A stretch of 64,000 nt of DNA from an uncultured Methanosarcinaceae archaeon (lineage in GTDB: Archaea > Halobacteriota > Methanosarcinia > Methanosarcinales > Methanosarcinaceae): NCBI GenBank assembly GCA_963833425.1, contig CAWHXP010000003.1:352001-416000 (forward strand). Direction: 5' to 3'. Position 1 is the stretch's first letter; the number at the start of each line of letters is the position of its first letter. Under the pieces are notes generated by a model that saw only the letters and a program-made list of their open reading frames with translations, made no database searches and had not been told where the DNA came from. Positions 1 to 64,000 of the stretch are shown in pieces. The position numbers and the translations under genes are program-made.

Positions 1-105
1 TTCCTTGATATCCACAAGAACGTTATAAGTCTCAATCATTTGGTCTCCGGAACCTGTAATTCCCCATGCTATGCGTTTAATTTTTTTTCCTAACGGTTCT
101 ACCAA
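1..105 (-). CDS. afpA: Archaeoflavoprotein AfpA, N-terminal part (runs off window start)
   Basis: Hand translation from TTG at 105 (GGAG RBS upstream): MVEPLGKKIKRIAWGITGSGDQMIETYNVLVDIKE; the RIAWGITGSG motif is typical of the AfpA flavoprotein family. Not in ORF track. Confidence 0.75.
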   Translation of the reverse strand, partial: MVEPLGKKIKRIAWGITGSGDQMIETYNVLVDIKE

Positions 106-1130
106 AATAACACTCTCCTGAAAAAGTTTCAATCTAAACTTTGGATGGATTTATTATCCTGATTAATTTGATTTTTAATTTTATTTCTGAAACTCATAGA
201 TTTTTCTGTAGCCCTCCTGAATTTAATTCTCATCTACCTCCTTCATATTTCAGATTTTTTGGCCTCAGATTTCGAAGCCACTTTATACTATAAGGTTTTC
301 CTGTGCTAGCTTCTTCAATGTTTTTCTAAAATATTCAATACGCTCCTGATCCCAGTAAATTCCTTATGTTCTGTTATCTTTCACCACAATTTTTCTCAGA
401 TTTGCTCCGAAAGAGCCACCTCCAATAGAGTTAATTTCATTGATTACATAATAATTTAGAATAATCTGGATGACGATAACTTCTAAGCCCATTTGGCCTC
501 ATAAATCTGTAATTCACATCCCTAATATAATGAAAATTTAATCATCTAACATAATAATCGAATAATTTTTCATCTGCATAAATGATCAGGAATTTATTTG
601 TTGATCAATAATTAAATATTTTGGGCATAAGTTTGCTTAGAAAAATCTTGTAGCCTTTGACAACAACAGCTCAGTAGATTACCACGATCGGTTTTGTATG
701 ACCATTAATTTTTCGCTGATATACAGAATTTCCTATTATTCAGGCATCAAGCCAATTATTTTGCCTTACGGCTCGGTTGAGATATAATTCCTGTTAATAA
801 AGCTTTTTTGTCCTAACACAGAAAATCACAGTGAATAAAAAAATTCATCGTTTTTCCTTTTGAGAATAATTAATAATTTCAACACCTTATTCTTCATTTG
901 AAACCTTCGGACTTTCTTGAATCAGATAAATGATCATCTTATTCCGAGGATTTTTTGATATTCCGTGAATTTTGGTAGGTGTTGCTTCTATTTATTATAT
1001 ATCCCCTTCGAAAGTACCAGTAAAAATTACTAGTGTGCCAGTAAAGTATCTCGGATACTAGAATATATCTGTATGGTTAATATTTCAAAATTCGATCATT
1101 TCGAACCCATTTGTATAACACAGATGTATA

Positions 1131-1217
1131 GGGGATTTCGATAGACCCAATTTTGTCATATGCTTATAAGTGGTACATAAAATAACTCATGAGAATCAGA
1201 AATTTATCGAAATCCTC
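1131..1217. mobile_element. MITE (~88 bp, IS5-type TIR)
   Basis: GGGGATTTCGATAGACC ... AATTTATCGAAATCCTC; ends match the TIR of the IS5 copies. Confidence 0.75.
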
Positions 1218-1430
1218 TTCAGAAGACACAAACAGGAAATTGGCATTATCTAAACAAAAATATAATCAGTTTTCATTTAAATAATCAAGTACTTAATTAC
1301 TTTGAGTAACTTTTTGATATTATCCTACCTTTGATGAAATTAATCCGTAGCTGACTAAATTTAGAATTATTATTGGACAGAAAAAGGATATAAAGCCGTA
1401 TAAACTCATTAGTTGTTAATGGTGAGTTAA

Positions 1431-1637
1431 ATGCCTTGTGGATACTGTGGGGAGAGGATAGAGTGGCTAGCATTCAAGTGTCATCAGTGCGGGATGTCTC
1501 TTTGCGTAAATTGCCGCTTACCAGAGAATCACGAATGTACGCCAGTTACTCGATGTTTAGGAACATTTGTATATAAAACAGTGGAGAAACCCAAAAAAAG
1601 GGAAAAAGATGACGCACATGCGAGCATAGATATTTGA
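1431..1637 (+). CDS. AN1-type zinc finger protein
   Basis: CxxC...CxxCxxxxCxxCRLPExHxC pattern; GGTGAG RBS and TATA-like box upstream. Confidence 0.75.
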   Translation: MPCGYCGERIEWLAFKCHQCGMSLCVNCRLPENHECTPVTRCLGTFVYKTVEKPKKREKDDAHASIDI

Positions 1638-2312
1638 ATATTTTTAATCTTTTCGAGATCTTATAAGACAATGTATTTGCTGGGGAGAGTAACTGTGAAC
1701 CTGATTAGTGTATAAAAAGATTTTAAATCGTTCCAATAATGCTACTTTTTAGGTCCTGCTGACATATTGTATAGATGCACGTTCCGATCCTGTACCGTAC
1801 AAGGAAGCTCCACTCATATATTATCCTACAAAATATATTATATTATAACATGGAGATATAATGTTTCCTGGCACTCGTAACTGACAATGAAACTCCATCA
1901 GATACACCTTTCTAGACTCGTTCGGTTATATATCATCGAGGAATATCAGCGATTGCAGATCTACATTCTGAACGGTCAAGAAGTCGACAACCTAGTCACC
2001 GAACGTATTGACTATGCTCTATTTAGGAATATCAAGAACGGTGACCGCTATTTTGAAGGAATCCATGTCAAGAAACTGCGGTATATGCTCTGTCGCGTGC
2101 AAGAACTGAAATGACATGTTGCGGTCCCCCTACGACATCCTATCTGCAAAACGAATGCCATTCTGGAATCGCTGCTTCACGACAGATACACTGGGTAAGA
2201 GCATATTGGAGCCGGAGCAGCAAAAAATAAAAGACCAAAATGTATCCCAGCGAGAAGGTGGAAGCGTGGCAAAAATGAGCATAAGATACCGAATTTGGAG
2301 GAGCGAGAACAG

Positions 2313-2489
2313 ATGACCGAGAAGGAGAACCAAGCAATAAGCTATCTTGCAAATAAGAGAGCATGCCTCGCTTGGCTTCGGACAGCGATTGCCTTAATCA
2401 GCTTTAGCCTCGCAGTAGCCCAGTTTCTAGAACGCAAAGTCGTACCCTGTGTACCCCTCGGAGCACGTCAACCATCATGGTGGAGATGA
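2313..2489 (+). pseudogene. YidH/DUF202 membrane protein, truncated
   Basis: YLANKRACLAWLRTAIALISFSLAVAQF resembles the DUF202 motif (HLANERTFLAWLRT); only the first TM segment is present and the ORF ends 3 bp from the frhB stop. Confidence 0.6.
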
Positions 2490-2492
2490 ATT

Positions 2493-3368
2493 TTAGGCGT
2501 AAGGATCCCGCAGAGCCTTGTTGAATCCGAAAGTCTTGCGCTCCTCGACCGTCTTCCGATTCTTGTCGATCTTTTCCTTCGCGAGCTTCGTGACGAGCTC
2601 GAGGCCGGGCTTGACCCCCTCAATAGGCTTCGTCTCGAACATGCCCGCAGCTACCGCCTTGGACCAGACGTCATTCCCCACCTTAGTGCGAACGAAGACC
2701 GTGGACCAGCCGTCGGGGCTCCCGACCGAGCCGGTCGAGATGTCGGCGAGGTTGGAGACGTAATCGAGACATACGTGGCAGCCAGGCTGCTCGTACTTGT
2801 GAGTCACCTTGAGTGGCAGGGCGACAACTTTACCGCGCTCTGTGTAGACCCAGTACTTGCCCTTCCCGATTTCCATCCTCTTCACGGAGCTAAGGCTCTG
2901 GCCCGCATGATCCTCAACAATGGTCTGCATGGACTTGTACGGGAAGTTCTCCATGCAGAAGAGCCCTACGGCAAGGGCGATCTTGTCCGGGACATCCCGC
3001 AAGTTGATGGGATAGAGTTGAGCCTTCCTGACCGCCTGCATCTGGCAGCAGACGCCTGTGACCCCGACCTTGTCGAGGCCGAAGGACCGAGTAGCCTCCT
3101 TGAGCCAGGAAATCTGGGGGCTGATGTTGTATTTCGTCCCTCGTGCCTTGAGGATGTCCTCGCGACTCATCGCGACAAACGGCCTGGGCTGCCAGGGCCG
3201 GTCGCCCTCGCCTGCCACAATGGCCCCGTCGATGATACCCTGCTCTAGGCCATAGACTATGAGTGTGGTGGCAATGCCGCCGTCCTGTGCCTTCTGTAGG
3301 ATCTCCTTGTCCGTGCTCCGTGCCGAGACGCATGTCGTGTATTTGCCGAGATATGGATCTGCAACCAT
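2493..3368 (-). CDS. frhB: Coenzyme F420-reducing hydrogenase beta subunit
   Basis: AQDGG, GVCCQ, GLFCMENF, CHVCLDY, DISTGSVGSPDGWS motifs; ATG at 3368 follows a GAGGTGA RBS. Confidence 0.95.
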   Translation of the reverse strand: MVADPYLGKYTTCVSARSTDKEILQKAQDGGIATTLIVYGLEQGIIDGAIVAGEGDRPWQPRPFVAMSREDILKARGTKYNISPQISWLKEATRSFGLDKVGVTGVCCQMQAVRKAQLYPINLRDVPDKIALAVGLFCMENFPYKSMQTIVEDHAGQSLSSVKRMEIGKGKYWVYTERGKVVALPLKVTHKYEQPGCHVCLDYVSNLADISTGSVGSPDGWSTVFVRTKVGNDVWSKAVAAGMFETKPIEGVKPGLELVTKLAKEKIDKNRKTVEERKTFGFNKALRDPYA

Positions 3369-3378
3369 TTTTCTCACC

Positions 3379-4212
3379 TCACTTGAGCGCTTCAGCGATG
3401 ATCTCGCTGATGCACTCGAATTCAGGAATCACATCGAAGTTGAAGAACGACCGTGGGCAGGCACCGTAGCAGGAACCACACTTGATGCAGAGGTCACGCT
3501 GACCCTGCGGCTTCCCGAATTCGTGTGTAATCGCCCGCACTGGGCAGGATGCAGCGCAAGTGCCGCAGCCTATGCAAAGGCCCTGGTTGATAACGTCATT
3601 CATCAGGTCGCAGAAACATGCAGTTGTGCCGCGCTTCGCAAGGTCCATGAGAGGTTTTAAGTACTTGCCCGCAAGGACCTTCTGGTCTGCGTCCCCCTGC
3701 ATGAGCAGGTATGACATGACGGTGACGTTCCTTATGAGCTCCGGGCTCGGGGGGCATCCGGGGATATAGACATCCACGTCGATGAGATTCCCGATGGGGA
3801 GGAAGGACTCGTGCTGGGGCTGATTGTGCTGCCCACCACGGCAGAACCGGGTGATGTTCCCGTAACTCGCACAGGAGCCGAGGGCCACAACGACCTTGGA
3901 CTTCTTCCGCGTCTCCTTGATCTCCTCAACCGATTCATGGTCCTGGATGCAGACCGATCCCTCGACGAGCGCCACGTCCATCTCTGGGATCTGCCGGACG
4001 TCTGCGAGCGTGAGGCAATATACGAGGTCGGCGTAGTCGTCCAGAATCTTTATGAGTCCCAAGTAATTGTCGGCCACGGACACGAGGCAGCCGGTACAGC
4101 CGCTCATGTGTACATGCCCAAGCTTGATCTTGTTTGCCACTGGTTTCGCCTCCTTTATAGCTTCCACCTTATTCTCCGTCTCAACCGGAGCGGGCTTGGC
4201 TTCCCCGCCCAT
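3379..4212 (-). CDS. frhG: Coenzyme F420-reducing hydrogenase gamma subunit
   Basis: GCTGC, GSCA, PGCPP small-subunit motifs plus a 2x[4Fe-4S] C-terminal domain; true start may be the GTG at 4140 (GAGGCG RBS). Confidence 0.95.
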   Translation of the reverse strand: MGGEAKPAPVETENKVEAIKEAKPVANKIKLGHVHMSGCTGCLVSVADNYLGLIKILDDYADLVYCLTLADVRQIPEMDVALVEGSVCIQDHESVEEIKETRKKSKVVVALGSCASYGNITRFCRGGQHNQPQHESFLPIGNLIDVDVYIPGCPPSPELIRNVTVMSYLLMQGDADQKVLAGKYLKPLMDLAKRGTTACFCDLMNDVINQGLCIGCGTCAASCPVRAITHEFGKPQGQRDLCIKCGSCYGACPRSFFNFDVIPEFECISEIIAEALK

Positions 4213-4228
4213 GGATTTCTTGATGGAG

Positions 4229-4708
4229 TTAAGCAGTCCAATAGTTCATACCGATTTCCTTCAATATCTCGGATACAGCTCCGGGAATAGCTCTCTGTAC
4301 CTCGTCTGTAATCCCGATGACCATCTCTGGGGCAGAAACGTACTTCTTTTGACATGCAAGGACCCGGATCCGGATATCATCCTTGATGCGCTGGAGCGGC
4401 TCGGTCAGATCCCAGGAATGCGCGTCCCGGTAGCTCCCCACAGGGAGCTCGTCAACGGTGAGCCATCTGAGAGCGCCGGGTTCTCCCCCGAAGTCCGCGA
4501 TGTCCACGATGATAAGAGTCTTCGTGGACTCGGAATTAAGGAGGGTAAAGATGAAATGTGGACCCCCTAGACCCGCGTCAACGACTGTAACGTTTTCGGG
4601 GAGTTCAAGGCCCTTGAGACTCTCCACTACTGCAGGTCCGAACCCATCATCCGCATATAGCGGATTGCCGCAGCCTGCCACCACAATTTCGGAGTATAGC
4701 ATTTCCAT
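4229..4708 (-). CDS. frhD: Hydrogenase maturation endopeptidase FrhD
   Basis: VAGCGNPLYADDGFGP, VVDAG, DAHSW motifs; lies between frhA and frhG; start moved to the ATG downstream of the frhA stop. Confidence 0.92.
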   Translation of the reverse strand: MEMLYSEIVVAGCGNPLYADDGFGPAVVESLKGLELPENVTVVDAGLGGPHFIFTLLNSESTKTLIIVDIADFGGEPGALRWLTVDELPVGSYRDAHSWDLTEPLQRIKDDIRIRVLACQKKYVSAPEMVIGITDEVQRAIPGAVSEILKEIGMNYWTA

Positions 4709-4713
4709 TCCCT

Positions 4714-6081
4714 TCACTCGATGAGCTTCTGAGCGACTATCTTGTTCTCCTCGTCCACCACGATCATATGGGTTGCGCACGAGACGCATGGGTCATAGGC
4801 CCGAATGACCATTTCGGCGATCTGCCAGGGTGCTCCCGTCAGACTGCGGCTGCATGTTGGGAGGTTCCACGTTGTAGGCACAAGCATCTCGTACCACAGA
4901 ACCCGACCGTCCTTCACCCGTGCGATGTGGACATCAGTACCGCGCGGTGCCTCGTTCGCGGCCCAGCCCATGGACCCATCTCCCTGGGGGATGGTGTCCG
5001 CGAGAACCTTGCCCGAGGTATCCAGGTTGTCAAGGCACTTGAGGATGGAGTAGCAGCAGTCGGGGTACTCCAACTGCCTGGCGATGTGCTGGGCGAAGGT
5101 GCCCTTCTCAGTGAAGCTCTTGAAGGTTGCGAGCCTTGCCCTCGGGCCGACTTCTACCGGCTGGCCATCGTAGATCGGAACACCGGTACAGGCCTCCATC
5201 TGGGGGTTGGCCTTGGTGCCGACCTTCGTGGTGCCGCCGGTTGGATAGTTTGGATCCTCTAGATCAATGGTTACCTCATCCATGTACCAGTCCCATGGCC
5301 GAGTCTCCGTCCACCTGGCGAAGTCCCACATGGGATTCTCGTCCAGACTGGAGGAGCCGTACATTGGGGATGTAGCCATGACCCCCTGGTCATGGTACCC
5401 GAGCATCTTGGGAATCGGGATCTTCTTGCCCGCGACATCGGTGAATTCCCGGTTTTGCATGTTCTTGATGACCGCGAGCATGAACTCCATTTGCTCGTGG
5501 GCAAGGACGAGGCCTTCCTTCGCAAGGTCGGCCATTTTCTGCTTTGCCAGGTGGCTTACGTTGCGGTACATCCCGCCGACCCTCGGGTTAGAAGGGTGGA
5601 TAGCCTCTCCGCCTGCGATGGCTCCAATGGTCTGTCCGATCTCGCGGATGCGGATGATCCTCGCTGCAACGCTCCTGACAGACTGCTCCTTGCTGAACGG
5701 GTTGATCTTCGTCTCCGTCCCCGGTATGTAAAAGTCAGGGAGGATAAGGATGTTGTGCAGGGCGATGCTGTGGAGGCGGTTCGCAGCATGGAGAATGACC
5801 CGCAGGAGCTTTGCATCCGTTGGGATCTCGCAGCCGACAGAGGCCTCCATGGACTCGATGCCCGCCAAACAGTGGGCGATGGGACATATACCGCAGACCC
5901 GAGAAGCGATCTTCGGGACCTGGTCCATCGTCTTACCTATGGCGAGCTTCTCAATACCCCTAACCGGTGTGATGGAGAGCCAGTCTCCTCGCTCGACGAT
6001 GCCCTGATCATTCACCTTCAGGGTGAGCTTGGAGTGGCCTTCGTGTCTCGTGGTTGGAGAGATCTCTACAACTTTCGACAA
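4714..6081 (-). CDS. frhA: Coenzyme F420-reducing [NiFe] hydrogenase alpha subunit
   Basis: RVCGIC (L1) and YDPCVSCATH (L2) Ni-binding motifs with a cleavable C-terminal tail; TTG start with GAGGCG RBS. Confidence 0.96.
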   Translation of the reverse strand: MSKVVEISPTTRHEGHSKLTLKVNDQGIVERGDWLSITPVRGIEKLAIGKTMDQVPKIASRVCGICPIAHCLAGIESMEASVGCEIPTDAKLLRVILHAANRLHSIALHNILILPDFYIPGTETKINPFSKEQSVRSVAARIIRIREIGQTIGAIAGGEAIHPSNPRVGGMYRNVSHLAKQKMADLAKEGLVLAHEQMEFMLAVIKNMQNREFTDVAGKKIPIPKMLGYHDQGVMATSPMYGSSSLDENPMWDFARWTETRPWDWYMDEVTIDLEDPNYPTGGTTKVGTKANPQMEACTGVPIYDGQPVEVGPRARLATFKSFTEKGTFAQHIARQLEYPDCCYSILKCLDNLDTSGKVLADTIPQGDGSMGWAANEAPRGTDVHIARVKDGRVLWYEMLVPTTWNLPTCSRSLTGAPWQIAEMVIRAYDPCVSCATHMIVVDEENKIVAQKLIE

Positions 6082-6723
6082 TAGTATCGCCTCGTTTTCG
6101 ATTCGGTGTTCTTCAGGCTGTACCGTGGTTAATGCACTCTGTGCGATTAATCTAATGATAGTTACCCGTACGTAAAGTACGTTAACCCCTTACTTTCTCC
6201 AGCGCGTTAGTTATAGTTTTCGTTTTGGAACCAACGTCAGTTTTTGGAATATACGAATGGAAAAAAATGTACAATTCGAAGCGAGAGAAGTCTTGTGACT
6301 TGGAGAACATTCCGTCTTTGGAACCCGGCCCTGAAAGATCTGATTTTTCAGCCTCCTCCGAAATAGAGCTTCGTGGGTTCTTTCCGGAGAATAAGGTGTT
6401 TCATAGCTATGACTAAAATGAAATAGATTCTAAAAGAAATAAAAATACAAAAAAATTTTGATCGATTTAAATTTGACCATGTAGATGTTAGTAGGAGCGT
6501 ATATCTTTCAAAGAGCGTAAATAAGACAAAGGTTATCCTAGAATATTAGTAATTTTTTGAGAAATCAATAGTATTAAAATTTTTACACTAATCTACATTC
6601 AAGCGAAATATATTATTTTTATCGATACTTTGAAATATTTGAAATATTAAAGTTTTCAGCTAACTTCGAACCTTAAAATTATCCATATTCCTTAGACTTA
6701 ACAGAACCGTACTAAAACTATTG

Positions 6724-6840
6724 TAGGACTTACGCGGTTGAGCTAATAAATGATAACAATAGACCTTTAGACTGTCCAAAACATAATGTTTATGATAAAC
6801 TTGCTCGTCTTGAATTTGGTCTTTAAGTGCGTCAGTCCCA
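6724..6840. mobile_element. Putative MITE of a second family (117 bp)
   Basis: Imperfect terminal inverted repeats TAGGACTTACGC ... GCGTCAGTCCCA around a non-coding AT-rich core. Confidence 0.5.
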
Positions 6841-7363
6841 TATTGTTAACTATACAGCACTGCGAGCATTAAGTACGGATAATTTATTATATAACATAAA
6901 GCTAATTTTACAAATGTTCACTGGAATTAAAGAATCTGAATAGACCTATACTGATAAATTAGAAAGCATGTAATGTGGTTTACTTTGTGCCCATGGGTAA
7001 TTGTAGTTTGAAAAGGATATTAAAAACAGACAAATTTCGTTGTTCATAATCATTTTGCACCTTAGTGGATTATATAAAACAAGAGAATAATTCTAGACAA
7101 GAGTTCGTAGAATCTTCTCGGATTAAGTCTTGTATAGCTAGCTTCCAACCTACCAAATTGTCTATCCCCAAAGACTTACGATCTGGTTTTACAGTATATA
7201 CATTTATATAGAGATTCTATTTGCCAACGATGAATTAAAATTTAGTTATTACCTAAAAAATTGAAATTATAATAAAACAATAGCTACAGACAACATTCAA
7301 AGAAAAAGATATGTTCATGAAAACATAATCAATATCTAGCATCTAATATTCGAGGTGACTAGT

Positions 7364-7645
7364 ATAGCTGGTGCGAGAAATTTTGTTTTATGAACCGAAT
7401 ACGGCAATAAGAGTGGTTTTTCCACTAGAAAACATCTCTTCAGGCTGCACTAAAAGCTGCAAACAGGAGCAAAGGGACAAAATCCAAACGGGAAATTATC
7501 CGCCTCAGGAAATGCGGAACAAAGAAGGTACACATTTGCAGAGCATGAAAACAAATTGTAAAAGCTCCCGAAAAGAGGCCGAGCTGGTGCCAGAGAAAAT
7601 TAGCAAACCCTTTGTCAAAAAAAATCGAAATAATCGAATAAAAAG
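7364..7645 (+). pseudogene. Non-histone chromosomal protein MC1 pseudogene
   Basis: Fragments in shifting frames: ARNFVL*, QAALKAANRSKGTKSKREIIRLRKCGTKKVH, PEKISKPFVKK match MC1; start mutated to ATA after a GAGGTGA RBS; in-frame stops and frameshifts. Confidence 0.85.
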
Positions 7646-8758
7646 AAGTAAAAGCTTAATACAATAAAAAGAAGTAGTAGAGTATTAAGGACTTCTATTA
7701 TATTGCACCTGCTCTAATTTATCCAGAAAGTTGTGTGTGGCGTAGGTACTATATAAATCAAAAAATAAATGTATTGTAGTATGTAGTACTACACAAAATA
7801 CTAAATTTGTTGATAACTAAATTATTATCTACTTCTCAAAGTTTAAAGTAAATTATAAAATAACAAAATTAATTTCTTGATGACTTCTTAATATTTTCAA
7901 AAATTTGTCTAAAATTAACCATTAAAAACCAAAATCAATGAAATGAACCACAAAATAATATTTTGTATAATATTCACTTTAGTATAACTGATATAATATA
8001 ACTTTCCCTTTAATATACTCTTCATAAACTTATTAATTAAAGAATAGATATTAAGAAGTAAAATGAACAAATGTAGCCTTTATTCATACACTTTACTACA
8101 TTCTGACTAGTAGAAAAATATTTTAAGTATGAAATAAATTAGATGTTTAAGTCACTCGTTTTAATTACTTATGAGTTCAAGCATGCATAAGATCTAAGCT
8201 GGGGGTGATCTAAAAAAGATGGATTACAGTTCTTTAAGGTCAGATTTCCATAAACTATACAGGACCTAAAGAGAAATATTTTTGTTCGTACCGTTAATCT
8301 GGAGGCATGAAGCAAAAACCGGGAATTTGAATAATTTTTTTTCAAGTTGGAAAGCTAAATTTTAGAAAATATGATTCTACTTTTGGTATTTCAAGATGAT
8401 TATATAGAAATTATTGAGAGTTTCGATGAACATCTTATTTTCACGAGTCATTTACATGCCATTTACAAGCATATGACAAAATTTAGGGATTTATGTAAAT
8501 CCACTATCGATGGCGAAATTCCTTTTCAACAACTTGGGGCCAGAATTATAAATATGAATAAACTGATAGCAAATACCAACATACCCGTATTACTGTACAT
8601 TTAGAGAGAATAAATAAATTACATATCATCGATCACATGATAATTACCGCGTTAACCGCAGGAATGAAAACATGCTTGAGAAATTGGTCTTAATAAACAA
8701 AGGAAGCTACACATTGAACAACATATAAAAAATAACGTAAAAAAGCTGGTAGAACCGA

Positions 8759-8920
8759 ATGAAAATTAATGATAACTGTGTAGGATGCGGACAGTGTGTT
8801 TCTTTTTGCGATCAGGGAGCAATAGAGGTAAAAGGAAAAGCAAAAGCAACTTCTGCCTGTATAGGATGTGAGACATGTTTTTGGTACTGCCCGGTTAAAG
8901 CAATAGAGGTATCGATGTGA
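8759..8920 (+). CDS. 2x[4Fe-4S] ferredoxin (53 aa)
   Basis: MKINDNCVGCGQCVSFCDQGAIEVKGKAKATSACIGCETCFWYCPVKAIEVSM; two CxxCxxCxxxC motifs; stop overlaps the next start (GTGA). Below the ORF-track cutoff. Confidence 0.85.
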   Translation: MKINDNCVGCGQCVSFCDQGAIEVKGKAKATSACIGCETCFWYCPVKAIEVSM

Positions 8921-10194
8921 AAGCAATTATTATTGGCGCCGGTTTAGGAGGGCTCTTAAGTGCCGCCAAACTTTCGCAGGTAGGATACCAAGTAGAAGTT
9001 TTTGAGAGACTTCAAATCATTGGAGGGAGATTTACAAATCTCAATTACAGAGGCTTCCAGCTTTCCAGCGGAGCTTTACACACACTTCCTCATGGACCCA
9101 CAGGTCCTCTAGCCCAATTTTTAAATGAAGTAAATGCTGATGTGCAGATTATTCGATCAGACCAGCCAACCATACGCATGCCTCTAGAAAAAAGTAATCC
9201 TAATTACAGAAAAGGCTTCAAGGACATTTATTTCAACGAATTTTTCATACCTCTTTCCAACAAAGACCGCCTGAAAATTGCTCTCCTTATCGTGAGTACA
9301 AGAAAAAACCGCCCTACAGGAAGCAATTTGAATGCATGGATCAGAAATCAATTTAAGGATGAATGGCTTTTGAGATTTGCAGACTCCTTCTGCGGCTGGT
9401 CCCTTAGCCTGAAAAGTGACAGTGTCCCCTTGGAAGAATATTTTGAAATGATTGAAAACATGTATAAATTTGGTGGCCCAGGCGTCCCGATTGGAGGCTG
9501 CAAAGGAATTATAGATGCCTTAGAATCTGTAATTGTTGCAAATGGTGGGAAGATTTATGATAAGACCGAAGTATCGAAAATTCTTATGAAAAACGGAAGA
9601 ACAGCAGGTATTATTGCTGGAGACAGAGTATATGAAGCAAATCTGATCATCAGTAATCTTGGGCATGCAGCAACTGCCTTTCTTTGTAGTGAATCTCTGC
9701 TAGATAAAACATACTCCGACTACCTCAAAATGCTTGAGATCCTAAAGCCCTCTGCTGGAATAAAAATTTGCCTTGCAGCAGATGAGCCTTTAATAGGGCA
9801 TTCCGGGATCTTGCTAACTCCATATGCAAAAAGGGTAAATGGAATTAATGAAGTTACGCATATTGACCCAAACTTGGCTCCACCTGGCAAACACCTTACA
9901 ATGACCCACCAGCAAACAGCCCCTGAGAATCTGAAAAATCTAAGTGTTGAAATCGAATTAGGTCTTGAAGATCTTAAAGAAATATTCCCAGGCAAAAAAT
10001 ATGAAGTTTTACTCATTCAATCATATCATGACGATTGGCCTGTGAATAGGGTAGCCTCAGGTATGGATCCAGGCAATGAGACCCCGATTACTGGACTTTA
10101 CGTAGTAGGAGATGGCGCAAAAGGTAAAGGAGGCATCGAAGTCGAAGGAGTGGCATTAGGAGTAGCCGCAACCATGAAGAAAATACTCTGCTAA
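8917..10194 (+). CDS. Phytoene desaturase (CrtI)-like FAD-dependent oxidoreductase, possible geranylgeranyl reductase
   Basis: N-terminal GAGLGGL Rossmann motif, IGGRF, C-terminal GLYVVGDG. Confidence 0.8.
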   Translation: MKAIIIGAGLGGLLSAAKLSQVGYQVEVFERLQIIGGRFTNLNYRGFQLSSGALHTLPHGPTGPLAQFLNEVNADVQIIRSDQPTIRMPLEKSNPNYRKGFKDIYFNEFFIPLSNKDRLKIALLIVSTRKNRPTGSNLNAWIRNQFKDEWLLRFADSFCGWSLSLKSDSVPLEEYFEMIENMYKFGGPGVPIGGCKGIIDALESVIVANGGKIYDKTEVSKILMKNGRTAGIIAGDRVYEANLIISNLGHAATAFLCSESLLDKTYSDYLKMLEILKPSAGIKICLAADEPLIGHSGILLTPYAKRVNGINEVTHIDPNLAPPGKHLTMTHQQTAPENLKNLSVEIELGLEDLKEIFPGKKYEVLLIQSYHDDWPVNRVASGMDPGNETPITGLYVVGDGAKGKGGIEVEGVALGVAATMKKILC

Positions 10195-10230
10195 ATTTAA
10201 GGATGAAACAAATTCAACAGGTGTTTTACC

Positions 10231-11256
10231 ATTCAAACAAAAAAATCCTACCTCGTTACCTACACAAAAAATGTTTTCATTCCTGTAACCAATATGTGCA
10301 GAAACTGCTGTGCATACTGTGGCTTCAAACGAGAACCAGGACAATCAGACGCCAGACTAATGAGACCCGAAGAAATTATTCTTATCCTAGAACGTGGGGT
10401 AAAAGCAGGGTGTACTGAGGCTCTTTTTACTTTTGGGGAGTATGCAGATGAGGTACCAGGGTACGGAAAATTGCTTAAAAAACTCGGTTATTCCTCCACG
10501 TTGGAATACTTACTCTTTCTTTGTGAAACGGCAATAAATATAGGTATTCTTCCACATACGAATGCGGGGATTATGAACCGCTCGGAACTTAAGACATTAA
10601 AACCTCTGAATGCTAGCATGGGGCTGATGCTTGAGAGTATGGCAACCCTTGATGCCCATGAAAACTGTTGTGGAAAAGTGCCAGAACGCAGGCTTCATAC
10701 AATCCGAGAAGCCGGAAAACTGCGAATTCCCTATACTACTGGCCTCCTAGTAGGGATCGGAGAAAAGCGGGAGGACAGAATTAAATCGCTAGAGGTTATT
10801 GCAGATCTTCACAGGGAATATGAGCATATCCAAGAAGTCATTATCCAGAACTTTGTCCCAAAACCAGGGACACCCATGGAAAACTTTCCAGAGCCTACAA
10901 TCGAAGAAATTATTGATACGGTGTTCCTTGCCAGGCAGATACTTCCACCTGCTATAGCAGTTCAGGTGGCTCCAAACCTCATTGATCCAAAATCCCTTAT
11001 CGAAAAAGGGGCAACGGATCTAGGAGGCATATCTCCTTTAACCATAGACTGGATCAACCCTGAAGCCAAATGGCCGGGATTAGATGACCTACAAGATAAG
11101 CTGGGGAACATTCTGCTAAGGGAACGCTTACCAATTTATCCACAGTACATAAAAAAAAGATGGTACTCAAAAAGGATAGGAAAGTTGATCGGACAACTGT
11201 CGGACACGCAAGGTTACCGAAAAGAATCCTTAACAAATAGCCTGGAGAGGAATTAA
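10231..11256 (+). CDS. cofG: FO synthase subunit 1 (radical SAM)
   Basis: VTYTKNVFIPVTNMCRNCCAYCGF CxxxCxxC motif; conserved N-terminus extends upstream of the ATG at 10294 to an ATT at 10231 with an AGGTG RBS. Confidence 0.9.
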   Translation: MQTKKSYLVTYTKNVFIPVTNMCRNCCAYCGFKREPGQSDARLMRPEEIILILERGVKAGCTEALFTFGEYADEVPGYGKLLKKLGYSSTLEYLLFLCETAINIGILPHTNAGIMNRSELKTLKPLNASMGLMLESMATLDAHENCCGKVPERRLHTIREAGKLRIPYTTGLLVGIGEKREDRIKSLEVIADLHREYEHIQEVIIQNFVPKPGTPMENFPEPTIEEIIDTVFLARQILPPAIAVQVAPNLIDPKSLIEKGATDLGGISPLTIDWINPEAKWPGLDDLQDKLGNILLRERLPIYPQYIKKRWYSKRIGKLIGQLSDTQGYRKESLTNSLERN

Positions 11257-11259
11257 AAA

Positions 11260-12411
11260 ATGAACAACAAAATTCCAGAAGATCTCATAGAACGTGTATA
11301 TCAGGGAAAGAGCACAAAAGAAGATGCACTTCTTCTCCTTAAAGCACCTCACTTAGAACTCTTCATGTTTGCGGACGAACTTCGCTCTCATACTGTAGGA
11401 GATACAGTTACCTACGTAGTAAACAGGAACATCAATTTTGCCAGCAAATGTTTGGGAACGTGTGGATTCTGCGCTTTTAAAAACAAGAATGGATATGTCC
11501 TCACCATTGAAGAGATTATGGCAAAGGTTAGAGAAGCAAAGCAGGCTAATGCGACTGAAGTTTGTATCCAGGGAGGACTCCTTCCTGATCTAGGCATCGA
11601 CTTTTACCTCGAGATCGCAGAATCCATAAAAGCTGAATATCCAGAAATGCACATTCATTCTTTTTCACCAATGGAAGTGCACCATGCCGCCCGCATCAGT
11701 GAAATTACGGTAAAAGAAGCCCTTTCCAGACTAAATAAAAGTGGTCTCGACACTATGCCTGGGACTGCAGCAGAAATACTTTCTGAAAGGGTGCGGAAGA
11801 TTATCTGTCCCACTAAACTTGGAACAAGAGAATGGATCGAAGTGATCAAGCAAGCGCACGCTGCAGAAATTCCTACTACTGCAACAATGATGTACGGACA
11901 TATTGAAACTCCTGAGGAAAGAATAGAACATATACTGATCATCAGGGATATTCAGAAAGAAACAGGCAGGATTACAGAATTTGTTCCCCTACCATTCATG
12001 CCCTATAACAATCCATTGGGGAAGAAATTAATGGAAGAAGGCAGATATGCCACCTCAGGCCTTGAAGATTTAAAAACGTATGCTATTTCTCGAATCCTCT
12101 TAAATGGGCACGTGGATAATATCCAGGCAAGTTGGGTAAAGTTAGGGAAAAAACTTGCCCAATTTGCTCTTTGCTGCGGAGCTAATGACCTGGGTGGTAC
12201 CCTCATGGAAGAGAATATTTCAAAATCTGCAGGAGCCTCTAACGGAGAACGGATCTCAAGAGAAGAACTTGAATGGATGATACACGAAGCTGGCAGGATT
12301 CCAAAAGAGAGGACTACATTATACAGGGGAGTTCATGAACTGGCTTTGGCAAATCAAAAAAATGCCAAGTTGTCGAATCTCAGAATGAGCTCATCTATCG
12401 GGAATAAATAG
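11260..12411 (+). CDS. cofH: FO synthase subunit 2 (radical SAM)
   Basis: VTYVVNRNINF-CxxxCxFCAF, MPGTAAEIL, NIQASWVKLG, GANDLGGTLMEE. Confidence 0.93.
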   Translation: MNNKIPEDLIERVYQGKSTKEDALLLLKAPHLELFMFADELRSHTVGDTVTYVVNRNINFASKCLGTCGFCAFKNKNGYVLTIEEIMAKVREAKQANATEVCIQGGLLPDLGIDFYLEIAESIKAEYPEMHIHSFSPMEVHHAARISEITVKEALSRLNKSGLDTMPGTAAEILSERVRKIICPTKLGTREWIEVIKQAHAAEIPTTATMMYGHIETPEERIEHILIIRDIQKETGRITEFVPLPFMPYNNPLGKKLMEEGRYATSGLEDLKTYAISRILLNGHVDNIQASWVKLGKKLAQFALCCGANDLGGTLMEENISKSAGASNGERISREELEWMIHEAGRIPKERTTLYRGVHELALANQKNAKLSNLRMSSSIGNK

Positions 12412-12442
12412 AAAGTCATCGACTAAAACAGGAATGAGCATA

Positions 12443-13400
12443 ATGTACATGAAAAAAGAGGTGGCCATCCCTATGACGTCTTTGACAGAGCAATATAAGG
12501 AAAAGTGTACTAAAGAAAATACTCTTTTATACTGCTTTAAAAAAGTCCATTTGAGCTTTTTGAACTCGCAGATACACTGTGATATCAGGCATCTGCGATG
12601 TTGTTAGTCGTGCTTCATACAGAAACATACACATTTGATAAATGAAGGAAACTGTGAATTTTATGCTTGCAGAACAGAAAAATATTATTTATACTTATGT
12701 TGGAAGATATGCGCACAAACGTGAGTGAAGCAAGAAAAGTCGGTGTTTTGGAGATATTTATGGGAGGAGAGGATATGACATTGACATGGAATTCTATCTT
12801 AAGATGGTGAAAGCGAGTTTCAGCCCCTCACAGGTATCTCAGCTAGATTTTTTCCAAGAGGAGTAAAAAATTAATTGTCCTGAAAAAAAAATCAATACCC
12901 AGAAATGAATTGATACCATAACTTTGAGGCATAAGATTGGAATTTTCACTTTGTGATCATCATGTAAGGGCATTTAGAGACTGTAGAATAATGTCTGGGC
13001 CATGTAATTATCATTCGCGAAATCAGAAAGAGACTAAGAGGATTCAGAAATGATCCACATGTCTTCTTTTTCTAGAATAAACGAATAGATGAAAAGATTC
13101 TGGTATGGAGAAAGCTCACCAGTGCCGGACTTAAAGATTTGCACATCATAACCATTTCCAACATAATCCCTACATATATTTGAACAATATCAGGACTCAT
13201 GGGTTAAGCTCGGGAAAAATTTGCTTAGGTAGCCTTGAAGTATGGAACGAATCATAAAAATTACGCTTATGGTAGATCAGATCTCAACAACACTCTGAGG
13301 AATTCATTGCTAATGTTTATTCCTACGAGCTTAAATAGTTGATAAAAAGTGTAGGAAGAATTTCTATTTATAGAGAGACCCTTTACAGGATATCTAACAC
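12443..13400 (+). pseudogene. cofH: Second cofH copy, heavily degraded
   Basis: Fragments KCTKENTLL, SPFELFELADTL, QDSWVKLGK and ETLYR are colinear with the intact cofH; many stops and frameshifts. Confidence 0.8.
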
Positions 13401-13522
13401 CAATTTTCAGAGAAGGAATTAACTTTCGAATCGCTGAAGAACCAGAGAAAGTACTGGGAAGTAAGAAAGATCAAAAATAAATGTTTTCCGAAGGTTAAAA
13501 GATCCCAATTTAAGGAGTCAAG

Positions 13523-14149
13523 ATGAAAGTGGTAGTACCCTATAAAAAATCCAGTGCAAAGTCCCGATTGTCCTCGGTCCTAAGCCAGGAAGAAAGAGAA
13601 GAATTTGTGGAAATCATGTTGAATCAGGTAATAGACACAGTACTAGCAGCTGGAATAGAAAATATCGATATCCTCAGTCCTTCAATATATGGCCTTGAGA
13701 ACATGAAGAATGCCAGAGTCCTCCTGGATAAAAGCGACTTGAATGAGGCTGTCAACAGGTATCTTGGACAAGTGGATGAACCAACACTGATTGTTATGGC
13801 TGATCTGCCCCTTCTTTCTCCAAGCCATATAAAAGCGATAATCTCAACAAAAGAGGATGTCTGTATAGTTCCAGGAAAGGGGGGAGGAACAAATGTCCTT
13901 TTTGTCAAAAACCCTTCATGCTACAGGGTCGAATACTACGGCTCAAGCTTTCTGGCACACTGCTCTATAGCTGCTGAAGAGAGGCAAAATATTGGAATAT
14001 ATGATTCTTTTTTAGTGAGTACGGATATAGATGAACCGGCGGATTTAGTCGAACTGCTTATACACGGAAAAGGATATGCAAAGAAATATATAAGCAAAAA
14101 GTTCAGGCTTGAGATCAGCAGAGGAAGAGTGGAATTGTCTCAAATTTGA
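13523..14149 (+). CDS. cofC: 2-phospho-L-lactate/PEP guanylyltransferase
   Basis: VVPYK..AKSRLS, MADLPLL, PGKGGGTN, DIDEPADL motifs; F420 gene cluster context. Confidence 0.92.
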   Translation: MKVVVPYKKSSAKSRLSSVLSQEEREEFVEIMLNQVIDTVLAAGIENIDILSPSIYGLENMKNARVLLDKSDLNEAVNRYLGQVDEPTLIVMADLPLLSPSHIKAIISTKEDVCIVPGKGGGTNVLFVKNPSCYRVEYYGSSFLAHCSIAAEERQNIGIYDSFLVSTDIDEPADLVELLIHGKGYAKKYISKKFRLEISRGRVELSQI

Positions 14150-14255
14150 AGCTTTTTATAAATTTAATCCTCAAATAAATGAAAAGAGAAAAAGGTTAAA
14201 TTAGAGCTAATTTCGATATGCACTAATTTTAATAATTGAGTATGTACTCATTATA

Positions 14256-15199
14256 GAGGATTTCGATAAACTTCGGATTTTATTTCTTAGCAGGAATTTC
14301 TCATATCCTCCCCTCAATTTCTCTCTTTAATTCCTCTTTTTGGCTTTACTTATTCTCAATTCTTTGATTTTAAAGATAGCTTCCGCCATCTTCAATATAG
14401 TTTTTTTATTTTCAATGTTCTCAATTGATGGAGATTATAACAAAAAGCTGTAAAACAACATTTTTAGATTTACTCTTTTAACAGTAGTAACAATAACTTT
14501 CTCCTTTGAATACCCTTTTAGTTTCGGCATAAACTCGTTTCCATTGAGCTTTTTTGAGATGATATTCTAGTTTTTTAATACATCACACATCCAAGAGAAT
14601 ATCCATTTACTGCTCTTTTCACCGTTACACCACTGACTTAGCCACAAAGTATCCTCTGTCCCTATAAACCACTTCATTTTCCTCTGTCAAATCTACATAC
14701 GAATCATGTACTGACACAGTTGTTGTTTTGAATCTTCTGATCAGCTCATAATCTCTAGCTATTATATTATGAAGCTTATATCCAAAGTGAGACTTATCTC
14801 CCTTCTTTGTCCAGGTTCCGTCTTTGCTTCTTCTTGTTTTTGCCTCATCTCTCTGCTTTTGCATGTCCTGGATCTGAATGGATAAAAGTAGCATCCTGAA
14901 TCATTCCCTGCTTTATCTGTAAACCCAGAGCATAAAGTTGGCTTTGCAACTTTCCCTATATTTTCTTTGAAATTCTCGATAATTCTCTCCCTAAATAGCC
15001 ATACAGTAGTACTGTAAGGTACGTATTCCGGAAATCCAAGGAATTTCCTAAAAGAAATTCGATCTATACACTGTTTCTCAAGTTCAAAATCAGAGAGACC
15101 ATGCCATTGTTGTAAAACAAGCATTTTGAACATCACAATGACATCAGTTTCAGGTCTCCCTCTTGAAACGGTTTTGTTGATATACATAGACTCAAGAAT
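14256..15199 (-). mobile_element. IS5-family element, 5'-truncated and frameshifted (copy 1)
   Basis: Transposase fragments LVLQQWHGLSDFELE..DRISFRKFLG, HFGYKLH, YRDRGY; one TIR GAGGATTTCGATAAACT at 14256. Confidence 0.9.
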
Positions 15200-15499
15200 G
15201 AAACCATTTTCAAAATTATTACTTGATTTTGATGGAAATATGAAAGTAAATATATTTTCTTTACTGAACCGGCTTCATAGCATAAATCAAGAGACAGAGG
15301 AATTTGATCAAAACAACAAGCTTAGGTTGCAAATAACATCTTTACCTAAACTTCCTCTAGATAGAAAATCAAATGAATATTATTGGAAAAAGATAGATAA
15401 ATGTTAATGTCAATAAAATCATTAAAGAATACTGAAGTATTATCGAAACTTAGTGGATTAATTTCAGGAAAACATAAGTTTGTGCATAAAATGTCGCAT

Positions 15500-15870
15500 T
15501 ATTCAAAATGATGACTATACCTTTGTGCTACCGGAAGTTGTCCATCATCAGTAGTTCCAAAATAATCTCCATCGTTCAAAAGTTCATAACTCAAAATCTG
15601 TTTTTTAATTTCATGATATTCTTTTAAAGATTTTTTTTGCTGTGATACATTTTATAATCTCATCACTTTTGAAGGATAATATTTTGGGTCAACACCAACG
15701 AGAAAATGTACATGATCATCATCAGTATAGATTGCATCTAATTTAAAACAACACATTTCACCAATTTTAAAGAATATATTTCAAATAGTTGATGATGTCA
15801 CTGTTTGAAATAAATTTTCTCGATTCTTAGTAAATATTCAGCCTGGAAAAACAATATCAATAACCATATT
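15500..15870 (-). mobile_element. IS200/IS605 TnpA remnant
   Basis: Minus strand gives LDAIYTDDDHVHFLVGVDPK (HUH motif) and ITAKKIFKEYHEIKKQ; boundaries approximate. Confidence 0.75.
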
Positions 15871-16652
15871 TACTCAGATTAAATGAGCAAATTTTGGTTG
15901 TGGATTTTTTATCACTATCGACTATAGACAATGTTTTTATTTTCCCATACAGTAGCAATCAGAAGTATCTACGGCATCAAAGCAGATATCGCTCAATTGA
16001 TTTTTGGTTGGCTAATAGTTACAACACCCCATACAAAAAAACATGCGAGATTTCATAAACACAATGATTGTATGCTACGATTTTATTTCGTAGTACAAAA
16101 GTATCTTAAGTATTAATCAGTTGGTTAATAACCGTTATTGAGAAGTTTTTATCCCTGTCGCAATATATAGAGTACCCGACTGGAGTAAAAATTCTCTAGT
16201 TTAATGCATTGGTTTATTAGAGTACTACAACTGTAAATGGTCATTTTTCGAATATTTAACAGATATAAAATGAAATAAAGACATTGTGGTAATCAATAAA
16301 CTTCGAAACTGCTTATGAGGTTTCATTTTAAAATAGAATTCAAGACGCTTTTCAGAAACGTATTTTTTGCATTAATATTCTTTTTACTTGAGGAAGTTTT
16401 GGTAATTTTTAATCACTAATTAAAATTTATGAAGATAAAATTATATTTTAATATGGAATTGTAAAGGACGTGACAAAATAAAGGTAAAAAATCTTTTTTA
16501 GATTTATATAAATTTAATGGAGAAGACCAGTAGAATGATTGTCAGAAATTACAAGCTTTGGAAAGCAGAAGCAACTACACCATGTTTACTCTCAGTGTTA
16601 ATTATTTCAGAGCTGCATTAAGTATAATTGACATAAATTCATTTTTATTCCT

Positions 16653-17225
16653 ATGTTAATAGGACTCACCGGTACACCTGGCACTGGAAAAACCTCCGTT
16701 AGCATGTTTCTTGAAAAAAAGAGGCACTGGAAAGCAATCCACCTCAATGACTTGATTAAAGAGAAGCATCTATATACTGAAATTGATGAGAAAAGAGATA
16801 CCATTATCGCTGACATGGAAATTATCCAGGAGTACCTTCTAAAAACTATTGATGAAGAGAAACATAAAGTAGAGCATGGAAAGAAAAGAACTGTAATGAT
16901 TCTAGAAAGTCACCTCGCTCATTATATCGCGGAAATCGTTATTGTGCTCAGGGCATATCCTCCTGAATTAAATATAAGACTGAAAACACGTTGCTATTCG
17001 GAAGAGAAAATAAATGAGAATATCGAAGCTGAAGCCCTCGACGTGATCCTAATTGAGGCTTTTGAATGGTGCAGAAATATTTTTGAAGTAAACACTACAG
17101 GAAAAACAATTGAAGAAGTAGGACAAGATATTGAAAAAATCATAGACAATATTTTAGATGGAACTGAAGAAAATTTGCTGGAATATAAGCCTGGCTCCAT
17201 TGATTGGATTGACCTGATTCCGTAG
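16653..17225 (+). CDS. Putative adenylate kinase (AK6/Fap7-like P-loop kinase)
   Basis: GLTGTPGTGKT Walker A, ESHL motif, KINENIEAEALDVIL. Confidence 0.88.
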   Translation: MLIGLTGTPGTGKTSVSMFLEKKRHWKAIHLNDLIKEKHLYTEIDEKRDTIIADMEIIQEYLLKTIDEEKHKVEHGKKRTVMILESHLAHYIAEIVIVLRAYPPELNIRLKTRCYSEEKINENIEAEALDVILIEAFEWCRNIFEVNTTGKTIEEVGQDIEKIIDNILDGTEENLLEYKPGSIDWIDLIP

Positions 17226-17313
17226 AGGAGATCGATAAACCCCTAAATTTTGTCATAGCATAGAAATGATGAATAAATGACTCGTGAAAATCAGAGATTT
17301 AGTCGAAATTTCC
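17225..17313. mobile_element. MITE (~88 bp) abutting the kinase stop codon
   Basis: GAGGAGATCGATAAACCCC ... TTTAGTCGAAATTTCC. Confidence 0.65.
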
Positions 17314-17525
17314 ATAATTTGTGAAGTTAAAAGGATTATGGGAAATTAGAGTATTCGTCGTATAATGTATCCTGGCAGCGTTCAAGGATTACGCTGATAA
17401 TTTCCTGCATAGGAAAAAAAGAATGAAGAAATAGTGGAAGAAAATAGATAAGATGAAGATATAGGATCTTCATCCCGTCTTTTTTCTATAATGAAATTTT
17501 TCGATCTACTTTTCTATTTTATGCT

Positions 17526-19667
17526 TTATCTTTTTCTACAAAGGAATACAGCTAACAGGGCAGTTATACCACAAATAATTTCGAAGCCAGGAATGCTCGT
17601 CGTCTTTCCTGGATTGATTGGATTTTCTTGTTGTCCAGACGGCTGTTTTGCAGTTGTTGTTGCACTTCCAGTGTTTTGTTTAGGAATCGGATTATTAGTT
17701 TTAGACTTTGTTTCATCCACAGCTTGCTTTGCCGTTGTTTTACCTATTGAGCTGCTACTGCTGCTTAAGCTGCTTTCGCCGCTGCTACTTTTAAAACCAC
17801 TGTTTCCACTGCTACTGCTACCGCTGTTTCCACCCATGGTATTATTAGTGTTGAAACTTGTTACAGGAAGAATTTTTGAGGCGTCAGTCTCAGGAGCTGG
17901 GGCAGTCTCAGGAGTTATTACAGATGGCATACGGCTTTTCGGCAGTTTGCTACTGGTTTTATCAGTGAGCTCGCTGTGTTTAACAGATTCTTTATTTTTA
18001 GTAATTCCGTGATCATTGCAATTATCGTCTAGTCTCACATTGGTTAAGTTGAAGTATTCGATCGGTACTATAGAGCTGACTGATTTAGGACCAAGCTGAT
18101 CACAGTTAACAATTACAGTGTCTTTGATAAACCCATTTTCATTACTGCTTATGTCTGCTGGAGGGACAGTGTAATTACCGACATAGGTCTTTGTTTCCCC
18201 TACTTTTAGAATTCCATCCTTGATCTCAATATTAGTGGGATTCTGATCACTTGCTGGGACTGCAATCTCAGCCAGAGCATCGTTAACTGTTACATTGGAA
18301 AGGTCAATTTTCCCATTATTTGTCACGTCAATCTGGTAACTGATTACATCTCCAGCTTTCGTTACACTTCCTGATGGTCCTCTTCCGGCAACATCAGCGA
18401 CATTTGCGGAAATAGAGCAAGAAGGATCTATAGGTACTGCGATACTAACTGATTTAGGATCCAACTTAGGAGAGTAGACAGTAACAGTGTTGATGAACCC
18501 TCCACCATCGTTATTGGTTATGTCTGCACGAGTAACCGTATAATTTCCGGTATAAGTCCAATTTTCTCCTACGTTGAGAACTGTATCGTTACTGTTTGAA
18601 GCTGTAGGTCCTGTTAAAGTCACCAGGGGATCATCAACAGTTACATTGTTAAGGTCAATGTTTCCGTTATTCGTCACATCAATATGATAGCTGACTACAT
18701 CTCCCTCTTTGGTAATATTTTCTCCAGGTCCGTTTCCGTTAACATCTGTAACTATCATGTTAACTACATATGAGGGAACCTGAACCACAGATGTTTGGTA
18801 ACTATAGTTTTCCGCTCCTAGTTGATCACAATCAACAGTTACATTATTGGTAATGAATCCAGTTCCGTTACCATTACTGTTCATATCATCCTGAGTAACC
18901 ACATAATTACCAGTATAAGTCCTGTTTTCTCCTACGTCGAGAACTGAATCATTACTATTTGACTCCATAGGTTCTATTAGGTTCACAAGAGTACTATTAA
19001 CACTTACATTACTAAGGTCAATGTTTCCATCATTCATCACTACAAACTGATAATTGATTACATCCCCTGCTTTTGTTACATTTTCAGCAGGTTCGTTAAT
19101 GGTTTTTCCTGTAACATTAATAGTTTTATCAATTGTGTATGAAGGATTTTGGATTATAGGCGTTTGAATACTGCTACTTTGGTTTTGAGGTACCTTCCCC
19201 TTTTCATAAACTATCGCTGTGTTGTTGATGAATCCTGTCCCATGTCCATTACTATTTAAGTCATCCTGAGTAACCTCGTAAATACCAGTATAGGTCTTTG
19301 ATTCAAATAGGTTAATCATGGGATCAGTAACTTTTACATTTGCTAAGTTACCGATTTTAACAGGAGTTGTCACATTAATCTGATAGCTGATGATATCGCC
19401 AGCTTTCACTACACTTCCTTCAGGCCCTTTTCCTGCAACATCCGTAACTGTTTTTGTAACTGTGGTTCCTGAAGATAGTATGCCCGGAGTAGAGGTCTGT
19501 GGTAAAGGTGATGCCTCTCCTGCTAGCACAAACGGTGAAAGAACTATAGTAATCATCACTAAAGAAATAAATGAGAGCATCTGATGCTTCATAGCTTTGT
19601 CCATTCTTGGTATCGAAGCAATCAAGAGATTGCTTACAACCGCAAGTTTTGTTTTCTTTTTATCCAT
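17526..19667 (-). CDS. Cell-surface glycoprotein with about four Ig-like (DUF11/DUF7507-type) repeats and a PGF-CTERM anchor
   Basis: Hydrophobic signal segment, repeats AGDVIxYxIxVTNxGNIDLxNVTV..LxVGExxTYTGNY, Ser/Thr-rich stalk, C-terminal IPGF + TM + RKR. Confidence 0.85.
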   Translation of the reverse strand: MDKKKTKLAVVSNLLIASIPRMDKAMKHQMLSFISLVMITIVLSPFVLAGEASPLPQTSTPGILSSGTTVTKTVTDVAGKGPEGSVVKAGDIISYQINVTTPVKIGNLANVKVTDPMINLFESKTYTGIYEVTQDDLNSNGHGTGFINNTAIVYEKGKVPQNQSSSIQTPIIQNPSYTIDKTINVTGKTINEPAENVTKAGDVINYQFVVMNDGNIDLSNVSVNSTLVNLIEPMESNSNDSVLDVGENRTYTGNYVVTQDDMNSNGNGTGFITNNVTVDCDQLGAENYSYQTSVVQVPSYVVNMIVTDVNGNGPGENITKEGDVVSYHIDVTNNGNIDLNNVTVDDPLVTLTGPTASNSNDTVLNVGENWTYTGNYTVTRADITNNDGGGFINTVTVYSPKLDPKSVSIAVPIDPSCSISANVADVAGRGPSGSVTKAGDVISYQIDVTNNGKIDLSNVTVNDALAEIAVPASDQNPTNIEIKDGILKVGETKTYVGNYTVPPADISSNENGFIKDTVIVNCDQLGPKSVSSIVPIEYFNLTNVRLDDNCNDHGITKNKESVKHSELTDKTSSKLPKSRMPSVITPETAPAPETDASKILPVTSFNTNNTMGGNSGSSSSGNSGFKSSSGESSLSSSSSSIGKTTAKQAVDETKSKTNNPIPKQNTGSATTTAKQPSGQQENPINPGKTTSIPGFEIICGITALLAVFLCRKR

Positions 19668-21824
19668 TTATCCACTTCCTGTTACAAATATGAGCATTTG
19701 TTGAAATTAGAGCATAAGCTAAACAAACGCCAATATTCCCCCATTAACGGAGTATTTGTATCCTCTTCAAATTCGATGAAGAATTTTTCAAACCAAAAAA
19801 ATTATATGAAATTTGTATTAATTATAAAGTTGAATGTGCTTTTGAGTATATTTTTCAGACTTGGCAGAACTTTATAAATTTCCAACATATGTCTGAAATT
19901 CACTTATTCCCACACAATTCAAGGAGGATATTAATACCTTAACCGTTAAACTTTCTGTATTTTATGAGGCGTAACTTTATCAATATTCATAATAAGATAT
20001 CTTCCAATATAAATCTTGTCATCTATTTGATTCAATTATTTTTGTTTGCTTACTAAATTAGTTTGCTTTTCTTTTGCATATTTTGAGCTTTGTAGTTTAA
20101 TTTATTTCACAACCATATTAACTTCACAAATTATTATAAAAAAAATAAATTGTTAATAGACCTTATAATAAAATAATATTTAAGAGTTTTTTGAAATTTC
20201 ATTTCTACGAACAAGAGTCCCGATAGTAGAAGCACTTAACATTATATTTCAAATCAAATACATATTGATTCAATGTGAAATTAGACACAAAACAAAAATA
20301 TCGATATCATTTACCCCAATAAGCCTTTTATTATAATCCTACCTTGTTACAGTGTCAGGAAACTTTTTCTTAATGAATACTCACCGAATAGACAAAACGA
20401 ATATCTAAAGGTACCTCTGTAGTAGTTGCAGCAGAGCCTTTTGTAAACATACCAAGACGTTAGCTCATGATCATCGTATTGATGAAGTTACCACTGAGTT
20501 AGCCATTAAAATAGCAATTAAGAACATAAGTTATCAGGTTATTGCAGATGTTTTAGAAACGAAAAAAATAAATGTAAGCAACTGATTGACCCGCGATGCT
20601 GAAAAATGTAAAAAAGTGAACAAAGCAAAAATAAAAATGTATATTTACCCAAGATGGGACTGAATGAATTTGGATTATGATCCAAAAAGAATAGTTCCCA
20701 GGGTGAGAGAAAATGAAAACGAAAGCTTGTGGAGACGTGTAGCTTTTGCAACAAGTTGTAGTTGATATTCCATCTGCCATAAGTCCAAGAAAAAAAGTAT
20801 ATTGAGGACAGATTGGTGAAGTTAAAATTTGAATGCGTCTATGGACTAAATCACAATTTTTAGCAGGGTACTAAAAGTTCCATAAAATTTGATTGACTCT
20901 ACAGTCTATTTCGTTCACCACAAAAAGTCAAGGTTCAAAGTCAATGGTTGAAGTCATCTAATTCATAAAAAATTAATATTGTAGATCTGGAAAATGGAAT
21001 TCTTCAACCAAAACTTTGTGGTAGGAAAGAATCTTTTTTTAATTTGGTGTAAAAAGTTATGAGAAGACTAACTACACGAAAGCCAGCAGAAACAACTAAA
21101 ATCCCATAACCCTGAGAACAAATATAGGTAATTCGAATTATTGAAGCCTCAATTCAGTGGGTTCTTTTTTAAATAATATATTTGGTAAAAATTTAATATT
21201 TGTAAGATAGATCGTAACTTCTGTAACTGAATCTTAGATGCAAGGTATCTCTAAAGTGTGGAAAAGAGTATGATTTATTTAGATATGCAAAATTTCTCCC
21301 AAAATGAAAATGATGTTTTTCAAATTAAAGGCTGAAATAAATTAAAGCTTATCCCTCCTGAATCTTTTTGGAACATTCAATGCATCGCTATTTTGAGTAG
21401 AAAATTTGCTCTAATCTTGGTTTGCAAAAACATTGTGAGGAACTTCCAACCTCCCATAAATCAGTTGGATATCTATTTGATCAATATATACTCATGATTA
21501 TTAATGATAGAAAAATAAAAAAATATCATAACAAAAAGTGAAATAAAATCAGTCCACCAAAGTTTGTTTACTGAATCATTGTAAAGATGGCCATTTGTAT
21601 CATTTTGCCAAGCTAAATTATTACCCTGTAGCAATATTGCAGGAAATAAGCTACAGGAAAAATACTCACAGGATAGCCCCTTTATTTGAATTCAACAAAA
21701 TATATTCCAAAAGAGGTTCTTGCTGGAAAATATCAAAAAAATTCTGTCAAAACTTTTAGAATTTCATCACGAAAATAAAAATAGTCTGTATTTTTACTTG
21801 AAAGGATATTCAAAAAGTTATTAA

Positions 21825-21896
21825 TGCGACTGCCGGGATTCGAACCCGGGTTCTAAGCTTGGGAAGCTCAGGTCATAGCCACTAAACTACAGTCGC
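21825..21896 (-). tRNA. tRNA-Gly(CCC)
   Basis: GCGACTG/CAGTCGC acceptor stem, anticodon loop TTCCCAA, GGTTCGAATCCC T-arm. Confidence 0.93.
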
Positions 21897-21942
21897 ATAT
21901 AGATATGAGGAACTGTGATAAATTCATCTCATGAATCTTTTA

Positions 21943-21960
21943 GATATTAAAGGTTTCGGT
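21943..21960 (-). promoter_or_regulatory. BRE/TATA promoter of tRNA-Gly
   Basis: Minus strand ACCGAAACCTTTAATATC about 45-60 bp upstream of the tRNA. Confidence 0.5.
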
Positions 21961-22156
21961 AGCAATAAAGGGATAACTTAGAGAATTTTTGTATTTTGCC
22001 AAAGAAAATAGAGATTTCCATCACAATCTAAGAAGCTTCATAACGCCCAGATAGATAAAAAAATGTTATGAAAAGGATCCGATCCACAAAGATGGAAATT
22101 AGCTTAAAGCTCTTTAAAAGCAGCATTTACGAGTTGCTGTAATTCAAATAAGTACT

Positions 22157-22243
22157 GATGATTTCGATAACCCCTCAAATTAAATCGTATGCTTAAATTG
22201 GTATATAAAAGACTCATGAAATCATAGGTTTATCGAACCCCTC
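22157..22243. mobile_element. MITE (~88 bp)
   Basis: GATGATTTCGATAACCCC ... GGTTTATCGAACCCCTC. Confidence 0.7.
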
Positions 22244-22435
22244 TTAAGTTTCCAGTGTTACGAATTTTATGTTTTTATACATTGAAGCAGGGATGTTTAG
22301 TAGCTTGAAGTGTTGAATAAAACAACTAAGGTAATAAAAAAATCGTGAAATATAGTCCTCACCTACTTTTTGCAGATATGCACACGAATACTATCTCTGT
22401 TCTCAATATAATAGTAGCTTAAGAATAATAATTGA

Positions 22436-23568
22436 GAGTATTTCGATAAACTTCGGATTTTATTTCTTAGCAGGAATTTCTCATATCCTCCCCTCAATTT
22501 CTCTATTTAATTCCTCTTTTTGGCTTTACTTATTCTCAATTCTTTGATTTTAAAGATAGCTTCCGCCATCTTCAATATACTTTTTTTATTTTCAATGTTC
22601 TCAATTGATGGAGATTATAACAAAAAGCTGTAAAACAACATTTTTAGATTTACTCTTTTAACAGTAGTAACAAAAACTCTTCCTGCTTTGAAAATTTCTT
22701 TCGTTACTGAATAAACTCTTTCTCCTGGGACTCTTTTTGAGCTAATTCTCTTATTCCTGAATATATCCTTTATTCCCAGCGTATGTCCTTTGACCGCTCT
22801 TTTCATTGTTGCATTATACCCTTTCGTTTTTGCTCCAAAGTATCCTCTATCCTATAAACCACTTCATTTTCCTCTGTCAAATCTACATACGAATCATGTA
22901 CTGACGCAGTTGTTGTTTGAATCTTCTGATCAGCTCATAATCTCTGTCTATTATATTATGAAACTTATATCCAAAGTGAGACTTACCTCCCTTCTTTGTC
23001 CAAGTACCGTCTCTGCTTCTTCTTGTTTTTGCCTCATCTCTCTGCTTTTGCATGTCCTGGATCTGAATGGATAAAAGTAGCATCCTGAATAATTCCCTGC
23101 TTTATCTGTAAACCCAGAGCAGCAAGTTGGCTTTGCAACTTTCCCCATATTTCCTTTGAAATTCTCGATAATTCTTTCCCTAAATAGCCATACAGTAGTA
23201 CTGTCAGGTACGTATTCCGGAAATCCAAGGAATTTCCTGAAAGAAATTCGATCTATACACGGTTTCTCAAGTTCAAAATCAGAGAGCCCATGCCATTGTT
23301 GTAAAACAAGCATTTTGAACATCACAATGACATCAGTTTCAGGTCTCCCTCATGAAACGGTTTTGTTAATACACATAGACTCAAGAATAATACGAAACGT
23401 TTTCCAATCAATTAAGGAAGCAATTTCAGCAAGCTTATATCCAACAGATTCAAGACGTTTATACTCTTCTTTAAGAGCAAAATCAATAAGAGTTTTCATG
23501 AATATAAATAAATATTTACAAATTTAAAGTCAACCATGCTCAAGAGTAGGGAGTTTATCGAAATTCTC
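22436..23568 (-). mobile_element. IS5-family element, both ends present, frameshifted transposase (copy 2)
   Basis: TIRs GAGTATTTCGATAAACT / AGTTTATCGAAATTCTC; TTGA target duplication at 22432-22435 and 23569-23572; fragmented transposase ORFs. Confidence 0.92.
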
Positions 23569-23746
23569 TTGAGTTTAAAAATGTCAATTTATTAAAAAAT
23601 ATAATTGATCCGTGAGTAGATTAAACAACAATTAAATTCGGAGGACAAAAAAGATAATCATCTTCCAGAAGCTACAACTTTAAATCACATCCCTCCCTTT
23701 TTATCCCATAATAGAACTCTTGTAAATTTCATTCGGTGACCTTTTT

Positions 23747-26614
23747 ATGAAACATAGGATTTACAAGTATTATCCTGAGGACTTCGGAAAGCTTACATTT
23801 GAAGTTTTGCACATGGACCTTATTTTTGATGTCTATGATGACAAGACTAATGTGAAATCCATGCTAAGGGTAAGGACCAAAGATGAGCCTATAGAGAAAC
23901 TGGAATTAAACTGCAAGGACCTTGAGATTAGAGCCGTAAGCTGCATACAGTATGAGGTCTCTTACAAATATAGGAAACATGATGCGATTCTTGAAATTAA
24001 TTTTATGGATATAATCCCCCCACATACTGAGATCTCGGTCATTACGGATACAGTTTGCAGGCCAACCAAAAATATCCTTGAGGGTCTGTACTATGACGAG
24101 ACTCCAGCAGGAGCTCCGCAGCAGCAGATCACACAATGCCAACAGTGGGGTTTCCAGAGGATCGTGCCCTGCATTGATGACATGAGAGCAAAGTGCACTT
24201 ATAAAACTACCATAATTGCAGACTCAAGGTATACTAACCTTATCACAAATGGAAATATCCTGGTCAATCGGCGAACCTTAAAGCCTGGAAGGGACAAAAT
24301 AGTTTATGAGAACTCGATCACTCCAATGGCTACATATCTCTTTTTCCTTGGGGTGGGAACTTATTCGACCTTTACTAGGAAGTTTGAGTACCCTGATGGA
24401 GGAACCTTCATGATTGAGCTGCTCGTGCCACCCGGTTCAAGCGCAGAAGCTGCAGAAAAAGCCCTCAGCATTCTGCATGATGCAATTATGTGGGTGTACA
24501 TCTTTACAGGGCCTGAGCAGTTCGACGAAGAAAAATTGCCGATCAGGAAGAAAGTCTGGGAACTTGTCCGCAAGCAAGAGAAAATAAAACTTGAGACAAA
24601 GTCCGAATCCATGCTAAGAGAATCCGCGAAGGTCAGGAATGATCTTACAGAACTTGTCAAAAAAATCAATCACGGGTATAAGTATACAGGTACCATATAC
24701 AGGGAAATAGGGATGCAGAATTCGGACTTTGGGGGCATGGAAAATGTGGGAAACACCACAATTACAACAAACCGCATTATGCCTTCCCCTTACACAACTG
24801 ACCCAGCTTTTGAGTATATGATTCGGGTCAAGTTACATGAATATTACCACAACGAGAACGGATCCGAAGTCACAGGAAAAAGCCCATTTGAGATTTGGTT
24901 GAATGAAGCTGTGACTGTGCACGTAGAAGAGCAGTATCACGCCTTACTCTTCGGCGAAGATTACCAGAGACTGAGCAGGGTGCTAGATCTCCTCGCGCCT
25001 GCATCTGGTACTCTAGCCCTGGACTCTGGAGCCGCTTCCATGCCAATTATCCCTGATGGTTTTAATGATCCTAATGATCTGATCACTGCAGTTACCTACA
25101 TAAAAGCCCCGGAATACGTGGGCATGGTCGAAACCTTGATCGGAAAAGATACATTTGCAAGGGGTCTAGATCTTTACTTCAGGAAATTCAGGCACTCTAA
25201 TGCAGGTACGCAGGATTGGATAGAAGCAATGGAAACAGAAAGCGGACAGCCCTTAAAAGAAATGTCTGAGACCTGGCTTAGACAGATAAAATTCCCCATA
25301 GTGGAGGTTTCAACTAAATACGAAAAAGCCTCACGAAAGTTCACTATCCTCCTGAAACAGAATGTTTCTGAGGGCGCAAAGCCATGGGAGTTTCCTTTCA
25401 GAGTGGCACTTGTGGATGTAAATGGAAATGACCTTGTAGAAGTTCTGGAAAGGGTCAGTGGAGAGACTGCGAAAATAACTGCTGAAAACGTGGACATTCC
25501 AGCCTTTCTCTCCCTGAATAGGGGTTATTCTTTTTATGGGAAACTTGTTTACAAAGCCAGCCAAGATGAGCTTTTGTTGCAGGTAAGAAAAGACAGAGAC
25601 ATAATAGGCAGATTTACAGCTTTTTATACCCTAGTTGACAGGGAAAAGATGAATCTCCTAACAAATTCTGAATCAAAGCCTTCAGAAGACTTTATTGAGC
25701 TCTACTACAGGCTCTTGAATGATCGACAACTTCTCGAAAAGGCAGGAGGCCAATTTTTGACCATCTTTGAGTCCGTGGAAGACGAGGAGTTTGCCCACCG
25801 TTACCAGGCACTCTATGATGTAAAGCAGAAGCTATTAAAGGCAGTTGCCTGGAAATACAAAAATTCAGTTGTTTCAGCCTACCGTTTTTTTGAAAATTCC
25901 TCAGTTATGAGGGATTCGACGTTAGAAGAAACAGCAAGAGTAATCAAAAGCAGACAGGCAAAAAATATATGTCTAGGCACCCTTGCAACCCTTGATACTC
26001 CTGACATCCATTTCCTCATAAAACAGCAGTTTGAGAATGCAACCTGCGCAACTGATAAGCTTAACGCATTTACTGCATACCTTAACAGCTCTGTATCTGA
26101 CAAAATTGAAGTCCTGAAAGCTTTTGAAGCAGAATCAATGCAAAATTTCGTTGCCTGGGAAGCCTTCCTCGCAGTTATAGGAAACAACAGCAGTGCTGAT
26201 GCTGTCAAACTGATTAGAGAAATGGGAAGATCAAAAGCTTTCAGAATTGAGCAAACAAATGACCAGCGAGCCCTTTACGGAAGCTTTGCTCGCAATCGCA
26301 AGAAGTCTCTCCAGACAGAAGAAGGCAGAGAGCTCTTTGCAGAAAGCCTACGAAAACTGGCATCGGTAAATGAGTATAGTACGGTCAATATGCTCAACGC
26401 TTTTGCAAATATAGACAAGATGGAGTTGAAGTATCATATCCCATTGATAAAAATCTTAGCAAATCTCATTGAAGAATTGGACTACCAGAAGTTTCCTAGC
26501 GTCCATAACCGGATTCGGAAACTCCTTCTTGGAGCTCCGAAAGCTGTCAAATCATATAGTATAGCTCACGGAGAAATTCAGGCTATGCAGCTGGAAAATG
26601 CTGAGAAGAAGTAA
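23747..26614 (+). CDS. pepN: Aminopeptidase N (M1 family)
   Basis: GGMEN exopeptidase motif, HEYYH-x18-E zinc motif (WLNE), 955 aa. Confidence 0.92.
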   Translation: MKHRIYKYYPEDFGKLTFEVLHMDLIFDVYDDKTNVKSMLRVRTKDEPIEKLELNCKDLEIRAVSCIQYEVSYKYRKHDAILEINFMDIIPPHTEISVITDTVCRPTKNILEGLYYDETPAGAPQQQITQCQQWGFQRIVPCIDDMRAKCTYKTTIIADSRYTNLITNGNILVNRRTLKPGRDKIVYENSITPMATYLFFLGVGTYSTFTRKFEYPDGGTFMIELLVPPGSSAEAAEKALSILHDAIMWVYIFTGPEQFDEEKLPIRKKVWELVRKQEKIKLETKSESMLRESAKVRNDLTELVKKINHGYKYTGTIYREIGMQNSDFGGMENVGNTTITTNRIMPSPYTTDPAFEYMIRVKLHEYYHNENGSEVTGKSPFEIWLNEAVTVHVEEQYHALLFGEDYQRLSRVLDLLAPASGTLALDSGAASMPIIPDGFNDPNDLITAVTYIKAPEYVGMVETLIGKDTFARGLDLYFRKFRHSNAGTQDWIEAMETESGQPLKEMSETWLRQIKFPIVEVSTKYEKASRKFTILLKQNVSEGAKPWEFPFRVALVDVNGNDLVEVLERVSGETAKITAENVDIPAFLSLNRGYSFYGKLVYKASQDELLLQVRKDRDIIGRFTAFYTLVDREKMNLLTNSESKPSEDFIELYYRLLNDRQLLEKAGGQFLTIFESVEDEEFAHRYQALYDVKQKLLKAVAWKYKNSVVSAYRFFENSSVMRDSTLEETARVIKSRQAKNICLGTLATLDTPDIHFLIKQQFENATCATDKLNAFTAYLNSSVSDKIEVLKAFEAESMQNFVAWEAFLAVIGNNSSADAVKLIREMGRSKAFRIEQTNDQRALYGSFARNRKKSLQTEEGRELFAESLRKLASVNEYSTVNMLNAFANIDKMELKYHIPLIKILANLIEELDYQKFPSVHNRIRKLLLGAPKAVKSYSIAHGEIQAMQLENAEKK

Positions 26615-26690
26615 GTTCGCAATTATACCTCTTTTCTGTTGTGGAAAAATAAGATACAGGAGAGAAATTTTGATCAAAATTTTTAATTGT

Positions 26691-27430
26691 GAGTATTTTG
26701 ATAAAACTTCTATACATTTGAGCATTGGAGAATTTAAATCTCTCAACAATAATTTTTACTCATGAAAAATCCGACCGATTTCGCTCTCAAAGAAGATTTC
26801 AAACATCTTAATTCAGTTGGAGACAAACATTGTGAGATTAGCCCCTTAATAATTGAAAATCATTTCGTATCAGTTTTAGGTCCATACTTTAATAAAACCG
26901 TTTTCTGAAACAGACCTAAAGCTGAAGTTATCGTTATGTTTAAAATGCTTGTTTTACACTAATGGCAGGGTTTTTTTTCGACTTTAAACTTGAGAAAAAA
27001 ATTAATTAATCGAATTTTATTCAAAATAGTTCTTATTTTTCCTGAGTACTTACCAGACAGTACCACAGTCTAATAATTCTGAAAAGATTTATTGGTAATA
27101 GTAAAGAAGAACAAATATGGGAACAGTTTCAAAGCCAAATTTGTTGCCTTGGTTCAAAATAGAAAAGGAACTATTCAGAGAACTACTTTTATCCATTCAG
27201 ATTCTGGACATACAAAAGCAGATAAACCTCGAGAAAATGAAGCAGGAACGAAATTTGAACAAAAAGATACTAAGTAACACTTTGGATATAAATTTCATAT
27301 TAATAATAGATAAGGATTATGAGATGATCAGAAATTCAAAACAATAACCGGATAACTTTTAATTCTCAGATAGATTTATCCGAAAAATAAGTGGTTTACA
27401 GGACCAAAAGGAGTATTTTAAAGATAAATC
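26691..27430 (+). mobile_element. IS5-family element, old degraded copy (copy 3)
   Basis: Degenerate TIR GAGTATTTTGATAAAACT; fragments VMFKMLVL, TFIHSDSGHTKADKPRENEA, DKDYEMIR. Confidence 0.8.
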
Positions 27431-27879
27431 AATCTATTTTTAAAATGAAAGAATAATAAACCAGAAAAATAATGAGGTCAAATATAAAAATTAGAAGGAC
27501 AGAATTTCCGCGAAGAAAAAAATTAGAGTAAATCCAAATCTTCTAAAAATATAAACTTCTAAGGCGCTCAATCTTAAATTCTTATGATTTCAAACATGCT
27601 TACAATTTAGGCTAGAGATCATATAAAAAATGAATCACATTCTTTTAAGATACGATTCCCATAGACAACAAGAGGCTGAAGATAAATATTTTTGTTCATC
27701 TATTACTTCTTCCGTTATTAAGTAAAAAACGGAAATTCTGAAAATATACTTTTTACACGGTTATAGCTATTTTGAGTAATTTTTGTAACAAAAACTTGGT
27801 TTTTAAGTGAGGACTTTCCGAATTTTAGAGATTTGTGATAAATGAAATAACATGTTCAGTATAAACCCTTGTTTACAGA

Positions 27880-28821
27880 CTAAAAATCGAGTCTCTTAAA
27901 AGCATGATAAGAACCCAGTACTTTTAAAGTATCAACTTTGCCTTTCAGTTCTTCTAAGACATATTTTATAACCGCATTGCTTGCATACCCTTCAAAATCG
28001 ATATAGAAGTAATAATCTCCTAAGCCCCTTTTCGAAGGCCTTGACTCAATTTTTGTCAGATTAATTTTTCTTTTTGCAAAAGCCCCAAGTATATCATATA
28101 AAGCCCCTTGTCTATTTTTTTCAAGATATATAATCAGGGAAGTTTTGCAAGCTGAAAGGCTAAGCTTCTCGGGTTCTATTCCAAGTTCATACTGGAACTT
28201 AGATCCTGATTCCAATCCTAACTGTAATTTCCTTTTGGTATTTGAAGCAAGTGAAACCTGTTCAAATGAATTGGCTTTCCCGGCTTTCAAAACAATGAAA
28301 CGAGTGTAGTTTTCTTTCTGGTCTTGTATGTTTGAAAGAAGAATTTTCAGCCCATAACACTCTGCGGCCTCAGGTGACGCTATTGCTGCCATTTCTTCGA
28401 ACTCTCCTGCGAGTCTGGCTGCATGGGAAGTACTGCCTGTGCTCCGGAGTTCTGCCTTAGGGAGATATTTTTTTAGGAAATTTCTACACTGAGCAAGCCC
28501 CTGTGGATGCGAGAGAATGATCCTGACATTATCGAGCCTACCTTTAGAGAGTAAACAGTGTTCTATTTTGAGAACAATCTCTCCAACTATTACAGCTTCA
28601 TTTTCGAGAAAAAGGTCAAGAGTGATACCTACTGAGCCTTCAATAGAATTCTCTACTGGTATTATGGAAATATCTGATTTTCCTTGGACCGCCGCCAAAA
28701 ATGTATCCTCTATGTCTGCAAAGTATTGAATTTCTGCGTCGATCAAGCCACATTTTAGAATCCACAACTTTGCAGCTTTTTCTGAGTATGAGCCTTCAGG
28801 CCCCATTACGCCTATGATCAT
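27880..28821 (-). CDS. pheA: Prephenate dehydratase
   Basis: GPEGSYSE, PVENSIEG, SHPQGLAQC, NYTRF, ACT domain INLTKIESRP. Confidence 0.95.
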   Translation of the reverse strand: MIIGVMGPEGSYSEKAAKLWILKCGLIDAEIQYFADIEDTFLAAVQGKSDISIIPVENSIEGSVGITLDLFLENEAVIVGEIVLKIEHCLLSKGRLDNVRIILSHPQGLAQCRNFLKKYLPKAELRSTGSTSHAARLAGEFEEMAAIASPEAAECYGLKILLSNIQDQKENYTRFIVLKAGKANSFEQVSLASNTKRKLQLGLESGSKFQYELGIEPEKLSLSACKTSLIIYLEKNRQGALYDILGAFAKRKINLTKIESRPSKRGLGDYYFYIDFEGYASNAVIKYVLEELKGKVDTLKVLGSYHAFKRLDF

Positions 28822-30238
28822 CTAAGAAATTAATTGGGGTTGATAGTAATAGTATTTTTTGATGATCCGAAATTCTGGTGTTTCAATGGTATATTTGGTC
28901 GTGCCATATTAGATATAGCCGTGCTGATTTCTATTTATTCAAATTTATTTCTTCGCGGTGATCCTGTCCAAATCGTTCTCGTTAATTTTTATATTTGACC
29001 CTAATAAGAAATTGATTAAATGTTTAAAACAGTCTTTGAGGAAATTAGGCACCTTTATGGGTAGATAATAAATCTGAAAAAACATGCATTAAAAAGCCTA
29101 CCCGTGTTATGGATAAGATTTCGTCTAAAGATTTCGATATAAACTGCACAAAAGAAACCGGAAATCAGTAAGAGAATATAAACATTAAATTAAAAAGGTC
29201 TGTAATTAAGCTTTTAGAAGCTTGTTAGGCAAATGTTTAACTGCTTCCGATTAACAGTTAAAATTTACTGAATGCACTAATATCTAGTTTATCCCACAGC
29301 TTACTTTACACTAAAAAATATGATATCATAACTTAGAAGTTACTTTTCATATCTTATATTCCGAATAACCTAACAAATTCTGGATCATAAAATCAATTCG
29401 GAAATATTACAACTATCAAAAAAGAATGGTTTTGAAGATGAGCTTATTTAGAAGTATTCAGTATTTATGTATTTACTAATTATATTGTGGGATGAAATAG
29501 GACTTGTATTCAAATAAAAGGATATATACAAGCAAGCAACATCAACATAGACTTGTAATGATAAATATACTGTTCTTATCGTAGAGTTTACTCCAAAAAT
29601 AGCTATTTGAATTGATTCCGCAAAGAATATCGATATTTTCAAGGAAATCAGCGATTATGCAATTGATAGGCCGTTCTCCTCTAGCTAAAGTATTTTGAAA
29701 AAAATTCTAATTTAAATAGATAAAGATCTTCGCTATTTAGAGTGGAAAATTTAAAATCATCCTCCAAATAGGATATAACATATTTAATATTTGAAAAAAT
29801 TTTGTTTGAAAAAAACATTACGAATCGACAATTCCTCTTCGGTTTAGTTACTTCAATTGAAAAATTATTTTCAAACAATACAAAACATCGAGAGCCATTT
29901 TCTGCATGTATATTACCTGGATATTCGCAATAAACTGCGTATTTGCCATTTGGTTTATGCACATTTAGCTCAAAGCCCACCCTTAGCATAGCTCGTCTTT
30001 CCTAAGATCCTTACTACTAAGCCCAAAAGATTTCTACTCGCCAAACATTTACTTTTTACAGTCAAACTGTCTGCGAGTTAGATCTATTAATACCCGAACA
30101 CACCATTGTTTCGGATATATATATGAACAAATAAAAATATTAATAACTTAGTTAAAAATGCTGAAACTCATAGATTTTTTGATGCAAAATTCGGTAATCA
30201 ATGATATAAAGCAAATCGGATTTAAAAGAAAAAATTAA

Positions 30239-30325
30239 GATGGTTTCAATGAACCTCATATTTTCACGAAATAATCACACTGATTAAAATCACATAATAA
30301 AAATTAGATATTTATCGAAATCATC
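30239..30325. mobile_element. MITE (~88 bp)
   Basis: GATGGTTTCAATGAACCTC ... TATTTATCGAAATCATC. Confidence 0.6.
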
Positions 30326-30361
30326 CTTATTTTTCAGACACAACTTTTTTACATGCCACAG

Positions 30362-31334
30362 GGCTCTGTAGAAATGCTCTAAATTCAACTTTTACACTAT
30401 AGTATTATAACTACTCAGTTATAATATTCCCCTTATTTTTTCGCTAAAAACGAAGGAACGTTCAATATTTAAATTTAATAAGTACATTAAATTTGTTGAT
30501 ACTAGTTTTGAAAGTTCAGTCTTCGAGACTAAAGCTTTATTCCTGCAAGTATTCAAAATACGTTTATACCCAGCACCAGCTTCTCGAACTGTTTTTATTG
30601 AAAGAGTAGATTAGTATAGCCTATCGAAATTTTGTAGAACTTATTAACCTTATGAGCGATATAAAAGAAAAGCTCGCTCTTGATAAGATTCCACATTTTA
30701 TTACCCTTCAAAAATTTGTAACCATATTCCCTCCTCTCTGTTTAACCTCTTCTGCCAAGGATTCTAAAGCTGTTTTATTCATATGGATAAAGGGTCTCTG
30801 TTGCAGCGATTGATGCAACAGGATTTACGAGTTCATATGCAAGTTATTATTATTCCAGAAAAACAGGGAGCTTCAATATCATTAGACATAAGTAATAAGG
30901 TAATATTGGGATGGAAAATTAGTCAAAAAACAGACCATGAAATCAAACATGCAAATGCTTTGAAAGGCAATCAAATAAGATGTGAAAGTCTGATTGTTAT
31001 GTAATGGATAAAGGATACGATTCAGAAAAAAATATATTCTATAAGTAGATAAGAAATCAAAGCAGATTCAATTATACCTGTAAGAGAGAGAAAAAGGAAG
31101 AAAAATAAGAGGAAAATATAGGAAACAATCAAACCTAGTCTTTGACAAAATTAAATATAATCAAAAAAATATTGTGGAGACAATGTTTTCTGTAGTAAAA
31201 AGAAAATTAGGAGAAATACTAAGGACAAGGATATTCCTTATCAAGTAAAGGAGACTAAAATTAAATTAACAGTATACAACACGAACAAAAACGTTATAGA
31301 AATAATTTACATCAAATTAAGGATTTCTGCAGCC
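30362..31334 (+). mobile_element. IS5-family element of a second subfamily, degraded
   Basis: Ends GGCTCTGTAGAAAT / ATTTCTGCAGCC; fragments AIDATGF, KVILGWKISQKTDHEIKHA, MDKGYDSE, NIVETMFSVVKRK (DDE motifs). Confidence 0.8.
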
Positions 31335-31652
31335 TGCATCAGTACCATTTAATAGCACAAATGGCTCAAAATATAAATCAATTATTCAAGAACGTACCAA
31401 AAAGAAGATTTCCATCCCACAGCAAGATACTGGTTATTAGCTAAATTTAAAATCCCAACATTTCACACCCATCTAGTGGATAAGTTACTTAAAATTAGAT
31501 CTAAAGTAATGATTCCAAAGTATAGCCAAAAAAGCTGTAAGAGACCTATTTAATTAGATGTGATCAAACTTATCACCAATATATCCTAATCAGCGAATGG
31601 AAAACAAAAAGGTACTTGAAAAATAAATCAAGTAAAAAATATGAGAAATTTA

Positions 31653-31719
31653 CGCCGTTTGCAGCACTCGAGCATTCTGGTTACACAGCCAGAAACTTTG
31701 CCAACTGAGTTAAAGCGGT
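31653..31719 (-). pseudogene. Decayed tRNA-Asn copy
   Basis: Colinear with tRNA-Asn at 31986-32058 but lacks part of the T-arm and has an insertion in the anticodon loop. Confidence 0.8.
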
Positions 31720-31784
31720 TTTCTGATGAAAACTGTTGAGATCTGCAGTTATTCTTATACAAATATCCTAGAGTATAAAATTCA

Positions 31785-31859
31785 TGGGCCTGACCGGATT
31801 TGAACCGGTGACCGCTCGGTTATGAGCCGAGCGCTCTAACCTGACTGAGCTACAGGCCC
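31785..31859 (-). tRNA. tRNA-Ile2(CAT) (agmatidine type)
   Basis: GGGCCTG acceptor stem, anticodon arm CTCGG-CTCATAA-CCGAG; acceptor identity fits archaeal Ile rather than Met. Confidence 0.85.
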
Positions 31860-31985
31860 TTATTGAATCTATACATCTTAAGTGATTAGTTAGCAGCTAG
31901 TATGAAGCTATAACCCTTATTATAACAGTTAAAGGGGCTTGTATTCTTCGAGAAAAAGTGAACTTTAGATTGTACAAAAGTCTTA

Positions 31986-32058
31986 CGCCGCTTGCAGGGC
32001 TCGAACCTACGACATTCTGGTTAACAGCCAGACACTCTACCAACTGAGTTAAAGCGGC
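31986..32058 (-). tRNA. tRNA-Asn(GTT)
   Basis: GCCGCTT/AAGCGGC acceptor stem, TCTGG-CTGTTAA-CCAGA anticodon arm, GGTTCGAGCCC. Confidence 0.92.
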
Positions 32059-32119
32059 TTTATTATCGAGTGTACCTTTTTTGTCCACCCTGTCGCGAAC
32101 ATTCTTAAAGCGATAATCG

Positions 32120-32136
32120 TATTTATATATTTCGCT
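32120..32136 (-). promoter_or_regulatory. BRE/TATA promoter of the tRNA cluster
   Basis: Minus strand AGCGAAATATATAAATA upstream of tRNA-Asn. Confidence 0.55.
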
Positions 32137-32619
32137 TGAGACTGTTCTCACAAGAGCATTTAATTTATTTGTTTCGCCACTTTCCGCTGATTTACATAAG
32201 AATCATATATTCTTTAAATATGACGTAGTTTAAACATTAATCTAATCTTCATATCTATTAAATCTACTAAAAATTAGTTTAAAGTATATCTACTTTATTC
32301 CAATATAGACTCCTAATTACCAACCGATGAAAAAAAATACTACCAATAGTTAATAACTAAGAAAAATAAGCTCCCGAAATTTGCTCATTGAATCCTGGTA
32401 AAGATAGCCATGGATACTAATTCCCCAGACTAAAACAGTACTAACGTAGATGAATCACCAATTGAAGAAAACGAGTTCAAAAAACGATATGTAAAACCCT
32501 AAATAATATAGATAACTAAATTGTGTTTCCAAAGTTGAATAGTGACATTTATTTCATAGATGTCAACTCTAAATATAATGCAACATTATTTTATATGATA
32601 TACTAGATTAATTTCGTTA

Positions 32620-33060
32620 TGAGCTTGGATATGTTTACCATGCATGATATTTTTAAGTCAACAATTAGTTCCCGCGACAAAACCGAGCAGATTAGACTTC
32701 AAGCCTTATTACTAGTTAAAAAAATGGTTTGAGGCCAGCAAAGGTTGCAGAAGATTTTTTGGTATACAACTCAATTATTTATCGTTGTGTAAAGCGCGCT
32801 GAAAAAAAAGGTTTATTTATTCTTAAATGAAACATGGTCAAGGAGTAAAGTCTCATTTTAACAGAAAAACAATTTTCAAAGTAAAGGAAAGCACTTTCAT
32901 AGCCAATGCTAACAGATGATGGTTATTATAGTGATTGGCAAATACAAGTCGCAATCCAATTTGTTAAATAAGAATTTAAAATCTCTTATTCCAAATCAAG
33001 GATGAGACAAATAATTAAAGATTTAGGGTACAGTAAACTGACATATAAACCTAGACCAAA
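32620..33060 (+). mobile_element. IS630-like transposase N-terminal remnant
   Basis: Fragments RDKTEQIRLQALLLVK, KVAEDF, YRCVKRAEKKGL resemble the IS630 HTH region; many lesions. Confidence 0.5.
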
Positions 33061-33299
33061 AAGGAAAAAAGAAGCACCAAATGAATAATTTATCGTTAAA
33101 GTTCAAAAAAGACTCCTGATCCATAATAAGAGATTTATCGAAATCCCCATTAATATTTGCATAGATTTAATAGATAAATCCTGTTGTTCAAGCTATTATT
33201 AAAAATTTTTTAATTCATAATCGATCAAGTCTAACTCTTAATCTCTTTTTCAAGGTTTTATTACCAAAAACTATCCAAAAATTACCATTGCACTTAATT

Positions 33300-33680
33300 C
33301 AAAGTATAAGTTCAAAATATCCTGTGAAAGCTCGCCAAATAATCATCTGGAGAAAATCGACGTAGATCGATTAAAGGGATAAATAAACGAACTATTGCCT
33401 AAAAAATGAAGCCTTTAATCAAACTTAACGCTAAGTATGAGCTTATTGTTGATTTCACAGATGATCCAGGTTAATGGCAAAAATGAATTGGGATCGTATG
33501 AGGAACACAACAGCTTCAAAAAACTGCTTCTTTGATATAAACTTGCTATCGTATCAATGCAAAGAAGAAGTTTATAATCGAAGTTTTACCCGATGGTCCG
33601 GACTCATAAACTGGTTGATTCTCCAATCACATTCAGAAAGATTATTAACGAACTCGAATACGAGTTAAAATTATGCGAAT
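33300..33680 (+). mobile_element. ISH3-like transposase remnant
   Basis: Fragments KYELIVDFTDDP and KFIIEVLP resemble ISH3-family transposases (..AIDFTDDPYYG..). Confidence 0.4.
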
Positions 33681-34092
33681 TTATCCGGAACTCTACATAT
33701 GATATATGACTAGTAGTTACATCTAATAATAAAGATACAATTCAATAGATATAGATTAGCTATTATTCTAGCCTTATTATAATTAAAAATAGACTATTCA
33801 ATGTGTTTTTCAAAGTAATTTCAACTCAATATTTCATCATACCTTATCAGCTCGAACTTGAAACAAATACATAGGAAAAAATACTGTCTAGAGCTAGAAA
33901 AAAAATATACACCTGAAACTGTGTTTTTAGGAGAATGAGCTGAAAACCCAAAAATCTATGAATCTTTCTCCTACTTTATTTAATCAATAAAAAATATCCG
34001 AGAAAAACATTTATCCTGTTCTAACCTATAACTTCATATGTTCTCATAGATCGAAATAAAGCTAAAGTCAAAATACTCGAAATATGAATATA

Positions 34093-34181
34093 GAGGATTT
34101 CGATAAACCTCAATTTTTTGCTGGTTGCTTATAAAACCTATATAAGTAATTTGTTAAAATTGGAGGTTTCTCGAAATCCTC
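34093..34181. mobile_element. MITE (89 bp), best-preserved copy
   Basis: GAGGATTTCGATAAACCTC ... GAGGTTTCTCGAAATCCTC flanked on both sides by TATA (target duplication). Confidence 0.85.
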
Positions 34182-34446
34182 TATACTAAATAGATATCTG
34201 TGATCGAGGGTTAGAGGGCTAGTTTAAGAGATTAGCTTACAATAGAACTATTTAGTGTATATAATGAATTATAAATCCACAAATATATCTTAAATTTATG
34301 CCTTCAATTTAGACTTAAACAAGTTACGGCTAGGAAATTGCAAATTAGGATAAAATTAAGTTTCCAGCCGTTTAGACATAATTTAGATACAATTAAGACT
34401 ATATCCTGAATTGAATAGAAAAGGAGTAAACAGGATAGGATAACAA

Positions 34447-35454
34447 ATGGTTAAAGCAAAGATTGCAGTAAATGGGTACGGAACAATTGGAAAAAGAGTT
34501 GCAGATGCTGTTAGGGCTCAGGAAGACATGGAAGTTATCGGAATTTCCAAGACAAAGCCGAACTATGAAGCTGCAGTAGCACACAAGCTAGGGTATGATA
34601 TATACGCACCTGCTGAAAATATCGAAGCTTTTGGGAAGGCAGGAATACCTTCCGCAGGAACCATTCAAGAAATGATCGAAAAAGCCGACCTTGTTGTGGA
34701 CTGCACTCCAGGAGGAGTAGGGGAAAAAAATAAGCCTTTATATGAAAAAGCTGGAGTAAAAGCAATTTGGCAGGGGGGAGAGAGTCATCAGCTGACAGGT
34801 TTCTCCTTTAATGCGGTCAGTAATTATGATAAGGCTTTGGGTCGTGACCTTATGAGGGTGGTCTCGTGCAATACCACCGGACTCTGCAGAGTAATATCCC
34901 CGATAGACAGCGAATTAGGAGTAAAGAAAGTTAGGGTAACTGTTACAAGGAGGGCTGTAGACCCTAACGATATTAAAAAGGGGCCTGTTAATGCAATTGT
35001 ACTTAACCCCGTCAAACTTCCGTCTCACCATGGACCTGATGTAAGGAGCGTGCTGCCGAACATCAATATCACATCCGCAGCGCTAATAGTTCCAACAACT
35101 CTCATGCACATGCATACTGTAAATATGGAAATTAACACTGACTGCACTGCAGAAGATATCAAGAAAATTTTCAGTTCCCAGTCCAGAATACATTTCATAG
35201 GACAAGGTATCACTTCAACAGCAGAAATAATAGAAGTTGGTAGGGACATAAAGCGCCCCAGAAATGATATGTGGGAGAACTGCATCTGGCCTGAGTCCAT
35301 AACAGTTAATGAGCAGGAGCTCTACTTCTTCCAAGCCATCCACCAGGAGTCTATTGTAGTTCCCGAAAATGTGGATGCTATAAGGGCCATGATGGAACTG
35401 GAAAGTGAGGGTGCAAAGTCGATTGAGAAAACAAATAAAGCCATTGGACTGTAA
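34447..35454 (+). CDS. gap: Glyceraldehyde-3-phosphate dehydrogenase, archaeal type II
   Basis: VNGYGTIGKRVADA, VVSCNTTGL catalytic motif, SHHGPDV, HQESIVVPENVDAIRA. Confidence 0.96.
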   Translation: MVKAKIAVNGYGTIGKRVADAVRAQEDMEVIGISKTKPNYEAAVAHKLGYDIYAPAENIEAFGKAGIPSAGTIQEMIEKADLVVDCTPGGVGEKNKPLYEKAGVKAIWQGGESHQLTGFSFNAVSNYDKALGRDLMRVVSCNTTGLCRVISPIDSELGVKKVRVTVTRRAVDPNDIKKGPVNAIVLNPVKLPSHHGPDVRSVLPNINITSAALIVPTTLMHMHTVNMEINTDCTAEDIKKIFSSQSRIHFIGQGITSTAEIIEVGRDIKRPRNDMWENCIWPESITVNEQELYFFQAIHQESIVVPENVDAIRAMMELESEGAKSIEKTNKAIGL

Positions 35455-35679
35455 GTCTCGAATGATAATTCAGCTTTTAAGGATTTTGGGTATTCAATCT
35501 GAATGTTCGAAATCCATTTTTATTAGATACTGATTTCCATATCCGATAATTCTGCATTTTTAAGTAGATCTCTTCATTAATATGAAACATGGATGTTCAT
35601 ATACTATATTCTGCATCCTGAAACAAATCGTAGGAAATTTAATTAGAAACATTGGACAAAATATAAAAATACTAGATTC

Positions 35680-35870
35680 AAACTATTTGGAATTATTTGC
35701 AGAGGCTTTCAAAGATGCATCAGATCCCGTTCCCCACCTTGAAGACACTGATACCGAAAGTAGCTTTTCTTGAATGGTTCATCTTAAGACTTTCTGAAAA
35801 TACGCCTTTGGGGTGAGAATTATTGCAGCCCAACGGATATTTGTATAAGAGACATTTAAGATTATTATAA
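35680..35870 (+). pseudogene. Possible remnant of the bifunctional FBPase/inositol monophosphatase
   Basis: Fragments LRLSENTPLG / RIIAA / NGYLYK resemble the IMPase C-terminus; position directly upstream of nadK. Confidence 0.4.
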
Positions 35871-35882
35871 AAAAGGGATAAA

Positions 35883-36710
35883 ATGGCGATAAAAAAAATC
35901 GGTATCTCCTCACGCTGCGATAGGTCTGAAGTAATTGAAATGGTGAAAGAAATTCTTGTACATTTCAGCCCGAAGGTGCAGATTTTTGTCGCCACTCCCA
36001 CAGCTGACATACTTGGAATAGAAGGTACTCCTATTGAAAAAATGAGAGACAAAGGTGTCGAACTGATAATCAGTGTAGGAGGTGACGGCACAGTACTTCG
36101 GAATATTGCCAAGATGAAAGATCCTCTTCCGATACTCGGTATTAATATGGGAACTCTCGGTTTTCTCGCAGACGCGGAACCCGAAGACGCTATCGAAACT
36201 ATAGAAGAAGTTTTATACGGTTTTTCTTATCTAGAAAGGATGCGAGTAGATGTTTTCCTTAACGAAGAAATGATTGAGACCGCAACTAACGAGATTGCTA
36301 TAATGTCAGCAAAACCTGCAAAAATCATCCAATTTCAGGTTCGTATCGGGGATTGCCTTCTTGATGATATACGTGCAGATGGAGTGGTTTTCGCAACCCC
36401 TACAGGCTCGACTGCCTATGCAATGAGCGCAGGCGGTCCTATAGTAAACCCTAGAGTAAATGCGATAGTAGTTGTTCCTGTTGCCCCTTTCAAACTCTCC
36501 TCAAGGCCCTGGGTAATCCCATCTGACAATGAAATAACAGTTAAATTATCAGCCCAAAAAAAGGAAGCTGTCATTGCAATTGACGGACAGAAATCCTATC
36601 GAATCAGGACAGGCGATGTAGTCAAACTTAAAAAATCCAAATACCCAGCACGCTTTGTGAAGATTTCAGATATTTGCTTTTATGAAAGAGTCCAAAGAAA
36701 ACTTACCTGA
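35883..36710 (+). CDS. nadK: NAD kinase
   Basis: SVGGDGTVL, GINMGTLGFL, NE motif, DGVVFATPTGSTAYAMSAGGP. Confidence 0.95.
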   Translation: MAIKKIGISSRCDRSEVIEMVKEILVHFSPKVQIFVATPTADILGIEGTPIEKMRDKGVELIISVGGDGTVLRNIAKMKDPLPILGINMGTLGFLADAEPEDAIETIEEVLYGFSYLERMRVDVFLNEEMIETATNEIAIMSAKPAKIIQFQVRIGDCLLDDIRADGVVFATPTGSTAYAMSAGGPIVNPRVNAIVVVPVAPFKLSSRPWVIPSDNEITVKLSAQKKEAVIAIDGQKSYRIRTGDVVKLKKSKYPARFVKISDICFYERVQRKLT

Positions 36711-36749
36711 TAAAGTATTTTTCAAAATTAAGTTTCTCTTTTGAACTTT

Positions 36750-36835
36750 AAGGATTCAAATAAGCTCCTTAATTATGCTATATTCTTAGAAATAGTATAT
36801 AAATGACTCATTAATCAGAGGTTTATCGAAATCTT
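36750..36835. mobile_element. MITE (~86 bp)
   Basis: AAGGATTCAAATAAGCTCC ... GAGGTTTATCGAAATCTT. Confidence 0.6.
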
Positions 36836-37781
36836 ATATCATTTTTCCTGTAAGCTTGAATTCTTGGAACTTCTCAGCTCAACAAATATTTTCAATCCGA
36901 GTTTGACAGAAGCATACATTTTATGATCAAATTTAGACAGTTCCTATTAATTTCTAATGGGAATCAATTTTATTTTTTAGCTTAAGTTAATTTAACAAGA
37001 CTTATGGATATATAAAATTTGAGAATATATTCTATTGGATGGCCCCCATTTTAGTTACAATTAAGCTATTACTACTAGCAAAATTAGCAAAAATATATTG
37101 TTGATCCCATTTTTCATTAAGTTGATTGTCAGTGTCAGGTTCATCAAACTTTTTGTGATGAATTTTGTAGGCATATATTTATTCTCCTTGGATTCGTACC
37201 CAATTGATTATGGCTCATTTTCCGCGGATATGTACAAGAGTGCGATCTATTCTCTCAAAATAATAGTAGCTTAAAAATTAATCGAACTTTCAATGAATAA
37301 TAGTGAGTAATTGGATAAACAAATTCTAAATTTGCGTATCATCAGAACGTTGGAAGAGCTTTTAACGAGAATAAAAAGGTACATTATGAATGCAAGTATT
37401 AAGTTTAAAGATTAAATTTTGAATAAATTAAAGCATTTGGAGGAATGCTCAATTTTATAATCATGAAAGGAAATTGAGAAAATCTGCCTTCTCTAAACAC
37501 ACAAAAGCAAGAAAAAAGTGATGCAGATACAAAAACACTATCATTTACACTTTAATCCCAATTCCATTTGTAGAACAGTTCCTTCAATAAGTCCAAAAAT
37601 ACAGAGCAAAAGGCGCAGAATTTTAACTGATTACTGTTTAACTAATTTTTGTTACAATTTATCTGCTTGTTTTCAATATAAAGTTTTTTTCATAAAGAGA
37701 AATGGGCCGTATTCTCACTTTTAATGAAGCCGGGATTCCAGTATGAATAAATAATAGTGAGTATAAACTTTCAACCTAAGA

Positions 37782-37808
37782 GTACAACTCAACCTAAGAG
37801 TACAACTT
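37782..37808. repeat. Short tandem duplication
   Basis: Region reads ..CAACCTAAGAGTACAACT CAACCTAAGAGTACAACT.. (18-bp unit twice; coordinates approximate). Confidence 0.6.
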
Positions 37809-38363
37809 TACAGCATTAGCTATCAAATAATTTAGATCAAATATTATAGGTCTTTTAAAATTTAAGAAGATCCAAAATAAAATTAGAAAAACTCCAAATT
37901 CCATTCAACGATATGATTTATTGGATTACTTTTTAACCAAAATCAACCCTTTTCTTTCGATGGTATAATGTTCAAATTCATCTGAATGTTTTACCATTCT
38001 TCAATTTTATCTAGTTTTTGGATTCTGAAAATTCAGGAACAACAGAAAGATAGGAAGTGCATAAGTTAATCCCCCTAAGGAATAAACAATATTATAATTT
38101 AAAGACACTTACATCTTCCAGCACATCTGTATCGGATTTAGATAAACCTTTGCTTTTAGTGAGTCATTTTGAAATCAGCAAATCAGAACTGCTAATTCAT
38201 GGCTATATATATATAGGATAAAGAGCACTTTATTTTTCCCTTATGATTAGCTTATTTTTTTATCGGCTAGAAAATGATAATTATTAAAATTAGTTTTGGA
38301 AAATAGATTTGAGCAATAGAAGTACTTATAGAAATAATTTTATCAAATTCAGGATGACTCAGG

Positions 38364-39635
38364 TTGAAATGGATCAAAAAGTTCTTCGGAAAAAAAGAAT
38401 ATTCCAGTGAAGAAGCTGATGTCAGAGAAATCGATTTTGAAGACCTGCCAGCGTGGCTGGATGATAGTTATCAAAAAATATCCTCCAGAACAGGAAAGGA
38501 TGCTTCAAATCTTTTAAGGAAACTTGAGGTTTTGCTTTTGGAGCTTAAGGAAAGCAATTCCATGCTCTCAGAAGCAAAAGTCAAGGGAGACTTTGATGTC
38601 AGAGCTGTAAAACTAGCCAAGAGCAGTCGAGAAAATGTGACGAAGCAAATCGCAACGCTGATCTATAAAATCAATTTGGTAGAGAATACAGATTTCAGAG
38701 CTCTGAAAGAATTTTACGAGACAGCTATGAAGAACTTTGATATTTGTCTGGAGAATATAGATCGGAGTTTCAAGTATACAAAAGGTGTTTTTCCTCAGGA
38801 GTCAAAAGAAGTTAATGAAAGTCTTTCCAGCTTAGGAAGGGTCTTTAACGATCTTAGAGAAATGATTTTGGAAAACATAACGGAAATAGAAGCTATTGAA
38901 GCAGCTTATTTGGACATGAAAGAAATCCAGAAACTTTCGACTTTAATAGCAGAGGAAAAACGGGAATGTGAGTCTAAAAAGAGACTAATGCGAGCTCTTA
39001 AAGACGAATTAGGCATAGCAAGCCAAGCTGTCGAAGAATTCCGAAAAGAAGATGCATGGAATAATTTGTATAATCTGCAGAAAGAATCAGATACAGTTGA
39101 GAAAAAACTTAGGAAAGCAGAAGAAGATTTGAGTTCTTTTGTACTTTCACTCTCAAGCCATCTCTCCAAAATAAAAAAACTTCACGAAAGTGGCAGATAT
39201 AACTTGAAGCCTGAAGTGAAGCAGCAACTTTATAGCTGTCTTGAAGATCCGATAAATGTTACTTCCTCTTTTTTCCCAGAACTTCAAAAGATTTTTGAAG
39301 ATCCAACCCTGGAGATGCAAAATCAGAAAAAAAATAAAGCTCTGATACAGGTCAAAACTGCAATTTTGGATTTTTCCGAAAGGAATAAAGATTACCTTAA
39401 AGTTCTGCAGGAATTTGAAGCAAAGAAAATTGAAATCGCGGAATTGGATACTGGAAAACTCTTAGCGCTTGAACACAAAGAGGAAGAGCTTCAGAATAGA
39501 TTTCGCTTACTTGAGGAAGATATCGAAAATTCCGAAAAAAAACTAGCCTTTTTAATAAATGAGCTTGAGAACAAGAAGAAAAAACTTTTTGCTAGCATTA
39601 ATTTAATCGATAACTATGTGAAATTGAACTTTTAA
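38364..39635 (+). CDS. Hypothetical coiled-coil protein
   Basis: 423-aa open frame rich in E/K/L heptads, AGGATGA RBS, no catalytic motif recognised. Confidence 0.75.
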   Translation: MKWIKKFFGKKEYSSEEADVREIDFEDLPAWLDDSYQKISSRTGKDASNLLRKLEVLLLELKESNSMLSEAKVKGDFDVRAVKLAKSSRENVTKQIATLIYKINLVENTDFRALKEFYETAMKNFDICLENIDRSFKYTKGVFPQESKEVNESLSSLGRVFNDLREMILENITEIEAIEAAYLDMKEIQKLSTLIAEEKRECESKKRLMRALKDELGIASQAVEEFRKEDAWNNLYNLQKESDTVEKKLRKAEEDLSSFVLSLSSHLSKIKKLHESGRYNLKPEVKQQLYSCLEDPINVTSSFFPELQKIFEDPTLEMQNQKKNKALIQVKTAILDFSERNKDYLKVLQEFEAKKIEIAELDTGKLLALEHKEEELQNRFRLLEEDIENSEKKLAFLINELENKKKKLFASINLIDNYVKLNF

Positions 39636-39843
39636 TCTTAATTTAACAGTTTAATTTTTATGTTTAAAGACTATTTTATATTTGAGATAACTGGGGAATT
39701 TACATTCTGGACAACATATTTTTGATCCAATTTTATTGAGAATACTTGGGAGATAATTCTTTTGCCCTTGATCGTTAATTTTTCAAATTTTAATTGAATT
39801 TTTGATATCGAATTTAACAGATAATATGAATCTTGTAATAAAT

Positions 39844-39932
39844 GGGGATTCCGATTAACCCTAATTTATGGCTTGTTGGTTATAAAGCCCATGTAAGCAA
39901 TTTGTTGAAATGAGAAGTTTAATTAAAAATCT
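39844..39932. mobile_element. MITE (~88 bp), degraded right end
   Basis: GGGGATTCCGATTAACCC left end; interior resembles the 34093 copy. Confidence 0.6.
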
Positions 39933-40279
39933 AAAATATATGATACTGTATTAAAAGTTGAATACCAAAAATAATAAATTGAATAAAAAATGTATACTTA
40001 AATATTCTCCCTAGTATAGGAAATTGGAACTGATAAATAATCAACAATTGGAGTAAATTATAGAATTTTGTCAAGTTATTTTTGACTCAAAGATCAGATT
40101 TCTTTCCACAAAAATATTGATTTATTAAGGTAACAATTAAGCTGTTGACGTTTTCAAAATTAGCAAAGATATACTTTCTGAGCCCATTTTTATAAAATGA
40201 TTATAAGCATCGAATTAATTAGGCTTTTTTGATGAATTCTGCGAACACATGTTTATTTCTCATTCAGATATCATTAGTC

Positions 40280-40367
40280 GAAGAATTCGATAGACTTCGA
40301 ATTTTTCACAAGTGACATATATAATTTATAAGCGTATGACAAAATTCAGAGGTCTATCCAAATTCTC
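40280..40367. mobile_element. MITE (88 bp)
   Basis: GAAGAATTCGATAGACTTC ... GAGGTCTATCCAAATTCTC. Confidence 0.7.
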
Positions 40368-41939
40368 AGAGATGTGATTAATTGAGCAATAAATATTAAG
40401 AAAATAGCTATATAAATAGTCTTTTTTGACCACATCATAAATCCCACATCCCAAAATGTACACAAAATACATAATTATCTCAATATGCAGCGACATAATT
40501 TTCCGTAAATTCTACTAACACATGATTTTTTTATGATTACTATTCCACTACAATATTTAAAAAAAAACCAAGTAATCAAATTGTGAATTTAATCTTTCTT
40601 ATCAAAAATAAAATAATATCTTATGAATGAGGAAATATTAACCATTAACTCGGCACCTTTTTTGTAGTGAAAGAAAAATGACCCACAGTCAATAGATATT
40701 ACAAATTTTTTTTGAATACTGTTTATCAATATGACAGTATCTTAAAATAATCTGACTTTAAATGAATAATAATTGGCAAATAGGCAAAAAATTCCACATG
40801 TATACATCTACAGATCCCTGATAAATGGCCCAATCTAATTTCCTTTATTTAAAGAATTAAACACCACATTAATATAATTATTTTAGGATAGATTTCAAAT
40901 CCCCCTCGCAGTTGAGAAATCCGTGTTTAATTTTAGACAAACAAATCATCTCTATTTACAATCGAACACTCAAATAGTTCGAACGTTTTCTAATCACTAA
41001 GTTCTTCGAGCTTAGTCCTAAAAGAGCAATCAATCTAAATCAAATAGCTGTTTATTCTGAATTTTGATGGTTAAAATAAAAAAAATAATATGTTTTAACT
41101 TTTGTGCATCAATTTCCAAAAACCTACGAAAACGTGACTTTTAAGAGTCAGTGTTTTTGCCCGCACATATGAGCTTTGGTAAGTTCTGGCAGGAAAATTT
41201 TCAAAAAATGATTATTGATAAGTGTAGTAGGCTGAATAAGCCTTCTAAAAAGTCAGACAAAAAAAATTAGGACAAAATTAAACAAGTGGCAATATCAAGT
41301 CAATGAACACCACAGCTATAAATATATCATAAATAAGTACGCTACAACATTAGCAAATAATGCTACTAAAACCTGATTTTGCACATGTGTAATATCTAGC
41401 ACAATGATCACAATTATTACATCACAATCAATACCACTAAAACCAATAGCGAATATAGCACCTATCTCATCAATAATAAGTCTAACCATAGTAGAAATCA
41501 TACCTCTCATCGATTAAATGAGAGCGTGCATAATTTTCTGTAAAAATACGAAAAAGTCATAGGCCCAATGCAGTCAATACTAAAAACATTTGGGAATTAG
41601 TGGTCACTATTCAAAAGTACAAACGTTCAATACGCAGTTTCTTTTGTGGAAAAATCTATGTATTTTTCCAATTTCAGTCAAAACTAAAGGATATTTTTAG
41701 TCAAATTTAGAAAATATCACAAAAAATTTACAGAAAAATCGGCTCACTATTTAAAAACTGATATTTCGATTCCAAGTACAAAAATCACTCGATTTTGAAA
41801 CAGAATTATTTAGTAGCACATAAATAATTTGCATATAATATAAATAGAACTTACCAATAATTATACTTTCAAAAAAACAAATCAGGATGATTAATTAAAA
41901 TATAATATTTAATCATTGAATCTGACGAGGAGAAGTTGA

Positions 41940-42335
41940 TTGGAAGACGGAAAGCATAAAACTTGGGCTAACTTGGCTGAAGGTTTGAGGAACGGACAAA
42001 TTGGAAAACAGCCATATGACAGACTAATAAAAATACTGATTATTTTACTGGCAGTTTTTTTTGTAGTAGTATTAACAGTGACAGTAGCAAACGTATGGGG
42101 CGTGAAAAGCCCCAAATACGAACAAGGCTAGGAAGCAGGCTACAGAGACAGTTACAGAGCCGTTGTCAACAGCAATTCTTATGATATCAAAACTGGTTTA
42201 GGTCAGAATGTTAGCTATAACGAAGGCTACAGAAACGGCTATGATGAAGGCTATCCTGCAGGCCAATTAGATCTAAAAGGCACCACCAATGGGACAATAA
42301 AGACAAGTGACATTACAAATTTTCAACTAAAATAG
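41940..42335 (+). pseudogene. Signal-peptide protein with YxxGY repeats, interrupted by an in-frame TAG
   Basis: GKQPYDRLIKILIILLAVFFVVVLTVTVA signal, then KYEQG*EAGYRDSY...YNEGYRNGYDEGY; frame stays open from the TAG at 42129 to the TAG at 42333; start uncertain. Confidence 0.6.
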
Positions 42336-42729
42336 CAAAGAGCTAATAAATCTAATCTATCTAGCTTCTTTAGGAAAAGCATAATGTTAGATTCAAGACT
42401 CCCGAAATGACATAAATTATCTTTGATATCCAATCGTTTTTTGATTGTGAAAAATATTATGACAAATTATTTTCCGTTTAGAAATTATTTTCCTTATAAT
42501 TAATTTAAATTTCCTTATAATTAATTTAAAGTAACTTGGATGAGAAAAATGGACATTTAAACGGTATCACCAGTACATAAAAAAAATGAAATTTACATCG
42601 GCAGCATATCATCAGTGCATAACAAGAGAATGGAATTTATAACATAAAGACATTTAGACAGTACCACCAGTACATATAAAGAGAGTGGAATTTACAACAT
42701 AAATTAAATAAATTGGACGTGTTTGTTTA

Positions 42730-42871
42730 ATGGAAAACAAGTACTTAACAGAACAAAAAAGATACTGGTTTTTTTAGTTGTGATTTTTTTTTGTAGCATC
42801 ATTGGTAACTGTGGGAGTGAGTGCTGCAGCCCGTCACGGTGGACATGGTGGACACGGAACATCATCACTAG
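42730..42871 (+). pseudogene. Collapsed paralogue of the His/Gly-rich secreted protein
   Basis: ATGGAAAACAAG (one G missing versus ATGGGAAAACAA); KKILVFLVVIFFVASLVTVGVSAAARHGGHGGHG; same 3' end (TAGATATTAAGAACA) as the 46227 gene; core deleted. Confidence 0.8.
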
Positions 42872-43450
42872 ATATTAAGAACACTTGCCGAGTCTAAGAT
42901 CTATTGAGTATGAAATGAAACAGTAACATGGCCATTTTCAAGGCATTGTGAATAAATTCATGATAAGTTGCCTTGAATTGATGGCTATATTTTTATTTTC
43001 CTTGAAGGTTGGTTCCTCATTGTTTTGTGCGGGTTGAAAATAATTATTCAGTTGAAAAAATTCGTTGAAGGATTAATGCGTATTGTACATCCATTTAGAA
43101 AGTGAATTTATTTAATGTTAAATTCTGGAGAGTTCAAAAATAATAAAAAATAAGAATTAATATCTAATTGTTTCTTGAGTGGGAATAATTTTTTGCGGGA
43201 TTATTTTTCGGTTAGGAACTATTTTTCATAGGATTAATTTAAAATAACTACTAGGATAAAATTATGAAAACCCTACAAATTGTAAGAAGCCTAATAAATA
43301 TCCATAACAGCAGTTGCTGTTAGTGCTGCACACAGCCTCAAGACCACGATCACTACTGGCATTACCATTGGCATCTCATCATAACGATGACTGTTAGGTG
43401 TGGGATTGTTAATAGAATAATGACAAAAACTGCAAAAGAGAGAATTGAAA

Positions 43451-44293
43451 ATGAACAAAACTAAATGTGATACAGCAAGTGGAAAGAATACAATCATAAC
43501 GATTTTAGGAATCACTGCATTGGCGCTTTTAATGCTAATGAGTATCGCAAGTGCGACGCAACTAGCAGATATTCCGAAATTTAACAGCAACAATGTCTCT
43601 AATTTAAATAACACACTTGAAAATGACATAAAAACTCAGGACAAAGCAATTGAAATTAATCCAAAAGATTCAATGGTTTGGATCAATAAAGGACTTGATC
43701 TAGATTATTTAAATAAATCTGAGGAAGCGATAAAAGCATATGACAAAGCAATTGAAATTGACCCACAGAATTCAGATGCTTGGATCAATAAAGGACTTGA
43801 TCTAACTGAGTTGAATAAATCTGATGAAGCAATAAAAGCATATGATAAAGCAATTGAAATTGACCCACAGAATTCAGATGCTTGGATCAATAAAGGACTT
43901 GCTCTAACTGAGTTGAATAAATCTGATGAAGCAATAAAAGCATATGATAAAGCAATTGAAATTGACCCACAGAATTCAGATGCTTGGATCAATAAAGGAC
44001 TTGCTCTAACTGAGTTGAATAAATCTGATGAAGCAATAAAAACATATGATAAAGCAATTGAAATTGACCCACAGGATTCAATAGCTTGGAGCAATAAAGG
44101 AAACGCTTTATATGACCTAAATAAATTTGATGAAGCCATTAAAGTATATGATAAAGCAATTGAAATCGACCCACAGAATTCAGATGCTTGGTATAATAAA
44201 GGAGAGGCTTTAGGTAGATTAAATAAATCCGATGAAGCAATAAAAGCACACGACAAAGCGATTGAAATTGACACACAAAATTCAGAAGCTTAG
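43451..44293 (+). CDS. Secreted/membrane-anchored tetratricopeptide repeat protein (6 TPRs)
   Basis: Hydrophobic N-terminus IITILGITALALLMLMSIASA; 34-aa repeats AWINKGLxLTELNKSDEAIKAYDKAIEIDPQNSD. Confidence 0.9.
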   Translation: MNKTKCDTASGKNTIITILGITALALLMLMSIASATQLADIPKFNSNNVSNLNNTLENDIKTQDKAIEINPKDSMVWINKGLDLDYLNKSEEAIKAYDKAIEIDPQNSDAWINKGLDLTELNKSDEAIKAYDKAIEIDPQNSDAWINKGLALTELNKSDEAIKAYDKAIEIDPQNSDAWINKGLALTELNKSDEAIKTYDKAIEIDPQDSIAWSNKGNALYDLNKFDEAIKVYDKAIEIDPQNSDAWYNKGEALGRLNKSDEAIKAHDKAIEIDTQNSEA

Positions 44294-45014
44294 CACAATA
44301 AAAATAATTTATCTAAATAAAACAAATCGCATTAACAGATGCTTGGTATAATAAAGGAACTTTATCTAAATAGATTAAATAAATCCAATTTATAGGTTGA
44401 CTAGTTACTTAATTTTTATTTATTTTTTTTGCTAGATAAATATAGCAACTTTCTCGCTTCCAATCACAAAATACATTTTAAAAAAACCGTTTATTTTCTA
44501 CACAATCAGGTGAAAATATCCTATAATTTTGGGAAGAGATGAGAAAATACATCGATTTTGCCACAAAAACGTTGAATGTGCTGAAAAGACAAGGATTAAG
44601 ATAGTAATGGAGTAGTTGATATAATTGGAGGGCAAAAAGTGAAGAAGAAAGTTTAGCAAATTACTTAACTTGTATGCATCAAACTCTCAACAATGCCATC
44701 CAAGTTACATGGTTGCTATTTTCATGATAAGTTTTTCAGTTAATGAACACTTGCATTTTCATGCATTAAATCAGATAATATTGCCACACCAAGACGGAAC
44801 AAAAAAGATTGATGATGAAACATAGAAGTATCCTGGAAATAACATCAATCAGAGAGTAGAAGATGACCTATGACTATGTTACACTTATTTCATCATTGGA
44901 TACTGGAACTGAGTCAAGAAATAAATAGATACATGTGAAAAACGTCGGATTTAAATTGATATATATATAGCTTAATCTAATTTAATATTCTTCTTTAATT
45001 TTTTCATATTTTAT

Positions 45015-45400
45015 GCTATTTTAGGTTAATTAGTCCAAACATTGCAATACAAATCATGATCAAGCCAGCGATAAAATTGACTTCCCGCTCGAATAAATGA
45101 CCAACTTTAGACCCGAAAATTATACCAATTAAAAGACATAAAAAAGGTTACAAAGCCCATAATAATTGCAGGCTCAATAATAGTTGTCTTGAGGAATGCG
45201 AAGCTCATTCCCACAAAAGGGAATCTATACTTATTGCAACTAGGTGCAAGAAGCACCAAATAACTGAAAGAATTTATCTTTCTTTCCCTGCTTCCATAAA
45301 AAGAAGGATTGAGGAATATAAAGACTGTGCCAAGCTTGCAACCAAATACCAAGCTATCAGATAACATATTACCATAACAATGATTACCAAATTGTGATGT
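45015..45400 (-). pseudogene. MntP-like manganese efflux pump remnant
   Basis: Fragments AISIDS / VGMSFAFLKTTIIEPAIIMGFVTFFMS / LIGIIFGSKVGHLFEREVNFIAGLIMI match the MntP (DUF204) C-terminal half; frameshifted. Confidence 0.6.
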
Positions 45401-46226
45401 ATATAGTATGCGATTACACACTTTGGGACTTTTTATTATTTCATGGTCTCCCAATTTTTTCTCAATCATTCAAAACAATGAAATTTTAATTTCATTAAAA
45501 TAAATTCTGAAACTTTTCTTTTGGTTTTGAGCGTATTGACTGATTTTCGCTTATGCTACTTCACGATTCTCGCGATGATTCACTTTTACGTTCTTTGTAG
45601 TACTTTTATCCTAATCAGTTATAAAAATCAGATTCCTTGATTTATTGATATGATTTTAAACAAGCTTACATTTTTTAATTTTTTTTGTACTTATTAGGAG
45701 CATAATAATCGATTGAAACTTGTATATTTCTATGAGCTTTGAAATGATCTAGTTTACAGACACATAGGCGAAAATCTGGTTCTTTGCGGTTTGTTGAATT
45801 GAAAATAATTGTCCAGTTGAGAAGTGACCATGCTAAAGATGTAAACATCGAATAGAAACCTGCTTCTGTCACAATAAATTTTTTGAAAACGTATGCCTAT
45901 AAAAAATTATGTTAGTAAATAAAAGTATTAAGTCTTCATCTAAAATAGCAAACAGCTTACAAAATTAACCTGTCTTGCTTCTTTAGAGAAGTGATGGTTT
46001 TAGATTCTGAAGACTTCGAAAAAAAATCATTATTAATATTTAATTGTTTTTCGATTATAAAAAATTTTATGCAAGATTATTTTTCGTTTAGAAACTATTT
46101 TTCGTATAATTAATTTAAAGTAATTTGTATGATAAAAACGGACATATTAGACAGTGTATCATCAGTACAATAAGAAGATAATCGAATTTACAACATAAAT
46201 TAAAATAAATTTTGGAGTCCAAGCAA

Positions 46227-46808
46227 ATGGGAAAACAAATATTTAATAGAAATAGAATAAAAAAGGTACTGGTTACTTTGGTAGCAGTCCTTGTGACAGC
46301 ATCCTTGACAGGAATGGTAGCTGTTGCTGCACATGGTCATGGCGGACACGGTGGACACGGGCATGGACACGGACATGGACACGGGCATGGACATGGGCAT
46401 GAGCATGGACATGGACATGGACATGGGCATGGACACGGGCATGGACATGGGCATCATCACTTCCACCATTGGCATGATCACAGGCATCACAGCTATCATG
46501 ATCACTACTATGATGGCGTGTACTTCGCAGGTTATGAATGGGTATATAATCCTGTTACTCTAGTGTGGGACTGGACTTACATAGGCGGAGATGACGGCGA
46601 CGTTGTAGCAACACCCGTTGTAGCAACACCCGTTGTAGCAACACCCGTTGTAGCAACACCCGTTGTAGCAACTCCTGTTGCAGAAACACCCGTTGTGGTA
46701 GGCGAATATGACGGCGGATACTATGACGGCGGATACTATGGACATGGACACGGGCATGGACATGGACATGGCGGACACGGACATGGGCATGGCGGACACA
46801 GACATTGA
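46227..46808 (+). CDS. Secreted His/Gly-rich low-complexity protein
   Basis: Signal peptide, (HG)n tract, aromatic block, (VVATP)x5, YDGGY x2, His/Gly tail; third-position variation (CAT/CAC, GGA/GGG/GGC) supports this frame; GGAG RBS. Confidence 0.85.
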   Translation: MGKQIFNRNRIKKVLVTLVAVLVTASLTGMVAVAAHGHGGHGGHGHGHGHGHGHGHGHEHGHGHGHGHGHGHGHGHHHFHHWHDHRHHSYHDHYYDGVYFAGYEWVYNPVTLVWDWTYIGGDDGDVVATPVVATPVVATPVVATPVVATPVAETPVVVGEYDGGYYDGGYYGHGHGHGHGHGGHGHGHGGHRH

Positions 46809-47441
46809 CACGGTGGTCATGGAGGACACGGGGGACACGGCCATCATAGATAGATATTAAGAACATTCTCCGAGTCTAAGAGCTGTTGAGTATGAAATGA
46901 AACAGTATCATGGCCATTTTCAAGGCATTAAGAATAAATTCCTGATAAAATGCCTTGAATTGATGGCTGTATTCTTATTTTCATATAAGTTTGGTTCTTC
47001 GTTGTTTTGTGCGGGTTGAAAATAATCATCCAGTTGAAAACTGACCATACAAAGAGATGAAGAAAGATTATGCATATTGCGTACTCACTTCGAAAGTGGA
47101 AGTATAATCCCCAACTTAATATAGTAAAGTTCGGAAATAAAAAAATCATCATTAATATTTAATTGTTTTTGATTATGAAAAATATTATGCGGTATTATTT
47201 TTTGTTTAGAAACTATTTTTCATATAATTAATTTAAAATAACTACTGGGATAAAATTATGAAAATCCTACAAATTGTAGAGGCCTAATAAATATCCAGAA
47301 CAGCAGTGGCTGCTATGGTGCTGCACATCGTCGTCACGACCACTATCCTGGATCACCATTGGCATCATCATCATAACGATGACTGTTGGAGGTAGGATTG
47401 TTAATAGAATAATGACAAAAATTGCAAAAGAGAGGATTAAA

Positions 47442-47772
47442 ATGACCAAAACTAAATTTGATACAGCAAGTGGAAAGCATAATAGATAGCTGTTTTAGGA
47501 ATCACTGCACTAGCACTTTTAATGAAATGATTATCGCAAGTGCTGAGCAACTTGCAGATATACCAAACTCTAGCAGCAACAATGTCTCTAATTTAAATAA
47601 CGCACTTGAAAATGACATAAAAACTCAGGACAAAGCGATTGGAATTAACCCGCTGAACTCAACGGCTTGGAAAAATAAAGGACTTGTTTTAGATAATTTA
47701 AACAAATCAGATGAAGTCATTAAAGCATATGACAAAGCAATTGAAATTGACTCGCAAAACTTAAAAGCTTAG
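47442..47772 (+). pseudogene. TPR protein paralogue, early stop and collapsed repeats
   Basis: MTKTKFDTASGKHNR* followed by about one remaining TPR; colinear with the 43451 gene. Confidence 0.85.
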
Positions 47773-47921
47773 CACAATAAAAAGAATTCATCTAAAGAAA
47801 ATAAATCCCATTAACAGATGATTATACAATAAAGGAACTTTACCTAAATAGATTAGATATATCCAATTTATAGGTTGAATAGTACTTAATTTTATTTATT
47901 TTTTTTGCGAGATAAAATATA

Positions 47922-49057
47922 AAGGATTTCGATAAACTTCGGTTTTATTTCTTAGCAGTAATTTCTCGTATCTTCCCCTCAATTTCTCTATTTAATTCCT
48001 CTTTTTGGCTTTACTTATTCTCAATTCTTTGATTTTAAAGATAGCTTCCGCTATCTTCAATATACTTTTTTTTTATTTTCAATGTCCTTAATTGATAGAG
48101 ATTATAACAAAAAGCCGTACACAACATTTTTAGATTTACTATTTTAACAGTAGTAACAAAAACTCTTCCTGCTTTGAAAATTTCTTTCGTTACTGAATAA
48201 ACTCTTTCCCCTTGGACTCTTTTTGAGTTAATTCCCTTATTTCTTAATATATCCTTTATTCCCAACGTATGTCCTTTGACCGCTCTTTTCATTGTTGCAT
48301 TATACCCTTTCGTTTTTGCTCCAAAGTATCCTCTGTCCCTATAAACCACTTCGTTTTCCTCTGTTATATCTACATACGAATCATGTACGGACGCAGTTGT
48401 TGTTTTGAATCTTCTGATCAGCTCATAATCTCTGTCTATTATATTATGACGCTTATATCCAAAGTGAGACTTACCTCCCTCCTTTGTCCATGGTTCCATC
48501 TCTGCTTCTTCTTGTTTTTGCCTCATCTCTCTGCTTTTGCATGTCCTGGATCTGAATGGATAAAAGTAGCATCCTGAATAATTCCCTGCTTTATCTGTAA
48601 ACCCAGAGCATAAAGTTGGCTTTGCAACTTTACCCATATTTTCTTTGAAATTCTCGATAATTCTCTCCCTAAATAGCCATACAGTAGTACTGTCAGGCAT
48701 GTATTCCGGAAATCCAAGGAATTTCCTAAAAGAAATTCGATCTATACAATGTTTCTCAAGTTCAAAATCAGAGAGACCATGCCATTGTTGTAAAACAAGC
48801 ATTTTGAATATCACAATGACATCAGTTTTAGGTATCCCTCCTGAAACGGTTTTGTTGATATATATAGACTCAAGAATAATACGAAACGCTTTCCAATCAA
48901 TTCAGGAAGCAATTTCAGCAAGCTTATCTCCAACAGATTCAAGACGTTTATACTCTTCTTTAAGAGCAAAATCAGTAAGAGTTTTCATGAATATACATAA
49001 ATATTGACAAATTTAAAACCAACCATGCTCAAGAGCAGGGAGTTTATCGAAATTCTC
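47922..49057 (-). mobile_element. IS5-family element, both ends present, frameshifted (copy 4)
   Basis: TIRs AAGGATTTCGATAAACT / AGTTTATCGAAATTCTC flanked by TATA; transposase ORF 48035-48814 with a scrambled middle. Confidence 0.92.
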
Positions 49058-49061
49058 TATA

Positions 49062-49736
49062 GAATGTATTTTTTCTGAATCGTATCTTTATCCATTAAAT
49101 AACAATTAGACTTTCTCATCTTATTTAATTGTCTTATCAGAGCATTTGCATGTTTGATTTCATTGTCTGTTTTTTGACTAATTTTCCATCCCAATATTAC
49201 CTTTTTATTTGTGTCTACTGATATTGAAGTTCCCTGCTCTTATGGAATAGTAATAACTTGCATATAACCTCGTAAATTCTGTTGCGTCAATCACTGCAAT
49301 AGAGATATTCACTCCATATTAGTAAAACAGTTTTAGAATCCTTGACAGAAGAAGGTTAAACAGGGAGGAGGGAATTCTAGCTACAAACTTTTGAAGGGCA
49401 GTGAAATGTGGAATCTTATCTAAGAAAGTTTTTCTTTTATATCGCTCATAAGGTCAAATAGTTCTACAAAATCTCGATAGTCTGTACTAATATACTCTTT
49501 CAATAAAACCAGTACAAGAAGTTTATGCTTGGTATAAACGTGTTTTGAATACTTGCAGGAATAAAGCTTCAGTCTCGAAGACTGAACAGTTAAGGCTGGT
49601 ATGAACAAATTTAAAGTACTTTTTAAATTTCTATATAGAATGTTCCTTCGTTTTATCAGAAAAATAAGAAGAGTATTCTAACGGAACATTATAAACTATA
49701 ATGTAAAAGTTCAATTTAGAGCATTTCTACAGAGCC
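49062..49736 (-). mobile_element. Second-subfamily IS5 element, 5' part only
   Basis: End ATTTCTACAGAGCC (reverse complement of 30362); YSCKYSKHVYTKHKLL..DYRDFVEL; homologous to 30362-31040. Confidence 0.82.
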
Positions 49737-50028
49737 AAGATTTGGTTTTTAGTCAGGACAACTTTTGACAAAAATGCTTATGTACATATTAATACATTAG
49801 CACACAAAAATTTGAGATATTTATAACTTAACCAAGTGTGAGATGTGAGATTCGAAGACTAATTTTAAGTCTGGCTCTTTGACCTAGCTGTACAACTCTC
49901 GCAAATTGAAGGATAGTTTTTTATTTTTTGCTTCTCTCCACTTTTTTATTTTTTTCCCAATCATTCTGGTTTACTTCAATCTATTTTTTAGTCCAATATA
50001 TTTTTTGATAACCCAACTTGGTAATTTT

Positions 50029-50646
50029 CTAAAATGGGATTTCCCATAGAGGATACCACTTTTCTATATTTTTTTCAATGGACAATTCTCTTTCCATTTC
50101 TGCTCTGAGCCTGAATTCGAAAGAGCTGTCCCTTTGCTTATCTGAGAGAGGAATAAAAGGGTAGTAATTTCCCTGCTTGAAGTTATATATCCAGTATACA
50201 GCTTTTAGTCTGTCAATTTTTTCTTCGCTATTAATAGTCAAATCCACAGATTCGCTGTCAAATCTGTAAATGGCACATAGGATCTGTTCTCCAAGTCCAC
50301 GCTCTTCGAGGGTCTGGCTTACAAGGTAGATATTTGCAACAATATTTTCAAAATCTGGATCTTTAAAAATAACCCAGAGGAAATTATATTTATCCTTTTC
50401 AATTCTGAACTCTGTCCCTTTATCCTTCGAGCTATATTCCAGAAGCTCCTGAATTTCTTTTCTAGTGGATTCGTAGGCTGAGGTATCGATGGGCTTAAAA
50501 CAGATACCTGCATATTCTGATGGTTTCAAGCCTAGATTACTTTCCAAAGTAATGCAAGCCGTGGAAATTTCAAACAGCTTTTCACTCTTTGCTTTAGGAA
50601 GCCTACTCCTCCCAAGAACTGCATCCATAAAATCCTGGAAACCCAT
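50029..50646 (-). CDS. PspA-associated protein PspAB family
   Basis: N-terminal DAVLGRSRLPK, YWIYNFKQGNYYPFIP, WYPLWEIPF; located directly downstream of htpX. Confidence 0.7.
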   Translation of the reverse strand: MGFQDFMDAVLGRSRLPKAKSEKLFEISTACITLESNLGLKPSEYAGICFKPIDTSAYESTRKEIQELLEYSSKDKGTEFRIEKDKYNFLWVIFKDPDFENIVANIYLVSQTLEERGLGEQILCAIYRFDSESVDLTINSEEKIDRLKAVYWIYNFKQGNYYPFIPLSDKQRDSSFEFRLRAEMERELSIEKNIEKWYPLWEIPF

Positions 50647-50862
50647 TTAGCTTATCTCCTCAATTTCTGAGACTTTTAATATCTCCTAGTATCAACAAAA
50701 TATATCATTGCTTTCAATGTTAATTGATTGCGATTAATAAAAAGCTCAAAAAATAATAAAAAACCTCTGAGTCTCCTGCTTAAAAATATCTATTAAACGT
50801 ATTAGCACAACTTATCTGCTCAAATTATTTATTTTACATGTCTGCTTAACTTATACGCTTAT

Positions 50863-51744
50863 TTAATACATTTCCCTTTGCATTTGTTCAAGCTTTGCTA
50901 TCCTTTTTTCCACAGATGGATGAGTGGAAAATAGATTCATAATCGAAGAACTTGAGATTGCAGGGATGATGAAAAAGCCATTCATTCCTTCCATCTTCCT
51001 TAGATCTTCATCAGGTACCCTGTCCATGAGCCCACTTATTTTCATGAGAGCAGATGCAAGATCAGAAGGCTGTCCAGTAATAATGGCCGAGCCTCTGTCT
51101 GCAGAATATTCCCTGTAACGGGACAGAGCGCGAATCAGCAGAAAACTTATAATCCAAACTGCGATTGAGACCAGCCAGACAAGCACAAAGCTTCCCCCTT
51201 CACGCCGCCTATCTCCTCCAATGTTGAAGTAAAGGCTATAGCGGACAAAGTAAAAAGCTACTGTTGAAATAAAACTGGCAATAGTCATGACAGCCATATC
51301 TCTGTTCTTAACGTGGCTTAGCTCGTGGGCAAGTACAGCCTCAAGTTCAGCTGAAGAGAGTTTATCTAGAATTCCTGTCGTAACTGCTATAAATGCTTTA
51401 TTCGGGCTCCGACCTGTCGCGAAAGCATTTGGGACTTCGGTATTGACAATTGCAATTTGAGGTTTTGGTAAGTCAGCGAGTGCACAAAGCCTTGTTATCA
51501 TCCCATGAAGCTTTGGTGCCTCGATTTCGGAGACTACCTGCGCTCCAGTCGTCCAGAGTACCATTTTATCTGAATAAAAATATTGAACGCCCATAAAAAG
51601 ACCAATAAATATAATCATAACAATCGAAGGGGTTCCATAGTACGAAAGGAATGCAAGGAAAAATAGGTAAACTACCGCCAGAAGAAACATTGTGAAAAAC
51701 ATCCGTTCCTGTAGTCCTAAGTCTCGTTCCCACTTTCTTTTCAT
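50863..51744 (-). CDS. htpX: Zinc metalloprotease HtpX (M48)
   Basis: PNAFATG, AHELSH zinc motif, SRYREYSAD, STHP. Confidence 0.94.
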   Translation of the reverse strand: MKRKWERDLGLQERMFFTMFLLAVVYLFFLAFLSYYGTPSIVMIIFIGLFMGVQYFYSDKMVLWTTGAQVVSEIEAPKLHGMITRLCALADLPKPQIAIVNTEVPNAFATGRSPNKAFIAVTTGILDKLSSAELEAVLAHELSHVKNRDMAVMTIASFISTVAFYFVRYSLYFNIGGDRRREGGSFVLVWLVSIAVWIISFLLIRALSRYREYSADRGSAIITGQPSDLASALMKISGLMDRVPDEDLRKMEGMNGFFIIPAISSSSIMNLFSTHPSVEKRIAKLEQMQREMY

Positions 51745-51818
51745 ATGTTATTTCGCCTATCCAGATATTTAATTTATTTAATTTCAGCTTAAACAATAAT
51801 CAAGCTAGGTTAAATGAT

Positions 51819-51908
51819 AACGAATTTCAATAAATCCCTAAATTTCGTTGCATGTGGATAAATTTTATGTAATAGAACTGTAGAAATCAGAATTTTGTCG
51901 AAATCCTC
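51819..51908. mobile_element. MITE (~90 bp) upstream of htpX
   Basis: CGAATTTCAATAAATCCC ... AATTTTGTCGAAATCCTC. Confidence 0.6.
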
Positions 51909-52089
51909 AATAATTAAGTATAGGTTAAGTTGACATATTAAATGAACTACCTATAGATTAAATGAACTACCTGTAAATTAACTAAACCTAAAACAAAACT
52001 GCAAAGATAGCTAATAAAAATTATGGTGTCGAACCCGGCAGAAAACAACTTGTATCTTTTCGCCAACTCCTTGAATATAAAGGAATTAT

Positions 52090-52420
52090 TACGGATCAAA
52101 TATTTTCATTCACTTATAAGCTCCCTTCTTCTAGTTTTCCTAACTTCCAACATAATTTTTATTACATTTGAAGTTGTACCATTACCCTTAATTCCAATAT
52201 AACTTATATAACTCTATAATTCACTAGTAGAACTGTTTTTAATTTGAGAATGATACTTAAAGATTTTTCTTGCTGGGATACGCTATATTAATCTGCATCA
52301 CTCTTGAAGGAGAATACTTTTGGTTCAGCAACAATAAAAGATGTATAATCGCCATCATCATTATTGAATTAAACTCAAAACATTACCTTTTACCAGTCTA
52401 AATGATAGATATTTCAAATA
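52090..52420 (-). mobile_element. IS200/IS605 TnpA remnant
   Basis: Minus-strand fragments DDGDY..VAEPK, YSPSRVMQI, ARKIFK, GNGTTSNVIK colinear with the other TnpA remnants. Confidence 0.65.
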
Positions 52421-52489
52421 GTTTATAATATCATTGTTTTAAATAAATTTTTCCCGATACTTCATACAAAAAACATGTGATGTATTGAA

Positions 52490-52577
52490 GAGGATCTCAA
52501 TAGACCTCTGATTTTCACGATTAATTCGTATACAATTTATCAACAACGGAAATGGAGAAGTTTATTTAAATATTCTC
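52490..52577. mobile_element. MITE (88 bp)
   Basis: GAGGATCTCAATAGACCTC ... AAGTTTATTTAAATATTCTC. Confidence 0.6.
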
Positions 52578-53115
52578 TATTTTATAAATATAATTATTTT
52601 AATTACATTGTTCTTTAAGTAGGCAAACGTACTTAAAATATAAACCAGTTATTTAATAACAGTTATCGGGAACGTTTCCATATCCGCAGCAAGCTGAGGT
52701 ATTTTTGGCTGGAATAAAAATAGTCATTCGGAACTGCAACAAATTGGAAATAGTTAATCACTCAGTATAACTAAACCAAATGAAGATAGCTTTATTTTGA
52801 ACTTTGGTATGCTGTTCCAATCTTATGCACCAATAAAATTGGCCAAGTGAAATCTTTTGTTTAATGGGTTAATTTTCAGGTCTTGATGCGTGTATAAAAT
52901 TATTTATACATATATTTAATGTTCTATGCAGAAACTATAAACTGCTTCACTAAGATTGGCTATACAGATCAAGGATAAGAGCTAGGGAAAAATATGTAAT
53001 TCCCAAGTATTTCAAGGCATATTTTGATAGTTTTAATTTATTTAAGCAAAAATAGCAGCTAAGCCAAACAAATTTGCAGGTAGGCAGAGTTATTAAAAAA
53101 GTATTTATCGGCAAA

Positions 53116-53826
53116 TTAATAAAGTTTGATCGGCTCAATTCCCATTTTTTCCATCAAGCAGGCAGGGATATCAATTACTTGCGAAACTGAATCGATCACA
53201 ATTCCATCTGAAGTTGCCACGAAGAGGTCGTTTTTCGAACGTCCTTTATATTCCTTAAGTTCGAAATCAGTGGCTTTTGAAATTCGAGCATCACCTGGAA
53301 TTCCATGTTCTTCCATTTTGTAGCGAATGAAACTTGCAAGTTCCCCACTCCGACTGATTTGAGCATCCAGTAGAAAAACAACTGATTTAGGATTGGCTTC
53401 GCACAGAAATTTAATAACTAGATCCAGGGATTCCTCAAGATTTTTTACATTTTTTGCTTTACTGAAGTAACGGCGAGTATCTCTTACATAACCGTCATCA
53501 CATAACCACATCGGTTTTTTCCTAAGAAGATTATCCACTCCAAGAAGAACGTTATACCCATCTAGTAGAATATCTTTATACTTTATGTCTGTATAGGTTA
53601 CTTTTTTACTAATTCTGGGAACTATCCTGTCAGGAGATACAATAATCCTTGTAAGAATGTGCCGTTCTTCTACGTTGAGCTGAAAATGGTCAGCTACGAA
53701 ACGGATGGTAACAAACTTTGGGTAACCCAATAAAAGTATTCTTCGAATATCTCTGGCAGGTTTGAGTAATTTTTCTCTTATAGCAGAATCGTATAAATAA
53801 AAGGAACCTTCATACATATCTTTCAC
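53116..53826 (-). CDS. DUF434-domain protein
   Basis: LLLGYPK..IRFVADHFQL, ILLDGYNVL, CDDGYVRD, LDAQISRSG, VATSDG; start reset to the GTG after an AGGAG RBS. Confidence 0.8.
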   Translation of the reverse strand: MKDMYEGSFYLYDSAIREKLLKPARDIRRILLLGYPKFVTIRFVADHFQLNVEERHILTRIIVSPDRIVPRISKKVTYTDIKYKDILLDGYNVLLGVDNLLRKKPMWLCDDGYVRDTRRYFSKAKNVKNLEESLDLVIKFLCEANPKSVVFLLDAQISRSGELASFIRYKMEEHGIPGDARISKATDFELKEYKGRSKNDLFVATSDGIVIDSVSQVIDIPACLMEKMGIEPIKLY

Positions 53827-53976
53827 ACATACTTGTCTCCTTTTAAAAAGGGAGTACTTTAAATGAATGAACAGATATCTAACATATACATATTTGCGCA
53901 AATAAAAATAGCAACATATGACATTCGGCATTCAATTGCCTGTGAAGTCCTTTGCTCCGGTTCTGTTCAGTTTAAA

Positions 53977-54068
53977 GAGGATTTCGACATACCTATTCAT
54001 TTTTTCACATGCTGTTCATAAATGGTCATTAAATAATTCGTGAAAATAAGTGGTTTATCGAAATTCTC
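53977..54068. mobile_element. MITE (92 bp) upstream of alanine dehydrogenase
   Basis: GAGGATTTCGACATACC ... GGTTTATCGAAATTCTC. Confidence 0.75.
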
Positions 54069-54121
54069 TAGAGTTGGTTTTTAGCTGAGGTCAGTTCAGG
54101 GCTCAGGATGGGGGTTATGCT

Positions 54122-55102
54122 ATGGAAGTATTATGGCTGTCTCAGGAAGAAGTAAAAAGTGTTATAGATATGCTTTCTGTTATGCAAGTTGTGGAAAGAG
54201 CTTTCAGGCAACACGGGCTTGGTAAGGTACAGATGCCTCCCAAATCCTATATTTACTATACTGCTTATAACGGGGATCTGCGCACAATGCCTGCATATCT
54301 TGAAGAAGAGAATATCACTGGCGTGAAAATTGTAAATGTTCATCCCGAAAATCCAACTCTTGGGATTCCCACCGTAATGGCGTTAATAGTCCTTATTTCT
54401 GCGGAAACAGGTGCCCCTATGGCAGTTATGGACGGAACATGGCTGACAGATGTCAGAACCGGAGCAGCAGGGGGAATTGCGGCGAAATATCTGGCAAGAA
54501 GGAATTCAAAAATTATAGGGCTGATTGGGGCTGGAAATCAGGCAAGGACCCAACTTGAAGCTCTTTGTGAAGTATTTGACCCTGAACTAGTGAAAATAAC
54601 TTCCAGAACGAAAAAAAGCTGTGAACAATTTATCCGAGACATGGCAGGCACTCAGCCTTCAGAAATTCGCTACGAAGAAAAAATAGAAAATGTATGCGAT
54701 TGTGATATTTTGGTGACAACAACTACAACCCGCAAACCGATCGTGAAAGCCCAATGGATTAAAGAAGGTACTCATATAAATGCAATTGGAGCCGATGCAG
54801 TGGGAAAAGAAGAACTCGATCCCGAACTTATTATCCACTCCAAGATAATTGTAGATGATATGGTCCAGGCGCTTCATTCGGGTGAAGTAAATGTTCCTCT
54901 TTCGAAGCACTACATTTCTGAAAATGATATCCATGCTCAGCTCGGTGAAATAATAGTAGGTCTGAAACCTGGTCGGGTCAATGAAGAGGAGATTACAATC
55001 TTCGATTCAACAGGTCTTGCCATTCAGGACGTTGCAGCTGCACATCTGGTTTATGAGAGGGCTGTCAGTAAAGGGATCGGAAGTCAAGTACACATGTTCT
55101 AA
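54122..55102 (+). CDS. ala: Alanine dehydrogenase (ornithine cyclodeaminase/mu-crystallin family)
   Basis: VQMPPK, GDLRTMPA, GVKIVNVHP, RTGAAGG, GAGNQA, FDSTGLAIQD. Confidence 0.85.
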   Translation: MEVLWLSQEEVKSVIDMLSVMQVVERAFRQHGLGKVQMPPKSYIYYTAYNGDLRTMPAYLEEENITGVKIVNVHPENPTLGIPTVMALIVLISAETGAPMAVMDGTWLTDVRTGAAGGIAAKYLARRNSKIIGLIGAGNQARTQLEALCEVFDPELVKITSRTKKSCEQFIRDMAGTQPSEIRYEEKIENVCDCDILVTTTTTRKPIVKAQWIKEGTHINAIGADAVGKEELDPELIIHSKIIVDDMVQALHSGEVNVPLSKHYISENDIHAQLGEIIVGLKPGRVNEEEITIFDSTGLAIQDVAAAHLVYERAVSKGIGSQVHMF

Positions 55103-55785
55103 AGATATATGTTCTCACTAAACTTCAGTCCCCTTTATTCCTTGTTAATTTCCTCAACTAATAACTATATAGCAGCTTATAAGAATATAATTTGATTAGT
55201 ATAAATAATCTTCAAAGTAAAAATTGGCACTTAATAAATTTAGAATAATAAATTTAATTTCAAGTGCATAAATTTCTCCGCTGATCACAAAATGATTATT
55301 TCAATAAATTTCACTTGACATAAAGACGCCTTCGTATCCCATTATATGTGACGAAAAATGTCCATATTTCCTTTATATTTGAGAACTGCACTCAACTGAA
55401 GACTAAGTAGCTTTTTTATCCATTTTTTCTCTTTTGAGAACAAATTCCCAAGTACATTCTTCGTATTCTATGGGTGTTAGATTCCAATTAAATTTTGATC
55501 AATGAGAAAGAATTTTTTGATGTTAATTGCAGCTTTAATATCTCTATGATGTTTTCTGTTGAGGCAAATTGTAAACTAATAAAAAAGTCATTCATAACTA
55601 TACAACAAACTGGAACTACTTAGGAGATACGAGATTATTTATATCAGGCTGGCATTTAGCAGGCAAAAAGGTTATCCTATCTTTTTATTCAATGCAAATT
55701 TATTCGAATATACAATTCATCAATACTTTGTATATATCATAAATATCACATATTCTACACATATTACATATTTGAGAGGTAAATT

Positions 55786-56964
55786 ATGTTTCAGATAGGA
55801 GAAGCATTAATGGGGCAGGGCTCAGAGCTTGCCCATGTTGATTTAATGATAGGAGATAAGGTTGGTCCTGTGGGACAGGCTTTTGCAAACGGCCTGACTC
55901 AACTTTCGGCCGGACATACTCCACTTCTGTCCGTCATCAGGCCGAACCTACCACCCAAACCTTCCACCCTTATAATTCCAAAGGTCACGGTAAAGAATAT
56001 GGAGCAGGCAGCAAAGATTTTCGGACCTGCCCAGTCAGCAGTTGCAAAGGCAGTAGCAGACTCTGTCGAAGAAGGCGTAATCTTGAAGGAACAAGTTGAA
56101 AACGTTGTTATCGTAGCAAGCGTCTTCATTCACCCAGAAGCTCGAGACTATAACAAAATTTACAGATATAACTATGGAGCTACAAAACTCGCAATTAAAC
56201 GTGCTATGGAAGGCTTCCCGGATATTGACAGAGTTCTCGAGGAGAGTAATAAGTCCACTCATGCCATTATGGGATTCAAAGTCGTTAGGCTCTGGGACCC
56301 GCCCTATTTACAGATCGCTTTTGATAACCCTAACTTGGAAGCTGCACTTTCTGCGATTTCCCAGATTCCTAACAGCGATCATGTGATCATCGAAGCGGGT
56401 ACGCCTCTTATAAAACGCTATGGTGTTGATATAATCTCAAAAATTAGGCAAGTAAGACCCGATGCTTTCATTGTCGCTGACTTAAAAACCCTTGATACCG
56501 GAAACCTTGAAGCAAGGATGGTAGCAGATGCTGCAGGTGACGCCATTGTAGTCTCTGCTCTTGCTCCAATCAACACTATTGACAAGCTCATCGAAGAAGC
56601 CCATAAAACAGGTATTTATGCAGTCATGGACACCCTCAACCAGCATGATCCAATTTCTGTCCTAAAAAATCTTAAGATTATGCCTGATGTCATTGAACTC
56701 CATCGTGGAATTGACATTGAAAGTACTGAACATGCCTGGGGAGATATTGCTGAGATTAAGAAGGTTGCTCAAAAAGCTTTAATTGCCGTTGCTGGGGGAG
56801 TCCGTCTTGACAAGGTACCTGTGGCTCTAAATCAGGGTGCTGACATTCTTGTTGTCGGACGTGCAATCACCAATGCAAAAGATGTTAGGGAAGTTGCAGA
56901 GCAGTTTATCAACAGCCTTAATAAGCCTGAAATTGACCAGTTCAGAATTATGACGGACTTTTGA
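55786..56964 (+). CDS. fae-hps: Bifunctional formaldehyde-activating enzyme / 3-hexulose-6-phosphate synthase
   Basis: Fae N-terminal domain (IGEAL..AHVDL, GHTPLL, FGPAQ) fused to an HPS domain (IEAGTPLIK, VADLKTLD, VVGRAIT). Confidence 0.95.
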   Translation: MFQIGEALMGQGSELAHVDLMIGDKVGPVGQAFANGLTQLSAGHTPLLSVIRPNLPPKPSTLIIPKVTVKNMEQAAKIFGPAQSAVAKAVADSVEEGVILKEQVENVVIVASVFIHPEARDYNKIYRYNYGATKLAIKRAMEGFPDIDRVLEESNKSTHAIMGFKVVRLWDPPYLQIAFDNPNLEAALSAISQIPNSDHVIIEAGTPLIKRYGVDIISKIRQVRPDAFIVADLKTLDTGNLEARMVADAAGDAIVVSALAPINTIDKLIEEAHKTGIYAVMDTLNQHDPISVLKNLKIMPDVIELHRGIDIESTEHAWGDIAEIKKVAQKALIAVAGGVRLDKVPVALNQGADILVVGRAITNAKDVREVAEQFINSLNKPEIDQFRIMTDF

Positions 56965-57097
56965 GATGATTTTAAATTCCGTAAAAAGCTGCTAAAAAAG
57001 TAAAATATAACACAACTATTAGTAGAAAACTATAAGAGAAAGCGAGAATTTTAATGCTTTCTTTCCATTTTCTATTCGTTTTTCAGGAGGAGATTTT

Positions 57098-57766
57098 TTG
57101 GGTTTACCATTCATTTTACTGAATTTCAAGACTTATATACAGGGCACGGGTCAGAATGCTGTGGAAATTGCAAAGGCCTGTAAAATAGTATCTGAAGAAT
57201 CTGGTATCCAAATTGCGGTGGCTCCCCAGCTTCCGGACATTTACAGAGTAGCCTCGGAAGTTGAACTTCAAGTATTTTCTCAACACATGGATGGAATAGG
57301 AGAAGGAAGCTTTACTGGACATATTTTTGGGAAATGCATAAAAGACGCAGGAGCCTTTGGGACTCTTATAAATCATTCTGAAAGGCGTCTTACCCTTGCA
57401 GATATTGAAGCTTCTCTGAGGGCAGCAAGAGACTTTGGACTAAGAACAGTTATCTGTACTAATAATATCCCTACCACAGTAGCAGCAGCAGCCCTTGGTC
57501 CTGATTATGTTGCACTAGAGCCCCCAGAGTTAATAAGTAGTGGAATCTCAGTCTCTAGGGCCGATCCTGAAGTCGTTAGTGGCTCGGTTGAAGCAGTTGC
57601 AAAAATCAATCCTGAAGTAAAAGTACTTTGTGGAGCCGGAATCTCAAAAGGTGAAGATCTCAGAGCGGCTCTAGATCTTGGATCTGAAGGTGTGCTCTTG
57701 GCATCAGGAATCGTTAAAACAAAAGACCCAAAAATTGCACTTGAAGATCTTATTAGTTTAGTATAA
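57098..57766 (+). CDS. tpiA: Triosephosphate isomerase, archaeal type
   Basis: LNFKTY, INHSERR, ALEPPELI, LCGAGIS, GVLLASG. Confidence 0.95.
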   Translation: MGLPFILLNFKTYIQGTGQNAVEIAKACKIVSEESGIQIAVAPQLPDIYRVASEVELQVFSQHMDGIGEGSFTGHIFGKCIKDAGAFGTLINHSERRLTLADIEASLRAARDFGLRTVICTNNIPTTVAAAALGPDYVALEPPELISSGISVSRADPEVVSGSVEAVAKINPEVKVLCGAGISKGEDLRAALDLGSEGVLLASGIVKTKDPKIALEDLISLV

Positions 57767-58239
57767 GTTTCACTTTCTATATTTTATTCAAAAAAGTATG
57801 GATGTTATGAAATATATAGACCTATTTAAAAATAATTGGACTTGTCAGCCATTTTTATTTTAATATTCTACGATTATTCCGATATATAATCCAAATTTTT
57901 GACGTTTTTTCAAGTTATCACAAGTCTTTAATTGTAAATTCATTCAACTTGGCAAACATAATTCATCGCCAATGATTAAAGAAAATAAGCTCAAAAAACT
58001 TGCCCGCTATATCTTGAATCCGACATTTTGAAGATATGTACGTGTATAAAAAATTAGTTTATTATTTCTGCTAATTAAATTACCAATTTATTGGGCAGTG
58101 AAATTGTACAAAAAACCAATTTAACATCCCTAGCACAGTAATATTTGACTCTTCTATGGCACTTGCTGATTACTTTTTAGACAGGTTTGGAAAATAAAAC
58201 TTGGGATAAAATTCTTGCCCACAATAATGATGAGTCAAT

Positions 58240-58560
58240 TTAAATTGGTAAAGGGCATTTTTTTGAGTTTGATGCAATCGGTATTAATGATCACAATGTA
58301 CGTTTTTTCTTCGATTCTGAACCAAAATATTCTCCTCCAAGAGTGATGACGATTGTAAAAAGCATCACAAAAGGAAAAATCTTTAAAGAATACTCTAAGA
58401 TTAAAAACAGTTAAATGATTGTGAAATATGGATTAATGGTGACTATATGGAACTATGAATAATTATACAAATTCCGATATATAATTAAAAAAGATATTTA
58501 AAATAATGGAAACAAGGAAGAAAAAGAGGCATATAGAAAAAAAATTAAAGTATTTAATTT
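58240..58560 (+). mobile_element. IS200/IS605 TnpA remnant
   Basis: EFDAIGIND..EPKYSPPRVMTIVKSITKGKIFKEYSKIK; stops and frameshifts. Confidence 0.72.
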
Positions 58561-59132
58561 TGAATAATTCCTTTTATAATTTCTTTATATCTATAGCTGT
58601 GGCTTGACATAACTTGCAGCTTTCAGTGGGACATCAAACCGAACTTTTGATTTTGAGTCTGTTGTTTGAAGAATTTCATATTTTTTTGAGTAAATTTTTG
58701 AATATTGAGTAAAATTTATGTCAAAAGGTGGGTAAATTTAAATCGACAAAACAGGAATTTAATACTCCATTGACACCATTTTAATATTTGTTTCTATAGC
58801 ATACAATATGCAAATTCAATACCAAAAATTTGATCGAAAATTGAACAAATAACGATTGAAAAACATAAATAATCGGCCGGATAGAATCATAGAAAATTGG
58901 TCAAAAATTTAATCATATCCATGAGTTGTTGAAAATCGTACTAAAAATACTCAATCTATATTTGTATAAAGTAAAAAATACTTTTTTTTGGTTGATAAAT
59001 TACTAAAGAAACGACTAATGATTGATAACCATACTATTACTTATTTATGTCTCCGAAAATGAAAATATCCTTTTCAACATAAAATTCAAGTTGTCAAATC
59101 GAGATAAAAAATAAAAAAATGATCATAACTTC

Positions 59133-61181
59133 TCAATTCTTTTCAATTGCTTTTTTAAATTTTTTTATTAATTCTCTTACCTGAATTGCGCGCTCAAAGT
59201 CCAACCTTTCTGCAGCCCCCCTCATTTCAACATCAAGCTCGATAATTACATTAGGTATGTCTGTTTTTGGGATGTGTTTGATATCGGTTATATCCACTAC
59301 TTTTTCTCTAATAGGTTTGCAGATAGTTGTCGGTATTATGCCGTGTTCTTTATTGTAAGCTATCTGAATTGAACGACGACGCTCTGTTTCTTTAACTGCT
59401 TTTTTGATGGAATCGGTCATATTGTCTGCATAAAGGACAACCTTTGAACTGGAGTTACGGGCTGCACGGCCTATTATCTGGATGAGACTTTTTGAATTCC
59501 TCAAAAAACCTTCTTTATCGGCATCCAGAATACCAATAAAACCTACTTCTGGGATGTCAAGTCCCTCTCTGAGCAGATTGATACCTACAAGAACATCGAA
59601 TTTGCCAAGACGAAGTTCTCGAATAATTTCGGTTCGCTCTATTGTCTTAATATCAGAATGCAGATAACGAGCTCTAATATCGTTTTTAGCAAGGAATTCA
59701 GTAAGTTCCTCAGCAAGTTTTTTAGTCAGGGTGGTTACAAGGACTCTATCTCCCCTTTTCACTATTTTCCGGATTTCCTGCATAACATCCCTGACCTGAC
59801 CTTCGAGAGGACGAATCTCTACTTCAGGATCAACAAGACCCGTGGGCCTGATTATTTGTTCCACCACCTGGGATGAATGCTCCAGTTCGTAGTCCGCGGG
59901 GGTTGCTGAAACAAATATCACATTTCTCATATACTGTTCGAATTCGTCAAACCTTAGAGGTCGGTTGTCATAGGCGCTTGGAAGCCTGAAACCATAGTCT
60001 ACCAGGCTCTTTTTCCGGGACTTATCTCCGTTATACATTCCATGAAGCTGCGGGATGGTCTGGTGGCTTTCATCAATGACGAGGAGAAAATCTTCAGGGA
60101 AATAATCAAGTAGGCAGAAAGGTTTCTCTCCCTGTTGGCGGTGGTCAAAATGCCTTGAATAGTTCTCGATGCCCTTGCAGTTCCCTGTTTCCTCTATCAT
60201 TTCCATATCATAAAGAGTGCGTTGCTTCAGCCGATGAGATTCAAGTAACCCGAGTTCCGGCAGTCTTTCTTCAAGTTCCTCTATGATGTGCTGAATTGCA
60301 ATTTTTTGTTCCTCCTCTGGAATTACATAATGTTTGGCGGGATATACGAAGAAATAATCCAAGTTTTCAGTTCTCTGTCCGGTCTGCTTATCAACTTCGG
60401 AAATTCGGTCAACCTCATCTCCGAAGAGTTCAATCTTGATGATATTATCAAAGTATCCTGGAATGATGTCAATAACATCCCCTTTTACCCTGAAGCGCCC
60501 TGGCATGAGCTCGAGGTCATTGCGCTCAAACTGGATTTCAATGAGCTTTTGCAGAATTTCTTTTCTTTGAACCTTGTCTCCAACTTTCAGTTCAAACCCC
60601 ATTTCTTGGAAGTTTTCCGGATTTCCAAGACCATAAATACAGGATACTGATGCTACAACTATAACGTCCTGGCGAGACATCAGCGAAGCTGTGGTAGCAA
60701 GGCGCATTTGCTCAATTTTTGGGTTGATCTGGGCATCTTTTTCAATGTATTGATCCTTCGCTGGGAGGTATGACTCTGGCTGATAGTAATCATAATATGA
60801 GACAAAATACTCCACTCTATTCTCTGGAAAAAATTCTCTGAACTCGTTATAAAGCTGTGCAGCAAGGGTCTTATTATGAGCGATTACAAGGGTTGGTTTT
60901 CTGAAATGGTTTATTACATTTGCAACAGTATAAGTTTTCCCGGATCCGGTCACCCCAATAAGAGTCTGAAAATGCTCCTTTTTCGTCATCCCTGTCAGAA
61001 GTTTTTCTATTGCCTCAGGCTGGGAGCCCCTGGGCTCAAAATCGGAAACCAGCTTGAACTGCGGGCTATCACGATATCGGGCATCATGCATTGTTTCGTA
61101 TTTTTCTTTTGATGATTTTTTGGATGATGGTTCGAGTAATGACTCGGATGATAGTTCGTATTTTTGACGCGAGAATTTCAT
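59133..61181 (-). CDS. uvrB: Excinuclease ABC subunit B
   Basis: GVTGSGKT, YYDYYQPE, DESH, GINLLREGLD, IGRAAR, C-terminal UVR domain. Confidence 0.97.
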   Translation of the reverse strand: MKFSRQKYELSSESLLEPSSKKSSKEKYETMHDARYRDSPQFKLVSDFEPRGSQPEAIEKLLTGMTKKEHFQTLIGVTGSGKTYTVANVINHFRKPTLVIAHNKTLAAQLYNEFREFFPENRVEYFVSYYDYYQPESYLPAKDQYIEKDAQINPKIEQMRLATTASLMSRQDVIVVASVSCIYGLGNPENFQEMGFELKVGDKVQRKEILQKLIEIQFERNDLELMPGRFRVKGDVIDIIPGYFDNIIKIELFGDEVDRISEVDKQTGQRTENLDYFFVYPAKHYVIPEEEQKIAIQHIIEELEERLPELGLLESHRLKQRTLYDMEMIEETGNCKGIENYSRHFDHRQQGEKPFCLLDYFPEDFLLVIDESHQTIPQLHGMYNGDKSRKKSLVDYGFRLPSAYDNRPLRFDEFEQYMRNVIFVSATPADYELEHSSQVVEQIIRPTGLVDPEVEIRPLEGQVRDVMQEIRKIVKRGDRVLVTTLTKKLAEELTEFLAKNDIRARYLHSDIKTIERTEIIRELRLGKFDVLVGINLLREGLDIPEVGFIGILDADKEGFLRNSKSLIQIIGRAARNSSSKVVLYADNMTDSIKKAVKETERRRSIQIAYNKEHGIIPTTICKPIREKVVDITDIKHIPKTDIPNVIIELDVEMRGAAERLDFERAIQVRELIKKFKKAIEKN

Positions 61182-61342
61182 GAAACCAAGACCTTAAAAC
61201 GTAAGATATTTTATTATTTACTGGGTTTCTGGCTTTTTACAGTCGCAGAATTTGGGAGATTAAAATGATTTTTCGCGATCCTAGAAAATGAAAAAAAGGT
61301 CTCCAATATGTTGAAAAATTAAATGGAGAAATGTATCTATAA

Positions 61343-62893
61343 TTACTGGATCAATGATTTTTGCCTCAACAGCCGGTTATAGTTGATTGCAAATCTGTGA
61401 GCCTCATCCCTAATCTCTTGAATAAAGAGTGAAGCCTGTTCGTCTCTTTTGATGCGGAGAGGATACTTAAATCCAGGTACATAAATTTCTTCTTCCTTTT
61501 TGGCAATAGAGATGATCGGAATTTTAATTTTCAGCTTTTTAAGTTCCTGAAAAGCTGAAGAAAGCTGTCCTTTTCCTCCATCTATAATAATTAATTCAGG
61601 CATTTCATGTTTGTCTTCAAGCAGGCGGGAATAACGCCTACGAACAACTTCGGCAATGGAAGCAAAGTCGTCAATTCCTTCCACACTCTCGATTTTGAAG
61701 CGACGATAATTATGTTTATCAGGCCGGCCTCCCCGGAACTGCACCATGGAACCTACTTTAGCCATACCTGAAAAATGTGAGATATCGAAACATTCAATAA
61801 CATTCGGAAGCTTGGGCAGAAAAAGCTTGCTTTGTAGAGCTTCTAGTTTATTCTGATCTCCAAAAAATCCTATTTCAACATTCCTCAGTGCAAGGTCGAG
61901 CAGCTCTTTTTTTTCGCCCTGCTTCGGAACCGAAATTTTCACCCTTTTTCCTTTAACTTGCGATAAAAAATATACAAGAGATTCTTCGAGAAGCTCAGGC
62001 AAGATCAGCTCTTCAGGTGGATCATTCTCCGAATAGTACTGTACCAGAAATTCTTCCAGGAAATTTTCCCCAAAAGCAAAGACATAGTCTTGCTTATCTT
62101 CAAGCGTACCTTTATAAACCTTGAAAAGCATGAGATAGATGTTATCATTCCTGATAATATAGTTTAGGACGTCTTCATTATGCTTTTTCTGCCTCTCCAT
62201 ATTTTGTTTTTCATTGAGGTTCTCAAGGGCTGAGACCTCGTTTCTGAGGATCATAGCCTGTTCAAATTGTTGCTTTGAAGCTAGATCTTTCATTTCCTTT
62301 TCCATGGACTCAATAAGCTCTCTGATATTCCCTTTCAGGACATCAGCAGCCCTTTTTACTTTATCTCCGTATTCTTCTGAGGAGATTCTCCCTATACAAG
62401 GTCCGCTACATGCTCCGATATGATATCTAAGACAGGCACGCATCGGCATTTTTTTACAGGTCCTTAGCTGGAATGTCTTTCTTACAACTGCAAAAATGTA
62501 ATCTCTCTCCTTTGCAGAAACAAAGGGCCCAAAGAAATTTCCACTTTCTATTTTCTTCCTGGCAAGCCTGATCCTTGGAAATTTTTCTTCTGTTAAATGG
62601 ATGCAGGCATATCTTTTAGAATCCTTGAGTGCGATATTATACCTTGGCCAGTGTTTCTTAATCAGAGTATTTTCCAGGAGGAAGGCTTCTACTTCAGTAT
62701 TTGTGACAATGAAATCAAGGTTTTTGGCAGCGTGCACAAGGCTCTCTGTTTTCGGGTCAAGATCTCTTTTCTGGAAATAGTTACTCACTCTTTTTTTAAG
62801 ATCTTTTGCCTTACCTACGTACATTACAGCACCCTCTTCATTCTTGAAAAGATAGCATCCGGGCAGGTGAGGAAGAGACTTTAGATCAATCAT
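61343..62893 (-). CDS. uvrC: Excinuclease ABC subunit C
   Basis: GIY-YIG N-terminus (PGCYLF..YVGKAKDL), ECFDISH, IIDGGKGQ, IRDEAHRFA. Confidence 0.96.
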   Translation of the reverse strand: MIDLKSLPHLPGCYLFKNEEGAVMYVGKAKDLKKRVSNYFQKRDLDPKTESLVHAAKNLDFIVTNTEVEAFLLENTLIKKHWPRYNIALKDSKRYACIHLTEEKFPRIRLARKKIESGNFFGPFVSAKERDYIFAVVRKTFQLRTCKKMPMRACLRYHIGACSGPCIGRISSEEYGDKVKRAADVLKGNIRELIESMEKEMKDLASKQQFEQAMILRNEVSALENLNEKQNMERQKKHNEDVLNYIIRNDNIYLMLFKVYKGTLEDKQDYVFAFGENFLEEFLVQYYSENDPPEELILPELLEESLVYFLSQVKGKRVKISVPKQGEKKELLDLALRNVEIGFFGDQNKLEALQSKLFLPKLPNVIECFDISHFSGMAKVGSMVQFRGGRPDKHNYRRFKIESVEGIDDFASIAEVVRRRYSRLLEDKHEMPELIIIDGGKGQLSSAFQELKKLKIKIPIISIAKKEEEIYVPGFKYPLRIKRDEQASLFIQEIRDEAHRFAINYNRLLRQKSLIQ

Positions 62894-62956
62894 CTTCAAA
62901 CCTCGTTCATTTAAGTTTTAAAAACATCCCGTAGATTTTTTCAAATTATTTGCTCT

Positions 62957-64000
62957 TCATAATACTTTGGCTGCCCTATGTTTGAATTCTTGAGATTCCT
63001 CTTCAAAGCCTTTAGAATTTTCATTAATGACATCTTCAAACTCTTCAGAATCTACATCAAGAGATGACTCCTCTTCAGAAATTGTCCCAATGGCCTCTGA
63101 ACCCAATATCTTCAAATCTGAGACTCCTCTTGAAAGCTTGGTAGCAAGGAAACACGCAGTATAGCTCCCCTTAACCAAGGAAACTTCCTCTGGGGTTCCT
63201 ATAGCAATAATTTCTCCGCCAGCATTTCCACCTTCGGGACCTAGATCGATTACATAATCTGCTGATTTAATCACGTCTAGGTTATGCTCGATCACAACTA
63301 CTGTATTATTTTTTGTAACTAAACCATTGAGAACCGAAATCAGTTTTTGAACATCATGAAAATGCAGACCTGTAGTGGGCTCATCTAGAAGATAGATTGT
63401 CATTCCAGTGCCCTTTTTGGAGAGCTCTCTTGTAAGCTTGATTCGCTGCGCTTCCCCTCCAGAAAGGGTTGTTGAACTTTGGCCAAGTTTGATATAACCA
63501 AGCCCGACCCTTGTTAAGGTATCGAGCTTACCTTTAATACCAGGGATATTTTTGAAATGTTCTGAAGCTTCTTCTACCGTCATATCCAGAACTTCTGCAA
63601 TCGATTTGCCCCTATACTTTACTTCTAGGGTTTCCTGATTGTAACGCGTACCTTTACATTCCTCACACTCAATATATACGTCAGGCAGAAAGTTCATTTC
63701 AATTTTTATCAATCCGTCTCCCTGGCAGGCCTCACAGCGTCCTCCCTTTACGTTGAAAGAAAAACGCCCACTTTTGTAACCCCGGATCTTTGCTTCCTTC
63801 GTTTCGGCAAAGGCCTGCCTGATAGTATCAAAAACTTTTGTATAGGTTGCGGGATTCGAGCGTGGAGTCCTACCAATTGGACTCTGGTCGATAACGATTG
63901 CCTTGTCAATCTCAGAATCAAAAACTAAAGTATCATAGTTCCCAGGTGTTACACTCGAATTATATATCTTTTTCATCAGGGCTTTGTACAGAGTATCATA
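62957..64000 (-). CDS. uvrA: Excinuclease ABC subunit A, C-terminal part (runs off window end)
   Basis: [17 protein letters not shown], zinc finger [34 protein letters not shown]. Confidence 0.96.

Follow-up and report, generated by a model that had tools for sequence, protein, structure and literature searches.

The histidine- and glycine-rich gene that starts at position 46227 of the window (the whole stretch of 64,000 nucleotides analysed here, G000:C3:352001-416000) belongs to a family that evolves by birth and death within one clade: a single leader recurs on many low-complexity cargoes, and modules are exchanged between genes. In agreement with a preliminary description of this DNA, the sequence supports a modular, His/Gly-rich product that would be secreted. 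The leader family of exported repeat proteins most likely builds or stiffens the outer matrix of the cells. For the window protein itself we consider the chances about even that it is an exported, soluble and mostly disordered protein of the outer matrix or capsule, in which a hairpin serves as sticker and the His segments bind the anionic capsule and metal.

Coding status of the gene and layout of its locus

The features of the gene and of its surroundings are the following.

46227..46808, plus strand: open reading frame as assembled, 193 aa, with an in-frame TGA at its end
46227..46328, plus strand: family leader, Sec-type signal peptide, aa 1-34, placed by leader alignment (AlphaFold helix 8-37)
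46332..46454, plus strand: (HG)n tract, aa 36-76, predicted to be disordered; a variable linker that is not conserved in the family
46455..46580, plus strand: conserved His/Tyr/Trp block, aa 77-118, with a His cluster, a small YY-xG-xY turn and then the hairpin
46533..46580, plus strand: predicted 16-residue tryptophan-zipper-like beta-hairpin, Y103-Y118 (strands 103-108 and 113-118)
46584..46703, plus strand: acidic hinge, (VVATP)x5 and VAETPVVVG spacer, aa 120-159
46704..46805, plus strand: YDGGY units and His/Gly tail, aa 160-193
46806..46853, plus strand: premature TGA, followed by 14 further in-frame His/Gly codons and the ancestral TAG
42730..42871, plus strand: collapsed tandem copy, a broken leader joined directly to the last His/Gly units, with the block gone
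43445..44293, plus strand: TPR protein with a signal-like N-terminus, in the duplicated unit; broken copy at about 47443-47800
46024..46145, plus strand: AT-rich repeated module upstream of the gene; copies at 42414, 43148, 46024 and 47142
47296..47415, plus strand (approximate limits): decayed gene of the Cys-closed hairpin type; second decayed copy near 43300-43410

The frame starts at ATG 46227, preceded by GGAG at 46214-46217. Its 193-aa product contains 43 Gly and 40 His (20.7%, versus 2.0% in the long ORFs of the genome), as had been estimated before (193 aa, about 40 His, ~20%); His makes up 25% of the mature chain. All parts named in the preliminary description are present: the signal-like N-terminus, the (HG)n tract (longest perfect run, eight), the His cluster, the aromatic block, the acidic hinge, five VVATP repeats, two YDGGY units and the His/Gly tail. 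The extent that it gave, 46227..46853, needs correction, as the 193-aa frame closes at TGA 46806-46808. The same frame runs on to TAG 46851-46853. In alignments the tandem copy terminates at this very codon (its stop lies at 42869), and the syntenic gene of metagenome locus L084 ends there too, after the same kind of His/Gly tail. These alignments indicate that TGA 46806 is a premature stop or an assembly error, and the ancestral product is, judged from the sequence, 208 aa long. An assembly error is quite possible because no contig across the TGA was obtained from three DNA sequencing runs with small shares of matching sequence, and because uvrA of the same assembly lies in three frames. The latter gene (named by sequence; window 62957-64000 and G000:C3 ~414.9-418.0 kb, minus strand) is split into pieces of 240, 173 and 634 aa. 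The assembly probably carries indel errors, and broken genes described here need read support. Over 46196-46346 and 46324-46474 the assembly agrees without a single difference with short contigs from two other runs, so neither the leader nor the HG tract is an assembly artefact. Read-through of the internal stop, by pyrrolysine insertion or otherwise, was rejected: the codon is TGA, and homologues have no stop there. No RNA run with matching sequence was found in the sequencing-run look-up.

The ORF is a real coding gene. GC fractions are 0.75, 0.43 and 0.34 at its codon positions 1, 2 and 3, against 36% GC for the genome. Synonymous variation in the repeats, previously taken as proof that the frame is maintained, is a weak argument: VVATP copies are 100, 100 and 98% identical as DNA, and Gly and His codon use is roughly that of the genome. 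Coding status is better backed by the dN/dS of about 0.19 on the block and by intact homologues elsewhere. A promoter and terminator scan with bacterial models, which are ill-suited to archaea, gave results at chance level.

The gene lies in a tandem duplication (41.9-47.9 kb) whose unit consists of the His-rich gene, a decayed Cys-type hairpin gene and a secreted TPR gene. In the first copy the His-rich gene is collapsed and the TPR gene whole; in the second the reverse holds. The AT-rich module (~95 nt, with a TATA-like end) occurs four times in the 42.4-47.3 kb region and 143 times in the genome (4.07 Mb, 35.8% GC, 80% complete). Twenty-four of the 143 copies lie within 600 nt upstream of a leader gene, where about 0.75% per copy would be expected by chance. 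A further leader-family gene, with YxxGY repeats, is found at 41940-42336 on the plus strand and contains an in-frame TAG at 42129-42131. Since the intact paralogues C11:32205 and C15:178799 carry Tyr at that site, decay or error appears likelier than pyrrolysine. Three related transposase-like remnants were recognised by eye (14762-15187, 22951-23325 and 48035-48814), one of them just downstream of the duplicated unit.

A leader family expanded in one clade

The leader has the make-up of a Sec signal peptide cleaved by signal peptidase I, with a basic n-region, a hydrophobic h-region and small residues at -3/-1, as judged from the sequence and the leader alignment. The 193-aa protein contains no Cys and consequently no lipobox, and it has no C-terminal anchor. 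The Tat route was rejected, the leader being without a twin-Arg consensus. By homology cleavage would occur after A34, and cleavage after A35 is possible. Pro comes directly after the final Ala of the leader in both L030, the syntenic orthologue (which starts Ala-Pro), and L045, the nearest paralogue. Signal peptidase I does not accept Pro at +1, so that these proteins would be cut one residue earlier and the window protein, by homology, would begin A-H-G-H. The H-G-H start proposed before, an ATCUN-type site, is possible for the window protein itself if it is cut after A35. As a family feature it did not stand, because X-X-His starts only 3 of 33 intact homologues at the canonical site and 6 of 33 at any candidate site, cleavage sites being assigned by a heuristic small-X-Ala rule. 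Three or more HG units are likewise found in only 2 of the 33.

An iterated signal-peptide profile located the leader in 97 places of the genome, 28 of them with fewer than 30 mature residues, 41 with a low-complexity cargo and 28 with another cargo. Low complexity thus characterises 41 of the 69 cargoes of at least 30 mature residues, versus 27 of 1517 background ORFs (at least 200 aa). The cargoes comprise Gly-, His-, Tyr-, Pro-, Cys- or Asn-rich repeats and a few folded domains, and only 11 of the 69 contain 10% His or more.

The leader is present in 57-58 of the 59 genomes of the genus, in very different numbers. With the first profile 94-129 were counted in each of five genomes (G000, which holds the window, G019, G064, G065 and G067), 43 in the fragmented G055 and 0-30 in the other 53. 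As a check on bias, a leader profile was built from ten out-of-clade sequences only (E 1e-5, 134 candidates scored). The expansion held: this profile gave at least 67, 73, 71, 72 and 105 in the five high genomes and 23 in the sixth, versus 0-28 (median 10) in the 53 others. By UvrB identity, G019, G064, G065, G067 and G055 are the five genomes closest to G000 (93-95% versus at most 89%), so the six form one clade with one expansion event. Other Methanosarcina thus have the same leader, but only one clade shows the hairpin block and the roughly seven- to tenfold expansion.

Some further leader genes were noted. Other short Cys-closed motifs after a Gly-rich arm (for example C-x-W-V-GG-x-N-W-L-C and C-Y-I-V-NG-A-L-V-C) occur in G000 at C10:106347, C11:38244, C10:89235, C10:88555 and C2:446643 and in P0055 and P0058, so the design recurs with several hairpins. 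The same leader precedes folded-looking domains, by eye esterase-like, cupredoxin-like, PEBP-like and cytochrome b5-like (G000 C7:344655, C8:392406, C10:5502, C8:439511, C8:143716 and C6:107546), which suggests that it may recruit enzymes for export. The cargo of one out-of-clade leader gene, L017:1504-1791 (G005), is almost purely (HPYY)n.

The conserved block and its predicted hairpin

No Pfam or NCBIfam family was found at cut-off for the window protein or for 20 relatives and look-alikes, in line with the earlier statement that no described archaeal family with this architecture was recognised, and ESM Atlas gave no result for the window protein or a homologue. The Pfam GRP family (PF07172) was rejected at 13.1 bits against a cut-off of 30, three relatives scoring 14-19 bits. 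A whole-protein homology search was swamped by His/Gly composition, with two true members (P0001 and P0018) among the 11 of 30 hits inspected. Homologues that conserve the aromatic block were nevertheless found. A block profile matched 6 of the 59 genomes of the genus, with 5-21 matches each and all in one clade; the other 53, M. barkeri and other cultured species among them, gave no match. Among 251 genomes drawn from the class, the block is in two, both in the clade. A pattern for the Tyr type only identified 10 loci in five Methanosarcina-type MAGs of the all-species collection. The named relatives are Methanosarcina or Methanosarcinaceae MAGs, bog and fen MAGs among them. Searched against 1.84 billion representatives, the block profile gave 21 hits: 17 family members, three long kelch-type proteins (two confirmed by Pfam) and one spurious frame. 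A metagenome scan yielded 47 loci, 42 of which (L057-L098) have a Tyr-type block, with leader and block in one frame in 24 of these.

Two bacterial-looking exported Gly/His-rich proteins with a terminal Cys-closed Trp hairpin (P0024 and P0011, alphaproteobacterial-looking) also have no Pfam or NCBIfam name at cut-off. They were rejected as family members; they look analogous, and the block profile matched neither. A kelch repeat was rejected too: it has several four-strand blades where the window protein has a single hairpin, the window protein gave no kelch match, and the kelch proteins match only the loop motif.

The block is conserved amid variable surroundings. Six or more His precede the hairpin within 27 residues in 31 of 33 intact Tyr-type homologues (some near-identical), and four His are invariant in 10 aligned blocks. 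In the same 33 the linker ranges from 0 to 205 residues of unrelated repeats; mature His content varies from 1 to 29% across homologues. The block is C-terminal in Cys-type genes, internal in Tyr-type genes and present in both placements in P0031. It is fused to YVTN repeats (TIGR02276, above cut-off) in all three long homologues scanned (L057, L068 and L078); the YVTN repeat occurs in Methanosarcina surface proteins.

These data bear on the proposal, put forward in the preliminary description, of a secreted metal store or scavenger. In its fuller form this would be a dedicated extracellular protein whose His tracts capture Ni, Co, Zn or Cu, either to supply uptake or to detoxify the metal, and whose hairpin is a folded metal site or a handle for a receptor. 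Clusters such as those conserved before the hairpin bind divalent metals in vitro, and a mature chain with 25% His is in keeping with such a role. However, the ATCUN start and the HG tract are not conserved, the His content of homologues falls as low as 1%, and few of the leader cargoes are His-rich. Moreover, no metal transporter, hydrogenase-maturation or Ni-regulator gene was found in 25 neighbour clusters (51 loci, many on short contigs; 25 of 34 clusters were scanned, the other nine being antisense or shifted frames or family members). Relatives from bog and fen may also speak against it, since acid water leaves most His protonated and a poor ligand for Ni. We therefore regard a dedicated metal scavenger as unlikely.

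Pooled pairwise over 28 codons, dN/dS was 0.19 for ten Tyr-type and 0.31 for nine Cys-type copies, values to be read with the pairs not being independent and the block having been picked for its conservation. They indicate that the block is under purifying selection. This weighs against a mostly neutral spread of the leader cassette in a repeat-rich, gene-poor genome, in which the cargoes would be slippage products with little or no function and the present copy would be decaying. The premature TGA and the collapsed and decayed copies alongside are what such a spread would leave; about 12 of the 42 metagenome block loci are, by eye, broken away from contig ends, and ORFs of at least 300 aa cover only 1.22 of the 4.07 Mb. 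Yet besides the low dN/dS values, the Cys pair is kept, the block is retained in six genomes and in frame with the leader at 24 of 42 loci, and the GC content is structured by codon position, all of which makes neutral spread very unlikely in our judgement.

The protein could also belong to a diversifying conflict system, as a secreted antimicrobial, an opsonin-like protein or a decoy for viruses or predators, with cationic His arms and the Trp hairpin acting on membranes or particles. Conflict families typically keep the leader constant while the cargo is hypervariable, expand within single clades and often lose genes, and all of this is seen here. Trpzip gels are described as antimicrobial (PMC10593748) and the sea-urchin SpTransformer family as having a Gly-rich/His-rich mosaic design (PMC5940198). 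But selection on the block is purifying and not diversifying, hairpins of the Tyr type are acidic, all 28 having Glu at position 2, the 25 neighbour clusters contain no conserved immunity-like, protease or transporter gene, and there was no match in 50,697 phage records. A role in conflict thus seems quite unlikely.

AlphaFold predicts, apart from the signal helix, strands 103-108 and 113-118 (pLDDT 82-85) and has low confidence elsewhere; modelled alone, the block gave the same hairpin, with pLDDT 82-86 over the two models. The only hit of the mixed block profile among PDB sequences was the designed hairpin xtz1 (2ORU; E 1.6, not significant), which also appeared in Foldseek (E 9.8, rmsd 2.1 over 16 columns, again not significant). 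The Tyr-type profile gave four chance rows in PDB sequences. Neither Foldseek with two models nor a wide VIA-align search with the block model found a structure match at E 0.001 or Z 2, as expected for a hairpin of only 16 residues. A four-copy complex prediction of the block scored 0.00, which is evidence neither way.

The cross-strand aromatic register of a tryptophan zipper, W-x-W...W-x-W around a short loop, is present. The four positions are W in 27/28, Y in 26/28, W in 27/28 and W in 26/28 Tyr-type hairpins, and W in 16/16, 14/16, 14/16 and 14/16 Cys-type hairpins, counts obtained with a search pattern that itself demands aromatics at the register positions. In 44 distinct 16-mers the end pairs are Tyr/Tyr (19), Cys/Cys (11), Tyr/His (7), Asp/Cys (3, with the Cys shifted by one), mixed Cys/Tyr (2) and other (2). 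This distribution fits a cross-strand pair that one subfamily would form as a disulfide and the other from two aromatic residues, Cys/Cys versus Tyr/Tyr being in effect one split between two subfamilies and not independent covariation. The residue before the third aromatic, which by the trpzip1 sequence we take to correspond to trpzip position 8, is Val in 24/28 Tyr-type and Gln in 12/16 Cys-type hairpins, and Lys in xtz1. According to PMC10593748, Lys at trpzip position 8 is an aggregation gatekeeper that hinders aggregation, and in simulation Val at this position gives the most fibrous aggregates.

The predicted two-strand hairpin thus resembles designed trpzip hairpins (xtz1, 2ORU; the hydrogelators of PMC10593748) in its W-x-W/Y-N-P-x-T-x-x-W-x-W register and in the start of its loop. 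Unlike them it is natural and lies within an exported protein. A His cluster and an end pair, either Cys/Cys or Tyr/Tyr, extend it, and Tyr-type hairpins carry Tyr in place of one of the four Trp. The resemblance is statistically weak and is one of convergence, not homology.

A putative outer-matrix protein and its relation to known systems

Taken as a matrix protein, the product would act in several steps. It would be exported by the Sec route and lose its leader, and the ~40-aa block is predicted to fold as a tryptophan-zipper-type hairpin with the His cluster in front, which its conservation supports. The hairpin may then work as a portable sticker that stacks on its own copies, on other family members or on capsule glycan, with the His/Gly arms and the Pro/Thr spacer as flexible linkers. 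Protonated arms would bind anionic methanochondroitin and unprotonated arms Zn, Co, Ni or Cu. As the linkers would bind capsule or metals depending on protonation state, metal binding would be a material property and not a dedicated uptake route. Reuse of the one leader on many low-complexity cargoes, with swapping of modules, was shown by comparison.

Several findings count for the matrix reading: the leader in 97 places, with 41 of 69 cargoes of low complexity; a block that is kept while linkers are freely replaced; a hairpin with pLDDT 82-85 amid an otherwise low-confidence model; the dN/dS of 0.19 and 0.31; the YVTN fusions; the end-pair types; the 2ORU hit; and Val or Gln before the third aromatic. 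According to PMC12369344, type I Methanosarcina form aggregates within methanochondroitin, and this glycan sequesters metal. The anionic Methanosarcina capsule holds Co and Zn (PMC12369344; bioRxiv 10.64898/2026.02.14.705942), and both metals map to the capsule of M. barkeri (bioRxiv 10.64898/2026.02.14.705942). In the accessible text of these two sources, glycan and nucleic acids, not proteins, are credited. Several points stand against the matrix reading, beside the limits given above for the 2ORU matches, the end pairs and the dN/dS values. The capsule studies were made on cultured species such as M. barkeri, where the block was not found. The W-x-Y-N-P-x-T-x-x-W hairpin is a generic stable motif, kelch repeats accounting for 3 of the 21 profile hits. 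Finally, 28 of the 97 leader hits having fewer than 30 mature residues fits weak constraint, though some of these will be assembly errors. Both the matrix and the metal-store reading are putative, and the former fares better.

Exported Gly/His-rich low-complexity proteins are an already known kind, represented by sulfur globule proteins and by plant and animal structural proteins. The sulfur globule proteins SgpA, SgpB and SgpC of Allochromatium are small, signal-peptide-bearing structural proteins with a gene number that varies per genome, and are likened to keratins and plant wall proteins (PMC10386293). Unlike the present family they are bacterial, periplasmic and tied to sulfur oxidation, whereas the host here is a methanogen. 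Identity with sulfur globule proteins was rejected on account of the methanogen host and as no such Pfam match was obtained for 23 proteins scanned, nor any in NCBIfam. We know of no trpzip block in sulfur globule proteins. Plant glycine-rich wall proteins (GRP PF07172), in a likeness that is compositional only, and the His/Gly structural proteins of squid beak and Nereis jaw similarly combine a signal peptide with a Gly/His/Tyr low-complexity chain and form multigene families; they differ in being eukaryotic, with no shared ancestry seen. Helicobacter Hpn and ATCUN peptides have high His in common with the window protein. Hpn, however, is cytoplasmic and Cys/His-rich, whereas the window protein carries a leader, and its family conserves neither the ATCUN start nor the HG tract. 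What is new is the growth of the family to about 100 genes across the clade, together with a natural trpzip-like module; the preliminary description had missed both the leader-sharing genes and the zipper-like nature of the block. A search of main texts, few of them from subscription journals, found no description of the gene family or of a natural tryptophan zipper.

A further-reaching possibility, which we put forward as doubtful, is that the uncultured wetland Methanosarcina clade has a proteinaceous outer matrix of about 100 leader-sharing proteins, in which a naturally evolved tryptophan zipper drives the assembly of fibres and His arms cross-link it with metal or anionic capsule. If so, this matrix would be the archaeal equivalent of the proteins of beaks and eggshells or of those associated with keratin, and its zipper would match, in nature, a motif familiar from peptide design. 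Modules of 16 and 40 residues are within reach of chemical synthesis, making folding, assembly and metal binding testable without culture; for peptide and materials design, a natural trpzip that comes in Cys/Cys and Tyr/Tyr variants is useful. The Methanosarcina envelope is described as an S-layer plus methanochondroitin, and the words 'histidine', 'secreted', 'amyloid' and 'hypothetical' are absent from the accessible text of the review PMC12369344. A set of about 100 exported repeat proteins would mean that protein, too, belongs to this picture, in a clade that has bog and fen members; such organisms matter for wetland methane.
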